From: Minisyncoccia bacterium
GTDB taxonomy: Bacteria; Patescibacteriota; Minisyncoccia; Phycocordibacterales; PALSA-1337
Direction: 5' to 3'
Length of the DNA: 64,000 nucleotides
Assembly: GCA_049997795.1 (NCBI GenBank)
Contig: JBEKVT010000002.1
Coordinates: 129,664 to 193,663, forward strand
This document shows positions 1 to 64,000 of the stretch, one piece after another. Every line of letters begins with the position of its first letter. Positions within the stretch are counted from its first letter, which is position 1. The position numbers and the translations under genes are program-made. The notes under the pieces are model-generated. The model was not told the origin of the DNA and searched no databases. It saw only the letters and a program-made list of their open reading frames with translations.

Positions 1-702
1 GAGAAATTGAACGACGCCAAGAATCAATTCATCATGATCACCCAGCACCACCTGCGCACGCCGGTCACCAGCCTCATCTGGGGACTGGAGTCCGTTCTGA
101 AGGGGGTGACCGGCGTCATCGGGTCGGAGACGCGCTCGGCGGTCGAAGGCATGAAGTCGTCGGCGGACCGCCTGATGCATATCGTCGACGATTTCCTGAA
201 CATCACCACTCTGAAGATCGGCACGAGCATATTGAACATCTCCGATCGGAGCCTCAAACCGGCCATCGAAGGCATCATCGAGGAGCTTCAGCCGGAGATC
301 AAGCGCATGAACATCGCCGTCTCCTGGCCGCGCAACGACAGGGGCTGGCCCGAGCTCAAGATTGATTACGACAAGATGCGCGAGATCCTCTTCATCGTCG
401 TCGAGAATGCCGTGCGGTACAACCGCGAGGGCGGAATTGTCACGATATCCACGAAGACAGGCGGCGGCTCATTTGAGCTCTCGATCGAGAACACCGGTAT
501 CGGCATCACCCAGGAAGAGGCACGGAAGATCGGCTCGTCGCTCTTCTACCGCGGAGAATGCGCTCGCAAGGCCCATCCTATCGGCATGGGCATCGGCTTG
601 TCCGTCGTCAAGGCCATCGTCAAGGCTCACCATGGGAGTTTTTCTATCGAATCGAAAGGGAAGGAAGAGGGGGCTAAGGTTACAGTGGAATTGCCAAAAT
701 AA
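1..702 (+). CDS. Sensor histidine kinase, C-terminal HisKA+HATPase_c portion; probably 5'-truncated by the window edge
   Basis: ORF 7..702. H-box 'ITQHHLRTPVTSL'. The C-terminus reads 'GMGIGLSVVKAIVKAHHG', an ATP-binding G-box. No sensor domain precedes it, so the gene likely starts upstream of the window. Confidence 0.75.
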   Translation, partial: EKLNDAKNQFIMITQHHLRTPVTSLIWGLESVLKGVTGVIGSETRSAVEGMKSSADRLMHIVDDFLNITTLKIGTSILNISDRSLKPAIEGIIEELQPEIKRMNIAVSWPRNDRGWPELKIDYDKMREILFIVVENAVRYNREGGIVTISTKTGGGSFELSIENTGIGITQEEARKIGSSLFYRGECARKAHPIGMGIGLSVVKAIVKAHHGSFSIESKGKEEGAKVTVELPK

Positions 703-719
703 ATTACGTTGCTGAGATT

Positions 720-1418
720 TTATGCTCCAGTTTCTGCCGTCTTCGGCGCCATCTCGCGGATTCTATCCATGACGACGTTGGCGTAGGCCTTGAAATCGTC
801 GGGTGAGAGGGCGGCAGCGCCGGGCTTGGGGGTGATGTAGATGGGCGCGCCGTAAGTGACAGAGAGCTTGCGGCGGCCGCGGAAGAAATCGGCGGGCGAG
901 AGCCGGAAAGTGCCGCCGAGATAGACGGGTACGATGGGCCGGCCGGTCTTGTATGCGAGATAAGCCACGCCTCCCTTCCCTTCCTGGATCTTGCCGTCGA
1001 GGGTCCGGCGGCCTTCGGGGAAGATGCAGAGATTGCCCCGAAGCCGGAGGATGGCCAGGTGATTCACCAGCGACTTGTCGTAATCATTGAGGCCGGCATA
1101 GACCGGGTGGGCGCCCCAGGCCTTGAAGAAAGTCCCGCCATAGAAGCGCTGGCGCCAGCCGGAATTCTTGTAGAAGGCCCTTTCGCGCGAGGTGTAGAAC
1201 ATCGGGGCGAAGCGGGTGAACATCGGCAGAGAGCCGGGCACGAGAAAAACGTCAAATTCGCTGGAGTGGTTGGTGGCGAAGATGACGTTGGTCTTGAGGC
1301 CTTTCAGATGTTCCAAGCCTTTGATCTCGATATGGCCGCAGAAGATGAACAAGAGGCGGAACGGTATCCAGATGAGCTTCTGAAGAACAAATGGAACAAA
1401 AAAGTGCCAGTTTTTCAC
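720..1418 (-). CDS. plsC: 1-acyl-sn-glycerol-3-phosphate acyltransferase (LPLAT/PlsC family)
   Basis: HX4D motif 'NHSSEFD' and 'FPEGRR' motif. N-terminal hydrophobic anchor. Confidence 0.8.
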   Translation of the reverse strand: MKNWHFFVPFVLQKLIWIPFRLLFIFCGHIEIKGLEHLKGLKTNVIFATNHSSEFDVFLVPGSLPMFTRFAPMFYTSRERAFYKNSGWRQRFYGGTFFKAWGAHPVYAGLNDYDKSLVNHLAILRLRGNLCIFPEGRRTLDGKIQEGKGGVAYLAYKTGRPIVPVYLGGTFRLSPADFFRGRRKLSVTYGAPIYITPKPGAAALSPDDFKAYANVVMDRIREMAPKTAETGA

Positions 1419-1556
1419 CGGAGCATTATATCACGCTTCCCTTGCCATCTCATGGAACAGGTGTTAGCATCATCTCGACGATCCGTTCTTTCCAAATGCA
1501 ACAGGAAGGACGGCCCTATTTTTAACTGCAGATCAACAAGGAAGGAGCAGGTTATC

Positions 1557-2333
1557 ATGAAGAACAGAAAAGAGGGCCGGCCGGCCCTTTGTTACGCGGT
1601 ATTCGGGCTTGCTTTGCTCGCGGCGGCGACCTGTCTCTCGGGTTGCGCCGCCACCGAAGTGGCCCTCGAACACAAGGACCTCAAAGTCTCGACCCAGATG
1701 TCCTCGACCATATTCCTGGACGTGGAGAACCGCACCGCCAGGACCGTCTATCTCGACGTCCGGAACACTTCGGACAAGGATATCGACGTCAGGCCGCTCA
1801 TCGAATCGCGGCTGGTCGCTCAGGGCTATACGGTCACCCCGAACGCCAAGGAGGCCTTCTACATCCTGCAGATGAACATCCTCCAGGTCGGCGTGGCCGA
1901 TCCGTCCGCCGCGCACGAATCATTGTACGCGGGCTGGGGCGGTCAGCTTGCCGGGGGAGTGGCCGGAGCGATGATCGGCGGCAACCGGACGTCGAATTCC
2001 TTCGGGGGCGCGATGAACGGCGCCGGGATCGGCGGGCTTGTCGGCGGAGCCGGTGAATTGATCGCCGGAGCGCTGGTCAAGAACGTGACCTATTCGATCA
2101 TCACCGACCTGCAGATCCTCGAGAGGACGGATGAAGCGGTCAAGCAGACCGTGCAATCCGACCTAGCCCAGGGTACCGGCACGCGCGTTCTCCAGACGAG
2201 CGAGAGCACGCAAGGCCGGAAGAAGTATCAGACCAGGATCCTTTCTACGGCGAACCAGGTCAACTTGAAATTCGAACAGGCCCTGCCAATCCTCGAGGAG
2301 CAGCTCGCCAAATCGGTGGCAGGTCTGCTGTGA
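1557..2333 (+). CDS. traT: TraT-like complement-resistance / surface-exclusion outer-membrane lipoprotein
   Basis: The track ORF 1059..2333 was trimmed to the ATG at 1557, which follows AGGAG. Lipobox 'LSGCAA'. The whole sequence aligns to F-plasmid TraT: 'VSTQMSSTIFLDV...NTSDKD', 'YQTRILSTANQVNLKFEQALPILEEQLAKSVAGLL'. Confidence 0.8.
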   Translation: MKNRKEGRPALCYAVFGLALLAAATCLSGCAATEVALEHKDLKVSTQMSSTIFLDVENRTARTVYLDVRNTSDKDIDVRPLIESRLVAQGYTVTPNAKEAFYILQMNILQVGVADPSAAHESLYAGWGGQLAGGVAGAMIGGNRTSNSFGGAMNGAGIGGLVGGAGELIAGALVKNVTYSIITDLQILERTDEAVKQTVQSDLAQGTGTRVLQTSESTQGRKKYQTRILSTANQVNLKFEQALPILEEQLAKSVAGLL

Positions 2334-2353
2334 CCTTCACGGCGCGGCCTCCG

Positions 2354-2386
2354 GAGCGACGCACCCGCGTCGCTCTTTTTTATTGC
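2354..2386. terminator. Bidirectional rho-independent terminator between convergent traT and tatD
   Basis: 'GGAGCGACGCacccGCGTCGCTC' followed by TTTTTTATT. Confidence 0.55.
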
Positions 2387-2387
2387 T

Positions 2388-3212
2388 TCACAAGCTCACT
2401 CCCCACACTCTCCTGGCATTCTCGAGCAGGGCTTTTTCTACCTCCTCGAGCGGCAGTTTCTTGATGCGGGCGATCTTGTCGACGACTTCGGAGACGTAGG
2501 CCGGCTCGTTGCGCTCGCCTCTGTGGGGCACCGGAGCGACGAAGGGACAGTCAGTCTCGGCTTGGATCATATCGAGAGGCACGTACTCGACAAGCTCGGC
2601 ATATTGTTTGGCGAAAGTTATGGCCCCGGTGAACGAGAGGGTGAAGCCGAGATCAAGGAACCGGCGGGCCTCTTCGATGGTGCCGGCGAAGAAATGGGAA
2701 TCGCCCTTGACCTTGGCGTGGGCCGCGAGGATATCCAGGGCGTCGCCGTAAGCCTCCCGGATATGGAGCATGAGCGGCTTGCCAGATTCGTTGGCGAGGG
2801 CTATCTGCGCGATAAAGGCTTCTTTCTGTTTGGCGATCGAGTCGGCCGGCAGGCGGTGATAATCGAGACCGCACTCCCCTACCCCAACGACCTTCGGATG
2901 CTTGAGCAATTCCCGATAGACAACAGGGTCGAATGTCTCGCCGCGCGACGTGAATCCGCCTCCACCCTTTCCCAGCTCCTTCTCGTCATGGAAAGAGGCC
3001 GAGGTATGTATGGGGTGCAAGCCGACGATGGCATAGGCGCCTTCCGGATATTCCTCCGCTAATTCAAGGGCTTTTCCGGAGGTATCGATCTGGGTGCCTA
3101 CGTTTATGAAAGCCGTGCCAGCGCGAAGAGCGCGCTTGGCCGTCGCCTCCCTGTCCGCGTCAAAGGCCGCGAAATTCAGGTGAGCGTGAATGTCGATGCG
3201 GCGGAACGGCAC
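2388..3212 (-). CDS. tatD: TatD-family metal-dependent hydrolase / DNase
   Basis: 'IDIHAHLNF' start. 'VGECGLDYH' motif. Typical length of 274 aa. Confidence 0.85.
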   Translation of the reverse strand: MPFRRIDIHAHLNFAAFDADREATAKRALRAGTAFINVGTQIDTSGKALELAEEYPEGAYAIVGLHPIHTSASFHDEKELGKGGGGFTSRGETFDPVVYRELLKHPKVVGVGECGLDYHRLPADSIAKQKEAFIAQIALANESGKPLMLHIREAYGDALDILAAHAKVKGDSHFFAGTIEEARRFLDLGFTLSFTGAITFAKQYAELVEYVPLDMIQAETDCPFVAPVPHRGERNEPAYVSEVVDKIARIKKLPLEEVEKALLENARRVWGVSL

Positions 3213-3215
3213 GAC

Positions 3216-4445
3216 TTATATCTCGGTCTCGGAGGTATTGGTGATGATGAGATTGGCAGCCGGCGTATAGACCGGATCGCCCGAGACGCCGTCGGTGCAG
3301 GACAGATTGAAGTAATAGTGCCCGGTGGGAGAAGAGGTGTTGGTCGCCATCTGGGCGGTCGAACCCGTGCCGGTGAAGTTGGTGCCGGTCCAATTCGAGG
3401 TGAAGCTCGAGGGCGCGGTCTGGCCCGGAGGCGGAGTGACCGAGGCAGTGCAGGTGTATCCGGCGGGCAGGCTGTTCACCCATTTGACCACCACCGGCTG
3501 GCTTTGAGTGATGGTCAGGGAGCATGCCGTGGCAGAGGATGAGGTGTTGCCGATGTAGAGGGCGATCGAGCCCTGGTTGCAATTGCTGTTCACGCCAGCC
3601 ACCGTCACGTTGCCGCAATTCGGCGAGGCCGTGGCCTGCAGGCTCTGATTGTTGTGGTCGCGGACCACGAGGCTCGGGCCGAAGCCGCCCGGGGTGCTGT
3701 AGCTTATGGTATCGGTAGTGTTAGAGCCCCAGCCGCCGCCGCTCCAGTTGTAATCGTAGCTGCCGGAGCCGCCGGAAGGATAGGCGGTGAAGGTCACGTT
3801 GCCGGCGGAAGAGAGATTGGTCGGAGACGACGGGCTACAGTATGCCGCCACGGCCGTCGAGACGAGCTTGACGCCCTTGGTTGGCCCGGCGGGATCGTTG
3901 AACTCTATCCAACCGACGACCGATCCGCCCCAGGCGTAGCCGACGAGGGTGTTGTCGCTGGTCTTCAGGGTGACGCCGCCGTTGCCGCTCGTGTCTCCCG
4001 TCACGTGGTTGGGGCCGGATAATTCTATCCAGCCGTCCCAGCCGTCGCTCCTAGACGTCATGCTGGAGCAATTTCCGGAAGCGGTCCCGGCGCAGGCCCT
4101 GGCCCAGCCGTTGACCGCTCCGGTCGACAATACCAGGGTGGCGTTGGTCGCGCTCGTCCCGCCCGAGGGGAAGCTCGACAGGCCGCCGAATTTGATCCAG
4201 CCGATGCCCGAAGACCACATATAGCCGGTGATATTGTTCAAGCTGTCCACCTGGAGGCCGTACGGTCCGCCGCCGGCTCCAGCGTCAGTGGAGCTCGCCG
4301 ACAGCCAGCCGACATTCGACGACCAGGCCCAGCCCGAAAGATAGCCGGTGGTCGTCTGGGCATTAGTGGGCATGGTGCGGATGACGGCGACGAAGATCGC
4401 CGCGACGACGAGCAAGGCTGTCAGGCCGAGAAGGAGTTTTTTCAT
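3216..4445 (-). CDS. Secreted Gly/Ser/Thr-rich repeat protein with GW-type repeats and a 'GSGSYDYNWSGG' beta-sandwich-like module
   Basis: N-terminal signal/TM 'MKKLLLGLTALLVVAAIFVAV'. Repeated 'GW..S.N.GW(I/L)' motifs. It shares the 'GG.G.Y.Y.WSG' motif with ORF 34891..36192. Confidence 0.55.
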   Translation of the reverse strand: MKKLLLGLTALLVVAAIFVAVIRTMPTNAQTTTGYLSGWAWSSNVGWLSASSTDAGAGGGPYGLQVDSLNNITGYMWSSGIGWIKFGGLSSFPSGGTSATNATLVLSTGAVNGWARACAGTASGNCSSMTSRSDGWDGWIELSGPNHVTGDTSGNGGVTLKTSDNTLVGYAWGGSVVGWIEFNDPAGPTKGVKLVSTAVAAYCSPSSPTNLSSAGNVTFTAYPSGGSGSYDYNWSGGGWGSNTTDTISYSTPGGFGPSLVVRDHNNQSLQATASPNCGNVTVAGVNSNCNQGSIALYIGNTSSSATACSLTITQSQPVVVKWVNSLPAGYTCTASVTPPPGQTAPSSFTSNWTGTNFTGTGSTAQMATNTSSPTGHYYFNLSCTDGVSGDPVYTPAANLIITNTSETEI

Positions 4446-4557
4446 ATTGAAACGGCGGAAGAGAACGGTGCTTCTTAATTGTACATCATGGCAGGGGCCC
4501 TGACGAGGATGATGTGGACAAAACGGAGCCCTTTCGACATCCCTTACTTAATGGCTT

Positions 4558-6726
<2,169 letters not shown>

Positions 6727-6819
6727 GCAGGAAATAGTAGCAGAAAAACGCCCCGAACGAAAACCGCGCCTTGAAGCGCGGGTTTCGGGATCTTAGATCA
6801 GAGGATGCGGTCAGTTGCC

Positions 6820-7179
6820 TTAGAAGTGGTTTCCAAAACCGCCGCGGCCGTTGAAGCCGCCGTAGACCGGAGGAAAATATCGCACCGTCGGGACGAAATA
6901 GTTGTAATAGTAGCCGTTCGGGTAGGTCACCTGGAAGGTCCCGGTGTTGTAGTGAGTGGGAGCGGGCGGGTATGAATTGCCGTAACCGTTGCCCCAGTTG
7001 CCGTGACCGCCGCCATTCCAATTGCCGTTCCCGTTGCCGGTCCAGCCGCCATTGTGGTTGCTCGAGCCGGAACCGCTCCATTGGGCTGAAGCTAGACCGG
7101 GCGTAGAGACAAGAACGGCCGCTATGATCGCCAAGGCGATCACCCCCGCAAAAGACTGTATTTTAAGGCTATTTTGCAT
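6820..7179 (-). CDS. Small secreted Gly/Asn/Trp-rich protein
   Basis: Start trimmed to 'MQNSLKI...' with a signal peptide ending 'GLASA'. Low-complexity 'GNGNGNWNGGGHGNWGNGYG'. Confidence 0.4.
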   Translation of the reverse strand: MQNSLKIQSFAGVIALAIIAAVLVSTPGLASAQWSGSGSSNHNGGWTGNGNGNWNGGGHGNWGNGYGNSYPPAPTHYNTGTFQVTYPNGYYYNYFVPTVRYFPPVYGGFNGRGGFGNHF

Positions 7180-7285
7180 GATTATGTATATGATTAAGGT
7201 ATAATACGGCAACGACCGGCTATTGGGTATTGCTTGTCGCATGCTATGTTAATGACACAGAAATGTCAAGTATGTCCATACTTCC

Positions 7286-8596
7286 ATGATCATCCTCGGG
7301 ATTGAGACTTCATGCGATGAGACGGCCCTGGCGCTTCTCGAGACGCGAGGGCATGGAGCGCCAGCCGGCCGGCGGATCGAATGCCGCGTGATATCCTCTC
7401 TCGTCCATTCGCAAGCGGACCTGCACAGCCCTTACGGCGGCGTCTTCCCTTCCCTCGCCAAGCGCGAACACGGCAAGAACCTCGTGCCGCTTTTGCACAA
7501 GCTGCTCACGGAGGCGGAACGGGAAGAGGCCCTGAAGAGTACGACGTCGGCGCGGCCATCGCGCCGCGTCTCATTCTCGCCGACGCATGGAAACCGGCAT
7601 TCCGATATCGAGCGTGCGTCGGCTCCGAAAGCCTCTTCAGAACCTCTTCCCGTTCCGCTCGAAGACATCCTCGAGCAGTTCCGTGCCGAGGTAGCGCCTC
7701 AGAATCCGGAACTGTTCGAATCTTTTGCCGCGGCCGATTTCCTGAAAGACGCGCCGCCTATGATAGACAAGATCGCCGTGACCGAAGGGCCGGGTTTGGA
7801 GCCGACTCTGTGGGTCGGCATAAATTTCGCCAGGATGCTCGCGGCTCTCTGGAAGGCGCCGATCGTGCCTGTCGACCACATGGAGGGGCACATCGTCGGC
7901 TCGCTCCTTGCGCCGGAGGCGATGGACGGCGCCTGGCACGGATTGCACGAAGCGCCGATGCCGGCCGTCGCTCTTCTCATAAGCGGCGGCCACACGGAAT
8001 TGGTGGAAGTGCGGAAGATCGGCGATTATAAAGTCATCGGCAAGACCCGGGACGATGCCGTGGGCGAAGCTTTCGACAAGGCGGCCAGGCTTATCGGCCT
8101 GCCCTATCCGGGAGGGCCGCATATAGAAGAACTCTCGCAGCTGGCGCGGGCGGAAAATCTGGAGCCGCCGGTAAAACTCCCCCGCCCGATGGTGAATAGC
8201 GGGAACCTCGATTTTTCCTTTTCAGGCCTGAAGACGGCCGTGCTGTACGCGGTGCGAGCCGCGCCGAAAGATCGGGGCGGAGTTTTGAGCGACGAATGGA
8301 AAAAAGGCCTGGCCCGCGAATTCGAACAGGCCGTTGTCGAGACTCTGGAAGCAAAATTGCGCTCGGCCGTAGAAAAGACCGGCGCGCGATCGATAATCGT
8401 GGGCGGCGGCGTCTCCGCCAACCGTTCCTTGCAGGAGAATTTCAAAAAAATCGCGGCGGAAAACGGCATCCCGCTCTTCCTGCCGACGCAGCATGTCTCC
8501 GGCGACAATGCTCTGATGATCGCTCTTGCCGGAGCCATGCATGACGAGACGAGAGCGCCCGGGAAAATCCGGGCGCATGGCACGAAAAGCCTTTGA
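7286..8596 (+). CDS. tsaD: tRNA N6-adenosine threonylcarbamoyltransferase TsaD carrying a ~95-aa low-complexity insertion
   Basis: 'MIILGIETSCDETALAL', 'HMEGH', 'GGGVSAN'. An insertion lies between 'LLHKLLTEAE' and 'IDKIAVTEGPGL'. Confidence 0.8.
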   Translation: MIILGIETSCDETALALLETRGHGAPAGRRIECRVISSLVHSQADLHSPYGGVFPSLAKREHGKNLVPLLHKLLTEAEREEALKSTTSARPSRRVSFSPTHGNRHSDIERASAPKASSEPLPVPLEDILEQFRAEVAPQNPELFESFAAADFLKDAPPMIDKIAVTEGPGLEPTLWVGINFARMLAALWKAPIVPVDHMEGHIVGSLLAPEAMDGAWHGLHEAPMPAVALLISGGHTELVEVRKIGDYKVIGKTRDDAVGEAFDKAARLIGLPYPGGPHIEELSQLARAENLEPPVKLPRPMVNSGNLDFSFSGLKTAVLYAVRAAPKDRGGVLSDEWKKGLAREFEQAVVETLEAKLRSAVEKTGARSIIVGGGVSANRSLQENFKKIAAENGIPLFLPTQHVSGDNALMIALAGAMHDETRAPGKIRAHGTKSL

Positions 8597-8621
8597 CGGC
8601 TCTCCGAATCCCGCAAGAAAG

Positions 8622-8888
8622 TCACCGCCTGATGACGAACCTGAGGAAAGAGACGACGGCGAGGAGGACGGCTCCAGCGATTACTCCGGCATATCCGAAT
8701 AGCCCGAGCCCCCTTCCCATGCCGAAGATGGCGTCATAGACAAAACCGACCGCCACCAGCTCGACATAGTACGGGAAGAGCCAAGCGGCGACGAGACCGA
8801 GCGGCAGGGCGACATACCATAGGCCGAGGATGGCGCAGAGCGTGATGACGACGTCGATGATGATGCGTAAGGTGAGTTTATTGTCCAT
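8622..8888 (-). CDS. Small integral membrane protein (3 TM)
   Basis: Hydrophobic 88-aa ORF between tsaD and mreC. Confidence 0.35.
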   Translation of the reverse strand: MDNKLTLRIIIDVVITLCAILGLWYVALPLGLVAAWLFPYYVELVAVGFVYDAIFGMGRGLGLFGYAGVIAGAVLLAVVSFLRFVIRR

Positions 8889-8949
8889 GGCGATCGGCTT
8901 TAGAGCGACAGACTTGATATGACAGGAGAGAGATCGTTAAACAGCAAGG

Positions 8950-9774
8950 TCATTTGGATTTCGGCTTAAGGTTCTTGTCCGGCGAGTTCAATTGAAGAAG
9001 GACCCAGCGCAATCCGGAAACGTTGACCGGCGGGGCGATGAGGATCTCGTCGAACGGATTCGATGGCCCGGAGACGACCGAGACGACGACACCGAAGGGA
9101 CCGTCGTAGAGCGACGGGTCGCTGACGAAGTCGCCGGCCGCGACGGACGAGCCGTGAGACAACTCGGCCCGGTACTGTCCGTCGCCGCGGCCGACGGCCG
9201 TGGCCGGCAGACGATCAGCGCCGATGAAGACGTTGTACGTTTCTCCGGGAGAGCTCAGCAGAGCCACCTCGGAGGTACGGGAAAGGACCGACACGACTCG
9301 GCCGATCAAGACATTGCCGGGAGCATAGACGAGGCTGGTCGTAGATACGCCATCGCTCCGACCGAGATCTATCGTCAATCCGTCATACGGCACCCATTGC
9401 GGGCGGGCGAGGACCGCCGCCAAGACGTACGGGGAGGGAGTGGTCGAGGCCCGGCCGAGCAAGGCCTTGAGCTCTGCGTTCTCGGTTTGGAGCATGGCCA
9501 CGGACGAGCTCGCGACATAGAGCTTCAGGGCGGCAAGCTCCGTTTGGAGAGCCGCGTTCTCAGCCAAGAGCTCCGCCGGCGATCGGAGGGCGCCGCTCTC
9601 TATCGAGAATCGCTCGCGCCAGAACGGCACGGCCAGGCTCGTGAAGAGCCCGGGGAAAACGGACGGCAAGGACCATTGGACGAGGATGACCAGGAATATC
9701 AAAAAGACGGCAGAGCCCAGGGCGGCGCGCTTCCGGCGCGACAGGGGCAGCTTATGAGGACGAAGGTATGTCAT
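8950..9774 (-). CDS. mreC: Rod shape-determining protein MreC
   Basis: N-terminal TM, coiled-coil 'ENAALQTELAALK...ENAELKALLG', C-terminal beta domain. Sits directly downstream of mreB and overlaps it by 23 nt. Confidence 0.75.
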   Translation of the reverse strand: MTYLRPHKLPLSRRKRAALGSAVFLIFLVILVQWSLPSVFPGLFTSLAVPFWRERFSIESGALRSPAELLAENAALQTELAALKLYVASSSVAMLQTENAELKALLGRASTTPSPYVLAAVLARPQWVPYDGLTIDLGRSDGVSTTSLVYAPGNVLIGRVVSVLSRTSEVALLSSPGETYNVFIGADRLPATAVGRGDGQYRAELSHGSSVAAGDFVSDPSLYDGPFGVVVSVVSGPSNPFDEILIAPPVNVSGLRWVLLQLNSPDKNLKPKSK

Positions 9775-10816
9775 CTTCGCTTTCGATCAAGACGGAGCGG
9801 TAACGGTCGATGTCTTCGAGGATGGCGCCGGCGCCCCGAGCCACGGCTGAGAGCGGGTCGTCGGCTATCGAGACCGGGAGCTTCAAGGTCTCGACGAGCA
9901 GGGCGTCGAGGCCTTTGATCAGAGCGCCGCCGCCCACGAGGTGCATGCCTCGGCGCATGACGTCGGAAAGGATCTCCGGCGGGGTGGTCTCCAGGACTTC
10001 TTTGGTCGCTTCGAGGATGGTCTCTATCGAGCTCGCCATGGCTTCGCGGATGTCGGAATCCGTGATGACGACTTCGCGAGGAAGCCCGGTGATGAGGTCG
10101 CGGCCGCGGATGGTCGTCTCCATGGGCTCGTCAGGCATGACCGCCCCGACGGCCATCTTCACCTGTTCGGCGGTGGTCTCGCCGATCAATATCTTGAATT
10201 CGTTCCTGATGTAAGAGACGATGTCGTTGTTCAATCGGTCGCCGGCGATCTTCAGGTTCTTGGAGCGGACGATGCCGCCGAGCGAGATCACGGCGATATC
10301 GGTCGTACCGCCGCCGATGTCGATGATCATCGAGCCGACGGGGTCGTGGACAGGCAGGCGGATGCCTATGGCCCCGGCCATGGGCTGCTCGATGATGTGG
10401 ACTTCGCGGGCGCCGGCGTTCCTCGTGGCGTCGCGCACGGCCCGGACTTCGACGTTGGTCACGCCGGAAGGCACACCGACCACCACTCTGGGCCCGAAAG
10501 GCTTCTTCGGCATGTATTCGGAGGCCCGCTTCATGAGGTAAGAGAGCATCTCCTCGGTCACTTCGAAGTCAGAGATGACGCCGTCGACGAGCGGCCTTAC
10601 AGCTGTGATATGGGCCGGCGTCCTACCGAGCATCTCTTTGGCGGCGGCGCCCACGGCCACCACCTGGCCGGTCTTCTCATTCACAGCCACGACCGACGGT
10701 TCGTTCACCACTATGCCCTTTCCGCGCACGTAAACAAGGGTATTTGCCGTGCCGAGGTCGATGCCAATATCGTTCGAAAAACGGCTGAAAAACCGGTCTT
10801 TCCACTCTTTGAACAT
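9752..10816 (-). CDS. mreB: Rod shape-determining protein MreB (actin-like)
   Basis: 'IGIDLGTANTLVYV', 'NEPSVVAV', 'DIGGGTTDIAVISLGGIV'. Confidence 0.9.
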   Translation of the reverse strand: MFKEWKDRFFSRFSNDIGIDLGTANTLVYVRGKGIVVNEPSVVAVNEKTGQVVAVGAAAKEMLGRTPAHITAVRPLVDGVISDFEVTEEMLSYLMKRASEYMPKKPFGPRVVVGVPSGVTNVEVRAVRDATRNAGAREVHIIEQPMAGAIGIRLPVHDPVGSMIIDIGGGTTDIAVISLGGIVRSKNLKIAGDRLNNDIVSYIRNEFKILIGETTAEQVKMAVGAVMPDEPMETTIRGRDLITGLPREVVITDSDIREAMASSIETILEATKEVLETTPPEILSDVMRRGMHLVGGGALIKGLDALLVETLKLPVSIADDPLSAVARGAGAILEDIDRYRSVLIESEDDIPSSS

Positions 10817-10906
10817 ACGGGAACATTACCACAAACCGCAAATATCGAGTAATTGACACCTCCACCTAAAAATGTTGAAAGATGCGGTTTTTTCTATACT
10901 AAATTT

Positions 10907-12142
10907 TTAGAGCGACTTCAGCTTTACCATCTCCACCTTCCCCGTCGCCCGGTCTTTGACCTCCACTGAATCGTCTTTAAGGGTTTTTTCGCTCACCACA
11001 TAGCGCTTGGGAATGCCAATAAGATCGGCGTCGCTGAATTTCTCGCCGGCGGAGGCTTCGCGGTCGTCGTACAGCACCTCGACACCCCTCTTCGTCATCT
11101 TGGTATACAAATCGTCAGCCGCCTTTTTCACCTTTCCCGCTTCGTCGTATAACGCCACCAGATGCACGGCGAACGGCGCCACTGATTCCGGCCAGACCAG
11201 TCCCTTGTCATCGGCATGGATCTCCACGATCGTGCCCATCACTCTGCCCGGACCGATGCCGTAGCTGCCCATGACGACCGGCTTGGACTTCCCCGCAGCA
11301 TCCTTGTAATTCAGGCCGAGCGCCTCGGAGAACCTAGTGCCCAACTGGAAGATGTTGCCGACTTCGATGGCCTTCTTCTCGACGAGCTCTTTCTTGTTCA
11401 GCTTTAGATCCTTGAGCACTTCGTCGCTCATGACCTCCTTGTTCACGGCGATCTTCTTGCCTTCATGCACATATATAGTATCCTCGCCGGCTTCGGAGAC
11501 CGTCTGGAACTCGTGGGAATATTTCGAGAACGAGCCGCCGGAGGAAAAAGTCACATAAGTCTCGGCGCCAAGGCCCAAGCGGTCGAATATCTTGACGTAC
11601 GCCTTCTTGGCCTTCTCGTAGAAAGCGTCTTGCTCCTTGACGTCCTTGCAGAACGAATATAGATCCTTCATCAGGAATTCCCTGCCGCGCAGGATGCCGC
11701 TCTTGGCCCGCTCCTCGTTGCGGAACTTGGTCTGGAATTGATAGACAGCCGTCGGCAGATCGCGGAACGAGCGGATGTGGTCCTTCATGAGGGCCGTCAG
11801 GGGTTCCTCATGGGTGAAGCTCAAACCGGTTTCGGCGCCGTTCTTGAACTTTGTCTTGAACCAATTATCCACCACCTCGTCGCTCCACCGGTTGGTCGTC
11901 TCCCATATCTTCTTGTCCTGAAGGGCCGCCAGGTAGACTTCCTGCCCGCCGATCGCGTCCATCTCATCGCGGATGACGTCGACGATCTTGTTCATGACGC
12001 GAAGGCCCAAAGGCAAGTATGAATAAACGCCTGCCATCTCCTTGTGGATGTAGCCGGCCCGGATCAGAAGCTCCGCGTTCTTGGCGACTTCGTCTTTGGG
12101 CGCTTCCCGGCGGGTCTTGGTGAAAAGCTGCGATTGGCGCAT
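10907..12142 (-). CDS. proS: Proline--tRNA ligase (short form without the INS editing domain)
   Basis: 'MRQSQLFTKTRREAPKD' N-terminus. Class II motifs ('FRNEERAKSGILRGREF'). 411 aa. Confidence 0.85.
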   Translation of the reverse strand: MRQSQLFTKTRREAPKDEVAKNAELLIRAGYIHKEMAGVYSYLPLGLRVMNKIVDVIRDEMDAIGGQEVYLAALQDKKIWETTNRWSDEVVDNWFKTKFKNGAETGLSFTHEEPLTALMKDHIRSFRDLPTAVYQFQTKFRNEERAKSGILRGREFLMKDLYSFCKDVKEQDAFYEKAKKAYVKIFDRLGLGAETYVTFSSGGSFSKYSHEFQTVSEAGEDTIYVHEGKKIAVNKEVMSDEVLKDLKLNKKELVEKKAIEVGNIFQLGTRFSEALGLNYKDAAGKSKPVVMGSYGIGPGRVMGTIVEIHADDKGLVWPESVAPFAVHLVALYDEAGKVKKAADDLYTKMTKRGVEVLYDDREASAGEKFSDADLIGIPKRYVVSEKTLKDDSVEVKDRATGKVEMVKLKSL

Positions 12143-12169
12143 GGCTGAATTGTAGCAGAGAATCGGCGA

Positions 12170-13258
12170 TTATTTAATCAGCCTGGCTATGTCCTGCCAG
12201 GTTACGATGACCATGAGCACCATGAGCAGGGCGAAGCCGGCGAGATTGACGGCGTTGATGACTTTGGCGGGTATGCGCCGGCGGACGGCGCCCTCGATGG
12301 CCACGACGAGGATGCGACCGCCGTCAAGGGCCGGGAATGGGATAAGGTTGACCACGCCGAGATTGATGGAGATGAGCGCCGTGACCATGAGGAGATAGGT
12401 GAAGCCCAGTTGGGCCGCGTTGCCGACGATGCCGGCGATGCCGACCGGCCCGGTCACTTCCGAGAAGTTCGGAGCGCCTCGGAAGATGTCGGCGACGAAG
12501 CCGTACAGGCTGACGAAAGTCTCTTTGATCAAGGTGAGGGTATAGCGCAAGCTCTCGGATACCGCATTGAAGAACGGCAGCTTAAGATCGACGACGTTGT
12601 CCATGGCTATGCCGATAGCGTACTTCCCCGTCACGAGGCCTGAGGCCGGTATGATCTCGACGGATTTCAATCCGGAGCCGCGCGCGTATTCCACGGAAAT
12701 GGTATGGCTAGCGACAGAATTGATCGTGTTTTGGATATCCGCTACTGATTGCCTGACCTTGCCGCCGACCGAGACGAACACGTCCCCTTCCTTGAGCCCG
12801 GCCTTCTCCGCCGGAGAATCCGGCAAGACGTAAGTGATCATGACGCGCTGATTATGGAAGAGATCGGCATACTTCTCGAAACCGTCGACCGAGGCTGTCA
12901 CGCCGGAAGCGAAGACCCCGGCGTAGAGGAGCCAGGCGAAGATGAAATTGGCGAGGACGCCGGAGGCGAGCACCAGGATCTGCTTTGAGCGCGGCTTATT
13001 GACGAGGCTTTTCGATGAATCCGGCCCGCTCGTGTTCTCCTCGTTCGGGTCCTCGCCGAAGATCTTGACGTAGCCGCCGAACGGGATCAAGTTCAGGGCA
13101 TATTCCGTCTCCTTCCCTTTCCAGGAGACGATCCGCGGCCCGAAGCCGAGGGCGAACTTGTCCACCCGGACGCCACAGGCCCTGGCCACGAGGAAATGGC
13201 CCAGCTCGTGGGCCAGGATGAGCGCCGCCAGGACGATGATGAAGACGAGGACGGTCAT
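12170..13258 (-). CDS. rseP: RIP zinc metalloprotease RseP (site-2 protease)
   Basis: 'HELGHF' HExxH motif in TM1. PDZ region. C-terminal 'LDGG' motif. Confidence 0.85.
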   Translation of the reverse strand: MTVLVFIIVLAALILAHELGHFLVARACGVRVDKFALGFGPRIVSWKGKETEYALNLIPFGGYVKIFGEDPNEENTSGPDSSKSLVNKPRSKQILVLASGVLANFIFAWLLYAGVFASGVTASVDGFEKYADLFHNQRVMITYVLPDSPAEKAGLKEGDVFVSVGGKVRQSVADIQNTINSVASHTISVEYARGSGLKSVEIIPASGLVTGKYAIGIAMDNVVDLKLPFFNAVSESLRYTLTLIKETFVSLYGFVADIFRGAPNFSEVTGPVGIAGIVGNAAQLGFTYLLMVTALISINLGVVNLIPFPALDGGRILVVAIEGAVRRRIPAKVINAVNLAGFALLMVLMVIVTWQDIARLIK

Positions 13259-13809
13259 CAGGAGAGGATCTCTTTTTCCTTCTTGGCGTACATCTCTTCC
13301 AGCTTCTTATTGGTCTCGTCCACGATCTTCTGGGTCTCGTTCTTCAGGCGGAAGACCTCATCCTTGCCGAAGCCGCTCGCCTTCTCCTTGGCCTGGAGGT
13401 CTTTGACGATCTGGTCGCGATGGCCGCGGACGTGCTTCTTGGCGTCCTCGAGCTTGTCCTTGGCCATCTTGGCGTAGTCCTTGCGCTTGTCCGACGTCAG
13501 CTCGGGGAAATTGACGCGCACGCCCTCCCCGTCGGCGGCCACGGACATGCCGAGATTCGCCTCGTTGACGGCTTTCTCTATCTCCTTCACCTGAGCCTTG
13601 TCCCACGGCGTGAGGCGCAGGGTCCGGGCCCCTTCTATGATGATGGAGGCCACTTCTTTCAAGGCCATGGGCGTGCCGTAGACTTCCACCCGCACGCCGT
13701 CGAGGACCGCCGGCGAAGCCTGGCCGGTCCTGATCTGGGTCAGTTCCTTCTTTAGCCATTCCTCGGCGCTCGCGAGATTCTTCTTGAATGGGTTGAAGTC
13801 GTAAGCCAT
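13258..13809 (-). CDS. frr: Ribosome recycling factor
   Basis: The start was trimmed from the track ORF 13258..13845 to 'MAYDFNPF...'. RRF-typical 'LTQIRTGQASPAVLDGVRVEVYG'. Confidence 0.85.
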   Translation of the reverse strand: MAYDFNPFKKNLASAEEWLKKELTQIRTGQASPAVLDGVRVEVYGTPMALKEVASIIIEGARTLRLTPWDKAQVKEIEKAVNEANLGMSVAADGEGVRVNFPELTSDKRKDYAKMAKDKLEDAKKHVRGHRDQIVKDLQAKEKASGFGKDEVFRLKNETQKIVDETNKKLEEMYAKKEKEILS

Positions 13810-13945
13810 CGGTACACGCATTATAACACGCATCGCACCAAGCAAGTATCGGGTTCGGGGACACGGATATTTTCCTGCCGGAAAATTCCTCGTGCTCGCG
13901 CCAGTCGCGCCCGCAAGGTCCCCTTACCCGACACTTGCTTGGAGC

Positions 13946-14629
13946 TCAGATGCTCAATGCTACGTATTCAAGGAGCATTTTGAGCGACGGTGCCCGGTCG
14001 TTCATGTACCTCCTCGCGGTTTCCACGGCCTCGAGCGCTCCGGCGTTTTTCTTCACGCTCCCTTCGTGGATCGTTTCCTCCAGAGCATTCAAAAAATCTA
14101 TGGCGTCCTGCTTCGGCCGTTTTTCTTTAGAGATATCGTCCATCAGGGATTTGACGGCGTCCAATCTTTGCTTAACAGATGATTTTACAAATCTCTCCGC
14201 TTCTTTCATAAGTTCGGAATCGGCGGCTGCCTTTGATCCCCCATTCCCGATGAATGACAGCCGCGATTTGACCGTCGGCAAGAGCAAATGCGCCGAAGGT
14301 ATGATCAAAAAGAAATGGGCACTCACCGGCGGCTCCTCGAGGAGCTTGAGCAAGGCGTTCTGGGCTTCGACCGTGATGCCATTCATCGTCAGGACGAACA
14401 TCTTCCTGCCGGATTCGCGGACCGGCTTCGTCTCGGCCGCCGATTTCACCTCGCGGGCGTCGTCTATCGTGAACGTCTCGTAAGCCCTGTCGAAGAAGTC
14501 CGGGTTGCCTGCGATTTTGATCTTATGGCCCCGCTCCAGGATTTTGATCAGTTCAGTTTTAACAGGACCGTCGCCGACTAGACAGTACGCGTGGTGCGAC
14601 AGGGATTCCAGGGCATCGGACAAATGCAT
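13946..14629 (-). CDS. holB: DNA polymerase III delta' subunit-like (clamp-loader AAA+ lid; the P-loop appears reduced)
   Basis: 'ALLKLLEEPP' sensor motif and 'LLPTVKSR'. 227 aa. Confidence 0.65.
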   Translation of the reverse strand: MHLSDALESLSHHAYCLVGDGPVKTELIKILERGHKIKIAGNPDFFDRAYETFTIDDAREVKSAAETKPVRESGRKMFVLTMNGITVEAQNALLKLLEEPPVSAHFFLIIPSAHLLLPTVKSRLSFIGNGGSKAAADSELMKEAERFVKSSVKQRLDAVKSLMDDISKEKRPKQDAIDFLNALEETIHEGSVKKNAGALEAVETARRYMNDRAPSLKMLLEYVALSI

Positions 14630-14778
14630 GCCTGTATTGTAGCAAAAAAGAGGCCTCTCCCGGCATGCCGGAAGAGGCCTGATGAACGGAACCGAACTCT
14701 TGGAGAACCAGTCCCGTTCGGGGACGGGAGGGAAAGCTAATGATAATCTTCCTAGGCGATCTTTGTCAACCCCTTATT

Positions 14779-15801
14779 TTATCTCTTCGCCACGATGGCT
14801 TTCTTGTAGACGTCCAGGTGCTCGAGGGCGATGCCGGTGCCTTTGGCGACGCAAAGCAGAGGGTCTTCGGCAAGCTCCGCCTTGACGCCGATCCGGCGGA
14901 AGACGAGCTCGGGGAAATGCCTAAGGAGCGAGGAACCGCCGGTCATGGTGATGCCTTGGTCGATGATGTCGGCCGCGAGCTCCGGCGGCGTCTCCTGGAG
15001 GACATCCTTCATGGCCTTGATCATGTCTCGAAGGGGCGCGGCCACGGCCTTGACGATCTCGTTGGTCTTGATCTCAGTCGAGCGCGGCAGGCCGGAGATG
15101 AAGTCCCGGCCCTTCACGGTCATGCCGAGCTCGGCCTCGAGCGGGATGGCCGAGCCGATCTGGATCTTGATGATCTCCGCCATGTGGTCGCCGATCCAGA
15201 GATTGAAGACCTTCTTGATGTGGTCGGCGATGGCGGCGTCGAGCTTGTTCCCCGCGCATTTGACGGAGATGGAGGAGACGATGCCCCCGAGCGAGATGAC
15301 CGCTATGTCGGTGGTGCCGCCGCCGATGTCGACGACCATGTGGCCGCGGGCTTCCTGGATGGGGATGCCGGCGCCGATAGCGGCCAGGACCGGCTCCTTG
15401 ACCACGTAGGCATTCTTGGCCCCGGCCCGGATGGCCGCCTCTATGACGGCCCGGCGCTCGGTCGAAGTGACCGAAGCAGGCACGGAGATCATGACGTCTG
15501 GCTTGAAGAAGCCCAGGCGGCCGAGGGCTTTGTCCATGAAATAGCGCAGCATGGCCTCGGTGATGCGGTAATCGGCGATGACGCCATCCTTCATCGGCCG
15601 GTAGGCCACGATCGATTCCGGGGTCCGGCCGACCATCTCCTTGGCGTCGTTCCCCACCGCCAGGACCTTCTTGTCCACTTCGGAAACGGCCACCACAGAC
15701 GGCTCGTTAAGGATGATGCCCTTGCCGGGCACGAAGACCAGAGTGTTGGCCGTGCCCAAATCGATGCCCAGTTTGGGGGCGAAAAAGCTCATGAAACGCA
15801 C
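14779..15801 (-). CDS. mreB: Second MreB-like actin homologue
   Basis: 'LGIDLGTANTLVFV', 'DIGGGTTDIAVISLGGIV'. A paralogue of the gene at 9752..10816. Confidence 0.85.
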   Translation of the reverse strand: MRFMSFFAPKLGIDLGTANTLVFVPGKGIILNEPSVVAVSEVDKKVLAVGNDAKEMVGRTPESIVAYRPMKDGVIADYRITEAMLRYFMDKALGRLGFFKPDVMISVPASVTSTERRAVIEAAIRAGAKNAYVVKEPVLAAIGAGIPIQEARGHMVVDIGGGTTDIAVISLGGIVSSISVKCAGNKLDAAIADHIKKVFNLWIGDHMAEIIKIQIGSAIPLEAELGMTVKGRDFISGLPRSTEIKTNEIVKAVAAPLRDMIKAMKDVLQETPPELAADIIDQGITMTGGSSLLRHFPELVFRRIGVKAELAEDPLLCVAKGTGIALEHLDVYKKAIVAKR

Positions 15802-17120
15802 TATAGCACAACTCTTTTTATTTGTGCACCGAGCGGGATCAGGCGCTCTTCGAGCCTCTCATAGCCCCGATCTATCAGATTGACGTTCCCCACGGTGAAA
15901 GTCCCCTTGCCCGCGAGAGCCGCCAGGGTGACGGCGAAGCCGGCGCGGATGTCATGGGCCTTGAGCTCTCCGTCGCCTGGCAAGACCGCAAGCGGCGTAG
16001 GGCCTTTGATCTCTATCTCGCGCGGATTCATGACGGCGATCGAAGCGCCGAGCTTCTTGAGGTCTTCGACGTATTTGAATCTCCCGTCGTATATCGTCTC
16101 GAAGACCTTGCTCTCCCCGGAGACCTGAGTGAGATACGTCACCATGACCGGCTGCAGGTCGGTGGGAAAGCCCGGATATTCGTGGGTGCGCAGGTCCAGG
16201 ACGGGCTTGAACGAGGAGGCCGGCTTCGAATTCCCCTTTATCCTGATCACGGACGACCCTGTCTCTATGGGCACTCCGGAATCCCTGAGGAGGCCGATCG
16301 TCGACTCGAGGTGGCCGGGCTCGCAGTCCTCGATGGCCAATTCTTCGGCGCACAGAGCGCCCAAGATGAGAAAACTGCCGGCTTCTATGCGGTCAGGGAT
16401 GGTCACGTAAGGCTTTTTCGGCGATAGCAACTTGCCGGCCGTCCCTTCTATCTCGATGGTCGGGGTGCCGGCGCCTTTTATCTTCGCGCCGCAGGCATTG
16501 AGCCATCCGGCCAAGCTGACTATCTCCGGTTCCATGGCGCAGTTTTTCAAGACCGTCCGGCCAGCCGCCAGCACGGCGGCCATCATCAGAGTCTCAGTCC
16601 CGCCGACGGATACCTTGTCGAAAAAGATCCCCGCGCCCTTAAGGCCGCCGGGCGCTCCTATCTTATACAGGCGGTCCTCGTCGTCGAGCGCGGCCACGGC
16701 GCCCATCTTCCGGTATCCGGCGATGAAGAGATCTATGGGACGGGTGCCTATGACGCAGCCGCCGGGGGCCGGGAATGACGCTTCTTTGAAGCGCGAGAGG
16801 AGCGGGCCGGTGAGGACTACCGAGGCCCTCATATTCCCAGCCAACTCCGAATCTACGCTGGTCGAATCCAGGGCGCCTGCATCGACCGTCAAAGTCTTGC
16901 CTTTGCGGCCGATCTTCGTCCCGAGCTTCGCCAGGATCTTCGAAAGAGTATCGATGTCGTCCGTTTCCGGGACATTCTCGAGGCAGACCGGCCCGTCGAA
17001 AAGCACGGCCGCGGCCATGGCTTTCAGGGCCGCGTTCTTGGCGCCGTTCACCTTGACGGTCCCCTTCAACCGCTTCTTACCGGCCAGGCCTTCTATGACG
17101 AATGATTCCTTATTTTCCAT
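15801..17120 (-). CDS. murA: UDP-N-acetylglucosamine 1-carboxyvinyltransferase
   Basis: 'KVNGAKNAALKAMAAAVL'. EPSP-synthase fold repeats. The 439-aa length fits MurA. Confidence 0.9.
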   Translation of the reverse strand: MENKESFVIEGLAGKKRLKGTVKVNGAKNAALKAMAAAVLFDGPVCLENVPETDDIDTLSKILAKLGTKIGRKGKTLTVDAGALDSTSVDSELAGNMRASVVLTGPLLSRFKEASFPAPGGCVIGTRPIDLFIAGYRKMGAVAALDDEDRLYKIGAPGGLKGAGIFFDKVSVGGTETLMMAAVLAAGRTVLKNCAMEPEIVSLAGWLNACGAKIKGAGTPTIEIEGTAGKLLSPKKPYVTIPDRIEAGSFLILGALCAEELAIEDCEPGHLESTIGLLRDSGVPIETGSSVIRIKGNSKPASSFKPVLDLRTHEYPGFPTDLQPVMVTYLTQVSGESKVFETIYDGRFKYVEDLKKLGASIAVMNPREIEIKGPTPLAVLPGDGELKAHDIRAGFAVTLAALAGKGTFTVGNVNLIDRGYERLEERLIPLGAQIKRVVL

Positions 17121-17231
17121 TTGTTCGCGTATGGGCTATTGTAATCGGTTCAGGGATATTTCACAAATAAAAAGCCCCGTGCGCCATCCATCATGCGGAT
17201 GGTCCACGGGGCGGCTGATCGATCGGAGAAG

Positions 17232-17453
17232 TCACGGTCTCGTCTCGTGGGACGGGGCCGGCTCGGCCGGAGCGGGAGAGGTTTTCCAGGTCCAACCGAG
17301 AAAATGGCCTACGACCCAGAGCACGCCTGCCGCGACGACGAAGATGATGATCGCCTTGGGCGCGGAGATCTTCTCCGACCTTGAAGAACTGTTGTAATCG
17401 AGCGGAGAGCTCATATGGCGTCTTATTGCTCCTTTCGAGATACGTAATAGCAT
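17232..17453 (-). CDS. Small single-TM protein (hypothetical)
   Basis: One hydrophobic helix 'IIIFVVAAGVLWVVGHFLGW'. No recognisable family. Confidence 0.3.
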   Translation of the reverse strand: MLLRISKGAIRRHMSSPLDYNSSSRSEKISAPKAIIIFVVAAGVLWVVGHFLGWTWKTSPAPAEPAPSHETRP

Positions 17454-17503
17454 CTATAGGATCTTTGTCAAGTATTTAAATGCCCTGAAAATAAGGTATA
17501 ACT

Positions 17504-19501
17504 ATGGCAATGAATCTGATCGCCGTCATCCCCCTCTCCCGCCTCAAGGTGGCTCCGACGCTCTCGTACTTCACTTCCTCGGAGGTGCCGGTCGGCGCGG
17601 TGGTGACCGTGCCCCTCCGGTCGAGGTCGGTCCACGCTATCGTGGCCGAAGCGCGCCGGGCCGAGGACTTGAAGGCCGAGCTCCGGAGCGCCCCGTACGA
17701 GATACGGAAGCTCGGCAAGGTCAAGGCCGGGGCCTTCTTCTCGACCGCTTTCATGGATTCGTGCCGAACGCTCGCCGACTGGTACGGGACGAATACCGGA
17801 GCCGTGGTCAAAGCCATGGTCTCCGAGACGATCTTGGAGAACGCCCATAGGATCGCCCCGCCCTTGCCGCTCCAGCCGAGCTTCCTAGGCGCCGAACCGG
17901 CCCCGGACGAGACCTACGCCGTAGAGGGAGACGACGCCGACCGCATGAGCTCGTGGCGGAGCCTCATCCGCCAGGAATTCGCCCGCAAGAAATCGGTGGC
18001 CGTCTACGTCCCGACCATCGAAGACGCCAGGCGGACCTTCGCCGCTCTGGAAAAAGGCATCGAAGGCTATATCATCCTCCTTCACGGGGGTCTTTCGAAG
18101 AAGAAGGCTTTGGAGGCTTGGGCGGCCGCGGCCGAGAACCGGCATCCGGTCGTGGTGGTGGCCACCGCTTCTTTTTCCGTCCTGCCGCGGGGCGACGTCG
18201 AGACCGTCGTCATCGAGCGGGAGAACAGCCGCGGCTGGGTCTCCCAGAGGGCGCCCTGCCTCGACCTGCGCCGGGCCCTGGAGGCCGCGGCGAGGCGAGA
18301 GCATCGGACCGTTTTCCTCTCGGATTGCTTGCTCCGAGTCGAGACCTTGAAGCGCCTGGACGAGCACGAGATCGCCCCGGGCACGCCATTCAAGTGGCGG
18401 TCCGTCTCCACAGCCAAGGATTCCTTGATAGACATGCGCCGCGTCCCGAAAGCCGGCGTCCCGGCGACGGCCAAGGGCAAACCAGGATCGGACGAAGAAA
18501 AACAACCCTTCAGAGTCATTTCGGCCGAGCTCGAGAGCTTGATAGCCGAGAATCGCCGCGACAGCACCCATCTTTTCATCCTGACGGCGAGGCGCGGCCT
18601 CTCGCCGATCACGACCTGCGACGATTGCGGCACCGTCGTCCTTTGTTCCCAATGTTCCGCTCCGGTCGTCCTGCACGCCTCGAAGGAGACTGGAGCGCCG
18701 GGCGGCAGGCAGGGCCTGCCTGCCGGTAGGCATGGCAAGAATTTCTTCATGTGCCATGTCTGCGGCGAGCGCCGGAGCGCCGAGGAGACCTGCAAGAACT
18801 GCGGCAGCTGGCGGCTCTCGCCCCTCGGCATCGGCATCGATCGGGCCGAGCAGGAGATCCGGGAGGGATTCCCGGATATAGACATGTTCAAGATAGACGC
18901 CGACGCCACCAAGACGGAGGGAGAGATGGCCGAGGTCATGGAGAAGTGGAAAGCAAGGCCCGGCAGCGTCCTCCTCGGCACGGAAGCGGCCCTCTCGCGC
19001 CTTGCCGCTCCGGTCGACCACGCGGCGGTGGTCTCGCTCGATTCCCTGTTCGCCCTGCCGGATTTCCGGATAACGGAGAGAGTGATGTATCTTCTGGTCC
19101 GCCTGCGGGCCGCCGTGAGCCGCTCCATCCTGGTCCAGACCAGGCGGCCGGAGGAGAAGATCTTTGAGTACGGCCTGAAGGGCAATTTGAGCGATTTTTA
19201 CCACGCCGTCCTCTCCGAGCGCCGGCGCTTCGATTACCCGCCATTCTCCACCCTGATCAAGATCACCCTCGAGGGCAAGAAGGACAGGATCGCCAAGGAG
19301 ATGGGCGAGCTGCAGGCCTTCCTCGCGCCGCACGACGTAGACGTCTTCCCCGCCTTCACCTCGACCGTCCGCGGCGCTTCCGTCATCCACGGCCTCATCA
19401 GGGTCCCGTCGAAGCATTGGCCGGAGCCGGAGCTCGTGGCCAAACTGCGGTCTTTGCCGCCCGGCGTTTCCGTCAAGATCGACCCGGAATCGCTATTGTA
19501 G
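17504..19501 (+). CDS. priA: Primosomal protein N' (PriA)-like with degenerate helicase motifs
   Basis: PriA Cys4 zinc-ribbon 'CDDCG...CSQCS...CHVCG...CKNCG'. Collinear with PriA through the helicase C-terminal and WH/CTD regions. Walker A is replaced by 'ARKKSVAV'. The DEEH box is replaced by 'IEREN'. Confidence 0.7.
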   Translation: MAMNLIAVIPLSRLKVAPTLSYFTSSEVPVGAVVTVPLRSRSVHAIVAEARRAEDLKAELRSAPYEIRKLGKVKAGAFFSTAFMDSCRTLADWYGTNTGAVVKAMVSETILENAHRIAPPLPLQPSFLGAEPAPDETYAVEGDDADRMSSWRSLIRQEFARKKSVAVYVPTIEDARRTFAALEKGIEGYIILLHGGLSKKKALEAWAAAAENRHPVVVVATASFSVLPRGDVETVVIERENSRGWVSQRAPCLDLRRALEAAARREHRTVFLSDCLLRVETLKRLDEHEIAPGTPFKWRSVSTAKDSLIDMRRVPKAGVPATAKGKPGSDEEKQPFRVISAELESLIAENRRDSTHLFILTARRGLSPITTCDDCGTVVLCSQCSAPVVLHASKETGAPGGRQGLPAGRHGKNFFMCHVCGERRSAEETCKNCGSWRLSPLGIGIDRAEQEIREGFPDIDMFKIDADATKTEGEMAEVMEKWKARPGSVLLGTEAALSRLAAPVDHAAVVSLDSLFALPDFRITERVMYLLVRLRAAVSRSILVQTRRPEEKIFEYGLKGNLSDFYHAVLSERRRFDYPPFSTLIKITLEGKKDRIAKEMGELQAFLAPHDVDVFPAFTSTVRGASVIHGLIRVPSKHWPEPELVAKLRSLPPGVSVKIDPESLL

Positions 19502-19527
19502 CCGTTCCATGATACATTTTTCCCAAT

Positions 19528-20061
19528 ATGTCTGAGATCGTAGGGCGCGACAACCCGATATTGCGGGGCAGGGCCAAGACGGTGCCGAGAAGCGACATCG
19601 GCTCCGATCGCTTGAAGAAGATCGTCGCCCGCCTGAGGGCCGCCCTGGCTCCCGAGAAGGACGGCATCGCCATCGCCGCGCCGCAGATCGGCGAGCCGAT
19701 CCGCCTTTTCCTCGTCTCGGGCGAGCTCTTGAAGAAAGCCGACAAGACCTACAAGGGCGACGGCTCCGACATGGTCTTCATAAATCCGGAGATCACCCGG
19801 CGGTCGCGGGACAAGAAGGAGGTCGAGGAGGGCTGCTTGTCCATCCGCTGGCTCTACGGCAAGGTCAAGCGCTCGACCCGCGTCACTTTGACCGCTCTGG
19901 ACGAGAACGGCGCCAAGATCGAACGCGGCGCGAGCGGCCTCCTGTCGCAGATCTTCCAGCACGAGGTCGATCATCTCGACGGCGTCCTTTTCACCGACAA
20001 GGCCCGGGAGATATGGGAGCTTTCGCCGGAAGAGATCGCCGAACTGCAGAATAAGCCCTGA
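19528..20061 (+). CDS. def: Peptide deformylase
   Basis: 'GIAIAAPQIG', 'EGCLS', 'QHEVDHLDG' motifs. Confidence 0.9.
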   Translation: MSEIVGRDNPILRGRAKTVPRSDIGSDRLKKIVARLRAALAPEKDGIAIAAPQIGEPIRLFLVSGELLKKADKTYKGDGSDMVFINPEITRRSRDKKEVEEGCLSIRWLYGKVKRSTRVTLTALDENGAKIERGASGLLSQIFQHEVDHLDGVLFTDKAREIWELSPEEIAELQNKP

Positions 20062-20079
20062 GCCGCGAGCGGCACTGCC

Positions 20080-20949
20080 ATGGTGAGCAAAGACATCAAA
20101 ATAGGATTCTTCGGGACGCCGGAATACGCCGCGACGACGCTCGAGCATCTGCAGAAAGCGGGCTTCAGCCTGAAGTTCGTCGTGACCAATCCGGACCGGC
20201 CGAGGGGCCGCGGCTTGGCCGTGACCGCTCCGCCCGCGAAGGTCTGGGCCGAAAAGCACGGCGTGCCCGTCCTCCAGCCGGAGACATTGCGCGGCAATAA
20301 GGAGCTCGCGGAAAAATTGAAATCCTACGGCTGCGACGTATTCATAGTGATAGCCTATGGAAAGATCATCCCTGAAGAAATATTCGATATCCCGCCGAGG
20401 AAGACTTTGAATATCCACGGCTCTCTTTTACCGAAACTGCGCGGAGCAAGCCCGATCGAGACCGCTATCCTGGAAGACCTGAGGGAGACCGGGGTGACCG
20501 TCATGCGCGTGGACGGCCTTTTGGATCACGGGCCGATCGTCGCGCAGAGAAAGGTCAGGGTCGAGCCATGGCCCCCATCGGCCCGCGAGTTGGGCGCGAA
20601 GATCGTCGAGGAAGGCGCAAGGCTGATCGTGGAGATCCTGCCGGACTGGGTAGCCGGGAAGATCCTGGAGACCGAGCAAAACCACGCCGCCGCGACCTTG
20701 ACCAAGAAGATATCCAAAGAAGACGCGCTTCTCGACCTTAAGGCAGACCCGTACGAGAATTTCCGGAAGGTCCAGGCCTTCAGCGAATGGCCCGTAGCTT
20801 ACTTCCTCGCGGAGCGCGGCGGCAAAAAGATCCGGGTGAAGATAACCCGGGCCTCATGGAAGGACGGCAAGCTCGAGATAGAGAAAGTCGTGCCGGAAGG
20901 AGCCAAAGAGATGGCTTACGGGGATTTTCTCAAAGGGCATCGTCTCTAG
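20080..20949 (+). CDS. fmt: Methionyl-tRNA formyltransferase
   Basis: 'IGFFGTPEYAA' N-terminus. 'NIHGSLLPKLRGASP' motif. Sits directly downstream of def. Confidence 0.9.
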   Translation: MVSKDIKIGFFGTPEYAATTLEHLQKAGFSLKFVVTNPDRPRGRGLAVTAPPAKVWAEKHGVPVLQPETLRGNKELAEKLKSYGCDVFIVIAYGKIIPEEIFDIPPRKTLNIHGSLLPKLRGASPIETAILEDLRETGVTVMRVDGLLDHGPIVAQRKVRVEPWPPSARELGAKIVEEGARLIVEILPDWVAGKILETEQNHAAATLTKKISKEDALLDLKADPYENFRKVQAFSEWPVAYFLAERGGKKIRVKITRASWKDGKLEIEKVVPEGAKEMAYGDFLKGHRL

Positions 20950-21340
20950 TCCGGCCCCTGCGCCATCCCCTCTCGCCCCACGGCCAGAGGCCCTTCATCA
21001 TCGCCTTGACGCGGGCGCCGCTCCTCCGGATGAACGACCGGTGCTTCTTCTTGCCAGTGCGGATCTCTTTGACGATCTCGTCGCGGACGCCGCAGACGGC
21101 CAGATGCAAATCCTCGTTCATGACCGCGGCGTAGGCGTCCAAGCCGCGGCCAACGATGTGGATCTCGGCCCGGAAGACGTCGCCTTTCTGATGGTGATCG
21201 GTGGTGCGCGACAGCTCCACGTCGCAGACGACCGACGGGTCGCGGCTGACGAGCTTCCTTATCTTCGCCAGGCGTTTCTCGAGATAGCCGGAGACCGACG
21301 GGTTCAGGGAGAGATTGGTGGCTTTGACGCGGATGTTCAT
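20930..21340 (-). CDS. hpf: Ribosome hibernation-promoting factor / RaiA family
   Basis: Start trimmed to 'MNIRVKATNLSLNPSVSGYLEKRL...'. YfiA fold signature. Confidence 0.7.
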   Translation of the reverse strand: MNIRVKATNLSLNPSVSGYLEKRLAKIRKLVSRDPSVVCDVELSRTTDHHQKGDVFRAEIHIVGRGLDAYAAVMNEDLHLAVCGVRDEIVKEIRTGKKKHRSFIRRSGARVKAMMKGLWPWGERGWRRGRTRDDAL

Positions 21341-21368
21341 GTCTTTGGCGGGATCATGTCCCGACGGA

Positions 21369-21968
21369 TCATTGCTTGGGCTGGAGCTTGCCGTACATGC
21401 CGACGAGCCTGGCCTGATCGAGGACATGGCCTTGCATGGCCTTGAAGACGTCGGCCTTTGACGCCCCTTCCGAAAGAGGCAGCATGCCGTCTACGGCGTA
21501 GACCATGAAGATATAATGGTGCGTCCCCAGGGGCGGGCACGGGCCGAAATAGCCGAGACCGCCGTTATCGTTCTTGCCGGAAGTGCCGACGGGGACCTGG
21601 CCCTCGGAGATGGCGGTGGTAGCCGGATCGATGTTGAAAGCCACCCAATGATCGAAACCCAGGGTGCTGGGGGCATCTGGGTCGTGCAAGACGAGAGTGA
21701 GCGACTGGGTTCCGGTCGGCACGCCGGAGATCGTAAGCGGCGGACTCGTGCCCCGGCCGTCGCAAGTATAGATGGCCGGAAGGCGCCCGTTATTCTCGAA
21801 GGCGGAGCTCGTCAGTTTTATGGTTGATGGTACGACGGCTGGCATGAATTCATTCGATGATCGCTCGTATATGAACTGCGGCAGGGAGAGCGCCGCCATC
21901 GAGACTACGGCTATGGTGACGGCGGCGGTGCAGAAGACGGCGAAGATGGTGGCGGTGTTCCACTTCAC
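21369..21968 (-). CDS. YbhB/YbcL-family PEBP (Raf kinase inhibitor-like) protein with signal/TM
   Basis: 'GRGTSPPL...LVLHDPDAP...GPCPP...HHYIF' PEBP motifs. Confidence 0.8.
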   Translation of the reverse strand: MKWNTATIFAVFCTAAVTIAVVSMAALSLPQFIYERSSNEFMPAVVPSTIKLTSSAFENNGRLPAIYTCDGRGTSPPLTISGVPTGTQSLTLVLHDPDAPSTLGFDHWVAFNIDPATTAISEGQVPVGTSGKNDNGGLGYFGPCPPLGTHHYIFMVYAVDGMLPLSEGASKADVFKAMQGHVLDQARLVGMYGKLQPKQ

Positions 21969-22088
21969 GGCTGTATCTTACCACCGTTTCCCCCGCTGCA
22001 CACGGCCGCGTCCGGAGGCGAAGACTGGTTTTTGATTTAGGCCGGTTGATATGCTACATTTCCCGATGTCGGCCTCATTCAAAAGACA

Positions 22089-22162
22089 TTCCGGAGTAGC
22101 TCAGCGGTAGAGCAGTCGCCTGTTAAGCGATTGGTCGGTGGTTCGAATCCACCCTCCGGAGC
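22089..22162 (+). tRNA. tRNA-Asn (anticodon GTT)
   Basis: Cloverleaf folded by hand. Acceptor TCCGGAG/CTCCGGA. T-arm GGTGG-TTCGAAT-CCACC. Anticodon loop CTGTTAA. Confidence 0.8.
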
Positions 22163-22183
22163 CGGTTGTGATATAATCCCGCC

Positions 22184-22396
22184 ATGGATCCCGCGGTGGA
22201 AAAGGAGCTGCGCGAGCAGCGCGAGCTCATCGAGAAGATATACGTCTCGGTCGAAAAGACCAGGAAGTATTACCTTTGGACGGTGTGGGGCACGGTCATC
22301 ATCTTCGTCGTGCCGCTCATCATCCTGGCCTTCGTCTTGCCTTCATTCATGAACACCTATTCCAGCTACTTGACCGGCAGCGGATTGGGTCTGTAG
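22184..22396 (+). CDS. Small membrane protein (hypothetical)
   Basis: 70 aa with one TM ('TVWGTVIIFVVPLIILAFVL'). Immediately downstream of tRNA-Asn. Confidence 0.35.
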   Translation: MDPAVEKELREQRELIEKIYVSVEKTRKYYLWTVWGTVIIFVVPLIILAFVLPSFMNTYSSYLTGSGLGL

Positions 22397-22515
22397 GAGC
22401 AGGTTTTGAGCCATATAACGGCAGACACCGGAACCTGGAACGAGAGAACTCATAACAGGGCCTGTGTTGATAAGCTCATGATGATTTGCTTTCGTAAAAG
22501 GGTTACAATATAGCC

Positions 22516-22845
22516 GTGACTCACGAAGAGAACGTTAAGAGCGCCAGAGCTTTGTGGTCGGTCCTCGCCGCGACCGCTTTGATCGGGGTGGCGTATTACA
22601 TCTCTGTCGCCTGGGGCAGCGAAAACTGGGCCATGACCAATTCCCTGTCGCCAGCGGAGGCACAGAGGATCATGGAATCCCTGAAGACGAACCGGGCCAG
22701 CGCCGATCAGAACCCGACCTTGACGCCGGAACAGCAAAAAGCGCTCAACGCTCTGAAAGAGCCCGCTTCAAAGGCCTCGCAACCTTCGCAGAACGAAGCG
22801 CCGGAGGTGAACACCGCCCTGCTCGACGCCTTGAAGGCCCATTAA
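22516..22845 (+). CDS. Membrane-anchored hypothetical protein
   Basis: N-terminal TM, Ala/Gln/Pro-rich tail. Confidence 0.4.
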   Translation: MTHEENVKSARALWSVLAATALIGVAYYISVAWGSENWAMTNSLSPAEAQRIMESLKTNRASADQNPTLTPEQQKALNALKEPASKASQPSQNEAPEVNTALLDALKAH

Positions 22846-22881
22846 TAGATCTGCAACGCTTAACAAAATAACTTTACAAAC

Positions 22882-24927
22882 ATGCGCCGCCACATGATCA
22901 TCGCCTCAGTCGCCGCCGGAGCCCTCATCGTCGGTCCTCTTCTCGTCCTGGCCGACTGGACCGCCGCCCCGGCCAGCCCGCCTTCCAGCAACGCCAGCGC
23001 TCCTTTGAACGTGAGCAGCACGGACCAGGCCAAGGCTGGCGGCCTTCAAGTGGCTTCTTTCATTTCCACTGGCGGCGCGGAAATAGGGAGCGTATCAGGA
23101 CTCTTGGGCGTCGGTATCAGTCCGAGCTACAAGCTCGACGTCTTGGGCGACATCAACTACACCGGCACCTTCTACCATAACGGCACAGCAGTCTCCTTCG
23201 GCGGCAGCCAGTGGACGACTACGGGTTCTGACATCTATTACAATACCGGCAAGGTTGGCATCGGAACGACGGGGCCAACTTATCCACTTGATGTTCAATC
23301 AAGTACAGGAAATGCCGTGATCAGGGCAAAAAGTACCGCTACCGCTGGCCAATCTTTTATTTTGATAGACCGGGCCACTATTTCTTCGGGAAATGCGGCA
23401 TCGGTTGGTTGGTTGACAAATGGTACATATGATTGGGGGCTTGGAACCTCACAGGGGTCTGCTGGTTCGAGCGACTGGAGCCTCTATAATTATGGGACTT
23501 CAGGCAACGCCATCACTGTTCTAAAGTCGAACAGCAACGTCGGCATCGGAACGGTGAGCCCAGGGTATAAACTGGAAGTCAACGGCAACACGAAGATCGA
23601 TACTGATTTGTATTTATTTAATACGGTATTAAATCCTGCCTCGGGATTTTCAAACCAGAGGGGGGCAGGCTTTAATTCTGCTACCGGAGCATTCGAAGTT
23701 GCAGCGAATAACGTTTCTCCTCTAACGGTAGGCAGATTTGGTGGTACTGGTTCGTTGATTAATTTCAGATACGCAGGCACGAGTATGGGAGATATTTCAA
23801 CTGACGGCACAAATTTGTCTATTATGCCTACCGGCTATGTCGGCATCGGGACGGTGAGCCCGGGGTATAAACTGGAAGTTTATGGGGGTGGTGTGAAAAT
23901 AAACGGCGGTGATCTTTACATTGCTAACACTGCCGCCCAAACAGCCACACAGCTCATCAGCTACAGTAACGCAAACAGTCTCTGGTTGATCCAGCCGACC
24001 ACGCAAAACCTTGTTCTCGCCGATAGCTTAAGTTGGGACCGCAGTATGTCTATTCAATACACTGCCGGCACAACAGGAGCAGGTGCCGGACAGTTGATCA
24101 TCGGGCAAATCAGTAAAAACGCCGGTACTTACACTCATGGGATCACATCTCTGTACACTAATGGTCTGGAAAGAATGAGGATCGATGCTAGCGGCCTTGT
24201 TGACATTGGGATGACCGGAGGAGATCAGAAACTAAACGTTAACGGTCAAATACACGTTTATAATGGCTCAAGCGTGAGCGCTGGCTACGTCTACAGCGAC
24301 AGCTCCGGCTTTGGTTTGTTGAACAATAATGGGAGCTGGATTTCCCGTACTCCGCTTGGCTCAACGGATACTTACTTCAGCACTACCGTCAGCATCAACT
24401 CGAGCAACCCGCTCTACTTCAACACCTACGGCGGCGGCTGGTACATGGTTGACAGCACTTATATAAGAGCGTACAACGATAAATATGTCTATACGGGTGG
24501 CATGATAGAGTCGGGTTCCAGCATGTATTCTCCGATCTACTACGACCTCAACAACAGCGGCTACTATCTCGATCCCGCCAGCACATCCAACCTCAATATC
24601 GTATACGCCCAGGTCTACTACTATTCGGACGCCAATCTGAAAAAGAACGTGGAGTCGCTGTCTTCGGCCGATTCGCTCAAAAAGATCATGGCCCTCGATC
24701 CGGTGACATTCGAATGGAAAGACTCGTCTCGCGGTACGGGTACGAACCTCGGCCTCATAGCCCAGGACGTGGAAAAGGTCCTGCCCGAGGCGGTCCACAC
24801 CGGAAAGGACGGAAAGGCTATAGACCTCGAAGGCTTGTCGGCGTCCATCATATCCGCCATGCAAGAGCAGCAGAAAGAGATAGACGCCCTGACGGCGAGA
24901 GTTAAGGCGCTCGAGGCCAGGCAATAA
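22882..24927 (+). CDS. Large secreted tail-fibre-like protein with a C-terminal intramolecular-chaperone (peptidase S74, endosialidase-chaperone) domain
   Basis: Signal peptide. Repeated 'VGIGT(T/V)SPGYKLEV' modules, with 50-bp near-identical DNA repeats at 23538 and 23838. The C-terminus reads 'LDPVTFEWKDS...GLIAQDVEKVLPEAV...IDLEGLSASIISAMQEQQKEIDAL...LEARQ'. Confidence 0.7.
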   Translation: MRRHMIIASVAAGALIVGPLLVLADWTAAPASPPSSNASAPLNVSSTDQAKAGGLQVASFISTGGAEIGSVSGLLGVGISPSYKLDVLGDINYTGTFYHNGTAVSFGGSQWTTTGSDIYYNTGKVGIGTTGPTYPLDVQSSTGNAVIRAKSTATAGQSFILIDRATISSGNAASVGWLTNGTYDWGLGTSQGSAGSSDWSLYNYGTSGNAITVLKSNSNVGIGTVSPGYKLEVNGNTKIDTDLYLFNTVLNPASGFSNQRGAGFNSATGAFEVAANNVSPLTVGRFGGTGSLINFRYAGTSMGDISTDGTNLSIMPTGYVGIGTVSPGYKLEVYGGGVKINGGDLYIANTAAQTATQLISYSNANSLWLIQPTTQNLVLADSLSWDRSMSIQYTAGTTGAGAGQLIIGQISKNAGTYTHGITSLYTNGLERMRIDASGLVDIGMTGGDQKLNVNGQIHVYNGSSVSAGYVYSDSSGFGLLNNNGSWISRTPLGSTDTYFSTTVSINSSNPLYFNTYGGGWYMVDSTYIRAYNDKYVYTGGMIESGSSMYSPIYYDLNNSGYYLDPASTSNLNIVYAQVYYYSDANLKKNVESLSSADSLKKIMALDPVTFEWKDSSRGTGTNLGLIAQDVEKVLPEAVHTGKDGKAIDLEGLSASIISAMQEQQKEIDALTARVKALEARQ

Positions 24928-24948
24928 AAGGGACAAGGAATAAGGAAG

Positions 24949-25914
24949 ATGAAAGACTTCTTCAAAAAACCGCTTTCCGAGACCGCTCTTATCGTCATCG
25001 CTCTTGTCGCAGGCGCCGGCATCGTCTATGCCGCCGCCAACAGCTTCAGCGCCCCGGGAAGCGGCGCCCAGACTTCGATCACCACGAACTTCGGCTGCCA
25101 GAAGGTAACGAACAACACCGGCTCCACCCTCTTCGTGCCAGCCAACACGTCGGCCGAGTGGAATTCCTTCTTGAACCATCTCCCCTCCGGGGTGACCATC
25201 TCTGCCTGCTGCGCCGGCAATTACGGCCAGACGTGCTACTCGGCTTACAACGACTGCGGCCAGAGGAATTCCAGCACTTATGACTGTTCCGGAAACTGCC
25301 CGGCCACCACTCCCGCCGATCCCTCATACTACGGCCAGACGTGCTACTCTAGCTATAACGACTGCAGTCAGAGGAACTCCGGAACGTATAACTGCAGCGA
25401 TGTCTGTTCGGCTTCGACGCCAGCCGATCCAAGTTACTACAACACCAGCTGTTCAGTGACATCGCCACAGAACTCTTGCGGCCAGACTCAGCAATGTGGA
25501 GGTACCTATAATTGTGCTGATACATGCGTCACTGGGACTTGCAATGCTCCTTCCAATAGCGGCTGTCCGATATACGGCTGCACTGACTCGAATGCCTTCA
25601 ACTACAACTCGGGCGCCAATACCAACGACGGCTCGTGCCATTACAACGGCTGCTACACGGTCTACTACGATCTGTATACATTCGGGTACTATGGAGGCGA
25701 TGCTATAGACATCTGTCGCGATAACGTGTATGGCCCGGACAGCTCCGGTCAGTGGCTTGGAACTTGCTCTGGCATCTCGACATGTACGAATGATGCGGCC
25801 TCATACAGTAATAATCTCAGTCTCCCCCACTATAACCAATGTGATGACTGGTCAACAAACCAAAGCGGTGTTGGCATTATCACTTCAGTCGACACTCCGT
25901 ATTCCTGCAATTAG
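24949..25914 (+). CDS. Secreted Cys-rich protein with internal tandem repeats
   Basis: N-terminal TM/signal. About 120-bp tandem DNA repeats encode 'YYGQTCYS.YNDC.QRNS.TY.CS..C.A.TPADPSYY'. There are more than 30 Cys. Confidence 0.55.
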   Translation: MKDFFKKPLSETALIVIALVAGAGIVYAAANSFSAPGSGAQTSITTNFGCQKVTNNTGSTLFVPANTSAEWNSFLNHLPSGVTISACCAGNYGQTCYSAYNDCGQRNSSTYDCSGNCPATTPADPSYYGQTCYSSYNDCSQRNSGTYNCSDVCSASTPADPSYYNTSCSVTSPQNSCGQTQQCGGTYNCADTCVTGTCNAPSNSGCPIYGCTDSNAFNYNSGANTNDGSCHYNGCYTVYYDLYTFGYYGGDAIDICRDNVYGPDSSGQWLGTCSGISTCTNDAASYSNNLSLPHYNQCDDWSTNQSGVGIITSVDTPYSCN

Positions 25915-25944
25915 CGCGACCCCTAAGCTAATCCTCATCCAAAA

Positions 25945-26427
25945 ATGAACAAGATCGTAAAATATGTGGTCGGGATCGTCGCGGTAGCCATAATAATAGC
26001 CGTGCTCGTGCTCGGTTATCTCACGTATCAAGGACAGGCTCCGACAGCGGTCGCGCCAAAGGGAGCGCCTGTCTCCACGCCGGTAAACCCCGCTGCCCTG
26101 CTCCGTACGCCCAACGCCTCGTCGACCCAACAGGAACGCGGCTCGTATTTCGACCTTGTGACGAAGAACGCCGTGGAGACTGGCTCTATCGACATAACCT
26201 CTTGTTCGCCGAACCCCGTGGCTTCCTCGGTCAAAAAAGGCGCCGACCTGACCTTCGTCAATAAAGACAGCATGTCTCACACCGTCGCGTTCAACCCGGC
26301 TCAGTCTTTCACCGTCGGCACCACTTCCTCGAAGACGGTGAAGGCGGACTTCGGGAAGTTCTTGGGTATATATCCTTTCAGTTGCGACGGGTCTAGGAAC
26401 CCTGTGGGCATCGTCGTCTTGAAGTGA
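25945..26427 (+). CDS. Membrane-anchored hypothetical protein, possibly a cupredoxin-like beta-sandwich
   Basis: N-terminal TM. 'SMSHTVAFNP...FSCDGSRNPVG' is weakly plastocyanin-like. No confident assignment. Confidence 0.45.
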   Translation: MNKIVKYVVGIVAVAIIIAVLVLGYLTYQGQAPTAVAPKGAPVSTPVNPAALLRTPNASSTQQERGSYFDLVTKNAVETGSIDITSCSPNPVASSVKKGADLTFVNKDSMSHTVAFNPAQSFTVGTTSSKTVKADFGKFLGIYPFSCDGSRNPVGIVVLK

Positions 26428-26455
26428 GCGGCCCCTTATGAGATAACGGACATCA

Positions 26456-26485
26456 AAACCTCCCCGTTGCGGGGAGGTTTTTGTT
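26456..26485 (+). terminator. Rho-independent terminator
   Basis: 'AACCTCCCCGttgCGGGGAGGTT' followed by TTTTGTTG. Confidence 0.7.
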
Positions 26486-26522
26486 GTATAATGCCTCCGG
26501 AAAGCCCAGCTTTCGATCGGCC

Positions 26523-26611
26523 GCCCGGGTGGCGAAATTGGTCATACGCGCAAGACTTAAAATCTTGTTTCCGTTCATTCGGAAGTGTGAGTTCGACTCT
26601 CACCCCGGGCA
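26523..26611 (+). tRNA. tRNA-Leu (anticodon TAA), class II with a long variable arm
   Basis: Acceptor GCCCGGG/CCCGGGC. Anticodon stem CAAGA/TCTTG with loop CTTAAAA. Variable-arm hairpin TCCG..CGGA. T-arm GTGAG-TTCGACT-CTCAC. Confidence 0.75.
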
Positions 26612-26635
26612 CTGCGTGAGAAGGAGAAGGGATCG

Positions 26636-26753
26636 AAGAAGTAACAGGAATAGGGTTTGAAGGACCTTGCGCGCGCGACTGGCGCGCGCATCGAGGGATT
26701 TTCCAGCAGGAAAATCCCGTGTCCGGAAAACCCTATTCCTGTTACTTCTTTAT
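26636..26753. repeat. Nested inverted-repeat element with 24-bp perfect outer arms enclosing two to three internal hairpins
   Basis: Outer arm 'GAAGAAGTAACAGGAATAGGGTTT' and its exact reverse complement. The inner hairpin 'GGGATTTTCC agca GGAAAATCCC' is perfect. The GC palindrome 'TGCGCGCGCGactggCGCGCGCA' is imperfect: one arm is 10 bp and the other only 8 bp. The distal arm overlaps the 3' end of rnhB. Confidence 0.5.
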
Positions 26754-27350
26754 CTTTACTCTCTTGAGGAAACTCCGGCGATGCTCCGGCGTCAGGCCGT
26801 GCTTCCGGATGGCACGATAATGAGCCTTGGTGCCGTAGCCTTTGTGCACCTCGAAGCCGTGATGCGGATATTTCCTCGCCAATCTCTTCATGCGCCGGTC
26901 GCGCAGGACCTTGGCGCAGATCGAGGCTAGGGCGATGACCCGCTCCTTCGAGTCGCCGTCTATGATGGTCGTCTGGTCCGTATAGCGCCCGGAGGCGTAG
27001 AGCAAACCGTCAAGGAGGATCTTCGAGTCCGGCGAGACGGCGAAGCGGCGTTCGAGCTTCTTCAAGGCGCGATTCAGAGCTGAATATATGGCTGGCGAAA
27101 GGCCCTTCCCGTCGATGGTCTCGGCCCGGCTGAATGAGACAGCGTATAGCGCTTCCCCGTCCTCCATGCGGCTTCTTATCGCCCTGAACCACTCTTCCCT
27201 TTGCTTCTCGGAGAGCTTTTTCGAGTCCTTGACGCCGCGGAATCTCGTGAGGGCCGCTTTCGACCGGACGGCGAAAGCGCCCACCGCCACCGGACCAGCC
27301 AAAGGCCCTCGTCCTGCTTCGTCGACGCCGATTAGATGCTTCCTCGCCAT
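26742..27350 (-). CDS. rnhB: Ribonuclease HII
   Basis: 'LIGVDEAGRGPLAGPV' catalytic N-terminus. Confidence 0.9.
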   Translation of the reverse strand: MARKHLIGVDEAGRGPLAGPVAVGAFAVRSKAALTRFRGVKDSKKLSEKQREEWFRAIRSRMEDGEALYAVSFSRAETIDGKGLSPAIYSALNRALKKLERRFAVSPDSKILLDGLLYASGRYTDQTTIIDGDSKERVIALASICAKVLRDRRMKRLARKYPHHGFEVHKGYGTKAHYRAIRKHGLTPEHRRSFLKRVKIKK

Positions 27351-27396
27351 ACGGTCAATTCTACCACTGATTATCTGTTATACTAATCCTACCGCC

Positions 27397-30300
27397 ATGC
27401 CTGCCCGCTTCGTCCACCTCCATACCCATTCCCACTATTCCCTGCTCGCCGCCCTGCCCAAGATAGACGAATTGGTGGCCGAGGCCAAGATCCGCGGCAT
27501 GGACGCCTTGGCGCTCACCGACAACGGCAATATGTACGGCGCCATCGAGTTCTACATGGCCTGCAAGAAGAAGGAGGTCAAGCCGATCCTCGGCGTGGAT
27601 TTCTACGTGGCCGCGCGGGGGCGCAAGGACATGCAGGCAGGTATAGATAATCGACGTGCGCGGCTGGTTTTGCTCGCCATGAACGAGACCGGCTATAAGA
27701 ATCTGTTGAAGCTCGTCACGGCCTCGCATCTCGAGGGCTTCTACTACAAGCCGCGCATAGACCATGAATTGCTTGGACAGATGAATGGAGGTTTGATCGC
27801 CGTCATCCCGTCCTTCTCCGGCGAGATCGCCCAGGCCCTGAAGGGCCGCAACCAGGACAAGGCCGCAGAGACCGCCGATTTCTACAAGAAGGCGTTCGGC
27901 GACCGCCTGTATCTCGAGATAACGAAACATCCCGAGATAGACGGACACGAGCAATCCATGAAAGCTCTCGCCGACTTCGGCAGGAAGCACGGCATCCCGC
28001 CGATGGCCGCTCACGACGTCTATTATCTCCACCCGGAAGACCGCCAAGCCAGGGAAACGCTCCTGCGCGTCAACTCCCATACCGACCCTTCCGACCGGGT
28101 CACGGACGGAGACGAGGATGATTTCTCTTTCATCCCGGCCGAAAAGGCTGAGGAATCATTCAGGGACTTGCCCGAAGCTCTCGACAATACCAGGAAGATA
28201 GCCGACGCTTGTAATCTGGAGCTCATCCTCGGCAAATGGGTCTTTCCGGACTATGTCGCGAAAAACGGCCTGTCGCACGACGCCGAATTGAGGCGCCTCG
28301 TCGAAGATGGCTACGCCAAGAAGGGCCTCGAGAAGACCAAGACGATGGCCGCTCGGGCCGACTATGAGCTAGAGATCATCAAGAACAAGGGTTATGCCCC
28401 GTATTTCCTGGTGGTCGCTGACCTCCTCGGCCACGCCCACGACAAAGGCATCATCACCACAACTAGAGGCTCGGCTGCCGGCTCGTTCGTCTCGTATTTG
28501 ACCGGCATCACCAACGTCGACCCGATCGCCTTCAACCTGCCCTTCGAAAGATTCCTGAATCCGGACCGCCCTTCGCCGCCGGACATCGACATGGACATCG
28601 CCGACAACCGCCGCGACGAGATGATCGGCTACGTCAAGGAAAAGTACGGCGCCGACCGCGTGGCCCAGATCGGCACTTTCGGCACCATGCTCGCCCGCGG
28701 CGCGGTCCGCGACGTGGCCAGGGCCATGGGCTTCCCGTTCGACCGGGGCGACAGGATATCCAAGCTCATCCCTCTCGGCTCACAAGGCTTCCCCATGACC
28801 ATAGACCACGCCATGGAGATGGTGCCGGAGATCCGCGCGATGTACGAGAAAGAGGCGGACACGCGCCGCATCATAGACATGGCGAAGAAGATCGAGGGCT
28901 GCGCCAGGCACATCTCGGTCCATGCCGCCGGGGTGGTCATCGCCCCGGAGCCCCTGGTCGGATTCACGCCGCTCCAGCTCGACCCGAAAGGCGAAGACAA
29001 GATCATCACTCAGTACGACATGTACGCCATCGAGGAGGCCGGCCTTCTGAAGCTCGACTTCCTCGGCATCAGGAACCTCGCCATCCTGGCCGACGCCGTG
29101 GAGCGCTTGAAAAAGATCGAGAACATCGACATCGACATCGAGAACATCCCGCTCGACGACAAGAAGACCTTCGAGATGCTCGCCCGCGGCGAGACCATCG
29201 GCCTTTTCCAGCTGAACGGCTCCGGCATGACGCGCTTTTTGGTCGAGCTCAAACCGACCGTCATCCACGACATCAACCTGATGATCGCCCTCTACCGTCC
29301 GGGCCCGATGGACAACATCAACGAGTACATCTTGCGCAAGAACGGCAAGAAGCCGGTAGTCTATCCTCATCCGGCCATGAAGAAATTCCTGGAGACGAAT
29401 TACGGCGTGATGGTCTATCAGGACGATCTTCTGATGACCGCCGTCGAGGTGGCCGGCTATTCATGGAGCGAGGTGGACAAGTTCCGCAAGGCGGTCGGCA
29501 AGAAGATCCCGGAGGAGATGGCCAAACAGCACAAGACCTTCGTCGAGGGGGCCATGAAGCACGGCGGCCTTTCCGAGAAGAAGGCCGAGGGCATCTGGAA
29601 GCTCTTCGAGCCGTTCCAGGGCTACGGCTTCAACAAGGCCCACGCCGCCTCTTACGGCAAGGTGGCTTACCAGACGGCTTATCTCAAGGCCAATTACCCG
29701 GAGATCTACATGTCGGCTGTCTTATCGGCGGAATCGGGCGATATCGAGACGATCGGCGAGATCGTCACGGAGTGCCGGCGGATGGGCATCCCGGTCCTGC
29801 CGCCTGACGTGAACGAGAGCTACAGCCAATTCACGGTGGTCAAGGAGAGTGCGGGTAAGGAACCGGGCGGTCTTCAGGACACGCAGTCGTCCCCGCCGCT
29901 TCCGCATTATCACCGCATCCGCTTCGGCATGGTGACCATCAAGAATTTCGGCCAAGGCGTCTCGACGGCCATCATCGAGGAACGCAAAAGAGGCGGCAGA
30001 TACAAGTCTCTTGCCGACTTCCTCGGCCGGGTCAAGGACCGTAACCTCAACAGGAAGTCGCTCGAGTCGCTCATCAGGGCCGGCGCCTTGGATTGTTTCG
30101 GCGAGGACCGGGGAGTGATGCTCGCCAACATAGACCGGCTCCTCGAATACAACAAGGAAGGCGGCAAACGGCACAGCGAGCAGGATTCCTTGTTCGGCGG
30201 CATGAGCGACGCCTCGAGCGTGCCAGGCTTGCGCCTCGACCCGGCGCCCAAGGCCGAACTCAAGGAGATGCTGGCCTGGGAGAAGGAGCTCCTCGGCCTT

Positions 30301-30636
30301 TACGTCTCCGGCCACCCGCTCGAGCGCTACCGCGAGACGATCGTCAAGAAGGACATCGACATCAAGAAAGCCAAGGAGACCGCCAAGGAAGGCGCCACGG
30401 TCATCTTGGGCGTGATCGTGAACGCCGTGCGCAACGTCCAGACCAAGAACAACGAGACCATGGCCTTCGTCACCATATCCGATTTCTCCGGCACCGCCGA
30501 GGCCGTAGTCTTCCCGCGCGTCTATAAGGCGCACAAGGAGATGCTCGTGCCGGACGCCTGTTTGGCCATCAGGGCCACCGTCAACACCCGAAACGGCGAA
30601 AAGGGCTTCCTCATCGAGAAAGCCAAGCGGCTATGA
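27397..30636 (+). CDS. dnaE: DNA polymerase III alpha subunit
   Basis: The track ORF 27088..30636 was trimmed to the ATG at 27397 'MPARFVHLHTHSHYSLL' (PHP domain). Polymerase core and OB-fold follow. 1079 aa. Confidence 0.9.
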   Translation: MPARFVHLHTHSHYSLLAALPKIDELVAEAKIRGMDALALTDNGNMYGAIEFYMACKKKEVKPILGVDFYVAARGRKDMQAGIDNRRARLVLLAMNETGYKNLLKLVTASHLEGFYYKPRIDHELLGQMNGGLIAVIPSFSGEIAQALKGRNQDKAAETADFYKKAFGDRLYLEITKHPEIDGHEQSMKALADFGRKHGIPPMAAHDVYYLHPEDRQARETLLRVNSHTDPSDRVTDGDEDDFSFIPAEKAEESFRDLPEALDNTRKIADACNLELILGKWVFPDYVAKNGLSHDAELRRLVEDGYAKKGLEKTKTMAARADYELEIIKNKGYAPYFLVVADLLGHAHDKGIITTTRGSAAGSFVSYLTGITNVDPIAFNLPFERFLNPDRPSPPDIDMDIADNRRDEMIGYVKEKYGADRVAQIGTFGTMLARGAVRDVARAMGFPFDRGDRISKLIPLGSQGFPMTIDHAMEMVPEIRAMYEKEADTRRIIDMAKKIEGCARHISVHAAGVVIAPEPLVGFTPLQLDPKGEDKIITQYDMYAIEEAGLLKLDFLGIRNLAILADAVERLKKIENIDIDIENIPLDDKKTFEMLARGETIGLFQLNGSGMTRFLVELKPTVIHDINLMIALYRPGPMDNINEYILRKNGKKPVVYPHPAMKKFLETNYGVMVYQDDLLMTAVEVAGYSWSEVDKFRKAVGKKIPEEMAKQHKTFVEGAMKHGGLSEKKAEGIWKLFEPFQGYGFNKAHAASYGKVAYQTAYLKANYPEIYMSAVLSAESGDIETIGEIVTECRRMGIPVLPPDVNESYSQFTVVKESAGKEPGGLQDTQSSPPLPHYHRIRFGMVTIKNFGQGVSTAIIEERKRGGRYKSLADFLGRVKDRNLNRKSLESLIRAGALDCFGEDRGVMLANIDRLLEYNKEGGKRHSEQDSLFGGMSDASSVPGLRLDPAPKAELKEMLAWEKELLGLYVSGHPLERYRETIVKKDIDIKKAKETAKEGATVILGVIVNAVRNVQTKNNETMAFVTISDFSGTAEAVVFPRVYKAHKEMLVPDACLAIRATVNTRNGEKGFLIEKAKRL

Positions 30637-30930
30637 AGCAAGCGTCAGGATCGCGTCGAAATCGTCGTCCTCCGACGCCTTGTTCTTCTTCTCGAATCTG
30701 CATTTAACGCAACGGTGAGTGATCACATAGCCGCCATCTTTGGGCTCGGCGGCGATCGGTTCCATCATGCCTCCGCACCGCTCCAGGCGGTCGCCGGGGT
30801 TCATGTCCACGTGCTTGCTCCAAAGGCACCGCGGGCAGTGGTTGGTATAGCCGCTTCCCTTCACCTCAAAGCCGCAATGCTCGCAGGCGAAATCCTCGAC
30901 GGCGCGCTGGAATCTCTTTGTTTCGTTCAT
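30631..30930 (-). CDS. Zinc-ribbon (RNHCP-like) hypothetical protein
   Basis: Two CxxC pairs: 'CEHCG...CPRC' and 'CVKC'. Confidence 0.45.
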   Translation of the reverse strand: MNETKRFQRAVEDFACEHCGFEVKGSGYTNHCPRCLWSKHVDMNPGDRLERCGGMMEPIAAEPKDGGYVITHRCVKCRFEKKNKASEDDDFDAILTLAS

Positions 30931-30964
30931 GCTCCGGCCATGAGGACTATAGGTCTCTGGATTG

Positions 30965-31036
30965 TTGCGGGGGCCGGAGTCGAACCGGCATATTCAAGGT
31001 TATGAGCCTTGCGGGTTACCATTACCCTACCCCGCG
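30965..31036 (-). tRNA. tRNA-Met (anticodon CAT), initiator-like with a C1:A72 mismatch
   Basis: Reverse-strand fold. Acceptor CGCGGGG / CCCCGCA+A. Anticodon loop CTCATAA. T-arm GCCGG-TTCGACT-CCGGC. Confidence 0.7.
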
Positions 31037-31134
31037 GCGATTCGACGATTATGGCATAAGATGCCGCCCGGTGCAAATCGAGCCGAATAAAAAGCCGCGA
31101 CACCACGTCGCGGCTGAAGGAGGGCGGGGACGGA

Positions 31135-31809
31135 TCACGCGGAAACGGCGCGGCTGTTCGTGATATTCAGGGCCGGCCTTATCAGGCTGTCGAACCCGGG
31201 AATCTCGTTTCCACGGAGAATAGAAGATACACGACTGTTGTTCCGTACCTTGTGCAGGGCGTGAAGCTCTATCTGCCTCGCCCTTTCCCTGGTGCAGCGG
31301 ATCTCATGAGCGACCTCATCGAGAATGAATCCTTTAAGGTAACGCATCTCGAGGACTTTCCACTCTCTCGGGGTCAAGATCTCTCTGATAGCGGCTATGA
31401 CGTCTTCGCAGTTCAGGCCGGAACCGGCTTCCGGCAGCATGAAGACCTGTACATTCGAAGACGGCTCGATCTTCAAGGTCTCCATGTCCCTGTCCACGAA
31501 GAAATCGAACGACTTCGCCCTTTCCATCACTCTGTCGTTGAAGACCTCGCCGGGGAACAGCTCATCGAACGACTTTCCGGTGAGTATGAGGAGTTTGGCC
31601 TTGAGCCGTTCGAGCCTTGCCTGCCCTCCTTTTTGGTTCCTGAAAGCGGGGGGTTTCATCCTCAAATTGATGATCCTCCCAAGATGACCTTCGTCTATTC
31701 CCAGGAATTCGGCGGCTTGTCTTATGGTCCAGCCGCGCCTTTTGATGGCTTGATACAAGTCCCCGTGTTTATGACGGATGACCACTGCGACCTTGAATTT
31801 TTTGCTCAT
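31135..31809 (-). CDS. Sigma-70 region-4-like HTH protein (no region 2); putative transcription regulator
   Basis: The C-terminus 'REWKVLEMRYL...LDEVAHEIRCTRERARQIELHALHKVR' is sigma region 4. There is an additional N-terminal HTH 'WTIRQAAEFLGIDEGHLGRII'. Confidence 0.5.
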   Translation of the reverse strand: MSKKFKVAVVIRHKHGDLYQAIKRRGWTIRQAAEFLGIDEGHLGRIINLRMKPPAFRNQKGGQARLERLKAKLLILTGKSFDELFPGEVFNDRVMERAKSFDFFVDRDMETLKIEPSSNVQVFMLPEAGSGLNCEDVIAAIREILTPREWKVLEMRYLKGFILDEVAHEIRCTRERARQIELHALHKVRNNSRVSSILRGNEIPGFDSLIRPALNITNSRAVSA

Positions 31810-31896
31810 CGGTAATCGGTTTTGGAGGTTGAAGGTTTGGTTTGCAAAAAGGTTCTGAAAAAATTATACACAAATATTTGACTCTGTCAAGATAAG

Positions 31897-33693
31897 TTGC
31901 CGGCGGCCTCGAAAGAAGATATCATTATTTCCACCAACATGGCCGCCTCGATCGAGCACATCCGCCACTCCCTCGCCCACCTCCTGGCGGCGGCGGTCTT
32001 GGAGATGTACCCGGGGGCGAAGAACACCATCGGCCCGGCCATAGACAACGGCTTCTACTACGACTTCGAATTCCCCAAGGGCAAGGCGCCGTCGGACAAG
32101 GACCTGCCGAAGATAGAGAAGAAGATGAAGGAGATCCTCCCGACCTGGAAGGGCTTCACCGGCAAGGAAGTCTCGGCAAAGGAGGCCCGGGCCGCCTTCA
32201 AGGGCAACCCGTACAAGCTCGAGCTCATCAAGGACCTCGTCGCCGACAAGGAAAAGATCACTCTCTACACCGCCGGCTCATTCACCGACCTCTGCCGCGG
32301 CGGCCACGCCGAGAATCCGGGGAAGGATATCGCTCCCGACTCATTCAAGCTCGCGCGCCTGGCCGGTGCCTATTGGCGCGGCGACGAGAAGAACGCCATG
32401 CTCACCAGGATCTACGGCCTGGCTTTCGGCTCCAAGAAAGAGCTCGAGGACTACGAGGCCATGATGAAAGAGGCAGAGAAGCGGGACCACCGCAAGCTCG
32501 GCAAGGAGATGGACATCTTCGAGTTCGACGATGACGTCGGCCCCGGTCTTCCCCTCTGGCTCCCGAACGGCGGCGCCATGATCGAGGAATTGGAGAAGTT
32601 GGCCAAAGAGACCGAATTCAAGGCCGGCTATGTCCGGGTGCGCACCCCGCACATCGCCAAAGAATCCATGTACTTGAAGAGCGGCCATCTGCCCTATTAC
32701 GAAGAGACCATGTTCCCACCCATGGAATACGAAGGCGGCAAGTACTACCTGAAGGCCATGAATTGCCCGCACCACCACAAGATCTACGCTTCGCGCAAGC
32801 GGAGCTGGCGGGATCTGCCCCTGCGCCTCGCAGAATACGGCACGAACTACCGGCACGAGAAGTCGGGCGAGCTCTTCGGCCTGATGAGGGTTCGCATGCT
32901 TTCGATGAACGACGCCCATATATATTGCTCGGAAGAGCAGTTCGCCGACGAATTCAGGGCCGTCAACGATATGTATCTCCAATACTTCAAGATCTTCGGC
33001 CTCGGCAGATACGTCATGCGCTTTTCCACTCATGACCCCGAGCAGCTCGGCAAAAAATACGTCGGCGAGCCGGAACTGTGGAAGAAGACCGAGGACATGG
33101 TCCGCAAGGTCCTGGTGGATTCGAAGATCCCGTTCGTGGAAGCGCCGAACGAGGCCGCCTTCTACGGTCCGAAGATAGACGTCCAGGTCTGGAGCGCCAT
33201 CGGCCGGGAATTCACTCTGGCGACTAATCAAGTGGACTTCGCCGTGCCGCGCCGCTTCGGCCTCACCTACACCGACAAGGACGGCAAGGAGAAGACCCCG
33301 CTCTGCATCCACCGCGCGCCACTCGGCACACACGAGCGCTTCATCGGCTTCCTGATCGAGCATTACGGCGGCAACTTCCCTCTCTGGCTCGCGCCCGTCC
33401 AGGTCAAAGTCGTCCCGGTGGCCGAGGCCCATTTCGACGCCGCCAAGAAAGTCCATGAATCTCTGCGCGCCGCCATGATTCGCTCGGAGATAGACTTGTC
33501 GAACGACTCGTTCGGCAAGAAGATCCGGAACGCCAAGACCGCTCGCGTCCCTTATTTCATCGTGATCGGCGAGAAGGACATCCAAGCCGGCAAGGCCACC
33601 TTGGAGAGCCGCGACAAGGGCCAGATCGGGCAGATGCCGCTTCAGGAGATATTGAAAAGGTTCGAGGAAGAGATAAAAGAAAGGCGCGGCTGA
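31897..33693 (+). CDS. thrS: Threonine--tRNA ligase (short form lacking the N-terminal TGS domain)
   Basis: 'HIRHSLAHLLAAAV' (editing-domain Zn ligands), class II core and anticodon-binding domain. The track start at 31897 is TTG; an alternative ATG lies at 31939. Confidence 0.9.
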   Translation: MPAASKEDIIISTNMAASIEHIRHSLAHLLAAAVLEMYPGAKNTIGPAIDNGFYYDFEFPKGKAPSDKDLPKIEKKMKEILPTWKGFTGKEVSAKEARAAFKGNPYKLELIKDLVADKEKITLYTAGSFTDLCRGGHAENPGKDIAPDSFKLARLAGAYWRGDEKNAMLTRIYGLAFGSKKELEDYEAMMKEAEKRDHRKLGKEMDIFEFDDDVGPGLPLWLPNGGAMIEELEKLAKETEFKAGYVRVRTPHIAKESMYLKSGHLPYYEETMFPPMEYEGGKYYLKAMNCPHHHKIYASRKRSWRDLPLRLAEYGTNYRHEKSGELFGLMRVRMLSMNDAHIYCSEEQFADEFRAVNDMYLQYFKIFGLGRYVMRFSTHDPEQLGKKYVGEPELWKKTEDMVRKVLVDSKIPFVEAPNEAAFYGPKIDVQVWSAIGREFTLATNQVDFAVPRRFGLTYTDKDGKEKTPLCIHRAPLGTHERFIGFLIEHYGGNFPLWLAPVQVKVVPVAEAHFDAAKKVHESLRAAMIRSEIDLSNDSFGKKIRNAKTARVPYFIVIGEKDIQAGKATLESRDKGQIGQMPLQEILKRFEEEIKERRG

Positions 33694-33727
33694 AACGCAC
33701 AAGCCGCGCATAACATAAAATGTTTCA

Positions 33728-33762
33728 GGCCCTTCGCATCGGATGCGAAAGGCCTGGGTTTG
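33728..33762 (+). terminator. Hairpin terminator downstream of thrS
   Basis: 'CAGGCCCTTCGCATCggATGCGAAAGGCCTG' followed by a G/T-rich run. Confidence 0.45.
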
Positions 33763-33769
33763 GGTTAAA

Positions 33770-34111
33770 TCACGCTGCGCATCGGGCGCGGACTTGGGCG
33801 ATACCCCGGAGCGTTTGCTCGCGGTCAGGGATATCCTCGCTTATCCACGCGCCGAACTGTTGCAGGCTCGAGATCATCTTCTTGGGATCGCCAGGTTCTC
33901 CGACGCACACCGGGATGAACTGCTTGCGTCTCAGGCTTTCCGAGAGGAATCTCATCGCTCCTGCCAAGGAGGCCTTGACTTGGACGGCGCCGATTTCCGG
34001 CACCATCACGTCTTTGCCTCCGTCATTGAGTCCGCCGACTACTTGTCCGCCAAGGAGGCGGGCATAAGCGGTCTCGAACTCATCGCCGACGAATTTGGTC
34101 GTCGTTCTCAT
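33770..34111 (-). CDS. Hypothetical protein
   Basis: The ORF has no recognisable motifs. The start is uncertain (MRTTTKF... at 34111 or the upstream Met at 34144). Confidence 0.3.
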   Translation of the reverse strand: MRTTTKFVGDEFETAYARLLGGQVVGGLNDGGKDVMVPEIGAVQVKASLAGAMRFLSESLRRKQFIPVCVGEPGDPKKMISSLQQFGAWISEDIPDREQTLRGIAQVRARCAA

Positions 34112-34496
34112 GGGAGTTGTGTAACTGACAAGGTTCTGGAACAAAGGTTAGTCTGTCGTCTTACCGTCAGAAGAGGTGGAGTCCTTTCGAGAGTTCCCGA
34201 AGGATCCCCGCCCTCGCGCGATCCCATGTTTCCTTGTGCTCTGAAGCCATAAGGAAATGGATCGCCATGCGTGCCAGACTGCTATGGATCACTGCGCACG
34301 CCAGGAAAATTTCAAGCTTCTGTTTCATGGGATGATAAAGTGTTGTTTCCGTGATCTTTCTACTACATATTATAGCATATCAGTATACATAATGTCAAGT
34401 ATCATTGCGCAATATTAAGACACGAAAAGCCCTTGATATTCAAGGGTTTCCTGGTTCAGTCCAAGGACATATCGAAAATAATGGTGCCCGGGAAGT

Positions 34497-34760
34497 TCAT
34501 TCGCCGGGCACTGGTTCGCGCTTCGCCTCGTCGGAAGATCGGGACATCATTCCCGCCTTCATCCCTCTCGCCTTTATTCTCCTCGCCAGAGTAAGGATGG
34601 TCTCGCGGGTATAGCCGAGTTCTCTCGAGATCACGACCATCCCGGCCGTTGCTTCCGACTCTTCTTTGGTAAAAGAGCCTCTGCCCTCCCTCTCTCTCGC
34701 CTGGAGGACTTTCGCCAGTTCCGCGTAGCGCAGCACCTTCTCTCTTTCGAGGTCGTTCAT
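34497..34760 (-). CDS. Small hypothetical protein followed by terminator hairpins
   Basis: 87-aa ORF. Downstream on the minus strand lie 'CCCTTGAATATCAAGGG'+CTTTT and 'GTGCCCGG...CCGGGCAC'. Confidence 0.3.
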   Translation of the reverse strand: MNDLEREKVLRYAELAKVLQAREREGRGSFTKEESEATAGMVVISRELGYTRETILTLARRIKARGMKAGMMSRSSDEAKREPVPGE

Positions 34761-34890
34761 TTTGTTGACCTCCTTTCTTTCCGCCGGTCCAAATCTATCA
34801 CAGCCGACCGACGGGAGTCAAATCTCCGCAAAAACGAAAGGACTCCCTCTAGGGAGCCCTTTCGCCGTTTTTCCTTAAGGCTTATAAGCT

Positions 34891-36192
34891 TCAGATCTTC
34901 GGCCGATTGAAGAGGAGATACATGACCGTGGAGAAGAGAACCAGGATGACCATGACCGCTATCCAGCCCCAAGGCACATTGCCGAGAGAGAAGGCCGCGG
35001 CCGCGGGCAAGGCGTTCCCTTGCGTCTGTTGCTGGACCGCCGGTTGCTGTTGGACAGGGGCAGCAGTGCCACCGCCAGCGCCTCTTACAGTGACCGTGTT
35101 GGAGCAGGCCTTGGTGCCCGTCTTGCCGTCGGCCGAAGTGACCGCTACGATAGCGCTCTTGGCGCCGGAAGAAGCGTAGTACTTGATGGCCGAGCTCTGA
35201 GTGCCGGAAAGGCCGTCGGAGCCGGTCCAGGAATAGGTGTAGGGAGCGAGACCGCCGGAAACTTCAACAGACCAGGTGATCGGCTGATTCACGGCCGCAG
35301 TCGACGGGTCGGCGTAACAACCGATGTCGAGACCGCTCGCGTTGGACGAGCCGACCACAACCGTGGTGGCGCCGGCCGGGATCCCCACGTTCACGAAGCT
35401 ATTGCAGGGCTCGGTGATGGTCTGGCCGTTGGAATAGACCGTGACCGAGGCGTACTTCGAGCCTGGCTGGCCATAGGTGTAGTAGATCGACTGGCCAGAG
35501 CCGGATATGCCGTCGGTGCCGGACCAGCTGTAGTTGTAGTAGCCGTTGCCGCCGGTCGCCGAGGCGCTCCAGGTGACGGCCGTGCCGAGGGGCGTGTAGG
35601 TCGTGTTGGCCTGGCAGGAAGCGGAGAGCGACGGATAGTAGGTGCCGTACGGCTGGTTGTAATAGTACGCATTGCCGTAGACGCTGACCGAACCGCTGCA
35701 ATTGACCGTGATAGTCTGGCCGTTGGAATAGACCGTGACCGAGGCAGTCTTGACGCCCGAGTTGTAATAGGACATCGAGATCGACTGGCCGGAGCCGGAA
35801 AGGCCGTCAGTGCCGGACCAGCTGTAGCTGTAAGAGCCGCTGCCGCCGGAAGCGGAAGCCGCCCATTGGATCGCCGTACCGGTAGGCACGGACGCTCCCG
35901 CGTTCACGGCATAGCAGGAAGCGGTGAGCGGATAGTACGACTGATACTGCGTGTAGTAGGTCGGGTAATTATAGCTGACCGCGGGCTCAGACTCGCATTG
36001 CCAGTAGCCGCTCGAGGTGAGCATCACTGGATAGGTGCCCGCGGGACAGTTGTAATTGCTGCCATACCAGTCCGCCTTGGCATAAGAAGGAAAGGCTCCG
36101 ACGGATACGGCGAGGACGAGCGTAAGCAACGCCAGTCCAATCGACACACCGATCTTGTTATTGTATAGGTTTTTCATAAATGGCTTAACCAA
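34891..36192 (-). CDS. Secreted protein with three ~90-aa tandem repeats and a C-terminal TM anchor
   Basis: Signal peptide. Three copies of 'G..I.W.AS..GG.G.Y.YSWSGTDG(L/I)SGSGQSI...SVTVYSNGQTIT..C'. A C-terminal hydrophobic helix. Confidence 0.6.
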   Translation of the reverse strand: MVKPFMKNLYNNKIGVSIGLALLTLVLAVSVGAFPSYAKADWYGSNYNCPAGTYPVMLTSSGYWQCESEPAVSYNYPTYYTQYQSYYPLTASCYAVNAGASVPTGTAIQWAASASGGSGSYSYSWSGTDGLSGSGQSISMSYYNSGVKTASVTVYSNGQTITVNCSGSVSVYGNAYYYNQPYGTYYPSLSASCQANTTYTPLGTAVTWSASATGGNGYYNYSWSGTDGISGSGQSIYYTYGQPGSKYASVTVYSNGQTITEPCNSFVNVGIPAGATTVVVGSSNASGLDIGCYADPSTAAVNQPITWSVEVSGGLAPYTYSWTGSDGLSGTQSSAIKYYASSGAKSAIVAVTSADGKTGTKACSNTVTVRGAGGGTAAPVQQQPAVQQQTQGNALPAAAAFSLGNVPWGWIAVMVILVLFSTVMYLLFNRPKI

Positions 36193-36268
36193 GCGTTATA
36201 TCATGGCTCGGTTGGTTTAAAGTGATAACGTAATGTATTGTATACTAAAACGCAATAAAAGTCAAGGG

Positions 36269-36342
36269 GGTGCCGAGGACCAGGATCGAACTGGTGACCC
36301 TTCCCTCTTCAGGGGAATGCTCTACCAACTGAGCTACCTCGG
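36269..36342 (-). tRNA. tRNA-Phe (anticodon GAA)
   Basis: The reverse complement folds as GCCGAGG-TA-GCTC..GAGC-TTCCC-CTGAAGA-GGGAA..CCAGT-TTCGATC-CTGGT-CCTCGGC-A. Confidence 0.8.
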
Positions 36343-36379
36343 CGTTGATTCGTATTTTCAAACCTAATGGCGACTGATA

Positions 36380-36628
36380 TCACATTCCCAGCGAGTGTTG
36401 GATGCCTGGTAACCCGCCGACCTTATCCAACAGAGCCGAGAGGGTCATCAAATAAGGCTGAACGTAATAATAGGCACCGAACGAAACGACGATGATGACG
36501 ATCCAGTAGAGGACATGCAAGATGGAGGTGAACCGGTTAGAACGGCGGATGCCGCGGAGGATCTTATTGTTCTCCTCCGAGAGCTGGCAAGCCCGCTCTA
36601 GCATCGATCTCTCTTCCGGGGTCATCAC
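36380..36628 (-). CDS. Small membrane protein (hypothetical)
   Basis: 82 aa. One TM 'ILHVLYWIVIIVVSFGAYYY'. Confidence 0.35.
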   Translation of the reverse strand: MMTPEERSMLERACQLSEENNKILRGIRRSNRFTSILHVLYWIVIIVVSFGAYYYVQPYLMTLSALLDKVGGLPGIQHSLGM

Positions 36629-36693
36629 GGTAAATCCTAGCAGAAAAGCGGAAATGCCGCAAAACGCTTCATGTGCTATATTCCTAGTGCGGC

Positions 36694-36765
36694 GCCCCCG
36701 TAGTTCAACGGATAGAACAACTCCGTCCTAAGGAGTGGATGTAGGTTCAATTCCTGCCGGGGGTA
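36694..36765 (+). tRNA. tRNA-Arg (anticodon CCT)
   Basis: Acceptor GCCCCCG/CGGGGGT (G1:U72 wobble). D-arm GTTC-AACGGATA-GAAC. Anticodon stem ACTCC/GGAGT with loop GTCCTAA. T-arm GTAGG-TTCAATT-CCTGC. Confidence 0.65.
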
Positions 36766-37706
36766 CTCTTAAGAGCTTCGACGATCGGACCTATCTTCCC
36801 TTTCATAATCTCGGGAAGATTGTGCCACGATTCATTGATGCGGTGGTCGGTGACGCGGTCCTGCGGGAAGTTATAGGTGCGGATCTTCTCGGAGCGATCG
36901 CCGGTGCCGATCTGGCCTTTGCGTTCGGCGGCGAACTTCTTCATGTCCTCTTCGGCCTTAAGAGCTTCGAGCTTGGCCGTGAGGACGACGAAGGCCCGCT
37001 CCTTGTTGGCATTCTGGCTGCGCTCGGCGCTCGAACGGATCATGATGCCGCTCGGCTTGTGGAAGAGGCGGACGGCCGTCTCGACCTTGTTGACGTTCTG
37101 GCCGCCCTTGCCGCCGGAGCGCGTGAACTCGACCGTGATGTCTGCGGGGTCGATGACGATCTTGGATTTCTTGCGGATAGGCATGATGGCCACCGAGGCG
37201 GTCGAGGTGTGGACACGACCTGATTTCTCCGTCTCCGGCACGCGCTGGACGCGGTGGACGCCGGTCTCGAAGCGCAGATCGTCGTAAGCGCCATTGCCTT
37301 TTATCTCCATCGAGGCCTCCTTATAGCCGCCCAGGTCGTTCTTCGATTCGTCTATGACCTTCGCCATCCAGCCCTTGGCTTCGGCGTATTTCTTGTACAT
37401 GTTCAAAAGCTCGGCCGCGAAGAGAGCGGCTTCGTCGCCGCCGGCGCCAGCCCTGACTTCAAGGATCATCTCGACCGGGCTCTCTTCCTCTTCTTCGCCT
37501 TTATCGGCCGAGACGATAGCGGCCATCTGGGCTTCCAGGGCCTTCTTCTGCTCTAGGATGGACGCGAGGTCGTGCTCCGCCATCTCTTTAAGCGACGGAT
37601 CCTTCTCCATCATCGCTCTGGTCTCCGCCTCATCTTTATCCAGTTTCTCGTATAGGCCGGCGATAAAAGACGTCTTGGGATTCGCTTTGAAAGCTTTCAG
37701 ATCCAT
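36747..37706 (-). CDS. prfA: Peptide chain release factor 1
   Basis: The 628-aa track ORF 36747..38633 was trimmed to '[11 protein letters not shown]...'. GGQ motif '[15 protein letters not shown]'. 'RVQRVPETE' motif. Its ATG overlaps the rpmE stop (TAATG). Confidence 0.9.
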
Positions 37707-37981
37707 TATTTCTTGGCCTGCCTGCCGGTAGGCACGGCCTTGGCCTGGCGGGTCTTGAATTTCTCCACCCGGCCGGCGGTATCCACGATCTTCTCCTGGT
37801 TGGTGTAGAACGGGTGCGAGGCGCTCGAGATCTCGACGCGGTGCAGCGGGTATTCCTTGCCGTCGGTCCATTTGGCGGTCTCTTTGGCCTCGATGGTGGA
37901 CGAGATGAGGAACCTCGCTTGGCTCGAATTGTCGGCGAAGATGACTGGACGGTAATTCTTGGGATGGATGTCTTTTTTCAT
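37706..37981 (-). CDS. rpmE: 50S ribosomal protein L31
   Basis: '[15 protein letters not shown]...HPFYT'. Confidence 0.85.
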
Positions 37982-38036
37982 AGCTCCGATAATTTAGCAC
38001 GGAAATCCGTGGAACACAAGGAAAATCCCTGTTATA

Positions 38037-39217
38037 ATGGCTCTCATCATGAACAACCATCCGGCTCCGAGAAGCCACATGGTCTATACCATCGCCGTCA
38101 TCGGCTTCATCTACACCCTGAACCTGGTGATCCCGATGTACTCCAACTCGAGCTTCTTGTCGCTCTTCGCCGACGAGCAGACGCTGGGCTTCATCTATAT
38201 GGCGGGAGCGGCGGTCTCCGTCCTGGGCCTCCTCCTCGCGCCGGCCGTGATAAGGAGGCTCGGTAATTACACGACGGCACTCTGGCTCGTGATCATCCAG
38301 ATCGCCCTTTTCTGGGGCCTGGTCGGGGCCTCTTCGCCGAGCCTGTTGGCTTTCATCTTCATCCTGCAAACGGCCGTGGCGACGGTGATCGGCCTTTCGC
38401 TCGACATCTTCCTGGAAGTCTATACCGGCGGCCAGTCCGTCGGGGCCGTGCGCGGCTTGTACAACGCCACCTTGAACGCCTCGTGGGTGGTGGCTCCGCT
38501 CATCGGTTCGATGCTCATAAACGGCACAGGCAGCTTCCGGAACACCTACGTGGCCGGCCTGGCCATGCTCTTCCCGCTCGCCTACCTCATATACCGAAAT
38601 TTCCCGCGCTTCAAGGACCCGAACTACATGCACTTGTCTCCCTGGCAGCTATGGAAGCATGTCTCCGCGAACGTAAGCTGGGTCAGGCTGTTCTTCGCCA
38701 GCGTCATCCTGCAAGTCTTCTACGCCTGGATGACGGTCTACAGCCCGCTCTACCTCAATAAGACCATGGGCTTCGGCTGGGAGGAGATCGGCATCATCCT
38801 GGTCGTCATGCTCTTGCCGTTCCCCCTCATCCAATATCCCCTCGGCAAGCTGTCCGACAAGAGGTACGGCGAGAAGAAGATCATGGCCACGGGCTTCGGC
38901 TTGATGGGGCTTTCGACCATGGTCCTCGCTTTCATAACCGCGCATAGCGTCCTCGTCTGGGCCGCCGCTCTCTTCGTGACCAGGATCGGCGCGGCGGCGG
39001 CGGAAGTGATGATGGAGTCATACTTTTTCAAGACCGTCTCGCCGCGCGACTCGGCTGCTCTCGGCATGTTCCGGATAACCAGGCCGATCTCTTACTTCAT
39101 CGCTCCGCTCGTGACCGGCTTCGGGCTCCTGTTCGTCCCGAACGCCTATCTCTTCACGGTGATAGGCGCCATCTCGCTCCTAGCCCTGTGGCCGGCGCTG
39201 ACGATCAGGGATACGAA

Positions 39218-39221
<4 letters not shown>
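38037..39221 (+). CDS. MFS transporter
   Basis: About 12 predicted TM helices. 394 aa. Confidence 0.8.
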
Positions 39222-41281
<2,060 letters not shown>

Positions 41282-41309
41282 ATGTCCGTCTTTTCCGAGC
41301 AAAAAGAAA

Positions 41310-41340
41310 ATCCCCGTTCGGGGAGTTTTCTTTTTGCGAC
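41310..41340 (+). terminator. Rho-independent terminator after eno
   Basis: 'TCCCCGttCGGGGA' followed by GTTTTCTTTTTG. Confidence 0.6.
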
Positions 41341-41631
41341 TCCCGAACCATGACCTAGGCCCGCGAAGGAGTCTGCGGAGCCGGCGGCGGGACCGGAGGA
41401 ACCGGAGAGGCCGGAGGCGGCACGGGCGGAACTGGCGGCTTGGCCATAATGATAAAGGCGGGTTGATTAGCTCCCGCACGCGTCGAAGTATACACCTGAA
41501 TCAAGCTGTGCCAAGGTTAGCTAATCGAATTGACGGCTTGTCAATAATGACGACAGGATAATGGCCCAAATAAGCCATTTAAGGACACGGCACCGGCCGA
41601 CAGAATATTAGGAAATGCACCTCCGAAACCT

Positions 41632-43002
41632 TCAAGAATGAGACAGGGGAGCCTCCCGGATCTTCCCCGCCAGGAGCGTCCCCGCGTATCGGACCAGGAG
41701 GATCGAGGCCGTGGCGCAAAAGATCCCGAGCGACCAGCCGGCGATGACGTCGGAAGCCCAGTGGACGTTCAAAACCAGGCGTGACAGGCCGATCGCGATC
41801 GTGAGGAGCACGCAGCCGGTCATCAGGAGCTCGCGCTTGATCCAGGAACGGACGCGGAACGACAGCAAGTACGCCACGACGACGAAAAAGGCGGCGGCGA
41901 AGGCCGCGTGGCCAGACGGGAAGCTCGGGTCGGAGATAAGGGAGGCGTGATCGAAGAAGATCCCCAAGCCGGCCGGAGGGGCCGGGATGAGCCCGACGAG
42001 GCCGTCCGGCCGGACCCTAAGGACCAGATCTTTCAGCCAGCCGACGGAGAGGGCCGTCGAGCCGACCGAAAGGAGCATGATGGCGGCCGAGCGCCAGCGC
42101 TTCCGATAAGCCATGATCATGCCGCCGATAACGGTCAGGATGCCTACCGTCGTCACGCCGCCCACGGCGCTCACCCAGGCGGCCGTCTCGGCGATGCGCG
42201 GTCCGGCGGCGCTTCCGGCCATGGAGACCGACAGAGCGCTCGCCCAGAGATCGAAACCGGCCAGATACGGCGGGCTGGTGAAGACGTCGCCTATCGTCCA
42301 GGCCAGGAAGCAAAGCGACAGCAGATTGAGCCCGAGGGCGAATAATTCGTAGCGCCGGAAGATGTGGAAGCGGATATTAACGAAGCGGTAGCTCCAGACG
42401 ATCAGGACGGAAGCGATGGCTGCCATCACCAAGAACCGGCCCCAGGCGACGGTCGCGGCTACCGCACTGTAGCCGAGACCCAGGCAATAGCCCAAAGCGA
42501 CGGAAAGGACGACCCAAAGGACGGCGCCCAAGCCGTTATAGAACCAGAATGACTTGTAGGGGGCCCGGTTGGCGCCGACGAGGAACGGCATGATGCCCCT
42601 CGTGACCGGATTGAACCTGCCGATCACCAAGGCCTTGCCGGTGTGAGCGTCGAGCAGGCGCTTGGCCTTCTCTAGGTGCGCGTCTTTTATGAAGAAATAC
42701 TTCCTCAGGCGGTCGATGAGCGGCCAGCCGTATCTCCTACCGAGGAGAAAGCTCGCATAATCGCCTGCCACGGCGCCGGTGATGCCTATCAAGAGGACGG
42801 GGACGGCGCCGAATACTCCGACTGAGACCAGGAAGCCGGCGGCCACGATAGTCACGTGGCCGGGAACGAGGATGCCGATGAGAGGTATGCCCTCGAGGAG
42901 CATTATGAAGAAGAGCGACGCATAACCGCCGCCTATTGCGACGGCGGTCAGGACCTTGGAAAGAGAGGATAGAAATCGCAGATAAGCCATGGAATAAGGC
43001 AC
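41632..43002 (-). CDS. DedA/SNARE-associated domain fused to a PAP2 (phosphatidic acid phosphatase type 2) domain; membrane protein
   Basis: N-terminal DedA-like region ('GRFNPVTRGIMPFLVGA'). C-terminal PAP2 motifs 'PSGHA' and 'SR...H..D'. Confidence 0.7.
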   Translation of the reverse strand: MPYSMAYLRFLSSLSKVLTAVAIGGGYASLFFIMLLEGIPLIGILVPGHVTIVAAGFLVSVGVFGAVPVLLIGITGAVAGDYASFLLGRRYGWPLIDRLRKYFFIKDAHLEKAKRLLDAHTGKALVIGRFNPVTRGIMPFLVGANRAPYKSFWFYNGLGAVLWVVLSVALGYCLGLGYSAVAATVAWGRFLVMAAIASVLIVWSYRFVNIRFHIFRRYELFALGLNLLSLCFLAWTIGDVFTSPPYLAGFDLWASALSVSMAGSAAGPRIAETAAWVSAVGGVTTVGILTVIGGMIMAYRKRWRSAAIMLLSVGSTALSVGWLKDLVLRVRPDGLVGLIPAPPAGLGIFFDHASLISDPSFPSGHAAFAAAFFVVVAYLLSFRVRSWIKRELLMTGCVLLTIAIGLSRLVLNVHWASDVIAGWSLGIFCATASILLVRYAGTLLAGKIREAPLSHS

Positions 43003-43109
43003 ATTATAACATGATTGCGGCGTAAAACCGACCGGTGTGATACAATATCAGTCTAATAAAGAGGTTGATCGAATTAAAAATACTAAGACATAGTCATTAT
43101 CATCGATTT

Positions 43110-43346
43110 ATGAAAGAAGTCACCATTTATTCCACGCCGACCTGCGTCTACTGCAACATGGCCAAGAGCTTTTTCAAGGCCAACGGACTGGATTACAAGG
43201 ATTTCAACGTGGCCACCGACTTGGAAAAGCGCAAGGAGATGATAGACAAGACCGGCCAGATGGGCGTGCCGGTCATAGATATCGGAGGGCAGATCGTCGT
43301 CGGCTTCGACGAGCAGAAGCTCCGGGCCGCGCTAGGGATCAAGTAA
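43110..43346 (+). CDS. Glutaredoxin-like protein
   Basis: Start trimmed to 'MKEVTIYSTPTCVYC' (CxxC) from the track ORF 43065..43346. 'GVPVIDIGG'. Confidence 0.7.
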   Translation: MKEVTIYSTPTCVYCNMAKSFFKANGLDYKDFNVATDLEKRKEMIDKTGQMGVPVIDIGGQIVVGFDEQKLRAALGIK

Positions 43347-43389
43347 GGGGAAAGTCAGGCGGAGAGGGAGCATATCGACAGCACATAAC

Positions 43390-44967
43390 ATGCCGGCCAA
43401 CATCCACCTGATCATTCACGACTCGATAGGTGTTTTGTCTACTCTGGTCGCCCTGAGTACGGCATTTTTCGTACTCAAGAGCGACCCCAAGAAGACCGTC
43501 AATATCACCCTGACCTTGACGAACCTGGCAGTGGCGGTCTTTTTGGTCCAAGACATCTGGGGCGCCAGCGTATCGGATCCGATATTGTCGACTAAGATCC
43601 TGATGTGGAACGTGAGCGTGATCTTCATCTGCATGTTCAACTTCCACTGCGTCATGGCGGCTCTGCACCGCGAGAAGGAGAAATGGCTGCTCATCTGGCT
43701 GGTCTATGCATTGGGCACAGCCTTCGTCGCCATGTTTCTCATCTTCCCGGACACTTTCATATTGCAGTCAGTGCCGAAGATGTACCTGCCGAACTATTAC
43801 GTTCCGGGGCAGTTCCATCTGGCGTTCCGGATCATATTCCAGGGCCTCCTCCCCTTCTATTTCATCTACGAACTGGTCAGGGCGTACCGCCATAACCTCG
43901 ATCCGATCGAAAGGAACAGATATTTCTATTTCGCCATCGCTTTCGCCATGGGCTGGGGGCTCGGCGTCATCCCGGACCTCTTGATCTACAACATCCCGGT
44001 GGATCCGATGTGGGGCCTCTTGTTCCCGATCGGCTATGTCATCCCCTTCACTTACGCGGTCCTCCGCTACGAGCTCCTGGACATCAGAGTGGTGGCCAAA
44101 AGGGCGTTCTTGTACGCCCTGGGCGTAGTCGGCGTCGGCCTCTTGATCGGCTTGTTCAACTTCCTGAGCCAGTTGCTCCAGAGCATGTATCCGGGATTCC
44201 CGATCTGGATCACGCCGCTCGTATCCGCCATCATCATCGTCTCGACCGCCCTCCTCGTCTGGCGGCAGCTCAAGGAGGCGGACATCCTGAAATACGAGTT
44301 CGTCACCACCGTGACCCATAAGTTCCGCACGCCCCTGACGCACATCAAATGGGCGGCCGAGAACCTGAAGAAGACGGGGATATCCGAAGACCAGAAGAAT
44401 CAGGTGGACTACATCGAGAGCGCCAACGTCAAGCTGGTGGAATTGACCGACCTCCTGGCCAATGCCTCCGACAGCGACGAGAACGTCTACCAGTACACTC
44501 TGAGGCGCCATGATTTCTCGGCCTTCGTCGAGGAGGTCGTAAACGCGGCCATGGAACATATGAACGCCAAGAAGATCCTGCTCGTCAAGGAGATCTCCCC
44601 GGACGTGTACGCCTCTTTCGACGTCGCTCGTCTCCGGTTCGTGCTCCAGACGTTCCTCGAGAACGCCGTCAACTACACGCCGGAGGGCGGCACGGTCACG
44701 GTCATCGTTTCCAATCGCGGCAGGAGCGCCGTCTGCTCCGTCAAGGACACTGGGCTCGGCATGTCGAAGAGCGAGCTGCCCCTCATCTTCACTAAGCTGT
44801 ATCGCGGGGCGAGAGCGCGCTCGGTCGACACCGAGGGCATGGGCATAGGCCTGTTCATCTCGAAAGGGATCATGAACAGGCACCACGGCAGGATCTGGGT
44901 CGAGTCGGAAGGAGAGAATAAAGGATCCGTCTTCAGCTTCTCTCTGCCGCTCACAAGGCCGACGTAA
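43390..44967 (+). CDS. Sensor histidine kinase with an N-terminal 7-TM receptor module
   Basis: About 7 TM helices, then H-box 'VTHKFRTPLTHI', N-box and G-boxes 'DTGLGM' and 'GMGIGL'. Confidence 0.8.
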   Translation: MPANIHLIIHDSIGVLSTLVALSTAFFVLKSDPKKTVNITLTLTNLAVAVFLVQDIWGASVSDPILSTKILMWNVSVIFICMFNFHCVMAALHREKEKWLLIWLVYALGTAFVAMFLIFPDTFILQSVPKMYLPNYYVPGQFHLAFRIIFQGLLPFYFIYELVRAYRHNLDPIERNRYFYFAIAFAMGWGLGVIPDLLIYNIPVDPMWGLLFPIGYVIPFTYAVLRYELLDIRVVAKRAFLYALGVVGVGLLIGLFNFLSQLLQSMYPGFPIWITPLVSAIIIVSTALLVWRQLKEADILKYEFVTTVTHKFRTPLTHIKWAAENLKKTGISEDQKNQVDYIESANVKLVELTDLLANASDSDENVYQYTLRRHDFSAFVEEVVNAAMEHMNAKKILLVKEISPDVYASFDVARLRFVLQTFLENAVNYTPEGGTVTVIVSNRGRSAVCSVKDTGLGMSKSELPLIFTKLYRGARARSVDTEGMGIGLFISKGIMNRHHGRIWVESEGENKGSVFSFSLPLTRPT

Positions 44968-44992
44968 GCGGGCAGATTTCGATCTTTCGTTG

Positions 44993-45063
44993 TGCGAGAT
45001 GCGGGAATCGAACCCGCGCCGCATGCTTGGGAAGCACGCGTTCTGCCACTAAACTAATCTCGC
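44993..45063 (-). tRNA. tRNA-Gly (anticodon CCC)
   Basis: Reverse-strand fold. Acceptor GCGAGAT/ATCTCGC. Anticodon loop TTCCCAA. T-arm GCGGG-TTCGATT-CCCGC. Confidence 0.7.
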
Positions 45064-45106
45064 CTAAGGATCTCCCCCTCTCCGGCGCTGCCCGGTTAGA
45101 ATAGTA

Positions 45107-45520
45107 CTATCGAAGCCCTATCGCCCGCAACAGCCTCTGCCACCAGCCGAGAGCTTGGATGGGCGCGGTGGAAGAGGAAAGCTGATCCGAAGACGGAACA
45201 GCCGCGGTCTGGCTCGTGCCGCTATCGACGATGACGGCCACCGACTCGCCTGGCTCCGCCGCATGGTATTTCTCCCTCATAGCCGTTTCGACGCCGGCGG
45301 AGGTGGACAGGCCGGCCACCTTGGCCGCCAGATCCGCCCGATCGGCTTCCACCCTAGCCAGCTCGGACCTGGCCTGATCGAGGCGGACAGCGCTTTCGGC
45401 GGCCTTCCCGTATATGCCCCAGGCGGCTCGCGCCAGGAAGCCGAAGGCTATCGCCGCCGCAGCGAGCACGAACGGAGAGGAGATGAAAGCTTTGCGCCTG
45501 AAACGGTTGCGGGACTTCAT
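45107..45520 (-). CDS. Septum formation initiator family protein (FtsB/DivIC-like)
   Basis: N-terminal TM followed by the coiled-coil 'LDQARSELARVEADRADLAAKV'. Confidence 0.55.
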   Translation of the reverse strand: MKSRNRFRRKAFISSPFVLAAAAIAFGFLARAAWGIYGKAAESAVRLDQARSELARVEADRADLAAKVAGLSTSAGVETAMREKYHAAEPGESVAVIVDSGTSQTAAVPSSDQLSSSTAPIQALGWWQRLLRAIGLR

Positions 45521-45654
45521 GCCTCACAGTATACTACATGCATCATGTTATTCCATGAAAGGACCAGGAGAGCGGCCGGCATCGGCTTCATCGTAGTCTC
45601 CATATTGGTCATAATCAGCATGCTCCTCCTCTACTTCCCGGTGTGGCGGTAAGA

Positions 45655-45768
45655 GGCGAAGGAGGACATACCCCGAAAGAACTCCACTTTCGAAAGATTC
45701 AAGGCTGAAGAAGAACATTCCTAGGCAGGCTCCCGCTGGGAATGTTCTTTCGGGGCATTCCTCCTTCG
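45655..45768. repeat. Long imperfect palindrome (~28-nt arms) with a nested inner hairpin
   Basis: 'GGCGAAGGAGGACATACCCCGAAAGAAC' ... 'GTTCTTTCGGGGCATTCCTCCTTCGCC'. Inner hairpin 'GAACATTCC...GGAATGTTC'. Confidence 0.5.
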
Positions 45769-45774
45769 CCCCCC

Positions 45775-47568
45775 TCACTCCCCCGCCCGCATCATCTTGA
45801 CGAAGACATCCTGAGGGATGGTGACGGAGCCGTGCTCCTTCAAGCGCTTGCGACCCTCCTTCTGCTTCTCGCGGAGCTTCATCTTGCGGGTGATGTCGCC
45901 TCCGGAGAGCCCGCCGGCAGCGTCTTTCTTCTTGCCCGAGACCGTGCGCGAGGCGATGATGCGGCCCAAGGCCTTGGATTGGATCTTATAAGTGAAGAGC
46001 TCGCGCGGCATGATGGCGCGGAGGCGCTCCACGGCCGACTCGGCCTCTTCGGCGACCCTCCGGCGCGAGACGACCCGGGCGAAGGCCGGCACCGGAGTGT
46101 CCGCGACCAGGATATCCATGCGGACCACGTCGGCCGGACGATTTTCGGTAATATCGTAGGAGATCGAAGCGTAGCCGGACGAAAGGCTCTTCGTCTCGTC
46201 GAAGAAGTTCCTCATGAGCTCGCGCAAAGGCATGACGAGGGTGAGCATGGTCCGGTTGTCGCCGAAGGTGTCGGTGGCCTTGATATCCCCTTCGTGGTCA
46301 TAGATGGACTTCATCAGGCCTCCCAGATACTGAGGCGGCGTGATGATCTTCATGGTGACTATGGGCTCGGAGACCGATTTCAATTCGTGATCATCCGGGA
46401 ACAGGGACGGCGAGTAGACGTTCGACTTCTTGCCGTCCTTCGATTCCACGGAATAAGTGATGGTCGGGGTGGTCACGACGAGCTCAAGGCCGAATTCCCG
46501 GCGCAGGCGCTCGGTCGCAATCTCGAGGTGGAGCATGCCGAGGAAGCCGCATCGGTAGCCCTTGCCCAAGGTGCCGGAGGCCTCTTCTTCATAGCTGAAA
46601 GCTGAGTCGGACAGACGCAAGCGACCGAGGGCCTGGCGGAGAAGCGATAGGTCATCCTGCGATTCAGGGTATAGCGAAGCCCAGACGACCGGATAAGGGC
46701 TCTGGTATCCAGGAAGAGGCGGCAGTCGGTCTTTTTCTGAAGCGACAGTGTCTCCGACGGAGGCGATGCCGGGTTCCTTGACGCCGGTCACGATATAGCC
46801 GATCTCCCCCGCCCCGAGCGACTCTGTCGGAGTATCGTCGGGCTTGAAGACACCGACCTCGATGGCCTCGAATGCCCTGCCGGCTACCTTGAAGGCGAGC
46901 TTATCGTGCTTCTTCACATAGCCGGACATGACGCGCACATAGACGATGACGCCTGTGTGGTTAGAATATTGGAAATCGAAGACTAGAGATCTGAAAACTC
47001 CTGCGTTCTCCGTTTTAGGCGGCGGCACTCTTCTCACGATCTCGCTCAAAAGGTGCTCCACGCCTTCGCCGGTCTTGCCGGAAACCCTCAAAACATCGCC
47101 GGCCGGACAGTTGAGAAGCTGGCTGACTTCATGGACAGCTTCATCTATTTTAGCCAGCGGAGAATCTATCTTGGATACGACGGGGATGATAACGAGCCCG
47201 GCCTGGCGGGCCATATTGAGGGTCGTCAAGGTCTGGGCCTGGACCCCTTGAGTGGCATCGACGAGAAGGATCGAGCCTTCGACGGCGCCGAGCGAGCGCG
47301 AGACTTCATAGGAAAAATCGATGTGACCGGGAGTGTCGATCAAGTTCAAGACGTAATCCTGGCCGCCGGACTTATACTCCATGCGGACCGGCTGCATCTT
47401 GATGGTGATCCCCCGTTCCCTTTCGAGCTCCATCGAGTCCAGGACTTGTTCCTGCATCTTGCGCTTCTCGATAGTGCCCGTGAGCTCGAGCAGACGGTCG
47501 GCCAGGGTCGATTTGCCGTGGTCGATGTGGGCGATGATGGAGAAATTGCGGATATGGCGCGGATCCAT
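45775..47568 (-). CDS. lepA: Elongation factor 4 (LepA)
   Basis: 'IRNFSIIAHIDHGKSTLADR'. G-domain and the LepA-specific C-terminus. 597 aa. Confidence 0.95.
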   Translation of the reverse strand: MDPRHIRNFSIIAHIDHGKSTLADRLLELTGTIEKRKMQEQVLDSMELERERGITIKMQPVRMEYKSGGQDYVLNLIDTPGHIDFSYEVSRSLGAVEGSILLVDATQGVQAQTLTTLNMARQAGLVIIPVVSKIDSPLAKIDEAVHEVSQLLNCPAGDVLRVSGKTGEGVEHLLSEIVRRVPPPKTENAGVFRSLVFDFQYSNHTGVIVYVRVMSGYVKKHDKLAFKVAGRAFEAIEVGVFKPDDTPTESLGAGEIGYIVTGVKEPGIASVGDTVASEKDRLPPLPGYQSPYPVVWASLYPESQDDLSLLRQALGRLRLSDSAFSYEEEASGTLGKGYRCGFLGMLHLEIATERLRREFGLELVVTTPTITYSVESKDGKKSNVYSPSLFPDDHELKSVSEPIVTMKIITPPQYLGGLMKSIYDHEGDIKATDTFGDNRTMLTLVMPLRELMRNFFDETKSLSSGYASISYDITENRPADVVRMDILVADTPVPAFARVVSRRRVAEEAESAVERLRAIMPRELFTYKIQSKALGRIIASRTVSGKKKDAAGGLSGGDITRKMKLREKQKEGRKRLKEHGSVTIPQDVFVKMMRAGE

Positions 47569-47644
47569 AAGGAACCAACTATAACAGATAAAAACTGTTT
47601 TACAAAAGATCGGGCCGCCGACATGGCGGCCGCTTTATCCTCGG

Positions 47645-49324
47645 TCACAAGTGCTCCACTTCGGCCGGCGGCACGGCGGCTTTCCAGATCTTGCGATGGA
47701 AGGCGGCCCAGACCTCGGAGAGCTCCCTGTTCTGGAGGATGATGAGAGTGATGACGAACACTACCAGGCCGATCACGCCCGACAAGAAACCCTGCATGAA
47801 GACGCCCCAGACTTTGGTGAGCGGGAAGACGGCAGCGAAGATCCGGAGCGACAGGTACGAGGCGTAACCCATGATGACCGAGGCGGCGAAGCTGTGGAAG
47901 ATGGTCGAGAAGACCGGCTTGGTGAAGCCGGGGTAGGAACGTTCGAAGGTCACCCAGTGCAGGATGGTGTTCAGGATAACGCCAAGGGTGTAGGCCAGGG
48001 CCAGGATGAGCACGCTGCCGCCGGTCTGGCCGCTGGTCTTCAGGAGATCTTCCAGGAAATAATGGAAGAATGGCATGGTGAAGTAGACCTTCCAGAAGAT
48101 GAAGGCCAGGACGACGATGGAGACAGCGGAGATGGCGTTGATCATCAAGGGCTTGGCCGTCTTGCCTTCGGCGTAGAAGCCGCGGACGAAGAGCACTATG
48201 AGGCTCTGGCCGACGGTCGAGACGATGAAAAGAGCCAGCATGGCGGCGGTCAGCCGAGTGTCGGTCCAGTCGAATTTGCCGGCGCCGAGGACCGTCCTAA
48301 CGATCTGGGCGCGCAGGACGATGAATAAGACCGTAAGCGGCATAGACCAGAAGATGATGTGCCTGGCCGAAGCGATCATCTTCTCCAGGAATTCCTTGAT
48401 GTTCTTGTCGTAATAGAGGCGCGAGAGGGTCGGGAAGACGGCCGACGAGTAGCTCGCTCCGATCAAAGAGAGGGGCACGGACTGCAGATTGAAGGCGAAG
48501 TTGAAGATGGAGATCGAGCCGGAGGCCATGAGCGAAGCCATGGATACCAAGACGAAAGAGGCCAGCTGATTGGCCGAGAGGGTGAGGGTGCGCGGGAAGG
48601 ACGTGAGGATGATGCGCCTGATGTTCGGCCAGTCTATCTTCATGGTGAAGCGCGGCAGGAGCTTCTCGGCCGCCATGAACGGGATCTGGATGCCCATGTG
48701 AAGGAACGCGCCTAAGGCGACGCCCAGGGCGAGACCGGAGACGCCCATGAAGGGATAGAAGAGGAGCACTCCGGCGATGATGCCGGCGTTGTAGACGACC
48801 GGACTCGCGGCATAGACCAAGAAGCGGTGGCGCATCTGGGTCAAGCTGGAGAAGAGGTTCGAAAGGCCGAGGAAGAACGGCGACAGGAGCATGATGCGCA
48901 TGGAGAAGATTAGGGCCGGCAGGGACGGATCACGGGCGAAGCCGGGGATCAATACCGGGATGAGGTATGGCGCGAGGACGAAGGCGACGGCGCTCGCTGC
49001 CACGATCAAGGCGAAGAAGACGGTGAAGATGGAGTCGGAAAAGCCCATGCCCTCTTCCCGGCTCCGGCCGAAACGATCGATGAAATAAGGCAAGAGGATG
49101 GAGGCCGAGACCAGGGAGCCTATCGAAGCGAAGATGAAGTCGGGGATGCGGAAAGCCGCGTAGTAGATGTCCAGAGTGTGCCCGGCACCGAAAGAGAAGG
49201 CCAGGAGCTTGTCGCGGACGAGAGCGAGGATGAGGGAGATCAGGGCGAAGAGCGCCAAGAGATAAGCGGCCTCATGCAGGCCGCGGATCTCCCTGCCTAT
49301 CAGCGTGAACCATCGCTTGACCAT
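47645..49324 (-). CDS. murJ: Lipid II flippase MurJ (MviN)
   Basis: 14-TM MOP-superfamily architecture. The 'DIYYAAFRIPDFIFASIGS' N-terminus is typical of MurJ. Confidence 0.85.
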   Translation of the reverse strand: MVKRWFTLIGREIRGLHEAAYLLALFALISLILALVRDKLLAFSFGAGHTLDIYYAAFRIPDFIFASIGSLVSASILLPYFIDRFGRSREEGMGFSDSIFTVFFALIVAASAVAFVLAPYLIPVLIPGFARDPSLPALIFSMRIMLLSPFFLGLSNLFSSLTQMRHRFLVYAASPVVYNAGIIAGVLLFYPFMGVSGLALGVALGAFLHMGIQIPFMAAEKLLPRFTMKIDWPNIRRIILTSFPRTLTLSANQLASFVLVSMASLMASGSISIFNFAFNLQSVPLSLIGASYSSAVFPTLSRLYYDKNIKEFLEKMIASARHIIFWSMPLTVLFIVLRAQIVRTVLGAGKFDWTDTRLTAAMLALFIVSTVGQSLIVLFVRGFYAEGKTAKPLMINAISAVSIVVLAFIFWKVYFTMPFFHYFLEDLLKTSGQTGGSVLILALAYTLGVILNTILHWVTFERSYPGFTKPVFSTIFHSFAASVIMGYASYLSLRIFAAVFPLTKVWGVFMQGFLSGVIGLVVFVITLIILQNRELSEVWAAFHRKIWKAAVPPAEVEHL

Positions 49325-51718
49325 TTACTTGCCCGGCGAGGCCTGCGGCGCCTGCTTCGCCGCCGCGCCATTTCCCGGGAGGGCGGCGGCCGGCAACGGC
49401 TTGCCAGCTCGGAGGGTCGAGAGGATGGCGGCGACTTCGGCGTTGCCCGGGTCTGCCTGGGCTAGCCGGCTAAAGATGTCGATGGCCTCGGCCGTCTTGC
49501 CGAGACGAGCGTCAGAGAGGCCTAGGAGATATGGGGCGCTGGCATAACCGGGGCTAAGCGACTCTATCTTGCTGAAATTCGATGCGGCGGAAGCGTAATC
49601 TCCCTTGACGTATTGGAAGAGGCCGAGGCGGAAGAGAGCCAGGGGGTTTTGGGGAGTCAGGTTCACGGCGAATTGGGCGGCCGAGATGGCCTCGGGAAGG
49701 CTCCCTTTGGAGGACTCGACCTGCGCCAAAAGGAAGATGGCGTCGAAATAGTCGCTCTTCACCGCCAGGGCGTCGCCTATCGTCTGGATGGCCTCGTCGT
49801 ACTGCTTATTCACCGCCTGGAGCCTCGCGAGACTGAGATAGATCGACGGGTTGCCGGGGTTCTCCCTGATGGCGTTGGCATAAGCTGTGACGGCCGTCTC
49901 AGGGCCGTTCGTCATGCCGATAGCCGTCGCCATTTCCGCCACTCTGGCTTCCGAGATGTAATTGTAATAGTTGTCCGGATCGGCGGAGACGGCGGCGAGA
50001 GCGTATCCCAGGCCTTGGTTGACCACGCTCGCGGCCGACTTCACCACTATTTGCGATGTCGAGGCGGTAGACGTCGACGTCAGAGTGCCGACGAGCTCCC
50101 TCGACAGGGCGATGGCCGCCTCGGCGCGCGCCTGCCAATAGATGTCCGTGGGATTCAGGGCGAGGGCGGCGCGGAAGCTGTCATCGGCCATGATCGGGTC
50201 GTTGTCCGCGGTGAGCTCCTTGACGCCCCGGCCGAAATAGGCCAAGGCCTCGGCGCTCCTCAAGAAGACGATCCCCCAGGCGCCGGCGACGACCATGCAG
50301 ACGACCGTCGTGGCCGTAAAGACGCGGCCTCCCGGCTTCATGACGAGATCGAGCGGGCGGAGATGGCCGTAAGCCGCCGAAGCCCCGAGCCATACGCCGG
50401 TCAAGACGAAGGCGGAGTAGAGGACGGCATGCGGCGGCACGTATATGAGGGCCACGAGCCATAGGAAGGCCGCGCCGAAGTACGAAGAGACGACGATGAA
50501 GCCCGCGCACGATCTTTCCGGCTCCGGAGCCGCGCCCCCGCCTTCCGGCGAACGGAGAAGGCTGCGGAGAGACCAGAAGCCGAGCAAGCCGAAGAGCAGG
50601 AGGAACATGGCCCAGACGGCGCCTCCGAACAATCCCTGGGTCACGATGGCGGTCGGCAAGAAGCCGAAGCCGTAATTGAACTCGACGCCCCAGGCATCGG
50701 TCTGATTTATAGCCGAAGGCTTATGATCCAGGAAGGCCTGGATGAAGCGGTTAGGCCCGATGCCGAAGATCGGAGAATCGTTGAGCTCTCCGGCAGTGAC
50801 ATCGAGCGAGAGGCGCCACGGCAGCGAGAATTCGGAATAACCGAGGTTCAATCTGGTGATGACAGGACCGGCCAGAGAGACGCCGTTCCAAATGAAAATC
50901 GAGCAGATGATGGCGGCAGCGAGAGGCAGCCAGGCGATGCGCCGGAGGATAGACGCGCGGGGGCCAGGCGATCGCGGCTTGCCGAGGGACAGGCATACGG
51001 CAAGCGCCAAGAAAGCGACGGCGGCGGCTTCCCAGACTTGGACGCTGTTGATGATATAAGCGAGGATGGCTGACAAGGCGAGCGCGACGTAGCACAGCGC
51101 CTTTTGCCTGGACGCAAGGGACAGGAGCGCCAGAGCGGAGATGGCGAAGATGGCCACGACCGCGGCATACATGGCCAGAGCGTACCAACTGCCGGCGACG
51201 GTCACCGTCGCCGCTTGCAGGACGCCGAACGAAGCGAAGCCGGGTCCGAAGACAAGACGGAGGAAGTGGAAGACGTACAGGACAGCGAACGAGCCGACGA
51301 GGCCGGCGTAAAGGATGACGGCGCGCCCGGCGCTCCTTGCCACGGCGCGATAAGCGACCAGGCCGGCGACGCAAAGGAGCAGGATGAAGCTGCCGGTGCC
51401 GAGCTCGAATCCCTGGCCGAAGAACGATTTGGCGAAATGACCGCTTAGAGCCGACGAGGCGAGGGTGGAGACGGCGAGGAGAGCGCCGACGTAGATCATG
51501 CTCTTGGGCGGCAGGCGGACTTCCCTCTCCTGGAAGGCCGCAACCGAGAAGAGCGCGGCCGAGATCAGGGTCCCGACGGCGATGACGACGGTCTTCGCGG
51601 TCTCCAGAGCGACGTACTGGCTCGGCCAGAAGGCGAGCGGGGCGAGGATGACGGTGGCAAGGAGGACGTAAAAAGCGGCGGATTCCAGACGGGCCGAACG
51701 CGAGGCGGGTGATGGCAT
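49325..51718 (-). CDS. O-antigen ligase (Wzy_C)-like polytopic membrane protein with C-terminal TPR repeats
   Basis: About 12 TM helices. The C-terminal ~300 aa hold TPR-like repeats ('AIALSRELVG...AYANAIRENPGN...ALAVKSDYFDAIFLLAQ...'). Confidence 0.7.
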   Translation of the reverse strand: MPSPASRSARLESAAFYVLLATVILAPLAFWPSQYVALETAKTVVIAVGTLISAALFSVAAFQEREVRLPPKSMIYVGALLAVSTLASSALSGHFAKSFFGQGFELGTGSFILLLCVAGLVAYRAVARSAGRAVILYAGLVGSFAVLYVFHFLRLVFGPGFASFGVLQAATVTVAGSWYALAMYAAVVAIFAISALALLSLASRQKALCYVALALSAILAYIINSVQVWEAAAVAFLALAVCLSLGKPRSPGPRASILRRIAWLPLAAAIICSIFIWNGVSLAGPVITRLNLGYSEFSLPWRLSLDVTAGELNDSPIFGIGPNRFIQAFLDHKPSAINQTDAWGVEFNYGFGFLPTAIVTQGLFGGAVWAMFLLLFGLLGFWSLRSLLRSPEGGGAAPEPERSCAGFIVVSSYFGAAFLWLVALIYVPPHAVLYSAFVLTGVWLGASAAYGHLRPLDLVMKPGGRVFTATTVVCMVVAGAWGIVFLRSAEALAYFGRGVKELTADNDPIMADDSFRAALALNPTDIYWQARAEAAIALSRELVGTLTSTSTASTSQIVVKSAASVVNQGLGYALAAVSADPDNYYNYISEARVAEMATAIGMTNGPETAVTAYANAIRENPGNPSIYLSLARLQAVNKQYDEAIQTIGDALAVKSDYFDAIFLLAQVESSKGSLPEAISAAQFAVNLTPQNPLALFRLGLFQYVKGDYASAASNFSKIESLSPGYASAPYLLGLSDARLGKTAEAIDIFSRLAQADPGNAEVAAILSTLRAGKPLPAAALPGNGAAAKQAPQASPGK

Positions 51719-51782
51719 AAGGGTATTATATCAAGCCTTGCCTTATATGGACAAGCGCCCTGTTGAGGGGCGCTCGTCCGTG

Positions 51783-52114
51783 GGCGTCGCACATAAGCCG
51801 AATTCTGTTTGGACAACCATATCTCTAGGATGCGCGTCGCCGCGCATCTCAAGCGGTTCTCCGCCTGCCTTGCGGCAGACGGCACGACCTTGCACCGAGG
51901 TAAGGATTTGGCCGTTGCACCCCTCAAGTTTCCATGAGGGCTGATCCCGAAGGATCCGCCAGCCGTTTCCGGCCGGCGCGTCTCTGTTCGCACCTCTCGG
52001 ATCACCCGGACGGGCGTTACCCGCTACCCTGCTGCTCCCGCCTTGCGGCGCGGCCGGTGTTCGGACTTTCCTCACGCGGACGCGAGGCCCGCGCGCGGTT
52101 GTCTGTGCGACTGA
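51783..52114 (-). ncRNA. rnpB: RNase P RNA, bacterial type A
   Basis: The minus strand carries the universally conserved blocks 'GAGGAAAGUCCG', 'CAGGGUAGCGGGUAACGCCCGUCCGGG', 'GGUGCGAACAGAGACGCG', 'GGCCAAAUCC' and 'ACAGAAUUCGGCUUAUG'. P1 pairs as 'AGUCGCACA / UGUGCGACG'. The ends are approximate (+/-10 nt). Confidence 0.75.
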
Positions 52115-52144
52115 AAGTCACCATACCACTCTTCAGGCTCTTTT

Positions 52145-52185
52145 ACAAGAAAATAAAAGAACCGCCCACGAAGAACGGTTTCCTT
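52145..52185 (-). terminator. Rho-independent terminator downstream of the RNR gene
   Basis: The minus strand reads 'AACCGttcttcgtgggCGGTT' then CTTTTATTTTCTT. Confidence 0.5.
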
Positions 52186-52204
52186 CCATCGATCTCTGGA
52201 TCTC

Positions 52205-54529
52205 CTACACGATCTCGCACACTCCCGCCACGCAGGCAAGCTCTTTCCTCAGGTCGGTCTCGTTCTGCTTCTCGTAAGTGATGATCTTCGAATAGTCGAC
52301 GTGCTCCAGGCGCTTCGAGAGCTCCTTGTACGTCTTCTCGTCGATGGCTTCGTAAGGCGCGAGCTTGTAGATGTGGTCTTCGCGCGGCAGGAACGACAGG
52401 CCGCCGACGATATCCCAATTCTTGTAGACCCAGTTGGCCACCTCTATCCACTCGCCGTTCCCCACGGAGATGGTCGCCGAAGGATTGTGCTCGCAGTAAT
52501 TCAGCTTGACCATCTTCCAGTGCTCGAGCTGCTCCAGGGCGGTGATGTCGTCCTTGAAGATGGAGCCGGCCGGGGCCTTGACCGGGAATTCGAGGACGTA
52601 GGTCGTGGCGCTCCCTTCGGTCTGGCCCACCTCCGGATGGAACGGCACGCCCTGGTCCTTCAGCATCTTGAAGAGAGTGTCGGTGGCGGCGATCCGGATG
52701 CGGCGGATGTAGTACTTGGAGTGGCGCGGGTGGACGCCGGACGAGCAGTCGACGGTCTGGGACAGGCTGCCGGAAGGCTTGACGCAGGTGATGCAGGTCG
52801 ACTCGTTCACGCCGAAGCGCTTGGCGAACTCGCGGTTCGTCTTCAGGGCCTCGGCCTTGAGCTTCCTCAGGACCTCGGGCCTCCTCGCGGCCGGCGAATC
52901 CCACTGACCCGTGAGAGAGACGCCGAGCAGGCGCTCGCGCTCGCAGCGCTCCTTCCATTCCTTCGAGAGGTACGGGAAATGCGTCAGTATCGACTGGTAG
53001 GTGCCGAGGATGGTGGCTATCCTCACCTTCCGGAGCAGGGTCTTCTCCGTATCTTCGACGCGGCAGACGACCTCGGACAGATTGCAGAACTGCTTGGGCT
53101 GGAGGATGATCTCGGCGCATGGGTTAGTGCCTATCTGGCCGACGATCTTGGTGCCGGAGGCATCGAAATAGCCCTTGTACTCCCTCAAGACCTTGAGGCG
53201 GCGCTCCGGCAGGGTCCTCGCGAGCGAGCCGCGGTTGAATATGCCCCGTTCGCCGGAGCGGCTCTCTATCAAGGACATCCATTCCTTCAGGAATTCCTCG
53301 TTGGTCGGCTTGCTCATGTAGACGGCCGAGTTGTTGGCCAGCATGCGGTGCGGATGGGTCAGGTAAAAAGCCCCCCTCTTGGCGTCGCGGATCTCCTGGT
53401 CGTCGAGATTGGACAGGGAGATCATGGCGCTCCTCCGGACGCCGCCAGCCACCACGCAGTCGCCGATCATGCAGATGATGTCGTGGAGATCTATCGGATG
53501 GAGCCTCCTGCCCTGGCGCGCCAGCATGACCTCGCGAGTGAACGAGAGCAATCTCTGGAGCGGAGCCGGACCGGAAGCCTTGCCGCCCATGGTCTTCAGG
53601 CGCGAGCCCTCTGGACGGACGGCGGAGAAATCAAATTCGATGTCCTTGCCGGCGGCCCAGGCCTTCATGCCGACAACGAGCGAGTCGGCCCAGCCTTCCT
53701 TGCTGTCGTCGATCACGTGCTTGGGCAATTTGACGCCGGTCTGCACCATGATCTGCGGGAACTTCTCGGTGTTGGCGCTCTCGACGGACCAGCCGGCCCC
53801 GGTGCCGCACATGGAGATGTACATGATCTCGGCGAGGTCCTGGAAAGATTCGGGAGCGGTGAACGAGCAGTTGTAAGCGCAGACGTTGGTGGCGCGGGCC
53901 GCCTTGCCGGCGAATTGGAGGAGCCGCATCGAGGGCATGGCCTCGTGATTCAGGATGGCCTCGCGGACTTCCTTGTACTCGGCGTCGGAGAGCTTCTTGC
54001 CGAGGTTCTCGCGCATGAAGTCCACGTAGCGGTCGACGGTCTCGATCCAGGTCTCCCGCCGGCTCTCGGAATCTATCCAGCGCGAGTAGGTGCGGTAATA
54101 GACGAATTCGCCAAGGGCGTTCCGGAAATATTTCTTGGAATCGGCGGCGAGCTTGCGGACGTATTCGGGCGCTTCGAGGCCTTCGGCCCGGATCTTGGCG
54201 CGCTCGTCGCGGTAGATGACGTAGTGCTTGGCGGTCTTGACGAAGTCGGAGCGCATCAATTCCTGCTCGACGATGTCCTGGACGCCCTCGACGGTCGGCA
54301 CGAAGTTGGAGAATTTGCGCTTGATGCGGACGAGTTCGGCCAGGATCTGGCCGGCGATCATCCGGGCGTCTTCGAGCGACCCTTCATGCACCGTATTCAT
54401 GCCCTTCCAGACGGCGTTGACGATCTTTTCCACGTCGAACGGCACGATCCTGCCGTCTCTCTTTATGATCGTCGGGATGACGACTGTTTTGGCCGCTTGT
54501 CCTGAAGCGGATCTCTTCTTTGGGGGCAT
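52205..54529 (-). CDS. nrdJ: Ribonucleotide reductase large subunit with an N-terminal ATP-cone; probably class II (B12-dependent) because no nrdB is adjacent
   Basis: ATP-cone 'VIKRDGRIVPFDVEKIVNAV'. RNR 10-stranded barrel motifs ('NPCAEIIL', 'CNLSEV'). C-terminal CxxxxC. 774 aa. Confidence 0.8.
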   Translation of the reverse strand: MPPKKRSASGQAAKTVVIPTIIKRDGRIVPFDVEKIVNAVWKGMNTVHEGSLEDARMIAGQILAELVRIKRKFSNFVPTVEGVQDIVEQELMRSDFVKTAKHYVIYRDERAKIRAEGLEAPEYVRKLAADSKKYFRNALGEFVYYRTYSRWIDSESRRETWIETVDRYVDFMRENLGKKLSDAEYKEVREAILNHEAMPSMRLLQFAGKAARATNVCAYNCSFTAPESFQDLAEIMYISMCGTGAGWSVESANTEKFPQIMVQTGVKLPKHVIDDSKEGWADSLVVGMKAWAAGKDIEFDFSAVRPEGSRLKTMGGKASGPAPLQRLLSFTREVMLARQGRRLHPIDLHDIICMIGDCVVAGGVRRSAMISLSNLDDQEIRDAKRGAFYLTHPHRMLANNSAVYMSKPTNEEFLKEWMSLIESRSGERGIFNRGSLARTLPERRLKVLREYKGYFDASGTKIVGQIGTNPCAEIILQPKQFCNLSEVVCRVEDTEKTLLRKVRIATILGTYQSILTHFPYLSKEWKERCERERLLGVSLTGQWDSPAARRPEVLRKLKAEALKTNREFAKRFGVNESTCITCVKPSGSLSQTVDCSSGVHPRHSKYYIRRIRIAATDTLFKMLKDQGVPFHPEVGQTEGSATTYVLEFPVKAPAGSIFKDDITALEQLEHWKMVKLNYCEHNPSATISVGNGEWIEVANWVYKNWDIVGGLSFLPREDHIYKLAPYEAIDEKTYKELSKRLEHVDYSKIITYEKQNETDLRKELACVAGVCEIV

Positions 54530-54683
54530 ATCCTGAGCGCAAGCGCCCGTCTGGCGGACAGACAGGGCGCGCTGTGACGCTTAAGGTTTTTAATAAACGC
54601 GGACCGACCGGGGCAACGAACGAATTTTTCTTACTTGTCCATTCTACTCTCGGCCATCGGACAAAAAAAGGTGTGGATAAGTT

Positions 54684-55238
54684 TTAGAACACGAGTTGCG
54701 TGCCGGTTGCAATGCCGAACTTCGCCGCAGCGCCGGAATCAAGCTCCAAAACGTACAAGATCGGCGATGGCGGAGAGAAAACGTCTGGGAACGTGTCGGG
54801 AGAGATGCCTCCGGTGACACCTGCGACACGCTTGTCTGCCGCGATCCAGACCATGTCGAGCGGGAAGCGCATGTTCAGCATCCAAAAACCATAGAGGGCG
54901 GGTTTCATGAACGGGAATAGCATGCCGGCATCCGCCGGAAGCTGGTCCCGGCCGCCCAAACCCAGTGCTTGCTCTTCGGAAGTGGAGGCGATCATGGCGT
55001 GGATGGTCCCGCGAGGTGTTTTAACGCCCATAGTCTCGAGATTTTCCGCTGGAGAGGCCGGCATAACCTCAGCCGGAGAGGTCGTCGCGGCGGCAGAAGC
55101 GCGTGGTGAGGGTCGATTTTGATCCAAGAGCGGCGACCGCACGGTCGGAGCCAGCTTTTCGCCGACCAAAAAGAGCACGTATATGCTCACCAGGACGACG
55201 ATGAGGGTCGAGAGCTGTGAGAAAGTCTTCGATTTCAT
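54684..55238 (-). CDS. DUF192-family protein with N-terminal signal/TM
   Basis: Start trimmed to 'MKSKTFSQLSTLIVVL'. DUF192 motifs 'MLFPF...FWMLNMRFPLDMVWI'. Confidence 0.55.
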   Translation of the reverse strand: MKSKTFSQLSTLIVVLVSIYVLFLVGEKLAPTVRSPLLDQNRPSPRASAAATTSPAEVMPASPAENLETMGVKTPRGTIHAMIASTSEEQALGLGGRDQLPADAGMLFPFMKPALYGFWMLNMRFPLDMVWIAADKRVAGVTGGISPDTFPDVFSPPSPILYVLELDSGAAAKFGIATGTQLVF

Positions 55239-55348
55239 GTAGATCGTATTTGTCGGCGCGCGCGATACGGACATATTAGCATAACGCCGCCATATGAGCT
55301 TTGTGTTATACAAAAAAGAGCGGACCGATCGGGGTCCGCTCTCGCAAA

Positions 55349-55702
55349 TCACGCCGTCTGGGTCTGGACTTCAGCGTCTTCGGTCTTGGAGATCGCGAGC
55401 TTGTGCCTTTCCCTGAAGTCGATGCAACCCTGACGGATCGCTCTCGGGTTCTCGATATAATTCCAGGCGAGGTCGTTGTCCGTCGGATTATTGCCATCGA
55501 TCTTGGGATCAAGACTGGTGTAATACTTGTTGTCAGATCCTCTTATCTCCTGCATCTGACAAAGATTGTAATCTTTCAGAGACGGGCACTGGCACGGATG
55601 TTCTTTTGAAAGAGCGGCGACTTCGGCCGGCGTGAGGAACGGGCATTGGAAATCTACAGGGCAAGTCAATAGATGACTCATGGGACACCTCCTATTTTTC
55701 AT
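55349..55702 (-). CDS. Cys-rich hypothetical protein
   Basis: Several Cys ('CPVDFQCP', 'CQCPS', 'C' near 'RQGCIDF'). No family recognised. Confidence 0.35.
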   Translation of the reverse strand: MKNRRCPMSHLLTCPVDFQCPFLTPAEVAALSKEHPCQCPSLKDYNLCQMQEIRGSDNKYYTSLDPKIDGNNPTDNDLAWNYIENPRAIRQGCIDFRERHKLAISKTEDAEVQTQTA

Positions 55703-55741
55703 TCTAGCGCCGGAAGTTTAAAAAGCAACAGGACCGCGGCT

Positions 55742-56365
55742 TCAATTTATGATCTGCCCTTTGTTCGCCAAGTCCGTCTCCGTGTCGGCTTCTTTCTCGC
55801 CCTCCACGACCTGCACGCCGATCTTGCGCTGGAGCATGAGCCGGATCTCGTCGGCCGTCTCCTTGTCGATCGGCTCGAGGACGATGTCCGTCTCGTTGTC
55901 CTCAGTCTTCTCTTCGTGCCCGGCCGAGTCTATGACGACTCTCGAGGTGCCGGTCAGCCGGTGCAGGAGGCTCCGTTCGACGTCCACGTCCTGCATCTGG
56001 CGGTACGGGATCGAGACGATGGTGGTGCTCACTATGCCCTGCTTCAGCTTCAGGTCGAATTCCTCGAAGGTGAAGGTGTAGTTGGCGTACTGGAGCTTGG
56101 CGATGACGAGGCCGACGATGCAGGCGAGGAGCGCCACGATGATAAGACCCATGATGAGGCCTCCCACTGTCCCGGAAACGGCTGCCGTAGCCCCTTTGGC
56201 GCCGCCTATTATAAGGACGCCGGCCAGGAACCCCGATATTGGGGCGCTCAAAACCATCAAAACGACGGCTATAAGCAATATAACCAGCCCCGCCGTCATT
56301 TTCCGCGATGCCAGGAGCAGGTATGCCTTCCGTCCCAGCCGCTGTTCTTGGTTTAAGGGGATCAT
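55742..56365 (-). CDS. Bacterial PH-domain (bPH_2 / YdbS-YdbT-like) membrane protein
   Basis: Two TM helices, then 'TFTFEEFDLKLKQGIVSTTIVSIPYRQMQDVDVERSLLHRLTG', the bPH_2 signature. Confidence 0.6.
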   Translation of the reverse strand: MIPLNQEQRLGRKAYLLLASRKMTAGLVILLIAVVLMVLSAPISGFLAGVLIIGGAKGATAAVSGTVGGLIMGLIIVALLACIVGLVIAKLQYANYTFTFEEFDLKLKQGIVSTTIVSIPYRQMQDVDVERSLLHRLTGTSRVVIDSAGHEEKTEDNETDIVLEPIDKETADEIRLMLQRKIGVQVVEGEKEADTETDLANKGQIIN

Positions 56366-56380
56366 AGGATGATTATACTA

Positions 56381-56842
56381 CTAAGTTTCCAGAGTAGAAA
56401 TAAGCTCTTTCCAATAGTTCATGACGTTTTTAAAAATTTTAATAATGAACAAGGTTGAGCCATCGATTTTCAGTGTTAAGAATGACGTGGTGATAGCCGA
56501 AAGACCTGAGGCAAAACCATCCTCTTTTTGTGCAACTTGAATATCATTATGATGGCCGTCTGAATGTTTTGTGTGAGTTGCTAATTCCTGGATGATTTTA
56601 AGATCAGGGCATTTTGAAAAAATAAAATTGTGGAAGTCATTTATATCTTTTATTCCAAATTTAGATTGTAATCTTGCTTCCTCAGATGACCAAACCCAGT
56701 CTTTCTGGTGCCAGAGAATAATAGAACATGTTAAAGCTTCCTTTACATCCAACTGGCTTTTTAAAAAATCTTCGTAATTAGGTACTAGAATATTTTCAAA
56801 ATAATCTCTCGCCGTATTTATTCCAAAGGTAGCGGTGCTCAT
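56381..56842 (-). CDS. Hypothetical 153-aa protein encoded in a low-GC (~35%) segment
   Basis: The composition drops abruptly relative to the flanking sequence. No recognisable motifs ('ARDYFENILVPNYEDFLKS...'). Confidence 0.5.
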   Translation of the reverse strand: MSTATFGINTARDYFENILVPNYEDFLKSQLDVKEALTCSIILWHQKDWVWSSEEARLQSKFGIKDINDFHNFIFSKCPDLKIIQELATHTKHSDGHHNDIQVAQKEDGFASGLSAITTSFLTLKIDGSTLFIIKIFKNVMNYWKELISTLET

Positions 56843-56894
56843 GTTTATTATTAGCTGCGCGGTACGATGTTGGAGCTTATTTTACCAAGGGGGT

Positions 56895-57206
56895 TTAATC
56901 ACCCTTGTAATTTTCCAGCTTCTTTTTCCATTTCTCAACTTCTTTCCAAAAGCCACAAACGCTGGTGAACAAAATCACAAAGAAAATCGTTATGGGGATA
57001 AAAATTATTTTCAAGACAATGATTCTCCATTCTGTGAGATGATTAAAGCCGTTATAGGTATACCATGCAGTAATGATTAATCCGCTGATCCAAAGACAAA
57101 ATAGCATCCAAGCATATCTGATTATCTCTACAAGTATTTTCATTAGACGTCTTATCATTTCTATGTTTGTGAGACTTGGACTCGAACTAATCAAATCTTC
57201 TAACAA
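56895..57206 (-). CDS. Small 2-TM membrane protein in the low-GC segment (track start is TTG; an internal ATG gives an 87-aa protein)
   Basis: Two hydrophobic helices 'AWMLFCLWISGLIITAW' and 'IIVLKIIFIPITIFFVILF', then a Lys-rich tail. Confidence 0.45.
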   Translation of the reverse strand: MLEDLISSSPSLTNIEMIRRLMKILVEIIRYAWMLFCLWISGLIITAWYTYNGFNHLTEWRIIVLKIIFIPITIFFVILFTSVCGFWKEVEKWKKKLENYKGD

Positions 57207-57404
57207 AACTATTTCTGGCGGCAGTTTTTACTTGAAGTTCGAACTTTTTTCGCCGAAAATCCGTGCCCATGAATCATTGCGCCTTCGCTCCGCTTGGCGC
57301 TCGGAAAAGGGCGGACGGCGGCCGGGGGTGTGGGGGTTCCTCTTCGTTTTCGCGCGCCGCCCTGCTGATTTTTTCGGGGGCGATTCGGAACAAGATCCAA
57401 GTTA

Positions 57405-57437
57405 CCTGTGGCTCATTTGGTGGATTTGAGCCACAGG
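57405..57437. repeat. Perfect 11-bp-stem hairpin 'CCTGTGGCTCA-tttggtggatt-TGAGCCACAGG'
   Basis: Read directly. It is one of two inverted copies of the same palindromic element. Confidence 0.55.
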
Positions 57438-57632
57438 CATTTTAGCACAGGTTTGGGAGGCTCGAAGCGGCCCACTTCCGCTTCAGATAGAGTTCTGTAG
57501 CGCGTTCGGCGTCAGTCCGTGTGGCTCCATTGCATTTCGCCGCACCGACATTCCGCCAGACGCGGATGGCAGTTGATGGAAGAAGCGGAAGTCGGCCGCT
57601 TCTCGGCGGAAGTTGGTGGTGAATCTGAAACA

Positions 57633-57665
57633 CATGTGGCTCATTTCCACCATATGAGCCACAAC
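57633..57665. repeat. Second copy, inverted, of the TGTGGCTCA hairpin element: 'TGTGGCTCAT-ttccaccat-ATGAGCCACA'
   Basis: The loop is the complement of the first copy's loop. It lies immediately 3' of the wHTH gene and may serve as its terminator. Confidence 0.5.
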
Positions 57666-57670
57666 TGGGT

Positions 57671-58228
57671 TTAGTGAAGAAACTGGTACTTGGCATCGCG
57701 CGGGTTTCCCGCGCGTGCAAGGTGGCCTTGCTGGACTAACTTGACCAGATATCTCGTTGCTGTGGCGCTGGAGATGTGCAAGGTCTTCTGCACATCTTCG
57801 TTGGCTATGATTTTCTTTTTCTGTGCCAACAGAATGATCTTGTCGAGCTTCTTCTGTTTGTTTGACTGGATTTTTGCATTCGCTTTGGCGAGCAGAGCGC
57901 GGATGAAGCCGGTCTGGTCTGGTTGCGCCGGCGATTGCGCCTGTGGCACTTGCGGAGTCGGTGCCGCCGGCGCGGACACAGGAGGTGGCGCAGGTTGTAA
58001 TGGTTCAGAAATCGGCTCAGACGCAGGTTCTGTTGTTGGCTCATCTGTCGCAGGCACTGTCATCTGATCTTCGACTGGAGCAACTGGCACAGATTCAGTA
58101 GGTTCAGAAATTGGTTCAGAAACCGGAGTGTTATCAGTTACCATTTCTACTTGAGCAGGTTCTGGCGCAGGAACCTCTGAAACCACCGGTTCAGCTACTG
58201 GCGCGCTTTGAGCATTTTCATCATCCAT
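57671..58228 (-). CDS. Winged-helix DNA-binding protein with a long acidic Pro/Glu-rich N-terminal region
   Basis: The C-terminus 'IIANEDVQKTLHISSATATRYLVKLVQQGHLARAGNPRDAKYQF' is wHTH-like. The N-terminus holds 'PVSEPISEP' repeats. Confidence 0.5.
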   Translation of the reverse strand: MDDENAQSAPVAEPVVSEVPAPEPAQVEMVTDNTPVSEPISEPTESVPVAPVEDQMTVPATDEPTTEPASEPISEPLQPAPPPVSAPAAPTPQVPQAQSPAQPDQTGFIRALLAKANAKIQSNKQKKLDKIILLAQKKKIIANEDVQKTLHISSATATRYLVKLVQQGHLARAGNPRDAKYQFLH

Positions 58229-58301
58229 GGAGATATTTTAGCATCAAAATAGGTCTATTTTTGAGCCTCCATAGAGCCACCGCATGAGCATGCTATTGGG
58301 C

Positions 58302-58330
58302 TTGCAATTTACATGGAGCTATGGTATAAT
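58302..58330 (+). promoter_or_regulatory. Sigma-70-type promoter (TTGCAA - 17 nt - TATAAT) upstream of the DMT transporter
   Basis: Perfect -10 and near-consensus -35 with a 17-nt spacer. A GGAGG RBS lies at 58381. Confidence 0.5.
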
Positions 58331-58390
58331 ACTAGAGTAGTTTCAAATAGTGATTTTTAACAATAAACCCTTAACCCTACGGAGGTCCAA

Positions 58391-58801
58391 ATGGATGGTT
58401 TACAAATCAAGGCCCTACTAGCTGGCCTATTCTTCGGATTGTGGCCGCTACTTATGAACAAGAGCGGACTCAATGGCAATGTTTCGGCGATGGCATTCGC
58501 TGGTCTGGTGTTGTTATTCGTCTCCCCTTTTGCCTTGAGCAACATCGGAGATCTTTCCAACACCAAATGGCTCATGGTCGTCGGAGCAGGCTTGTTCGGT
58601 GCCCTCGGCGTCATGTCCTTCAACGGCATGCTTGCCAAGGCAACCCCGCAGGCGGTGAGCACGCTCTTTGTTCTGATGATTGTGGTGCAAACAGCCGTTC
58701 CGGCTGTGTATCAAGTCATCATGAACGGTGGGCTTTCGCTCACCAAAGGATTAGGGTTTGCGCTCGCGGCGATCGCCGCGGTGCTACTCGTCAAGTCCTG
58801 A
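58391..58801 (+). CDS. Small 4-TM EamA/DMT-superfamily (SMR-like) transporter
   Basis: 136 aa, four hydrophobic helices. A terminator-like 'GCGAGGCGGGTTTTCTTTTTG' follows at ~58835-58860. Confidence 0.55.
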   Translation: MDGLQIKALLAGLFFGLWPLLMNKSGLNGNVSAMAFAGLVLLFVSPFALSNIGDLSNTKWLMVVGAGLFGALGVMSFNGMLAKATPQAVSTLFVLMIVVQTAVPAVYQVIMNGGLSLTKGLGFALAAIAAVLLVKS

Positions 58802-58914
58802 AAAGAGTTTACACGCCCGCTTTGCACAGAAAATCTGTCGCGAGGCGGGTTTTCTTTTTGGGCTGATAGGCAAGCACCTTGGAAACGAGGTATTTCTATG
58901 TTATCGTTTTATGA

Positions 58915-59631
58915 ATGAAAAACCGTAACTTTTTCTTTCAACAATACGACAAAATCAATTGGGCGAATCAAGACAAGACGAATCTGAACGTCGCTGTATA
59001 CCAGCACTTGATCGAGAACATCATCTCCAAGAAAGATGGGCCTTTTAAGCTATTCGATGTGGGCTCTGGTATAGGATTATTTATCCGACTGCTCAAGGAA
59101 AAGTTCGGCAATTCTGTCCGCATCGATGGCTGTGAGCCGTCGAAAAAGAGCTATGACTATTTTATGAAGAGTGACATAGATAAGACTAACGTCACGATAT
59201 ATCCTGAAACGTTCCAAAACATCAAAACAAATGAGAAATTTGATTTCATAACCGCAATATATGTCTTTCCGCATTTTATAGAAGCGGATTTAGGCAAGGT
59301 CGCACAAAAAATATCCAGCATGCTCAATGAAGCTGGAAAGTTGATCATCGTGGTCTCCAATGAAGAATATTTACGAAATAAGTTAGAGACTAAAAAAGAT
59401 CTCTTTATCGAAAAGAATGTAATCGAATTTAAGGGCAAGGAGTATAAGGAATATCTGCACTATGTCGAGATTCCTGATATGGGAACTGTCATAGATTACG
59501 ATAGAGAAGAAGATTACTATAAAGATTTGCTGGAGGATAACGGGTTGAGATTTGTGAAAAAGGACAAGATAAACAGCGACGAATACATCTGCACCATATT
59601 CACTTTTGAGAAAGGCGAACTCACTAAGTGA
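58915..59631 (+). CDS. Class I SAM-dependent methyltransferase (low GC, ~37%)
   Basis: Motif I 'LFDVGSGIGLF'. Motif II-like 'FDFITAIYVFPHF'. Confidence 0.65.
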   Translation: MKNRNFFFQQYDKINWANQDKTNLNVAVYQHLIENIISKKDGPFKLFDVGSGIGLFIRLLKEKFGNSVRIDGCEPSKKSYDYFMKSDIDKTNVTIYPETFQNIKTNEKFDFITAIYVFPHFIEADLGKVAQKISSMLNEAGKLIIVVSNEEYLRNKLETKKDLFIEKNVIEFKGKEYKEYLHYVEIPDMGTVIDYDREEDYYKDLLEDNGLRFVKKDKINSDEYICTIFTFEKGELTK

Positions 59632-59678
59632 TCGCAAATAACGGCACTGATTCTAGCCCGTGGCAAAAGTAGCGGAAT

Positions 59679-60230
59679 ATGCTAATGTTTTATGCAATGA
59701 AATACCATCTAGGGGAAGCATACGATTTCTATAAGAAATTCATATACAACAAGGAAAAGCAGACTCTGCTCGCAGAACGCAATCTTCACGTCGCCGGAAG
59801 CGTTCCGTCCGTGGACTGGGAGCTGTTCGGCGCTATTCTCACCGGCGATGACGGCAAGGGCGGCTATGGCTCAGATCTCAAGCGTCACGAGATCAAATCG
59901 TCCGTAAGCGGCGCGAGCTTCGAATATCAATATCACTTGAACGGCGGCATGAAGAAGCTCGCCGACGACATGAAAGTCGACCACATCTTCATCTCATACA
60001 GCCCAGACTACAGAGACATCGAGGCGCGAGTCATCAAGGGAACCGTCCTGAAAAAGACCTTCAAGGGCTGGGAGCCGGGATTGATTGAGAACTACGCAGG
60101 CCCGAACAGGAAACAACGCTATCGCCGTAGTATCTCGTACGGGACGGTCAAGTCCGACGGCAAGCTTATACTGAAAATTGAACAGGGCGAGCTCGTCCAA
60201 GACGAAGCGTCTGTTGCAACGAAGAAATAG
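59679..60230 (+). CDS. Putative Type II restriction endonuclease (PD-(D/E)xK fold), convergent with the C5-MTase
   Basis: 'GSDLKRHEIKS' fits a D-x(n)-E-x-K catalytic core. 183 aa. Its 3' end overlaps the methyltransferase 3' end by 65 nt. Confidence 0.45.
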   Translation: MLMFYAMKYHLGEAYDFYKKFIYNKEKQTLLAERNLHVAGSVPSVDWELFGAILTGDDGKGGYGSDLKRHEIKSSVSGASFEYQYHLNGGMKKLADDMKVDHIFISYSPDYRDIEARVIKGTVLKKTFKGWEPGLIENYAGPNRKQRYRRSISYGTVKSDGKLILKIEQGELVQDEASVATKK

Positions 60231-61377
60231 AATTCAGATAGTGATTGCCTAGCCACTCCAAGACTGGCACGCAGACGGCATCGCCGAAGCCGAAAAGGAC
60301 ATCGTTCAAGGAAAGATCTGGATTTATCTTGAATTCATCAGCACCCATCAATCTGGCGGCCTCTTTTCCGTTTATCAGGCGCGCATCAATCTTTCCCCGG
60401 CCAGCTCTCACGATTATCTGCCTTGCACTTCCTCCTTTCGGGGTACGCAAACAGCCAGCGATTCCATCTGTACGCAACTCGGCAGTCGAGAGCGACTTAC
60501 CGTTGCGAACCCTCATCCGGCGAAATACAGTGAAATAGGAATATCTCGATTCTTTCTTTTTTGCTTCCAGAATGATCTTATGCCTGTCGTGCATTTGGTC
60601 ATACAGATATTCGGTTCTTTCTTTTTCCCACCATTCCGCCGAGGGATCGACTATCTCTTCGAGAGAAATCTGCCGTTGCGGCAGGTTCGGCAAGGAATGA
60701 AAATACCATTTCAGATCGGCGTTAGCGGAGATATATTCGGCTATCTTCTCCGGTCGAGCATTTGATGACCCGAGATTATGTTGTTGCGACAATATGTCAT
60801 CGGCCAGGCCAGATACGTTCACGGCCGAACTGTGCACGCCGACTACGAATATCCTTACGCGGCTTTGCGGCACGAAGTTCGCACCGTTGATCATGATGAG
60901 GTCCACCAGATATCCCAGCTCATTGAGTGAGCTAAGGACGGCTCTCAAGTCCTTCCCTTGATTTGACGAAAGCAGGCCTTCGACATTCTCCACGAGAACG
61001 AACGGGGGTTTCCCATCTCCGCGCTCCGCACGCATCTCCTTCAGAATGCGTAGGAAGTGCCAAAATGCCGACGACTCTCCGGCGTGTATTCCTCCACGCG
61101 CTCCGGCGACCGAAAGATCAGTGCAAGGAAACGAGGCATGGGCCAGCATCACGTCAGGAACGTCCTTTCCTTTAACGTCTGCGATGTCGCTTACGTGGTA
61201 GTGGCCTTGGCCGAAATTATTCTCATACGCGGCCGCCTTCGCTTTCTCATAGTCAAGGGCATAGACCGTTTTCCAGCCGGCTTTCTCAAGTCCCATCGTG
61301 ACAAGACCGATGCCGGCGAAAAAATCAGCGACTGTCTTTTCTTTCATCTTCGGTTTTGTAATGCTCATTGATAACAT
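60166..61377 (-). CDS. DNA (cytosine-5)-methyltransferase
   Basis: Motif I 'DFFAGIGL', motif IV 'FPCTDLS', motif VI 'ENVEGL', plus a C-terminal target-recognition domain. Confidence 0.9.
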   Translation of the reverse strand: MLSMSITKPKMKEKTVADFFAGIGLVTMGLEKAGWKTVYALDYEKAKAAAYENNFGQGHYHVSDIADVKGKDVPDVMLAHASFPCTDLSVAGARGGIHAGESSAFWHFLRILKEMRAERGDGKPPFVLVENVEGLLSSNQGKDLRAVLSSLNELGYLVDLIMINGANFVPQSRVRIFVVGVHSSAVNVSGLADDILSQQHNLGSSNARPEKIAEYISANADLKWYFHSLPNLPQRQISLEEIVDPSAEWWEKERTEYLYDQMHDRHKIILEAKKKESRYSYFTVFRRMRVRNGKSLSTAELRTDGIAGCLRTPKGGSARQIIVRAGRGKIDARLINGKEAARLMGADEFKINPDLSLNDVLFGFGDAVCVPVLEWLGNHYLNSISSLQQTLRLGRARPVQFSV

Positions 61378-61483
61378 TTTATCAGATAATGATTGAAATG
61401 GATAAGGTGCTTATATTATAGCCGATGCGTAAAGGCCGTCAAGGGTTATTGCACTATTTCAAAGAGTATGCTATCATACGACT

Positions 61484-62155
61484 ATGATGCATAAAATACA
61501 GGAAAAACTGCTAATGCTCTCGAAAGAGAGGAACCTCGGCCAGCACTCGTTGCGCCAGATCGGCGAGATGGTAGGCGGAGCCTCCCCGCAGACTATAAAG
61601 CACCACCTCAATCAGCTTGAAAAGAAAGGGCTGATACGGGTGGACAAGGCAAAGGGCCTCGTTGAAAAGACCAAGCCCGGCTGGGCAGAGACATCGATGA
61701 AGAATGCCCGGCTCCTGGTCCTTCCGATACTCGGCGGCGCGAATGCTGGTCCGGCCGTCATAAATGCCGAAGAGAACATCGAGGGCTATCTGCGAGTATC
61801 GAACAGCATCGTCGGCAGGAAAAGCGGGGACGGGCTTTTCGCCCTTCGCGTAAGCGGCCCGTCCATGAACAAGGCCTCGTTCGATGGAAAGACGATCGAG
61901 GACGGCGACTACATCATCGTAGACGGCAAGGATCGTTCGCCGCGCGACGGAGATATCGTTCTTTCCGTAATAGACCGTATGGCGAATGTGAAGCGTTTCC
62001 ATTTCGACAAGGACAGCGGGCAAATCGCCCTTGTGTCGGAATCGACGCAGAACTTCCCCCCGATCTACATGCATCAGAGCGACGACTACATGATCAACGG
62101 CAAGGTCGTGCAGGTCATTAAAAAGCCGAAAACTAACTCTCAACCCTCGTCATGA
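61484..62155 (+). CDS. lexA: LexA-like repressor (N-terminal wHTH plus C-terminal S24 autopeptidase)
   Basis: Collinear with LexA. wHTH 'LRQIGEMVGGASPQTIKHHLNQLEKKGLI'. Cleavage region 'LPILGGANAGP'. 'LRVSGPSMNK' holds the catalytic Ser and 'VKRF' the Lys. A promoter-like TTGCAC-17-TATCAT and the palindrome ATCATAcgacTATGAT lie upstream. Confidence 0.8.
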   Translation: MMHKIQEKLLMLSKERNLGQHSLRQIGEMVGGASPQTIKHHLNQLEKKGLIRVDKAKGLVEKTKPGWAETSMKNARLLVLPILGGANAGPAVINAEENIEGYLRVSNSIVGRKSGDGLFALRVSGPSMNKASFDGKTIEDGDYIIVDGKDRSPRDGDIVLSVIDRMANVKRFHFDKDSGQIALVSESTQNFPPIYMHQSDDYMINGKVVQVIKKPKTNSQPSS

Positions 62156-62658
62156 TTTCAATATATTCAGCGCTCGGAACGATCTCGACCTTCGACGGCG
62201 TCGTTCATGTAATCATCGGACTCATCGTCGCTTCCGCATTTCTAGCCGCATTTTCTGTTTTTTTCTTCAAAAAAGAGATCCGGCTATTCCTGAATCGCCG
62301 ACGGCCGATAAAGATATTCATGGCTGATGGCGTGAATATGGGAGCGGAGGTGGAAATGCTTCGTAAAAGCAAGCTATTCAAAATAGAGGAACCGACGACC
62401 GACCATAGGCAATGCGACGGCATTGGAAACCACAGCCTTATTATCATCGGCTATAAACGCCAGATGGCCGGACTCTCCGATATCGTCAACGCCGCGCGCA
62501 CAGCAAAGATTCCGGTAATCGTTTACGCAAAGGAACAGCTCGAGGAAACCGATAAGAGCCTCTTGAACAGCTATTCCTGGCATTCAGTCTGCAATTTCCC
62601 TCTCAAGCTCATGAATGACGTGTTTACCATATTATCAACGTTCCCTAAAATGAAATAA
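62152..62658 (+). CDS. Single-TM protein with a Rossmann/CheY-like (possibly SLOG/TIR-like) cytoplasmic domain
   Basis: Its ATGA overlaps the lexA-like stop. N-terminal TM, then alternating beta/alpha elements 'IKIFMADG...SLIIIGY...IPVIVYAKE'. Confidence 0.45.
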   Translation: MISIYSALGTISTFDGVVHVIIGLIVASAFLAAFSVFFFKKEIRLFLNRRRPIKIFMADGVNMGAEVEMLRKSKLFKIEEPTTDHRQCDGIGNHSLIIIGYKRQMAGLSDIVNAARTAKIPVIVYAKEQLEETDKSLLNSYSWHSVCNFPLKLMNDVFTILSTFPKMK

Positions 62659-62661
62659 GCC

Positions 62662-63669
62662 ATGACAACATCAGAATATTTCGAGAAGCTCCTAGACCGA
62701 GTCAATCTGAAGATCGACGATGACGAACGCAAAATGATAGAAGAAAAACATAACGGCTTTCGTGAGATGTTGCTCGCCAAGCTGCCCTTGAAGGACGATT
62801 TTCTTACAGGCTCATATCGCAGACATACGATTATCAAGCCCAGAAAAGACGGAGACAAATTCGACGTCGATGTTTTCGTGGCTTTTGATAAAGAGGATTA
62901 TGGCGAGAAAGAGCTCGCTGAACTGCGAGGCGAGGTAGCCGAGGCCTTGAACGCTATCAAGGATGAAAATCCTGAGCTTGGCATCACGAATGTAAACGAT
63001 AGCCAACGGCGATCTGTGTGCGTCGAATTCGGCAACAACTTCCGAATAGATGTCGTGCCCTCGATCGAGATCGAAAAGGACAAGCTCTACAAGATATTCG
63101 ATCGACGGACTCTCAAAGCAATCAAATCAAACCCAAAATTGCACGCGGCTCTTTTGAGCGAAGCGAATGAGAAGACCGGCGGCAGGCTTGTGCCCGTCAT
63201 CAAAATCCTGAAAGGATGGAAGCGCGTCAAGTGCGATTATGTTAAGTCCTTTCACATCGAGATGCTGGCATTGGACATATTGGGCAACGCTGAAATATCG
63301 TCATATGCCGAAGGGGTCGCCAAATTCTTTTCCGATGCCGGATCAAAGCTTCAGAAGGCTTCCCTGGCAGACCCAGCCAACAAGGAACACTATATCGACG
63401 CATATCTGGACGATGACGGGAATCGTCAACGGCTTCTTGGCATTATCGCGACCGAGGATGACGCTGCGTGTCGAGCGCTCGATGCCGAGAAAAGGGAAAA
63501 CGGAGATCCGGTCAAAGAGTGGGAATCTATATTTGAAAACGCTGATACGGATATCGCCAAAGCCATAGAGAGCGGCAGCTTTGCCATGGGTATCGGAGGC
63601 ATCCGGGTGGGCGGAACAACAAGCCATGGCAGATCAATCAAATCACCAAATTCCTGGAGAGCCGACTAA
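62662..63669 (+). CDS. Minimal nucleotidyltransferase of the SMODS / cGAS-DncV-like (CD-NTase) type
   Basis: 'GSYRRHTIIKPRKDGDKFDVDVFVAF' (GS...[DE]hD NTase core) and a downstream 'FRIDVVPS' third acidic residue. A helical C-terminal domain. It starts 3 nt after the preceding gene. Confidence 0.55.
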   Translation: MTTSEYFEKLLDRVNLKIDDDERKMIEEKHNGFREMLLAKLPLKDDFLTGSYRRHTIIKPRKDGDKFDVDVFVAFDKEDYGEKELAELRGEVAEALNAIKDENPELGITNVNDSQRRSVCVEFGNNFRIDVVPSIEIEKDKLYKIFDRRTLKAIKSNPKLHAALLSEANEKTGGRLVPVIKILKGWKRVKCDYVKSFHIEMLALDILGNAEISSYAEGVAKFFSDAGSKLQKASLADPANKEHYIDAYLDDDGNRQRLLGIIATEDDAACRALDAEKRENGDPVKEWESIFENADTDIAKAIESGSFAMGIGGIRVGGTTSHGRSIKSPNSWRAD

Positions 63670-64000
63670 GCAATGGCATGAACTGCTTCCGGAACGGTTC
63701 AAAGAGGAAGCCCTGCTGATGCAGGAGGACTTTCCTGATTTTGCCATTCATAATGAGCCAGGAAAAAATGTTTATTGGACTGGAGAAGCGAAAGCGCTTC
63801 GCCCTGACGGTTCGACTCTGAAATCTCTTCACATAAAGATCGAGTGCGCTCCGAATTATCCCAAAATATTTCCGCGAGTATCTGACACGGCCGGCGTACT
63901 TAACCTTAAAACATGCCCGCATCTTTCCAAATTTGACGGAGACAAATTCGCCTTTTGTTATGGCAATCGTTTGGATGCGCAACTCGATTTTGAAGGAAAC
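63626..64000 (+). CDS. Ubiquitin-conjugating E2-like (UBC-fold) protein, cut off by the window end; possibly the N-terminus of a Cap2-like E2(-E1)
   Basis: A complete ORF-track entry is absent because the gene runs off the window. My translation 'VYWTGEAK..DGSTLKSLHIKIECAPNYPKIFPRVSD...CPHLSKFDGDKFAFCYG' matches the UBC pattern (YP..PP.v.F ... HPN ... G.iC). It overlaps the NTase 3' end by 44 nt in another frame. Confidence 0.45.
   Translation, partial: MADQSNHQIPGEPTKQWHELLPERFKEEALLMQEDFPDFAIHNEPGKNVYWTGEAKALRPDGSTLKSLHIKIECAPNYPKIFPRVSDTAGVLNLKTCPHLSKFDGDKFAFCYGNRLDAQLDFEGN

Follow-up and report, generated by a model that had tools for sequence, protein, structure and literature searches.

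The 64,000-nt stretch of DNA analysed here (the window), from a Minisyncoccia bacterium of the CPR, carries at its right-hand end what we read, with a probability of roughly two in three, as an E2-only CBASS anti-phage operon on a small integrative island, under the control of a LexA-type self-cleaving repressor encoded by its first gene. Given that the pairing of LexA-type genes with CBASS recurs in unrelated bacteria, RecA-sensed DNA damage is the cue that probably switches this defence on. In this CPR bacterium the CBASS is complete and apparently mobile. An earlier note on the same DNA had proposed a CBASS with a CD-NTase, an E2 and its own LexA-type regulator, and this central reading is supported and is strengthened by comparative genomics.

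Gene organization and genomic setting

The defence segment and its genes are arranged as follows.

57212..57399, no strand: left arm of a 188-nt inverted repeat, with its partner just past the E2 gene, outside the window
59679-60230, plus strand: 183-aa ORF, one half of a restriction-modification-like pair (59679..61377), no family match
60166-61377, minus strand: C5-cytosine methyltransferase gene (dcm), the other half of the pair, divergent from the LexA-type gene
61484-62155, plus strand: LexA-type gene, 223 aa, alternative start at 61487 (MMHKIQ/MHKIQ)
62152-62658, plus strand: putative 1-TM effector gene, 168 aa
62662-63669, plus strand: CD-NTase (SMODS) gene, 335 aa
63626 to 64000, plus strand: E2-like gene (UBC fold), cut by the window end

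The four plus-strand ORFs of the cassette are real and their coordinates were confirmed, as were the junctions described earlier, namely an ATGA overlap between lexA and the TM gene, a 3-nt gap before the NTase gene and a 44-nt overlap of the NTase and E2 genes. Such overlapping or abutting ORFs leave no space for a separate internal promoter. The low GC content reported for this segment also holds (0.49 for 57212-64000), but the host value of about 63% given with it does not, since the remaining window has a GC content of 0.588, which places the host at about 59%. Among the cassette genes lexA has the highest value (0.546), yet it is still below that of the host, and the others range from 0.46 to 0.49.

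The inverted-repeat pair flanks this low-GC defence segment of 7.1 kb; its arms, at 4534-4721 and 11841-12028 of locus L002, match at 98%, and the opposite orientation of the segment was assembled in L003. The island as a whole has a large serine recombinase beside a tRNA-Ser and contains two pairs of inverted repeats, and different assemblies show it in alternative orientations.

The cyclase and the stand-alone E2

The third protein had been described as a SMODS nucleotidyltransferase with a GS...DxD core, which the profile searches bear out (Pfam SMODS 1.3e-19, 71.5 bits, cutoff 26.5; PADLOC Cyclase 4.7e-54); the core reads GS...DVD...D. The NCBIfam equivalog CBASS_cyclase_b was matched with 147 bits, under its cutoff of 200. 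The nearest solved chains are 6P82/6P8U (1.7e-13), which the tool labels only as 'Nucleotidyltransferase' and which we take to be CdnD of P. aeruginosa. In the C-terminal tail of the 335-aa cyclase a conserved GG/VGG precedes a stretch of about 17 residues with SP(N/K)SW at its end, and this pattern (G-x-GG-x-x-VG ... SP(N/K)SW) is kept in the three other copies of the cassette described below (L057, L150 and L151).

On longer metagenome contigs the full E2 has 284 aa, and it would end about 480 nt past the window end. The UBC/E2 fold with a Cys in 'AFCYG' that was claimed for the fourth protein is borne out by three lines of evidence: a PADLOC E2 match of the full-length protein (1.6e-18), an AF2 model (pLDDT 92) whose Foldseek matches are exclusively E2/UEV (UBC) folds, and conservation of the E2 signature Y78-P79...P83, H99 and C111, with C111 of 'AFCYG' nearly invariant in 40 homologues. 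The Pfam E2-CBASS model did not match the full-length E2. Its C-terminus is a SEC-C zinc motif, and the subfamily is rare, with four matches in 5.8 billion proteins. The pairing with Cap2 of type II CBASS suggested earlier has to be abandoned, as the 284-aa protein consists of E2 and SEC-C only, in contrast to the E1-E2 fusion Cap2 (ThiF + E2) that accompanies the JAB deconjugase Cap3 in type II systems. Likewise, the E1/JAB module or effector considered possible downstream was not found upon contig extension; the inverted repeat and the serine recombinase gene come next. A stand-alone E2 with neither an E1 nor a JAB partner indicates an E2-only ('type II short') CBASS.

Such systems have been described in Serratia marcescens, where CdnG-E2 combines a CD-NTase with a stand-alone UBC-fold E2 that has a conserved Cys and no E1 or JAB (PMC12948482). 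The window E2 is likewise stand-alone, with a UBC fold, a conserved Cys and neither E1 nor JAB; the window cyclase also has a Gly-rich tail with extra residues, and the E2 gene directly follows and overlaps the cyclase gene. There are also differences. The E2-CBASS cyclases in the literature are long proteins, 73.65% of them of clade G, in which a C-terminal Gly serves for covalent linkage to E2 (PMC12948482). The window cyclase is short and nearest to 6P82/6P8U, its E2 belongs to a rare subfamily with a SEC-C zinc tail, its effector is a 1-TM REC-like protein, and a LexA-type gene heads the operon.

The membrane effector

The statement that the cassette has no recognisable effector proved wrong, because the 1-TM protein matches effector models of PADLOC (C3a59, 7e-26; CBASS 'Effector 1TM', 9e-8), and on these matches it is predicted to be the effector of the cassette. 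A single TM helix at its N-terminus is joined to a cytoplasmic domain of flavodoxin/REC-like alpha/beta type, an arrangement resembling that of these two families, in which an N-terminal TM segment with a small cytoplasmic domain is encoded beside CD-NTases or Cas10 complexes. By sequence it has no solved relative. Its soluble domain is without a phospho-acceptor Asp and is presumed to be a cyclic-oligonucleotide sensor. Genes for homologues follow CD-NTase genes, stand beside SMODS+AGS_C genes, and in a type III-A CRISPR locus come after the csm operon (csm1-5), which points to an unstudied membrane effector family common to CBASS and type III CRISPR. Cam1, Csx23 and Cap15 are functionally comparable small membrane effectors of cyclic-nucleotide immunity; the soluble domain in the window differs from those of the known ones in being flavodoxin/REC-like rather than CARF, SAVED or beta-barrel.

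The LexA-type repressor

The first gene encodes, as previously noted, a single-chain HTH + S24 LexA homologue, both Pfam domains being present (PF00717, S24, 2.8e-20; PF01726, LexA_DNA_bind, 1e-7) and NCBIfam models matching as well. Three residues do not vary across 25 family members, namely the Gly of the Ala-Gly cleavage site (GANA-GP motif), the Ser in GPSM and the Lys in VKR, and homologues begin with MHxIQ. Like canonical LexA of E. coli and of CPR bacteria, the protein combines LexA_DNA_bind and Peptidase_S24 with an Ala-Gly site and a Ser/Lys dyad, and the position of its gene suggests autoregulation. Nevertheless, it is only 28% identical to E. coli LexA and scores 98.8 bits against TIGR00498 (lexA), under the cutoff of 110.95, so that there is no equivalog-level match; its gene also differs from that of canonical LexA in lying in a mobile low-GC island, and its identity cluster in defence islands of several phyla.

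Relatives of the protein were found in 417 species genomes, mostly of Patescibacteria, and in several CPR lineages the gene occupies a syntenic chromosomal context beside DNA-repair genes (UDG, PolX, RNase HII, MgsA). The wider family is therefore probably the housekeeping LexA lineage of CPR bacteria. Sanchez-Osuna's 2017 work on the SOS response of Patescibacteria may already define the LexA box of this family. The earlier note had named a merely canonical SOS LexA as the finding that would undo its reading; this came out half true, in that the wider family looks like canonical CPR LexA and the host is a CPR bacterium. A metagenome scan for a second LexA of the host, run with the LexA of Minisyncoccia SPRUCE-130, gave 45 loci, all from contigs other than those of the host. 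One could suppose that the gene is the host's own global SOS LexA, behind which a CBASS has landed, in which case little could be concluded from the adjacency as to dedicated regulation. This would agree with the taxonomic spread and the synteny just mentioned, with the DNA-binding helix and upstream motif common to the whole family, and with the finding of no second S24 gene within the 64-kb window. We nevertheless regard it as quite unlikely. The gene lies inside the inverted-repeat-bounded, low-GC segment, and its nearest relatives (82%, 74% and 67% identical) sit in other defence islands, many in Acidobacteriota. Moreover, a 2.47-kb block (59661-62131) with 73.5% nucleotide identity to L095 and L015 spans dcm and lexA but stops at the 3' end of lexA, where the cargo begins; the cassette proteins co-diverge with the LexA-type protein in L057, and other cassette copies have unrelated LexA lineages.

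A phage-repressor origin of the gene was also considered and rejected, as the family is near-absent from IMG/VR (three weak matches in 2.9 million viral contigs).

The upstream region

Four features were located between the divergent dcm and LexA-type genes or reaching into the start of the latter.

61415..61442, minus strand: divergent dcm promoter-like site, -35 TTGACG (61442-61437), -10 TATAAT (61420-61415)
61429..61443, plus strand: tandem repeat GTAAAGgccGTCAAG, 9-bp spacing, candidate LexA-type operator between and overlapping the two divergent -35 boxes
61449..61477, plus strand: likely operon promoter, -35 TTGCAC, 17-nt spacer, -10 TATCAT with TGc before it, as read from the sequence
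61473..61488, no strand: palindrome ATCATAcgacTATGAT, made of the -10 box and the ATGATG start

The -10 box of the operon promoter ends 6 nt before the ATG, so that the mRNA is probably leaderless. A TANNNT motif 4-11 nt 5' of the start occurs in 49 of 70 family members versus 37% of control genes, and an SD-like motif in only nine of the 70. The dcm site has 11 of 12 consensus matches in a consensus scan (L002 8781-8754, equal to the window coordinate minus 52661).

The tandem repeat has the form GTAAAG-N3-GTCAAG, with a consensus unit GT(C/A)AAG (GTMAAG), and forms the most conserved columns in an alignment of 11 upstream regions. Of 70 upstream regions taken from family members, 63 contain GTCAA as compared with 7.8% of background 120-nt windows, and 30 contain the tandem form as compared with 0.7%. 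Its positions peak 54-57 nt 5' of the ATG and its occurrence is independent of the orientation of the upstream gene. We consider this repeat a candidate operator of the LexA-type repressor, bearing in mind that it coincides with the divergent -35, so that part of its conservation could reflect promoter function: the dcm -35 corresponds to the GTCAA repeat read on the opposite strand, and the divergent -35 boxes are 6 bp apart. Elsewhere in the window only two weak look-alikes turned up, one at 7265, where a tsaD-like gene follows, and an intra-coding one at 57732, and both are likely due to chance.

The palindrome ATCATAcgacTATGAT, previously taken for the operator, is indeed present, but that role cannot be maintained with 28 perfect 6-N4-6 inverted repeats of equal quality in the window, eight of them in its last 8 kb. 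It is thus at chance level, and it is absent from the closest relatives, L011, L015 and L095 (74-82% identical). No palindromic SOS box was identified; the tandem direct repeat is conserved instead.

Comparative genomics of the cassette and of the LexA clade

All four known loci of the TM, CD-NTase and E2-SEC-C cassette (the window, L057, L150 and L151) have a LexA-type neighbour, and these neighbours represent three unrelated LexA lineages in two orientations. L057 contains the same four-gene cassette with parallel divergence of all four proteins (56, 47, 56 and 49% identity). The cyclases of L150 and L151 are 74% and 51% identical to that of the window, and their LexA-type proteins, being only 26-29% identical, each come from a lineage other than that of the window protein. 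In L151 the LexA-type gene is divergent from CBASS and co-directional with a type IIG RM gene, showing that the linkage does not require co-transcription. The regulator is not obligatory either, as L098 has a related effector and cyclase pair without any LexA-type gene.

Conversely, the LexA clade of the window directly precedes a range of defence systems, including II-short CBASS (L013), CBASS with full Cap2/Cap3 (L096), SMODS (L019), SAVED-HNH (L018, L092), Pycsar cyclases (L020, L024), TIR proteins (L011, L016), LmuA-like/Lamassu-like (L032) and GASH/DO-GTPase2 (L021). These cargo calls rest on family matches and not on gene boundaries, since the ORF caller used for the loci was crude and fused the SAVED-HNH gene to its neighbour in L018. 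The cargo is swapped exactly at the lexA 3' end, also between L011 and L150. In about 11 of 17 loci of the clade the divergent upstream gene encodes a DNA methyltransferase, in some as a ParB-MTase fusion; several loci have HipA, Fic or AEP primase genes there instead.

These arrangements bear on two further explanations. The LexA-type gene could be a maintenance repressor of the island, comparable to lambda CI or SetR of SXT, which controls the recombinase or the methylase genes, with CBASS as a co-transcribed passenger like rexAB that is on while the repressor is intact and is not induced by cleavage. The serine recombinase by the tRNA-Ser with its two inverted-repeat pairs and alternative orientations, the recurrent upstream methyltransferases (ParB-MTase fusions being typical of mobile elements), the overlap of the conserved repeat with the dcm -35 and the probable leaderless first cistron, which resembles the lambda PRM cI-rexAB transcript, are all compatible with such a role. 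It is unlikely, however, given that the family is near-absent from viral contigs, that backbones vary by locus while the junction of LexA with defence cargo stays constant, that the L151 repressor is divergent from CBASS and that excision or conjugation genes are not consistently nearby.

The protein could also act mainly as a C-protein-like controller that times the methylase and nuclease of the adjacent restriction-modification genes, leaving the CBASS link secondary. Its gene is divergent from dcm with closely spaced -35 boxes, upstream methyltransferases recur, and the L151 repressor is co-directional with an RM gene. This we hold to be very unlikely: the loci with HipA, Fic or AEP primase upstream have no methylase, the downstream defence cargo is the most constant neighbour, and C-proteins are small HTH proteins lacking a peptidase domain, which leaves the conserved autocleavage residues unexplained.

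Proposed regulation and mechanism

Returning to an operon gated by a self-cleaving LexA-type repressor, we propose the following course of events. The repressor, bound at the promoter (candidate site GTAAAG-N3-GTCAAG in the -35 region), would keep the lexA-TM-cyclase-E2 transcript low and autoregulated, and may also act on the divergent dcm promoter. Phage replication or DNA damage would give rise to RecA-ssDNA filaments, which would trigger Ala-Gly autocleavage through the Ser/Lys dyad and derepress the operon; we infer this from the intact catalytic residues and the precedent of LexA, UmuD and lambda CI. Co-transcription with an autorepressor could also give constitutive low expression instead of damage induction. 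The CD-NTase would then make a cyclic oligonucleotide. A cyclic oligoadenylate, for example cA3, is the probable product, given that type III CRISPR has effectors of the same family and that 6P82/6P8U are the chains nearest to the cyclase. The E2 may act on the conserved cyclase C-terminal tail, as was shown for the Serratia CdnG-E2 pair (PMC12948482), although the analogy is a loose one in view of the short cyclase here and the longer, mostly clade G ones published. Finally, the nucleotide would bind the REC-like domain, whereupon the 1-TM effector would oligomerise and harm the membrane, resulting in abortive infection.

Relation to known regulators

How abortive-infection systems stay silent and then switch on is an active question, and the described regulators CapW, CapH/CapP, CapK/CapS and BrxR all point to a DNA damage cue. 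Judged from its sequence, the present locus appears to fit this already known theme of DNA-damage-gated defence operons. CapW, CapH/CapP and CapK/CapS resemble the window regulator in being modular repressors encoded first in, or beside, a variety of defence operons, with de-repression upon DNA damage expected. They differ in that the window regulator is a single-chain wHTH + S24 protein with no WYL domain, separate metallopeptidase or kinase, and in that its expected signal is the RecA-ssDNA filament and not direct ssDNA binding. The difference in architecture from CapH/CapP and CapW, already pointed out in the earlier note, was upheld: CapW and BrxR have a wHTH-WYL-WCX architecture, and no WYL domain was matched in the window protein by Pfam, PADLOC or NCBIfam; CapH/CapP consists of a small HTH repressor and a separate Zn-metallopeptidase, and the operon contains no metallopeptidase gene. 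The CapW, CapH/CapP and CapK/CapS papers do not mention LexA or S24 in such a role, and in the literature searched for LexA or S24 together with CBASS, SMODS or defence systems the pairing was nowhere described.

Three unrelated LexA lineages on one CBASS cassette, together with one clade heading many systems, argue for selection on the regulatory logic. We tentatively suggest, at somewhat less than even odds, that LexA-type (wHTH-S24) self-cleaving repressors form one more class of portable immune-operon regulators, not described until now, through which CBASS, Pycsar, TIR, Lamassu-like and GTPase systems would respond directly to RecA-ssDNA. One clade would have been recruited from the CPR housekeeping LexA and, exchanging its defence cargo, have reached Acidobacteriota, Ignavibacteria and other groups. 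Here it would gate a 1-TM effector, so far uncharacterised, in which the REC-like domain may represent a novel type of sensor for cyclic oligonucleotides that type III CRISPR also uses. A LexA-type repressor would use RecA*, the oldest and best understood damage sensor.

A further parallel is lambda cI-rexA-rexB, which likewise has an S24 self-cleaving repressor first on a probably leaderless transcript with an abortive-infection system. The DNA-binding domain of lambda CI is of another kind, however, and CI acts as an activator of its own promoter, so that Rex is on while CI is intact; the window operon, in contrast, is expected to be negatively autoregulated and cleavage-induced, and it lies on an element that is not a prophage.

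An E2-only CBASS operon behind a LexA-type repressor

On re-reading, the four genes at the right-hand end of the window are joined as the earlier note had described, with an ATGA overlap between the first two, a 3-nt gap before the third and a 44-nt overlap between the third and fourth. They are laid out as follows.

61484-62155, + strand: ORF1, LexA-type repressor, 223 aa
62152-62658, + strand: ORF2, 1-TM effector, 168 aa
62662-63669, + strand: ORF3, CD-NTase cyclase, 335 aa
63626 to the window end, + strand: ORF4, E2, cut by the window end

The segment is clearly atypical in composition, as had been noted, with a GC content of 0.49 at 57212-64000 compared with 0.588 in the first 55.7 kb of the window; the host value is about 59% rather than the ~63% assumed.

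ORF3 is a SMODS/CD-NTase (Pfam 1.3e-19; PADLOC Cyclase 4.7e-54) whose nearest solved chains are 6P82/6P8U (1.7e-13), and 22 public contigs carry exactly this protein. Identical proteins are annotated at their source as coming from a Minisyncoccia bacterium, a member of the CPR/Patescibacteria. Two mutually identical contigs of ~657 kb each (L001 and L002) align with the final 11.3 kb of the window (99.85% identity) and extend past its end. The proposed E2 identity of the fourth gene was borne out: the truncated ORF4 gives a weak E2-like match, and the full-length protein, 284 aa on the longer contigs, matches PADLOC E2 models at 1.6e-18. An AlphaFold model built from 40 homologues (pLDDT 92) has Foldseek matches exclusively to UBC/UEV E2 folds, and the UBC-type signature Y78-P79...P83, H99 and Cys111 of 'AFCYG' is invariant or nearly so among these homologues. 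The protein ends in a SEC-C zinc motif (Pfam 9.8e-9). In the complete copy (L001 10965-11819) the canonical SEC-C motif CPCQSGKKFKKCC occupies residues 218-235; a second, zinc-knuckle-like motif, CPCG-x9-CH, lies N-terminal to it at residues 178-191 and is kept in the closer homologues. It had been suggested that an E1/JAB module or an effector might follow beyond the window; on the extending contigs, the E2 stop codon is instead followed by one arm of a 188-nt repeat, then by the gene of a large serine recombinase and a tRNA-Ser, and neither E1, JAB nor an additional effector is found there. The system is therefore an E2-only form of type II CBASS.

ORF2 has no match in Pfam and matches PADLOC C3a59 ('TM', 7e-26) as well as the CBASS 'Effector 1TM' model (9e-8). 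The soluble domain takes up residues ~50-168. Its family is rare (37 clusters). A relative in a related CPR genome (L098) lies directly 5' of a SMODS+AGS_C cyclase in the same GroEL-LemA-M48 neighbourhood, and another (L100) directly 3' of csm1-csm5 in a type III-A CRISPR locus. Given these model matches and neighbourhoods, the statement that no recognisable effector is present was wrong. The contexts are as would be expected for a cyclic-oligonucleotide-activated membrane effector, and the adjacency to both CD-NTase and csm genes points to cyclic oligoadenylate as the most likely signal. The spans holding these family members are L098 5001-6796, where the pair stands behind an MTase/MutH-like pair, and L100 5001-5516; the GroEL-LemA-M48 site may be a defence hotspot.

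One cassette with different LexA-type genes

The E2-SEC-C protein is very rare, with 4 matches among 5.8 billion proteins searched, and each of its loci also has a TM effector, a cyclase and a LexA-type gene.

Table. Loci compared with the window (identity of LexA-type protein, TM effector, cyclase and E2; arrangement)
L057: 56%, 47%, 56%, 49%; gene order as in the window
L150: 26%, 67%, 74%, 55%; lexA upstream on the same strand, extra 153-aa gene before the TM gene
L151: 29%, 28%, 51%, 46%; lexA divergent from TM-cyclase-E2

Since the repressors of L150 and L151 are about as far from ORF1 as is E. coli LexA (28%), a single cassette has three LexA lineages as partners, in two orientations. 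No other observation argues as strongly for a functional linkage rather than an accident of hitch-hiking. The TM-cyclase pair of L098, which is without E2, is also without a repressor, and the LexA-type regulator is therefore not obligatory. The extra gene that separates the effector from the LexA-type gene in L150 (5036-5497) has a weak lamin-tail-domain match.

The LexA-type family and its defence cargo

ORF1 matches Peptidase_S24 (2.8e-20) and LexA_DNA_bind (1e-7) in Pfam, reaches 98.8 bits with the equivalog model for lexA (TIGR00498), under the cutoff of 110.95, and has no PADLOC model apart from weak HTH matches. The family has 739 matches among 5.8 billion proteins, with identities of ~60-65% across several phyla, and when one genome per species was scanned relatives were found in 417 genomes, mostly Patescibacteria. 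In several CPR sub-lineages the lexA-type gene keeps a conserved place beside uracil-DNA glycosylase, PolX, ClpB, RNase HII, MgsA or MscL, a pattern that resembles that of a housekeeping SOS regulator. ORF1 clusters with copies mostly from Acidobacteriota and some CPR MAGs, and no shared synteny was found among these; this defence-linked 'mobile clade' is a clustering on identity (UPGMA) rather than a proper tree, and its contexts were sampled from a few dozen loci with genes called by a crude ORF finder. Directly 3' of the lexA-type gene the following cargo is found.

Table. Cargo directly 3' of lexA-type genes
L013: CD-NTase-E2-patatin
L096: patatin-CD-NTase-Cap2-Cap3
L019: SMODS
L018, also L092 (outside the identity cluster): SAVED-HNH
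L020, L024: Pycsar cyclases
L016: DUF1883-TIR
L011: DUF2188-TIR-8xMP
L032: LmuA-like protein
L021: GASH + DO-GTPase2
L014, L015/L095, L017, L040, L097: uncharacterised proteins

Cargo is swapped exactly where lexA ends. A block of 2.47 kb (59661-62131), comprising a 183-aa ORF, the cytosine methyltransferase gene dcm and lexA, is 73.5% identical in nucleotides to L095 34-2506 and L015 5143-7615, and the homology stops at 62131, at the lexA 3' end. In place of CBASS these two loci have two genes, of 119 and 381 aa, that match neither Pfam nor PADLOC models and could be undescribed defence cargo. The layout transposase-HTH-SNase-ParB/MTase-lexA is common to loci L011 and L150, with TIR cargo in L011 versus CBASS in L150; the LexA-type protein of L011 belongs to the window clade and that of L150 to a different lineage.

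A gene of ~70-90 aa stands between the LexA-type gene and the cargo in L011, L014, L017, L019, L020, L021 and L092, and is a DUF2188 in at least three loci; the window is without one. Such a gene might encode a second component of the regulation. In the defence-linked group, about 11 of 17 loci have a divergent DNA methyltransferase gene 5' of the LexA-type gene, and this recurrence suggests that the repressor may act in both directions. Upstream genes include ParB_N-N6_N4_MTase (L011, L017, L057, L092, L097, L150), Dcm (the window, L015, L095) and other MTases (L013, L014, L016).

Upstream element and promoters

The palindrome ATCATAcgacTATGAT (61473-61488), earlier proposed as the operator, is at chance level, as the window has 28 perfect 6-N4-6 inverted repeats, eight of them in its last 8 kb. 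The -10 box together with the start ATGATG makes up this palindrome, which is absent from the closest relatives (74-82% identical). A GTCAA(G) element is present in 63 of 70 upstream regions of the family compared with 7.8% of background 120-nt windows, and in tandem with 9-bp spacing in 30 of 70 compared with 0.7%. It peaks 54-57 nt 5' of the ATG, and whether it is present is independent of the orientation of the upstream gene. We consider this conserved tandem element a candidate for the repressor operator.

61429-61443: GTAAAGgccGTCAAG, window copy of the conserved tandem GTCAA(G) element

The element lies between two putative promoters. The rightward one has -35 TTGCAC and -10 TATCAT, with 6 nt from the end of the -10 to the ATG; the leftward one, for dcm, has a -35 (TTGACG) that is the reverse complement of the GTCAA element. 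A -10-like hexamer just 5' of the ATG occurs in 49 of 70 family members compared with 37% of control genes, and an SD-like motif in only 9 of 70, which suggests that the lexA-type mRNAs are leaderless.

Related motifs were seen elsewhere. In L096 (5909-5960), 5' of the LexA-type gene heading a full Cap2/Cap3 CBASS, five tandem 9-bp units (ATCAAGacc, ATCAAGagc, ATCAAGatt, ATCAGGagc, GTCATGttt) form an expanded GTCAAG repeat. A CPR sub-lineage that includes Minisyncoccia SPRUCE-130 has a near-identical lexA promoter, cTGTCAAGGTTGTCCACAGTTACGCTTGACAG, ~60 nt upstream (L064, L066, L072, L073, L075, L079, L086), and in other CPR groups an inverted repeat, TTACGG...CCGTAA, separates the GTCAA element from the -10; both are candidates for a CPR SOS box. 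In the window, TGTCAAGTATGTCCATAC (7264-7281), which stands 5 nt ahead of the ATG start codon of the tsaD-like gene at 7286-8596, resembles the CPR lexA promoter motif TGTCAAGGTTGTCCACAG; the likeness may be chance.

Proposed mechanism and relation to known regulators

The genes present, their coupling, the folds and catalytic residues of their products and the conservation of the linkage are observed, and from them a course of events can be proposed. The repressor would hold the operon off at the tandem repeat until RecA*-stimulated autocleavage; the CD-NTase would then make a cyclic-nucleotide signal, presumably of the kind suggested by the effector's relatives, and the effector would disrupt the membrane. 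In the Serratia CdnG-E2 system the cyclase C-terminus is trimmed and covalently bound by E2 (PMC12948482), and by analogy the E2 here may act on the cyclase tail, which is conserved as G-x-GG-x-x-VG ... SP(N/K)SW.

The logic of a damage-gated defence operon is already established: CapW, CapH/CapP and CapK/CapS, as well as BrxR and RptR, are DNA-damage-responsive regulators of CBASS or other immune operons, and the most recent papers on them mention neither LexA nor S24. Full-text searches combining CBASS, SMODS or defence with LexA or S24 returned no description of the pairing, and work on the Patescibacteria SOS response may already define the motif of the family. The literature searched has no account of this class of regulator, of the way it was apparently recruited out of the LexA lineage of CPR bacteria, or of an effector/E2 subtype like this one.

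Structure of the apparently mobile island

The operon lies in an island with two adjacent inverted-repeat pairs, of 188 nt (98%; L002 4534-4721 and 11841-12028, the left arm being window 57212-57399) and 196 nt (99%; L002 12019-12214 and 13891-14086). The first brackets a 7.1-kb defence segment and the second a 1.7-kb segment with the gene of the large serine recombinase; the ORF of this gene continues into tRNA-Ser(gga). The cargo segment is inverted in the L003 assembly, and the L005 junction fits either inversion of both segments or a circular form; with junctions differing among assemblies, the island is structurally polymorphic in nature. The entire CBASS operon, together with its promoter, lies inside the invertible part.
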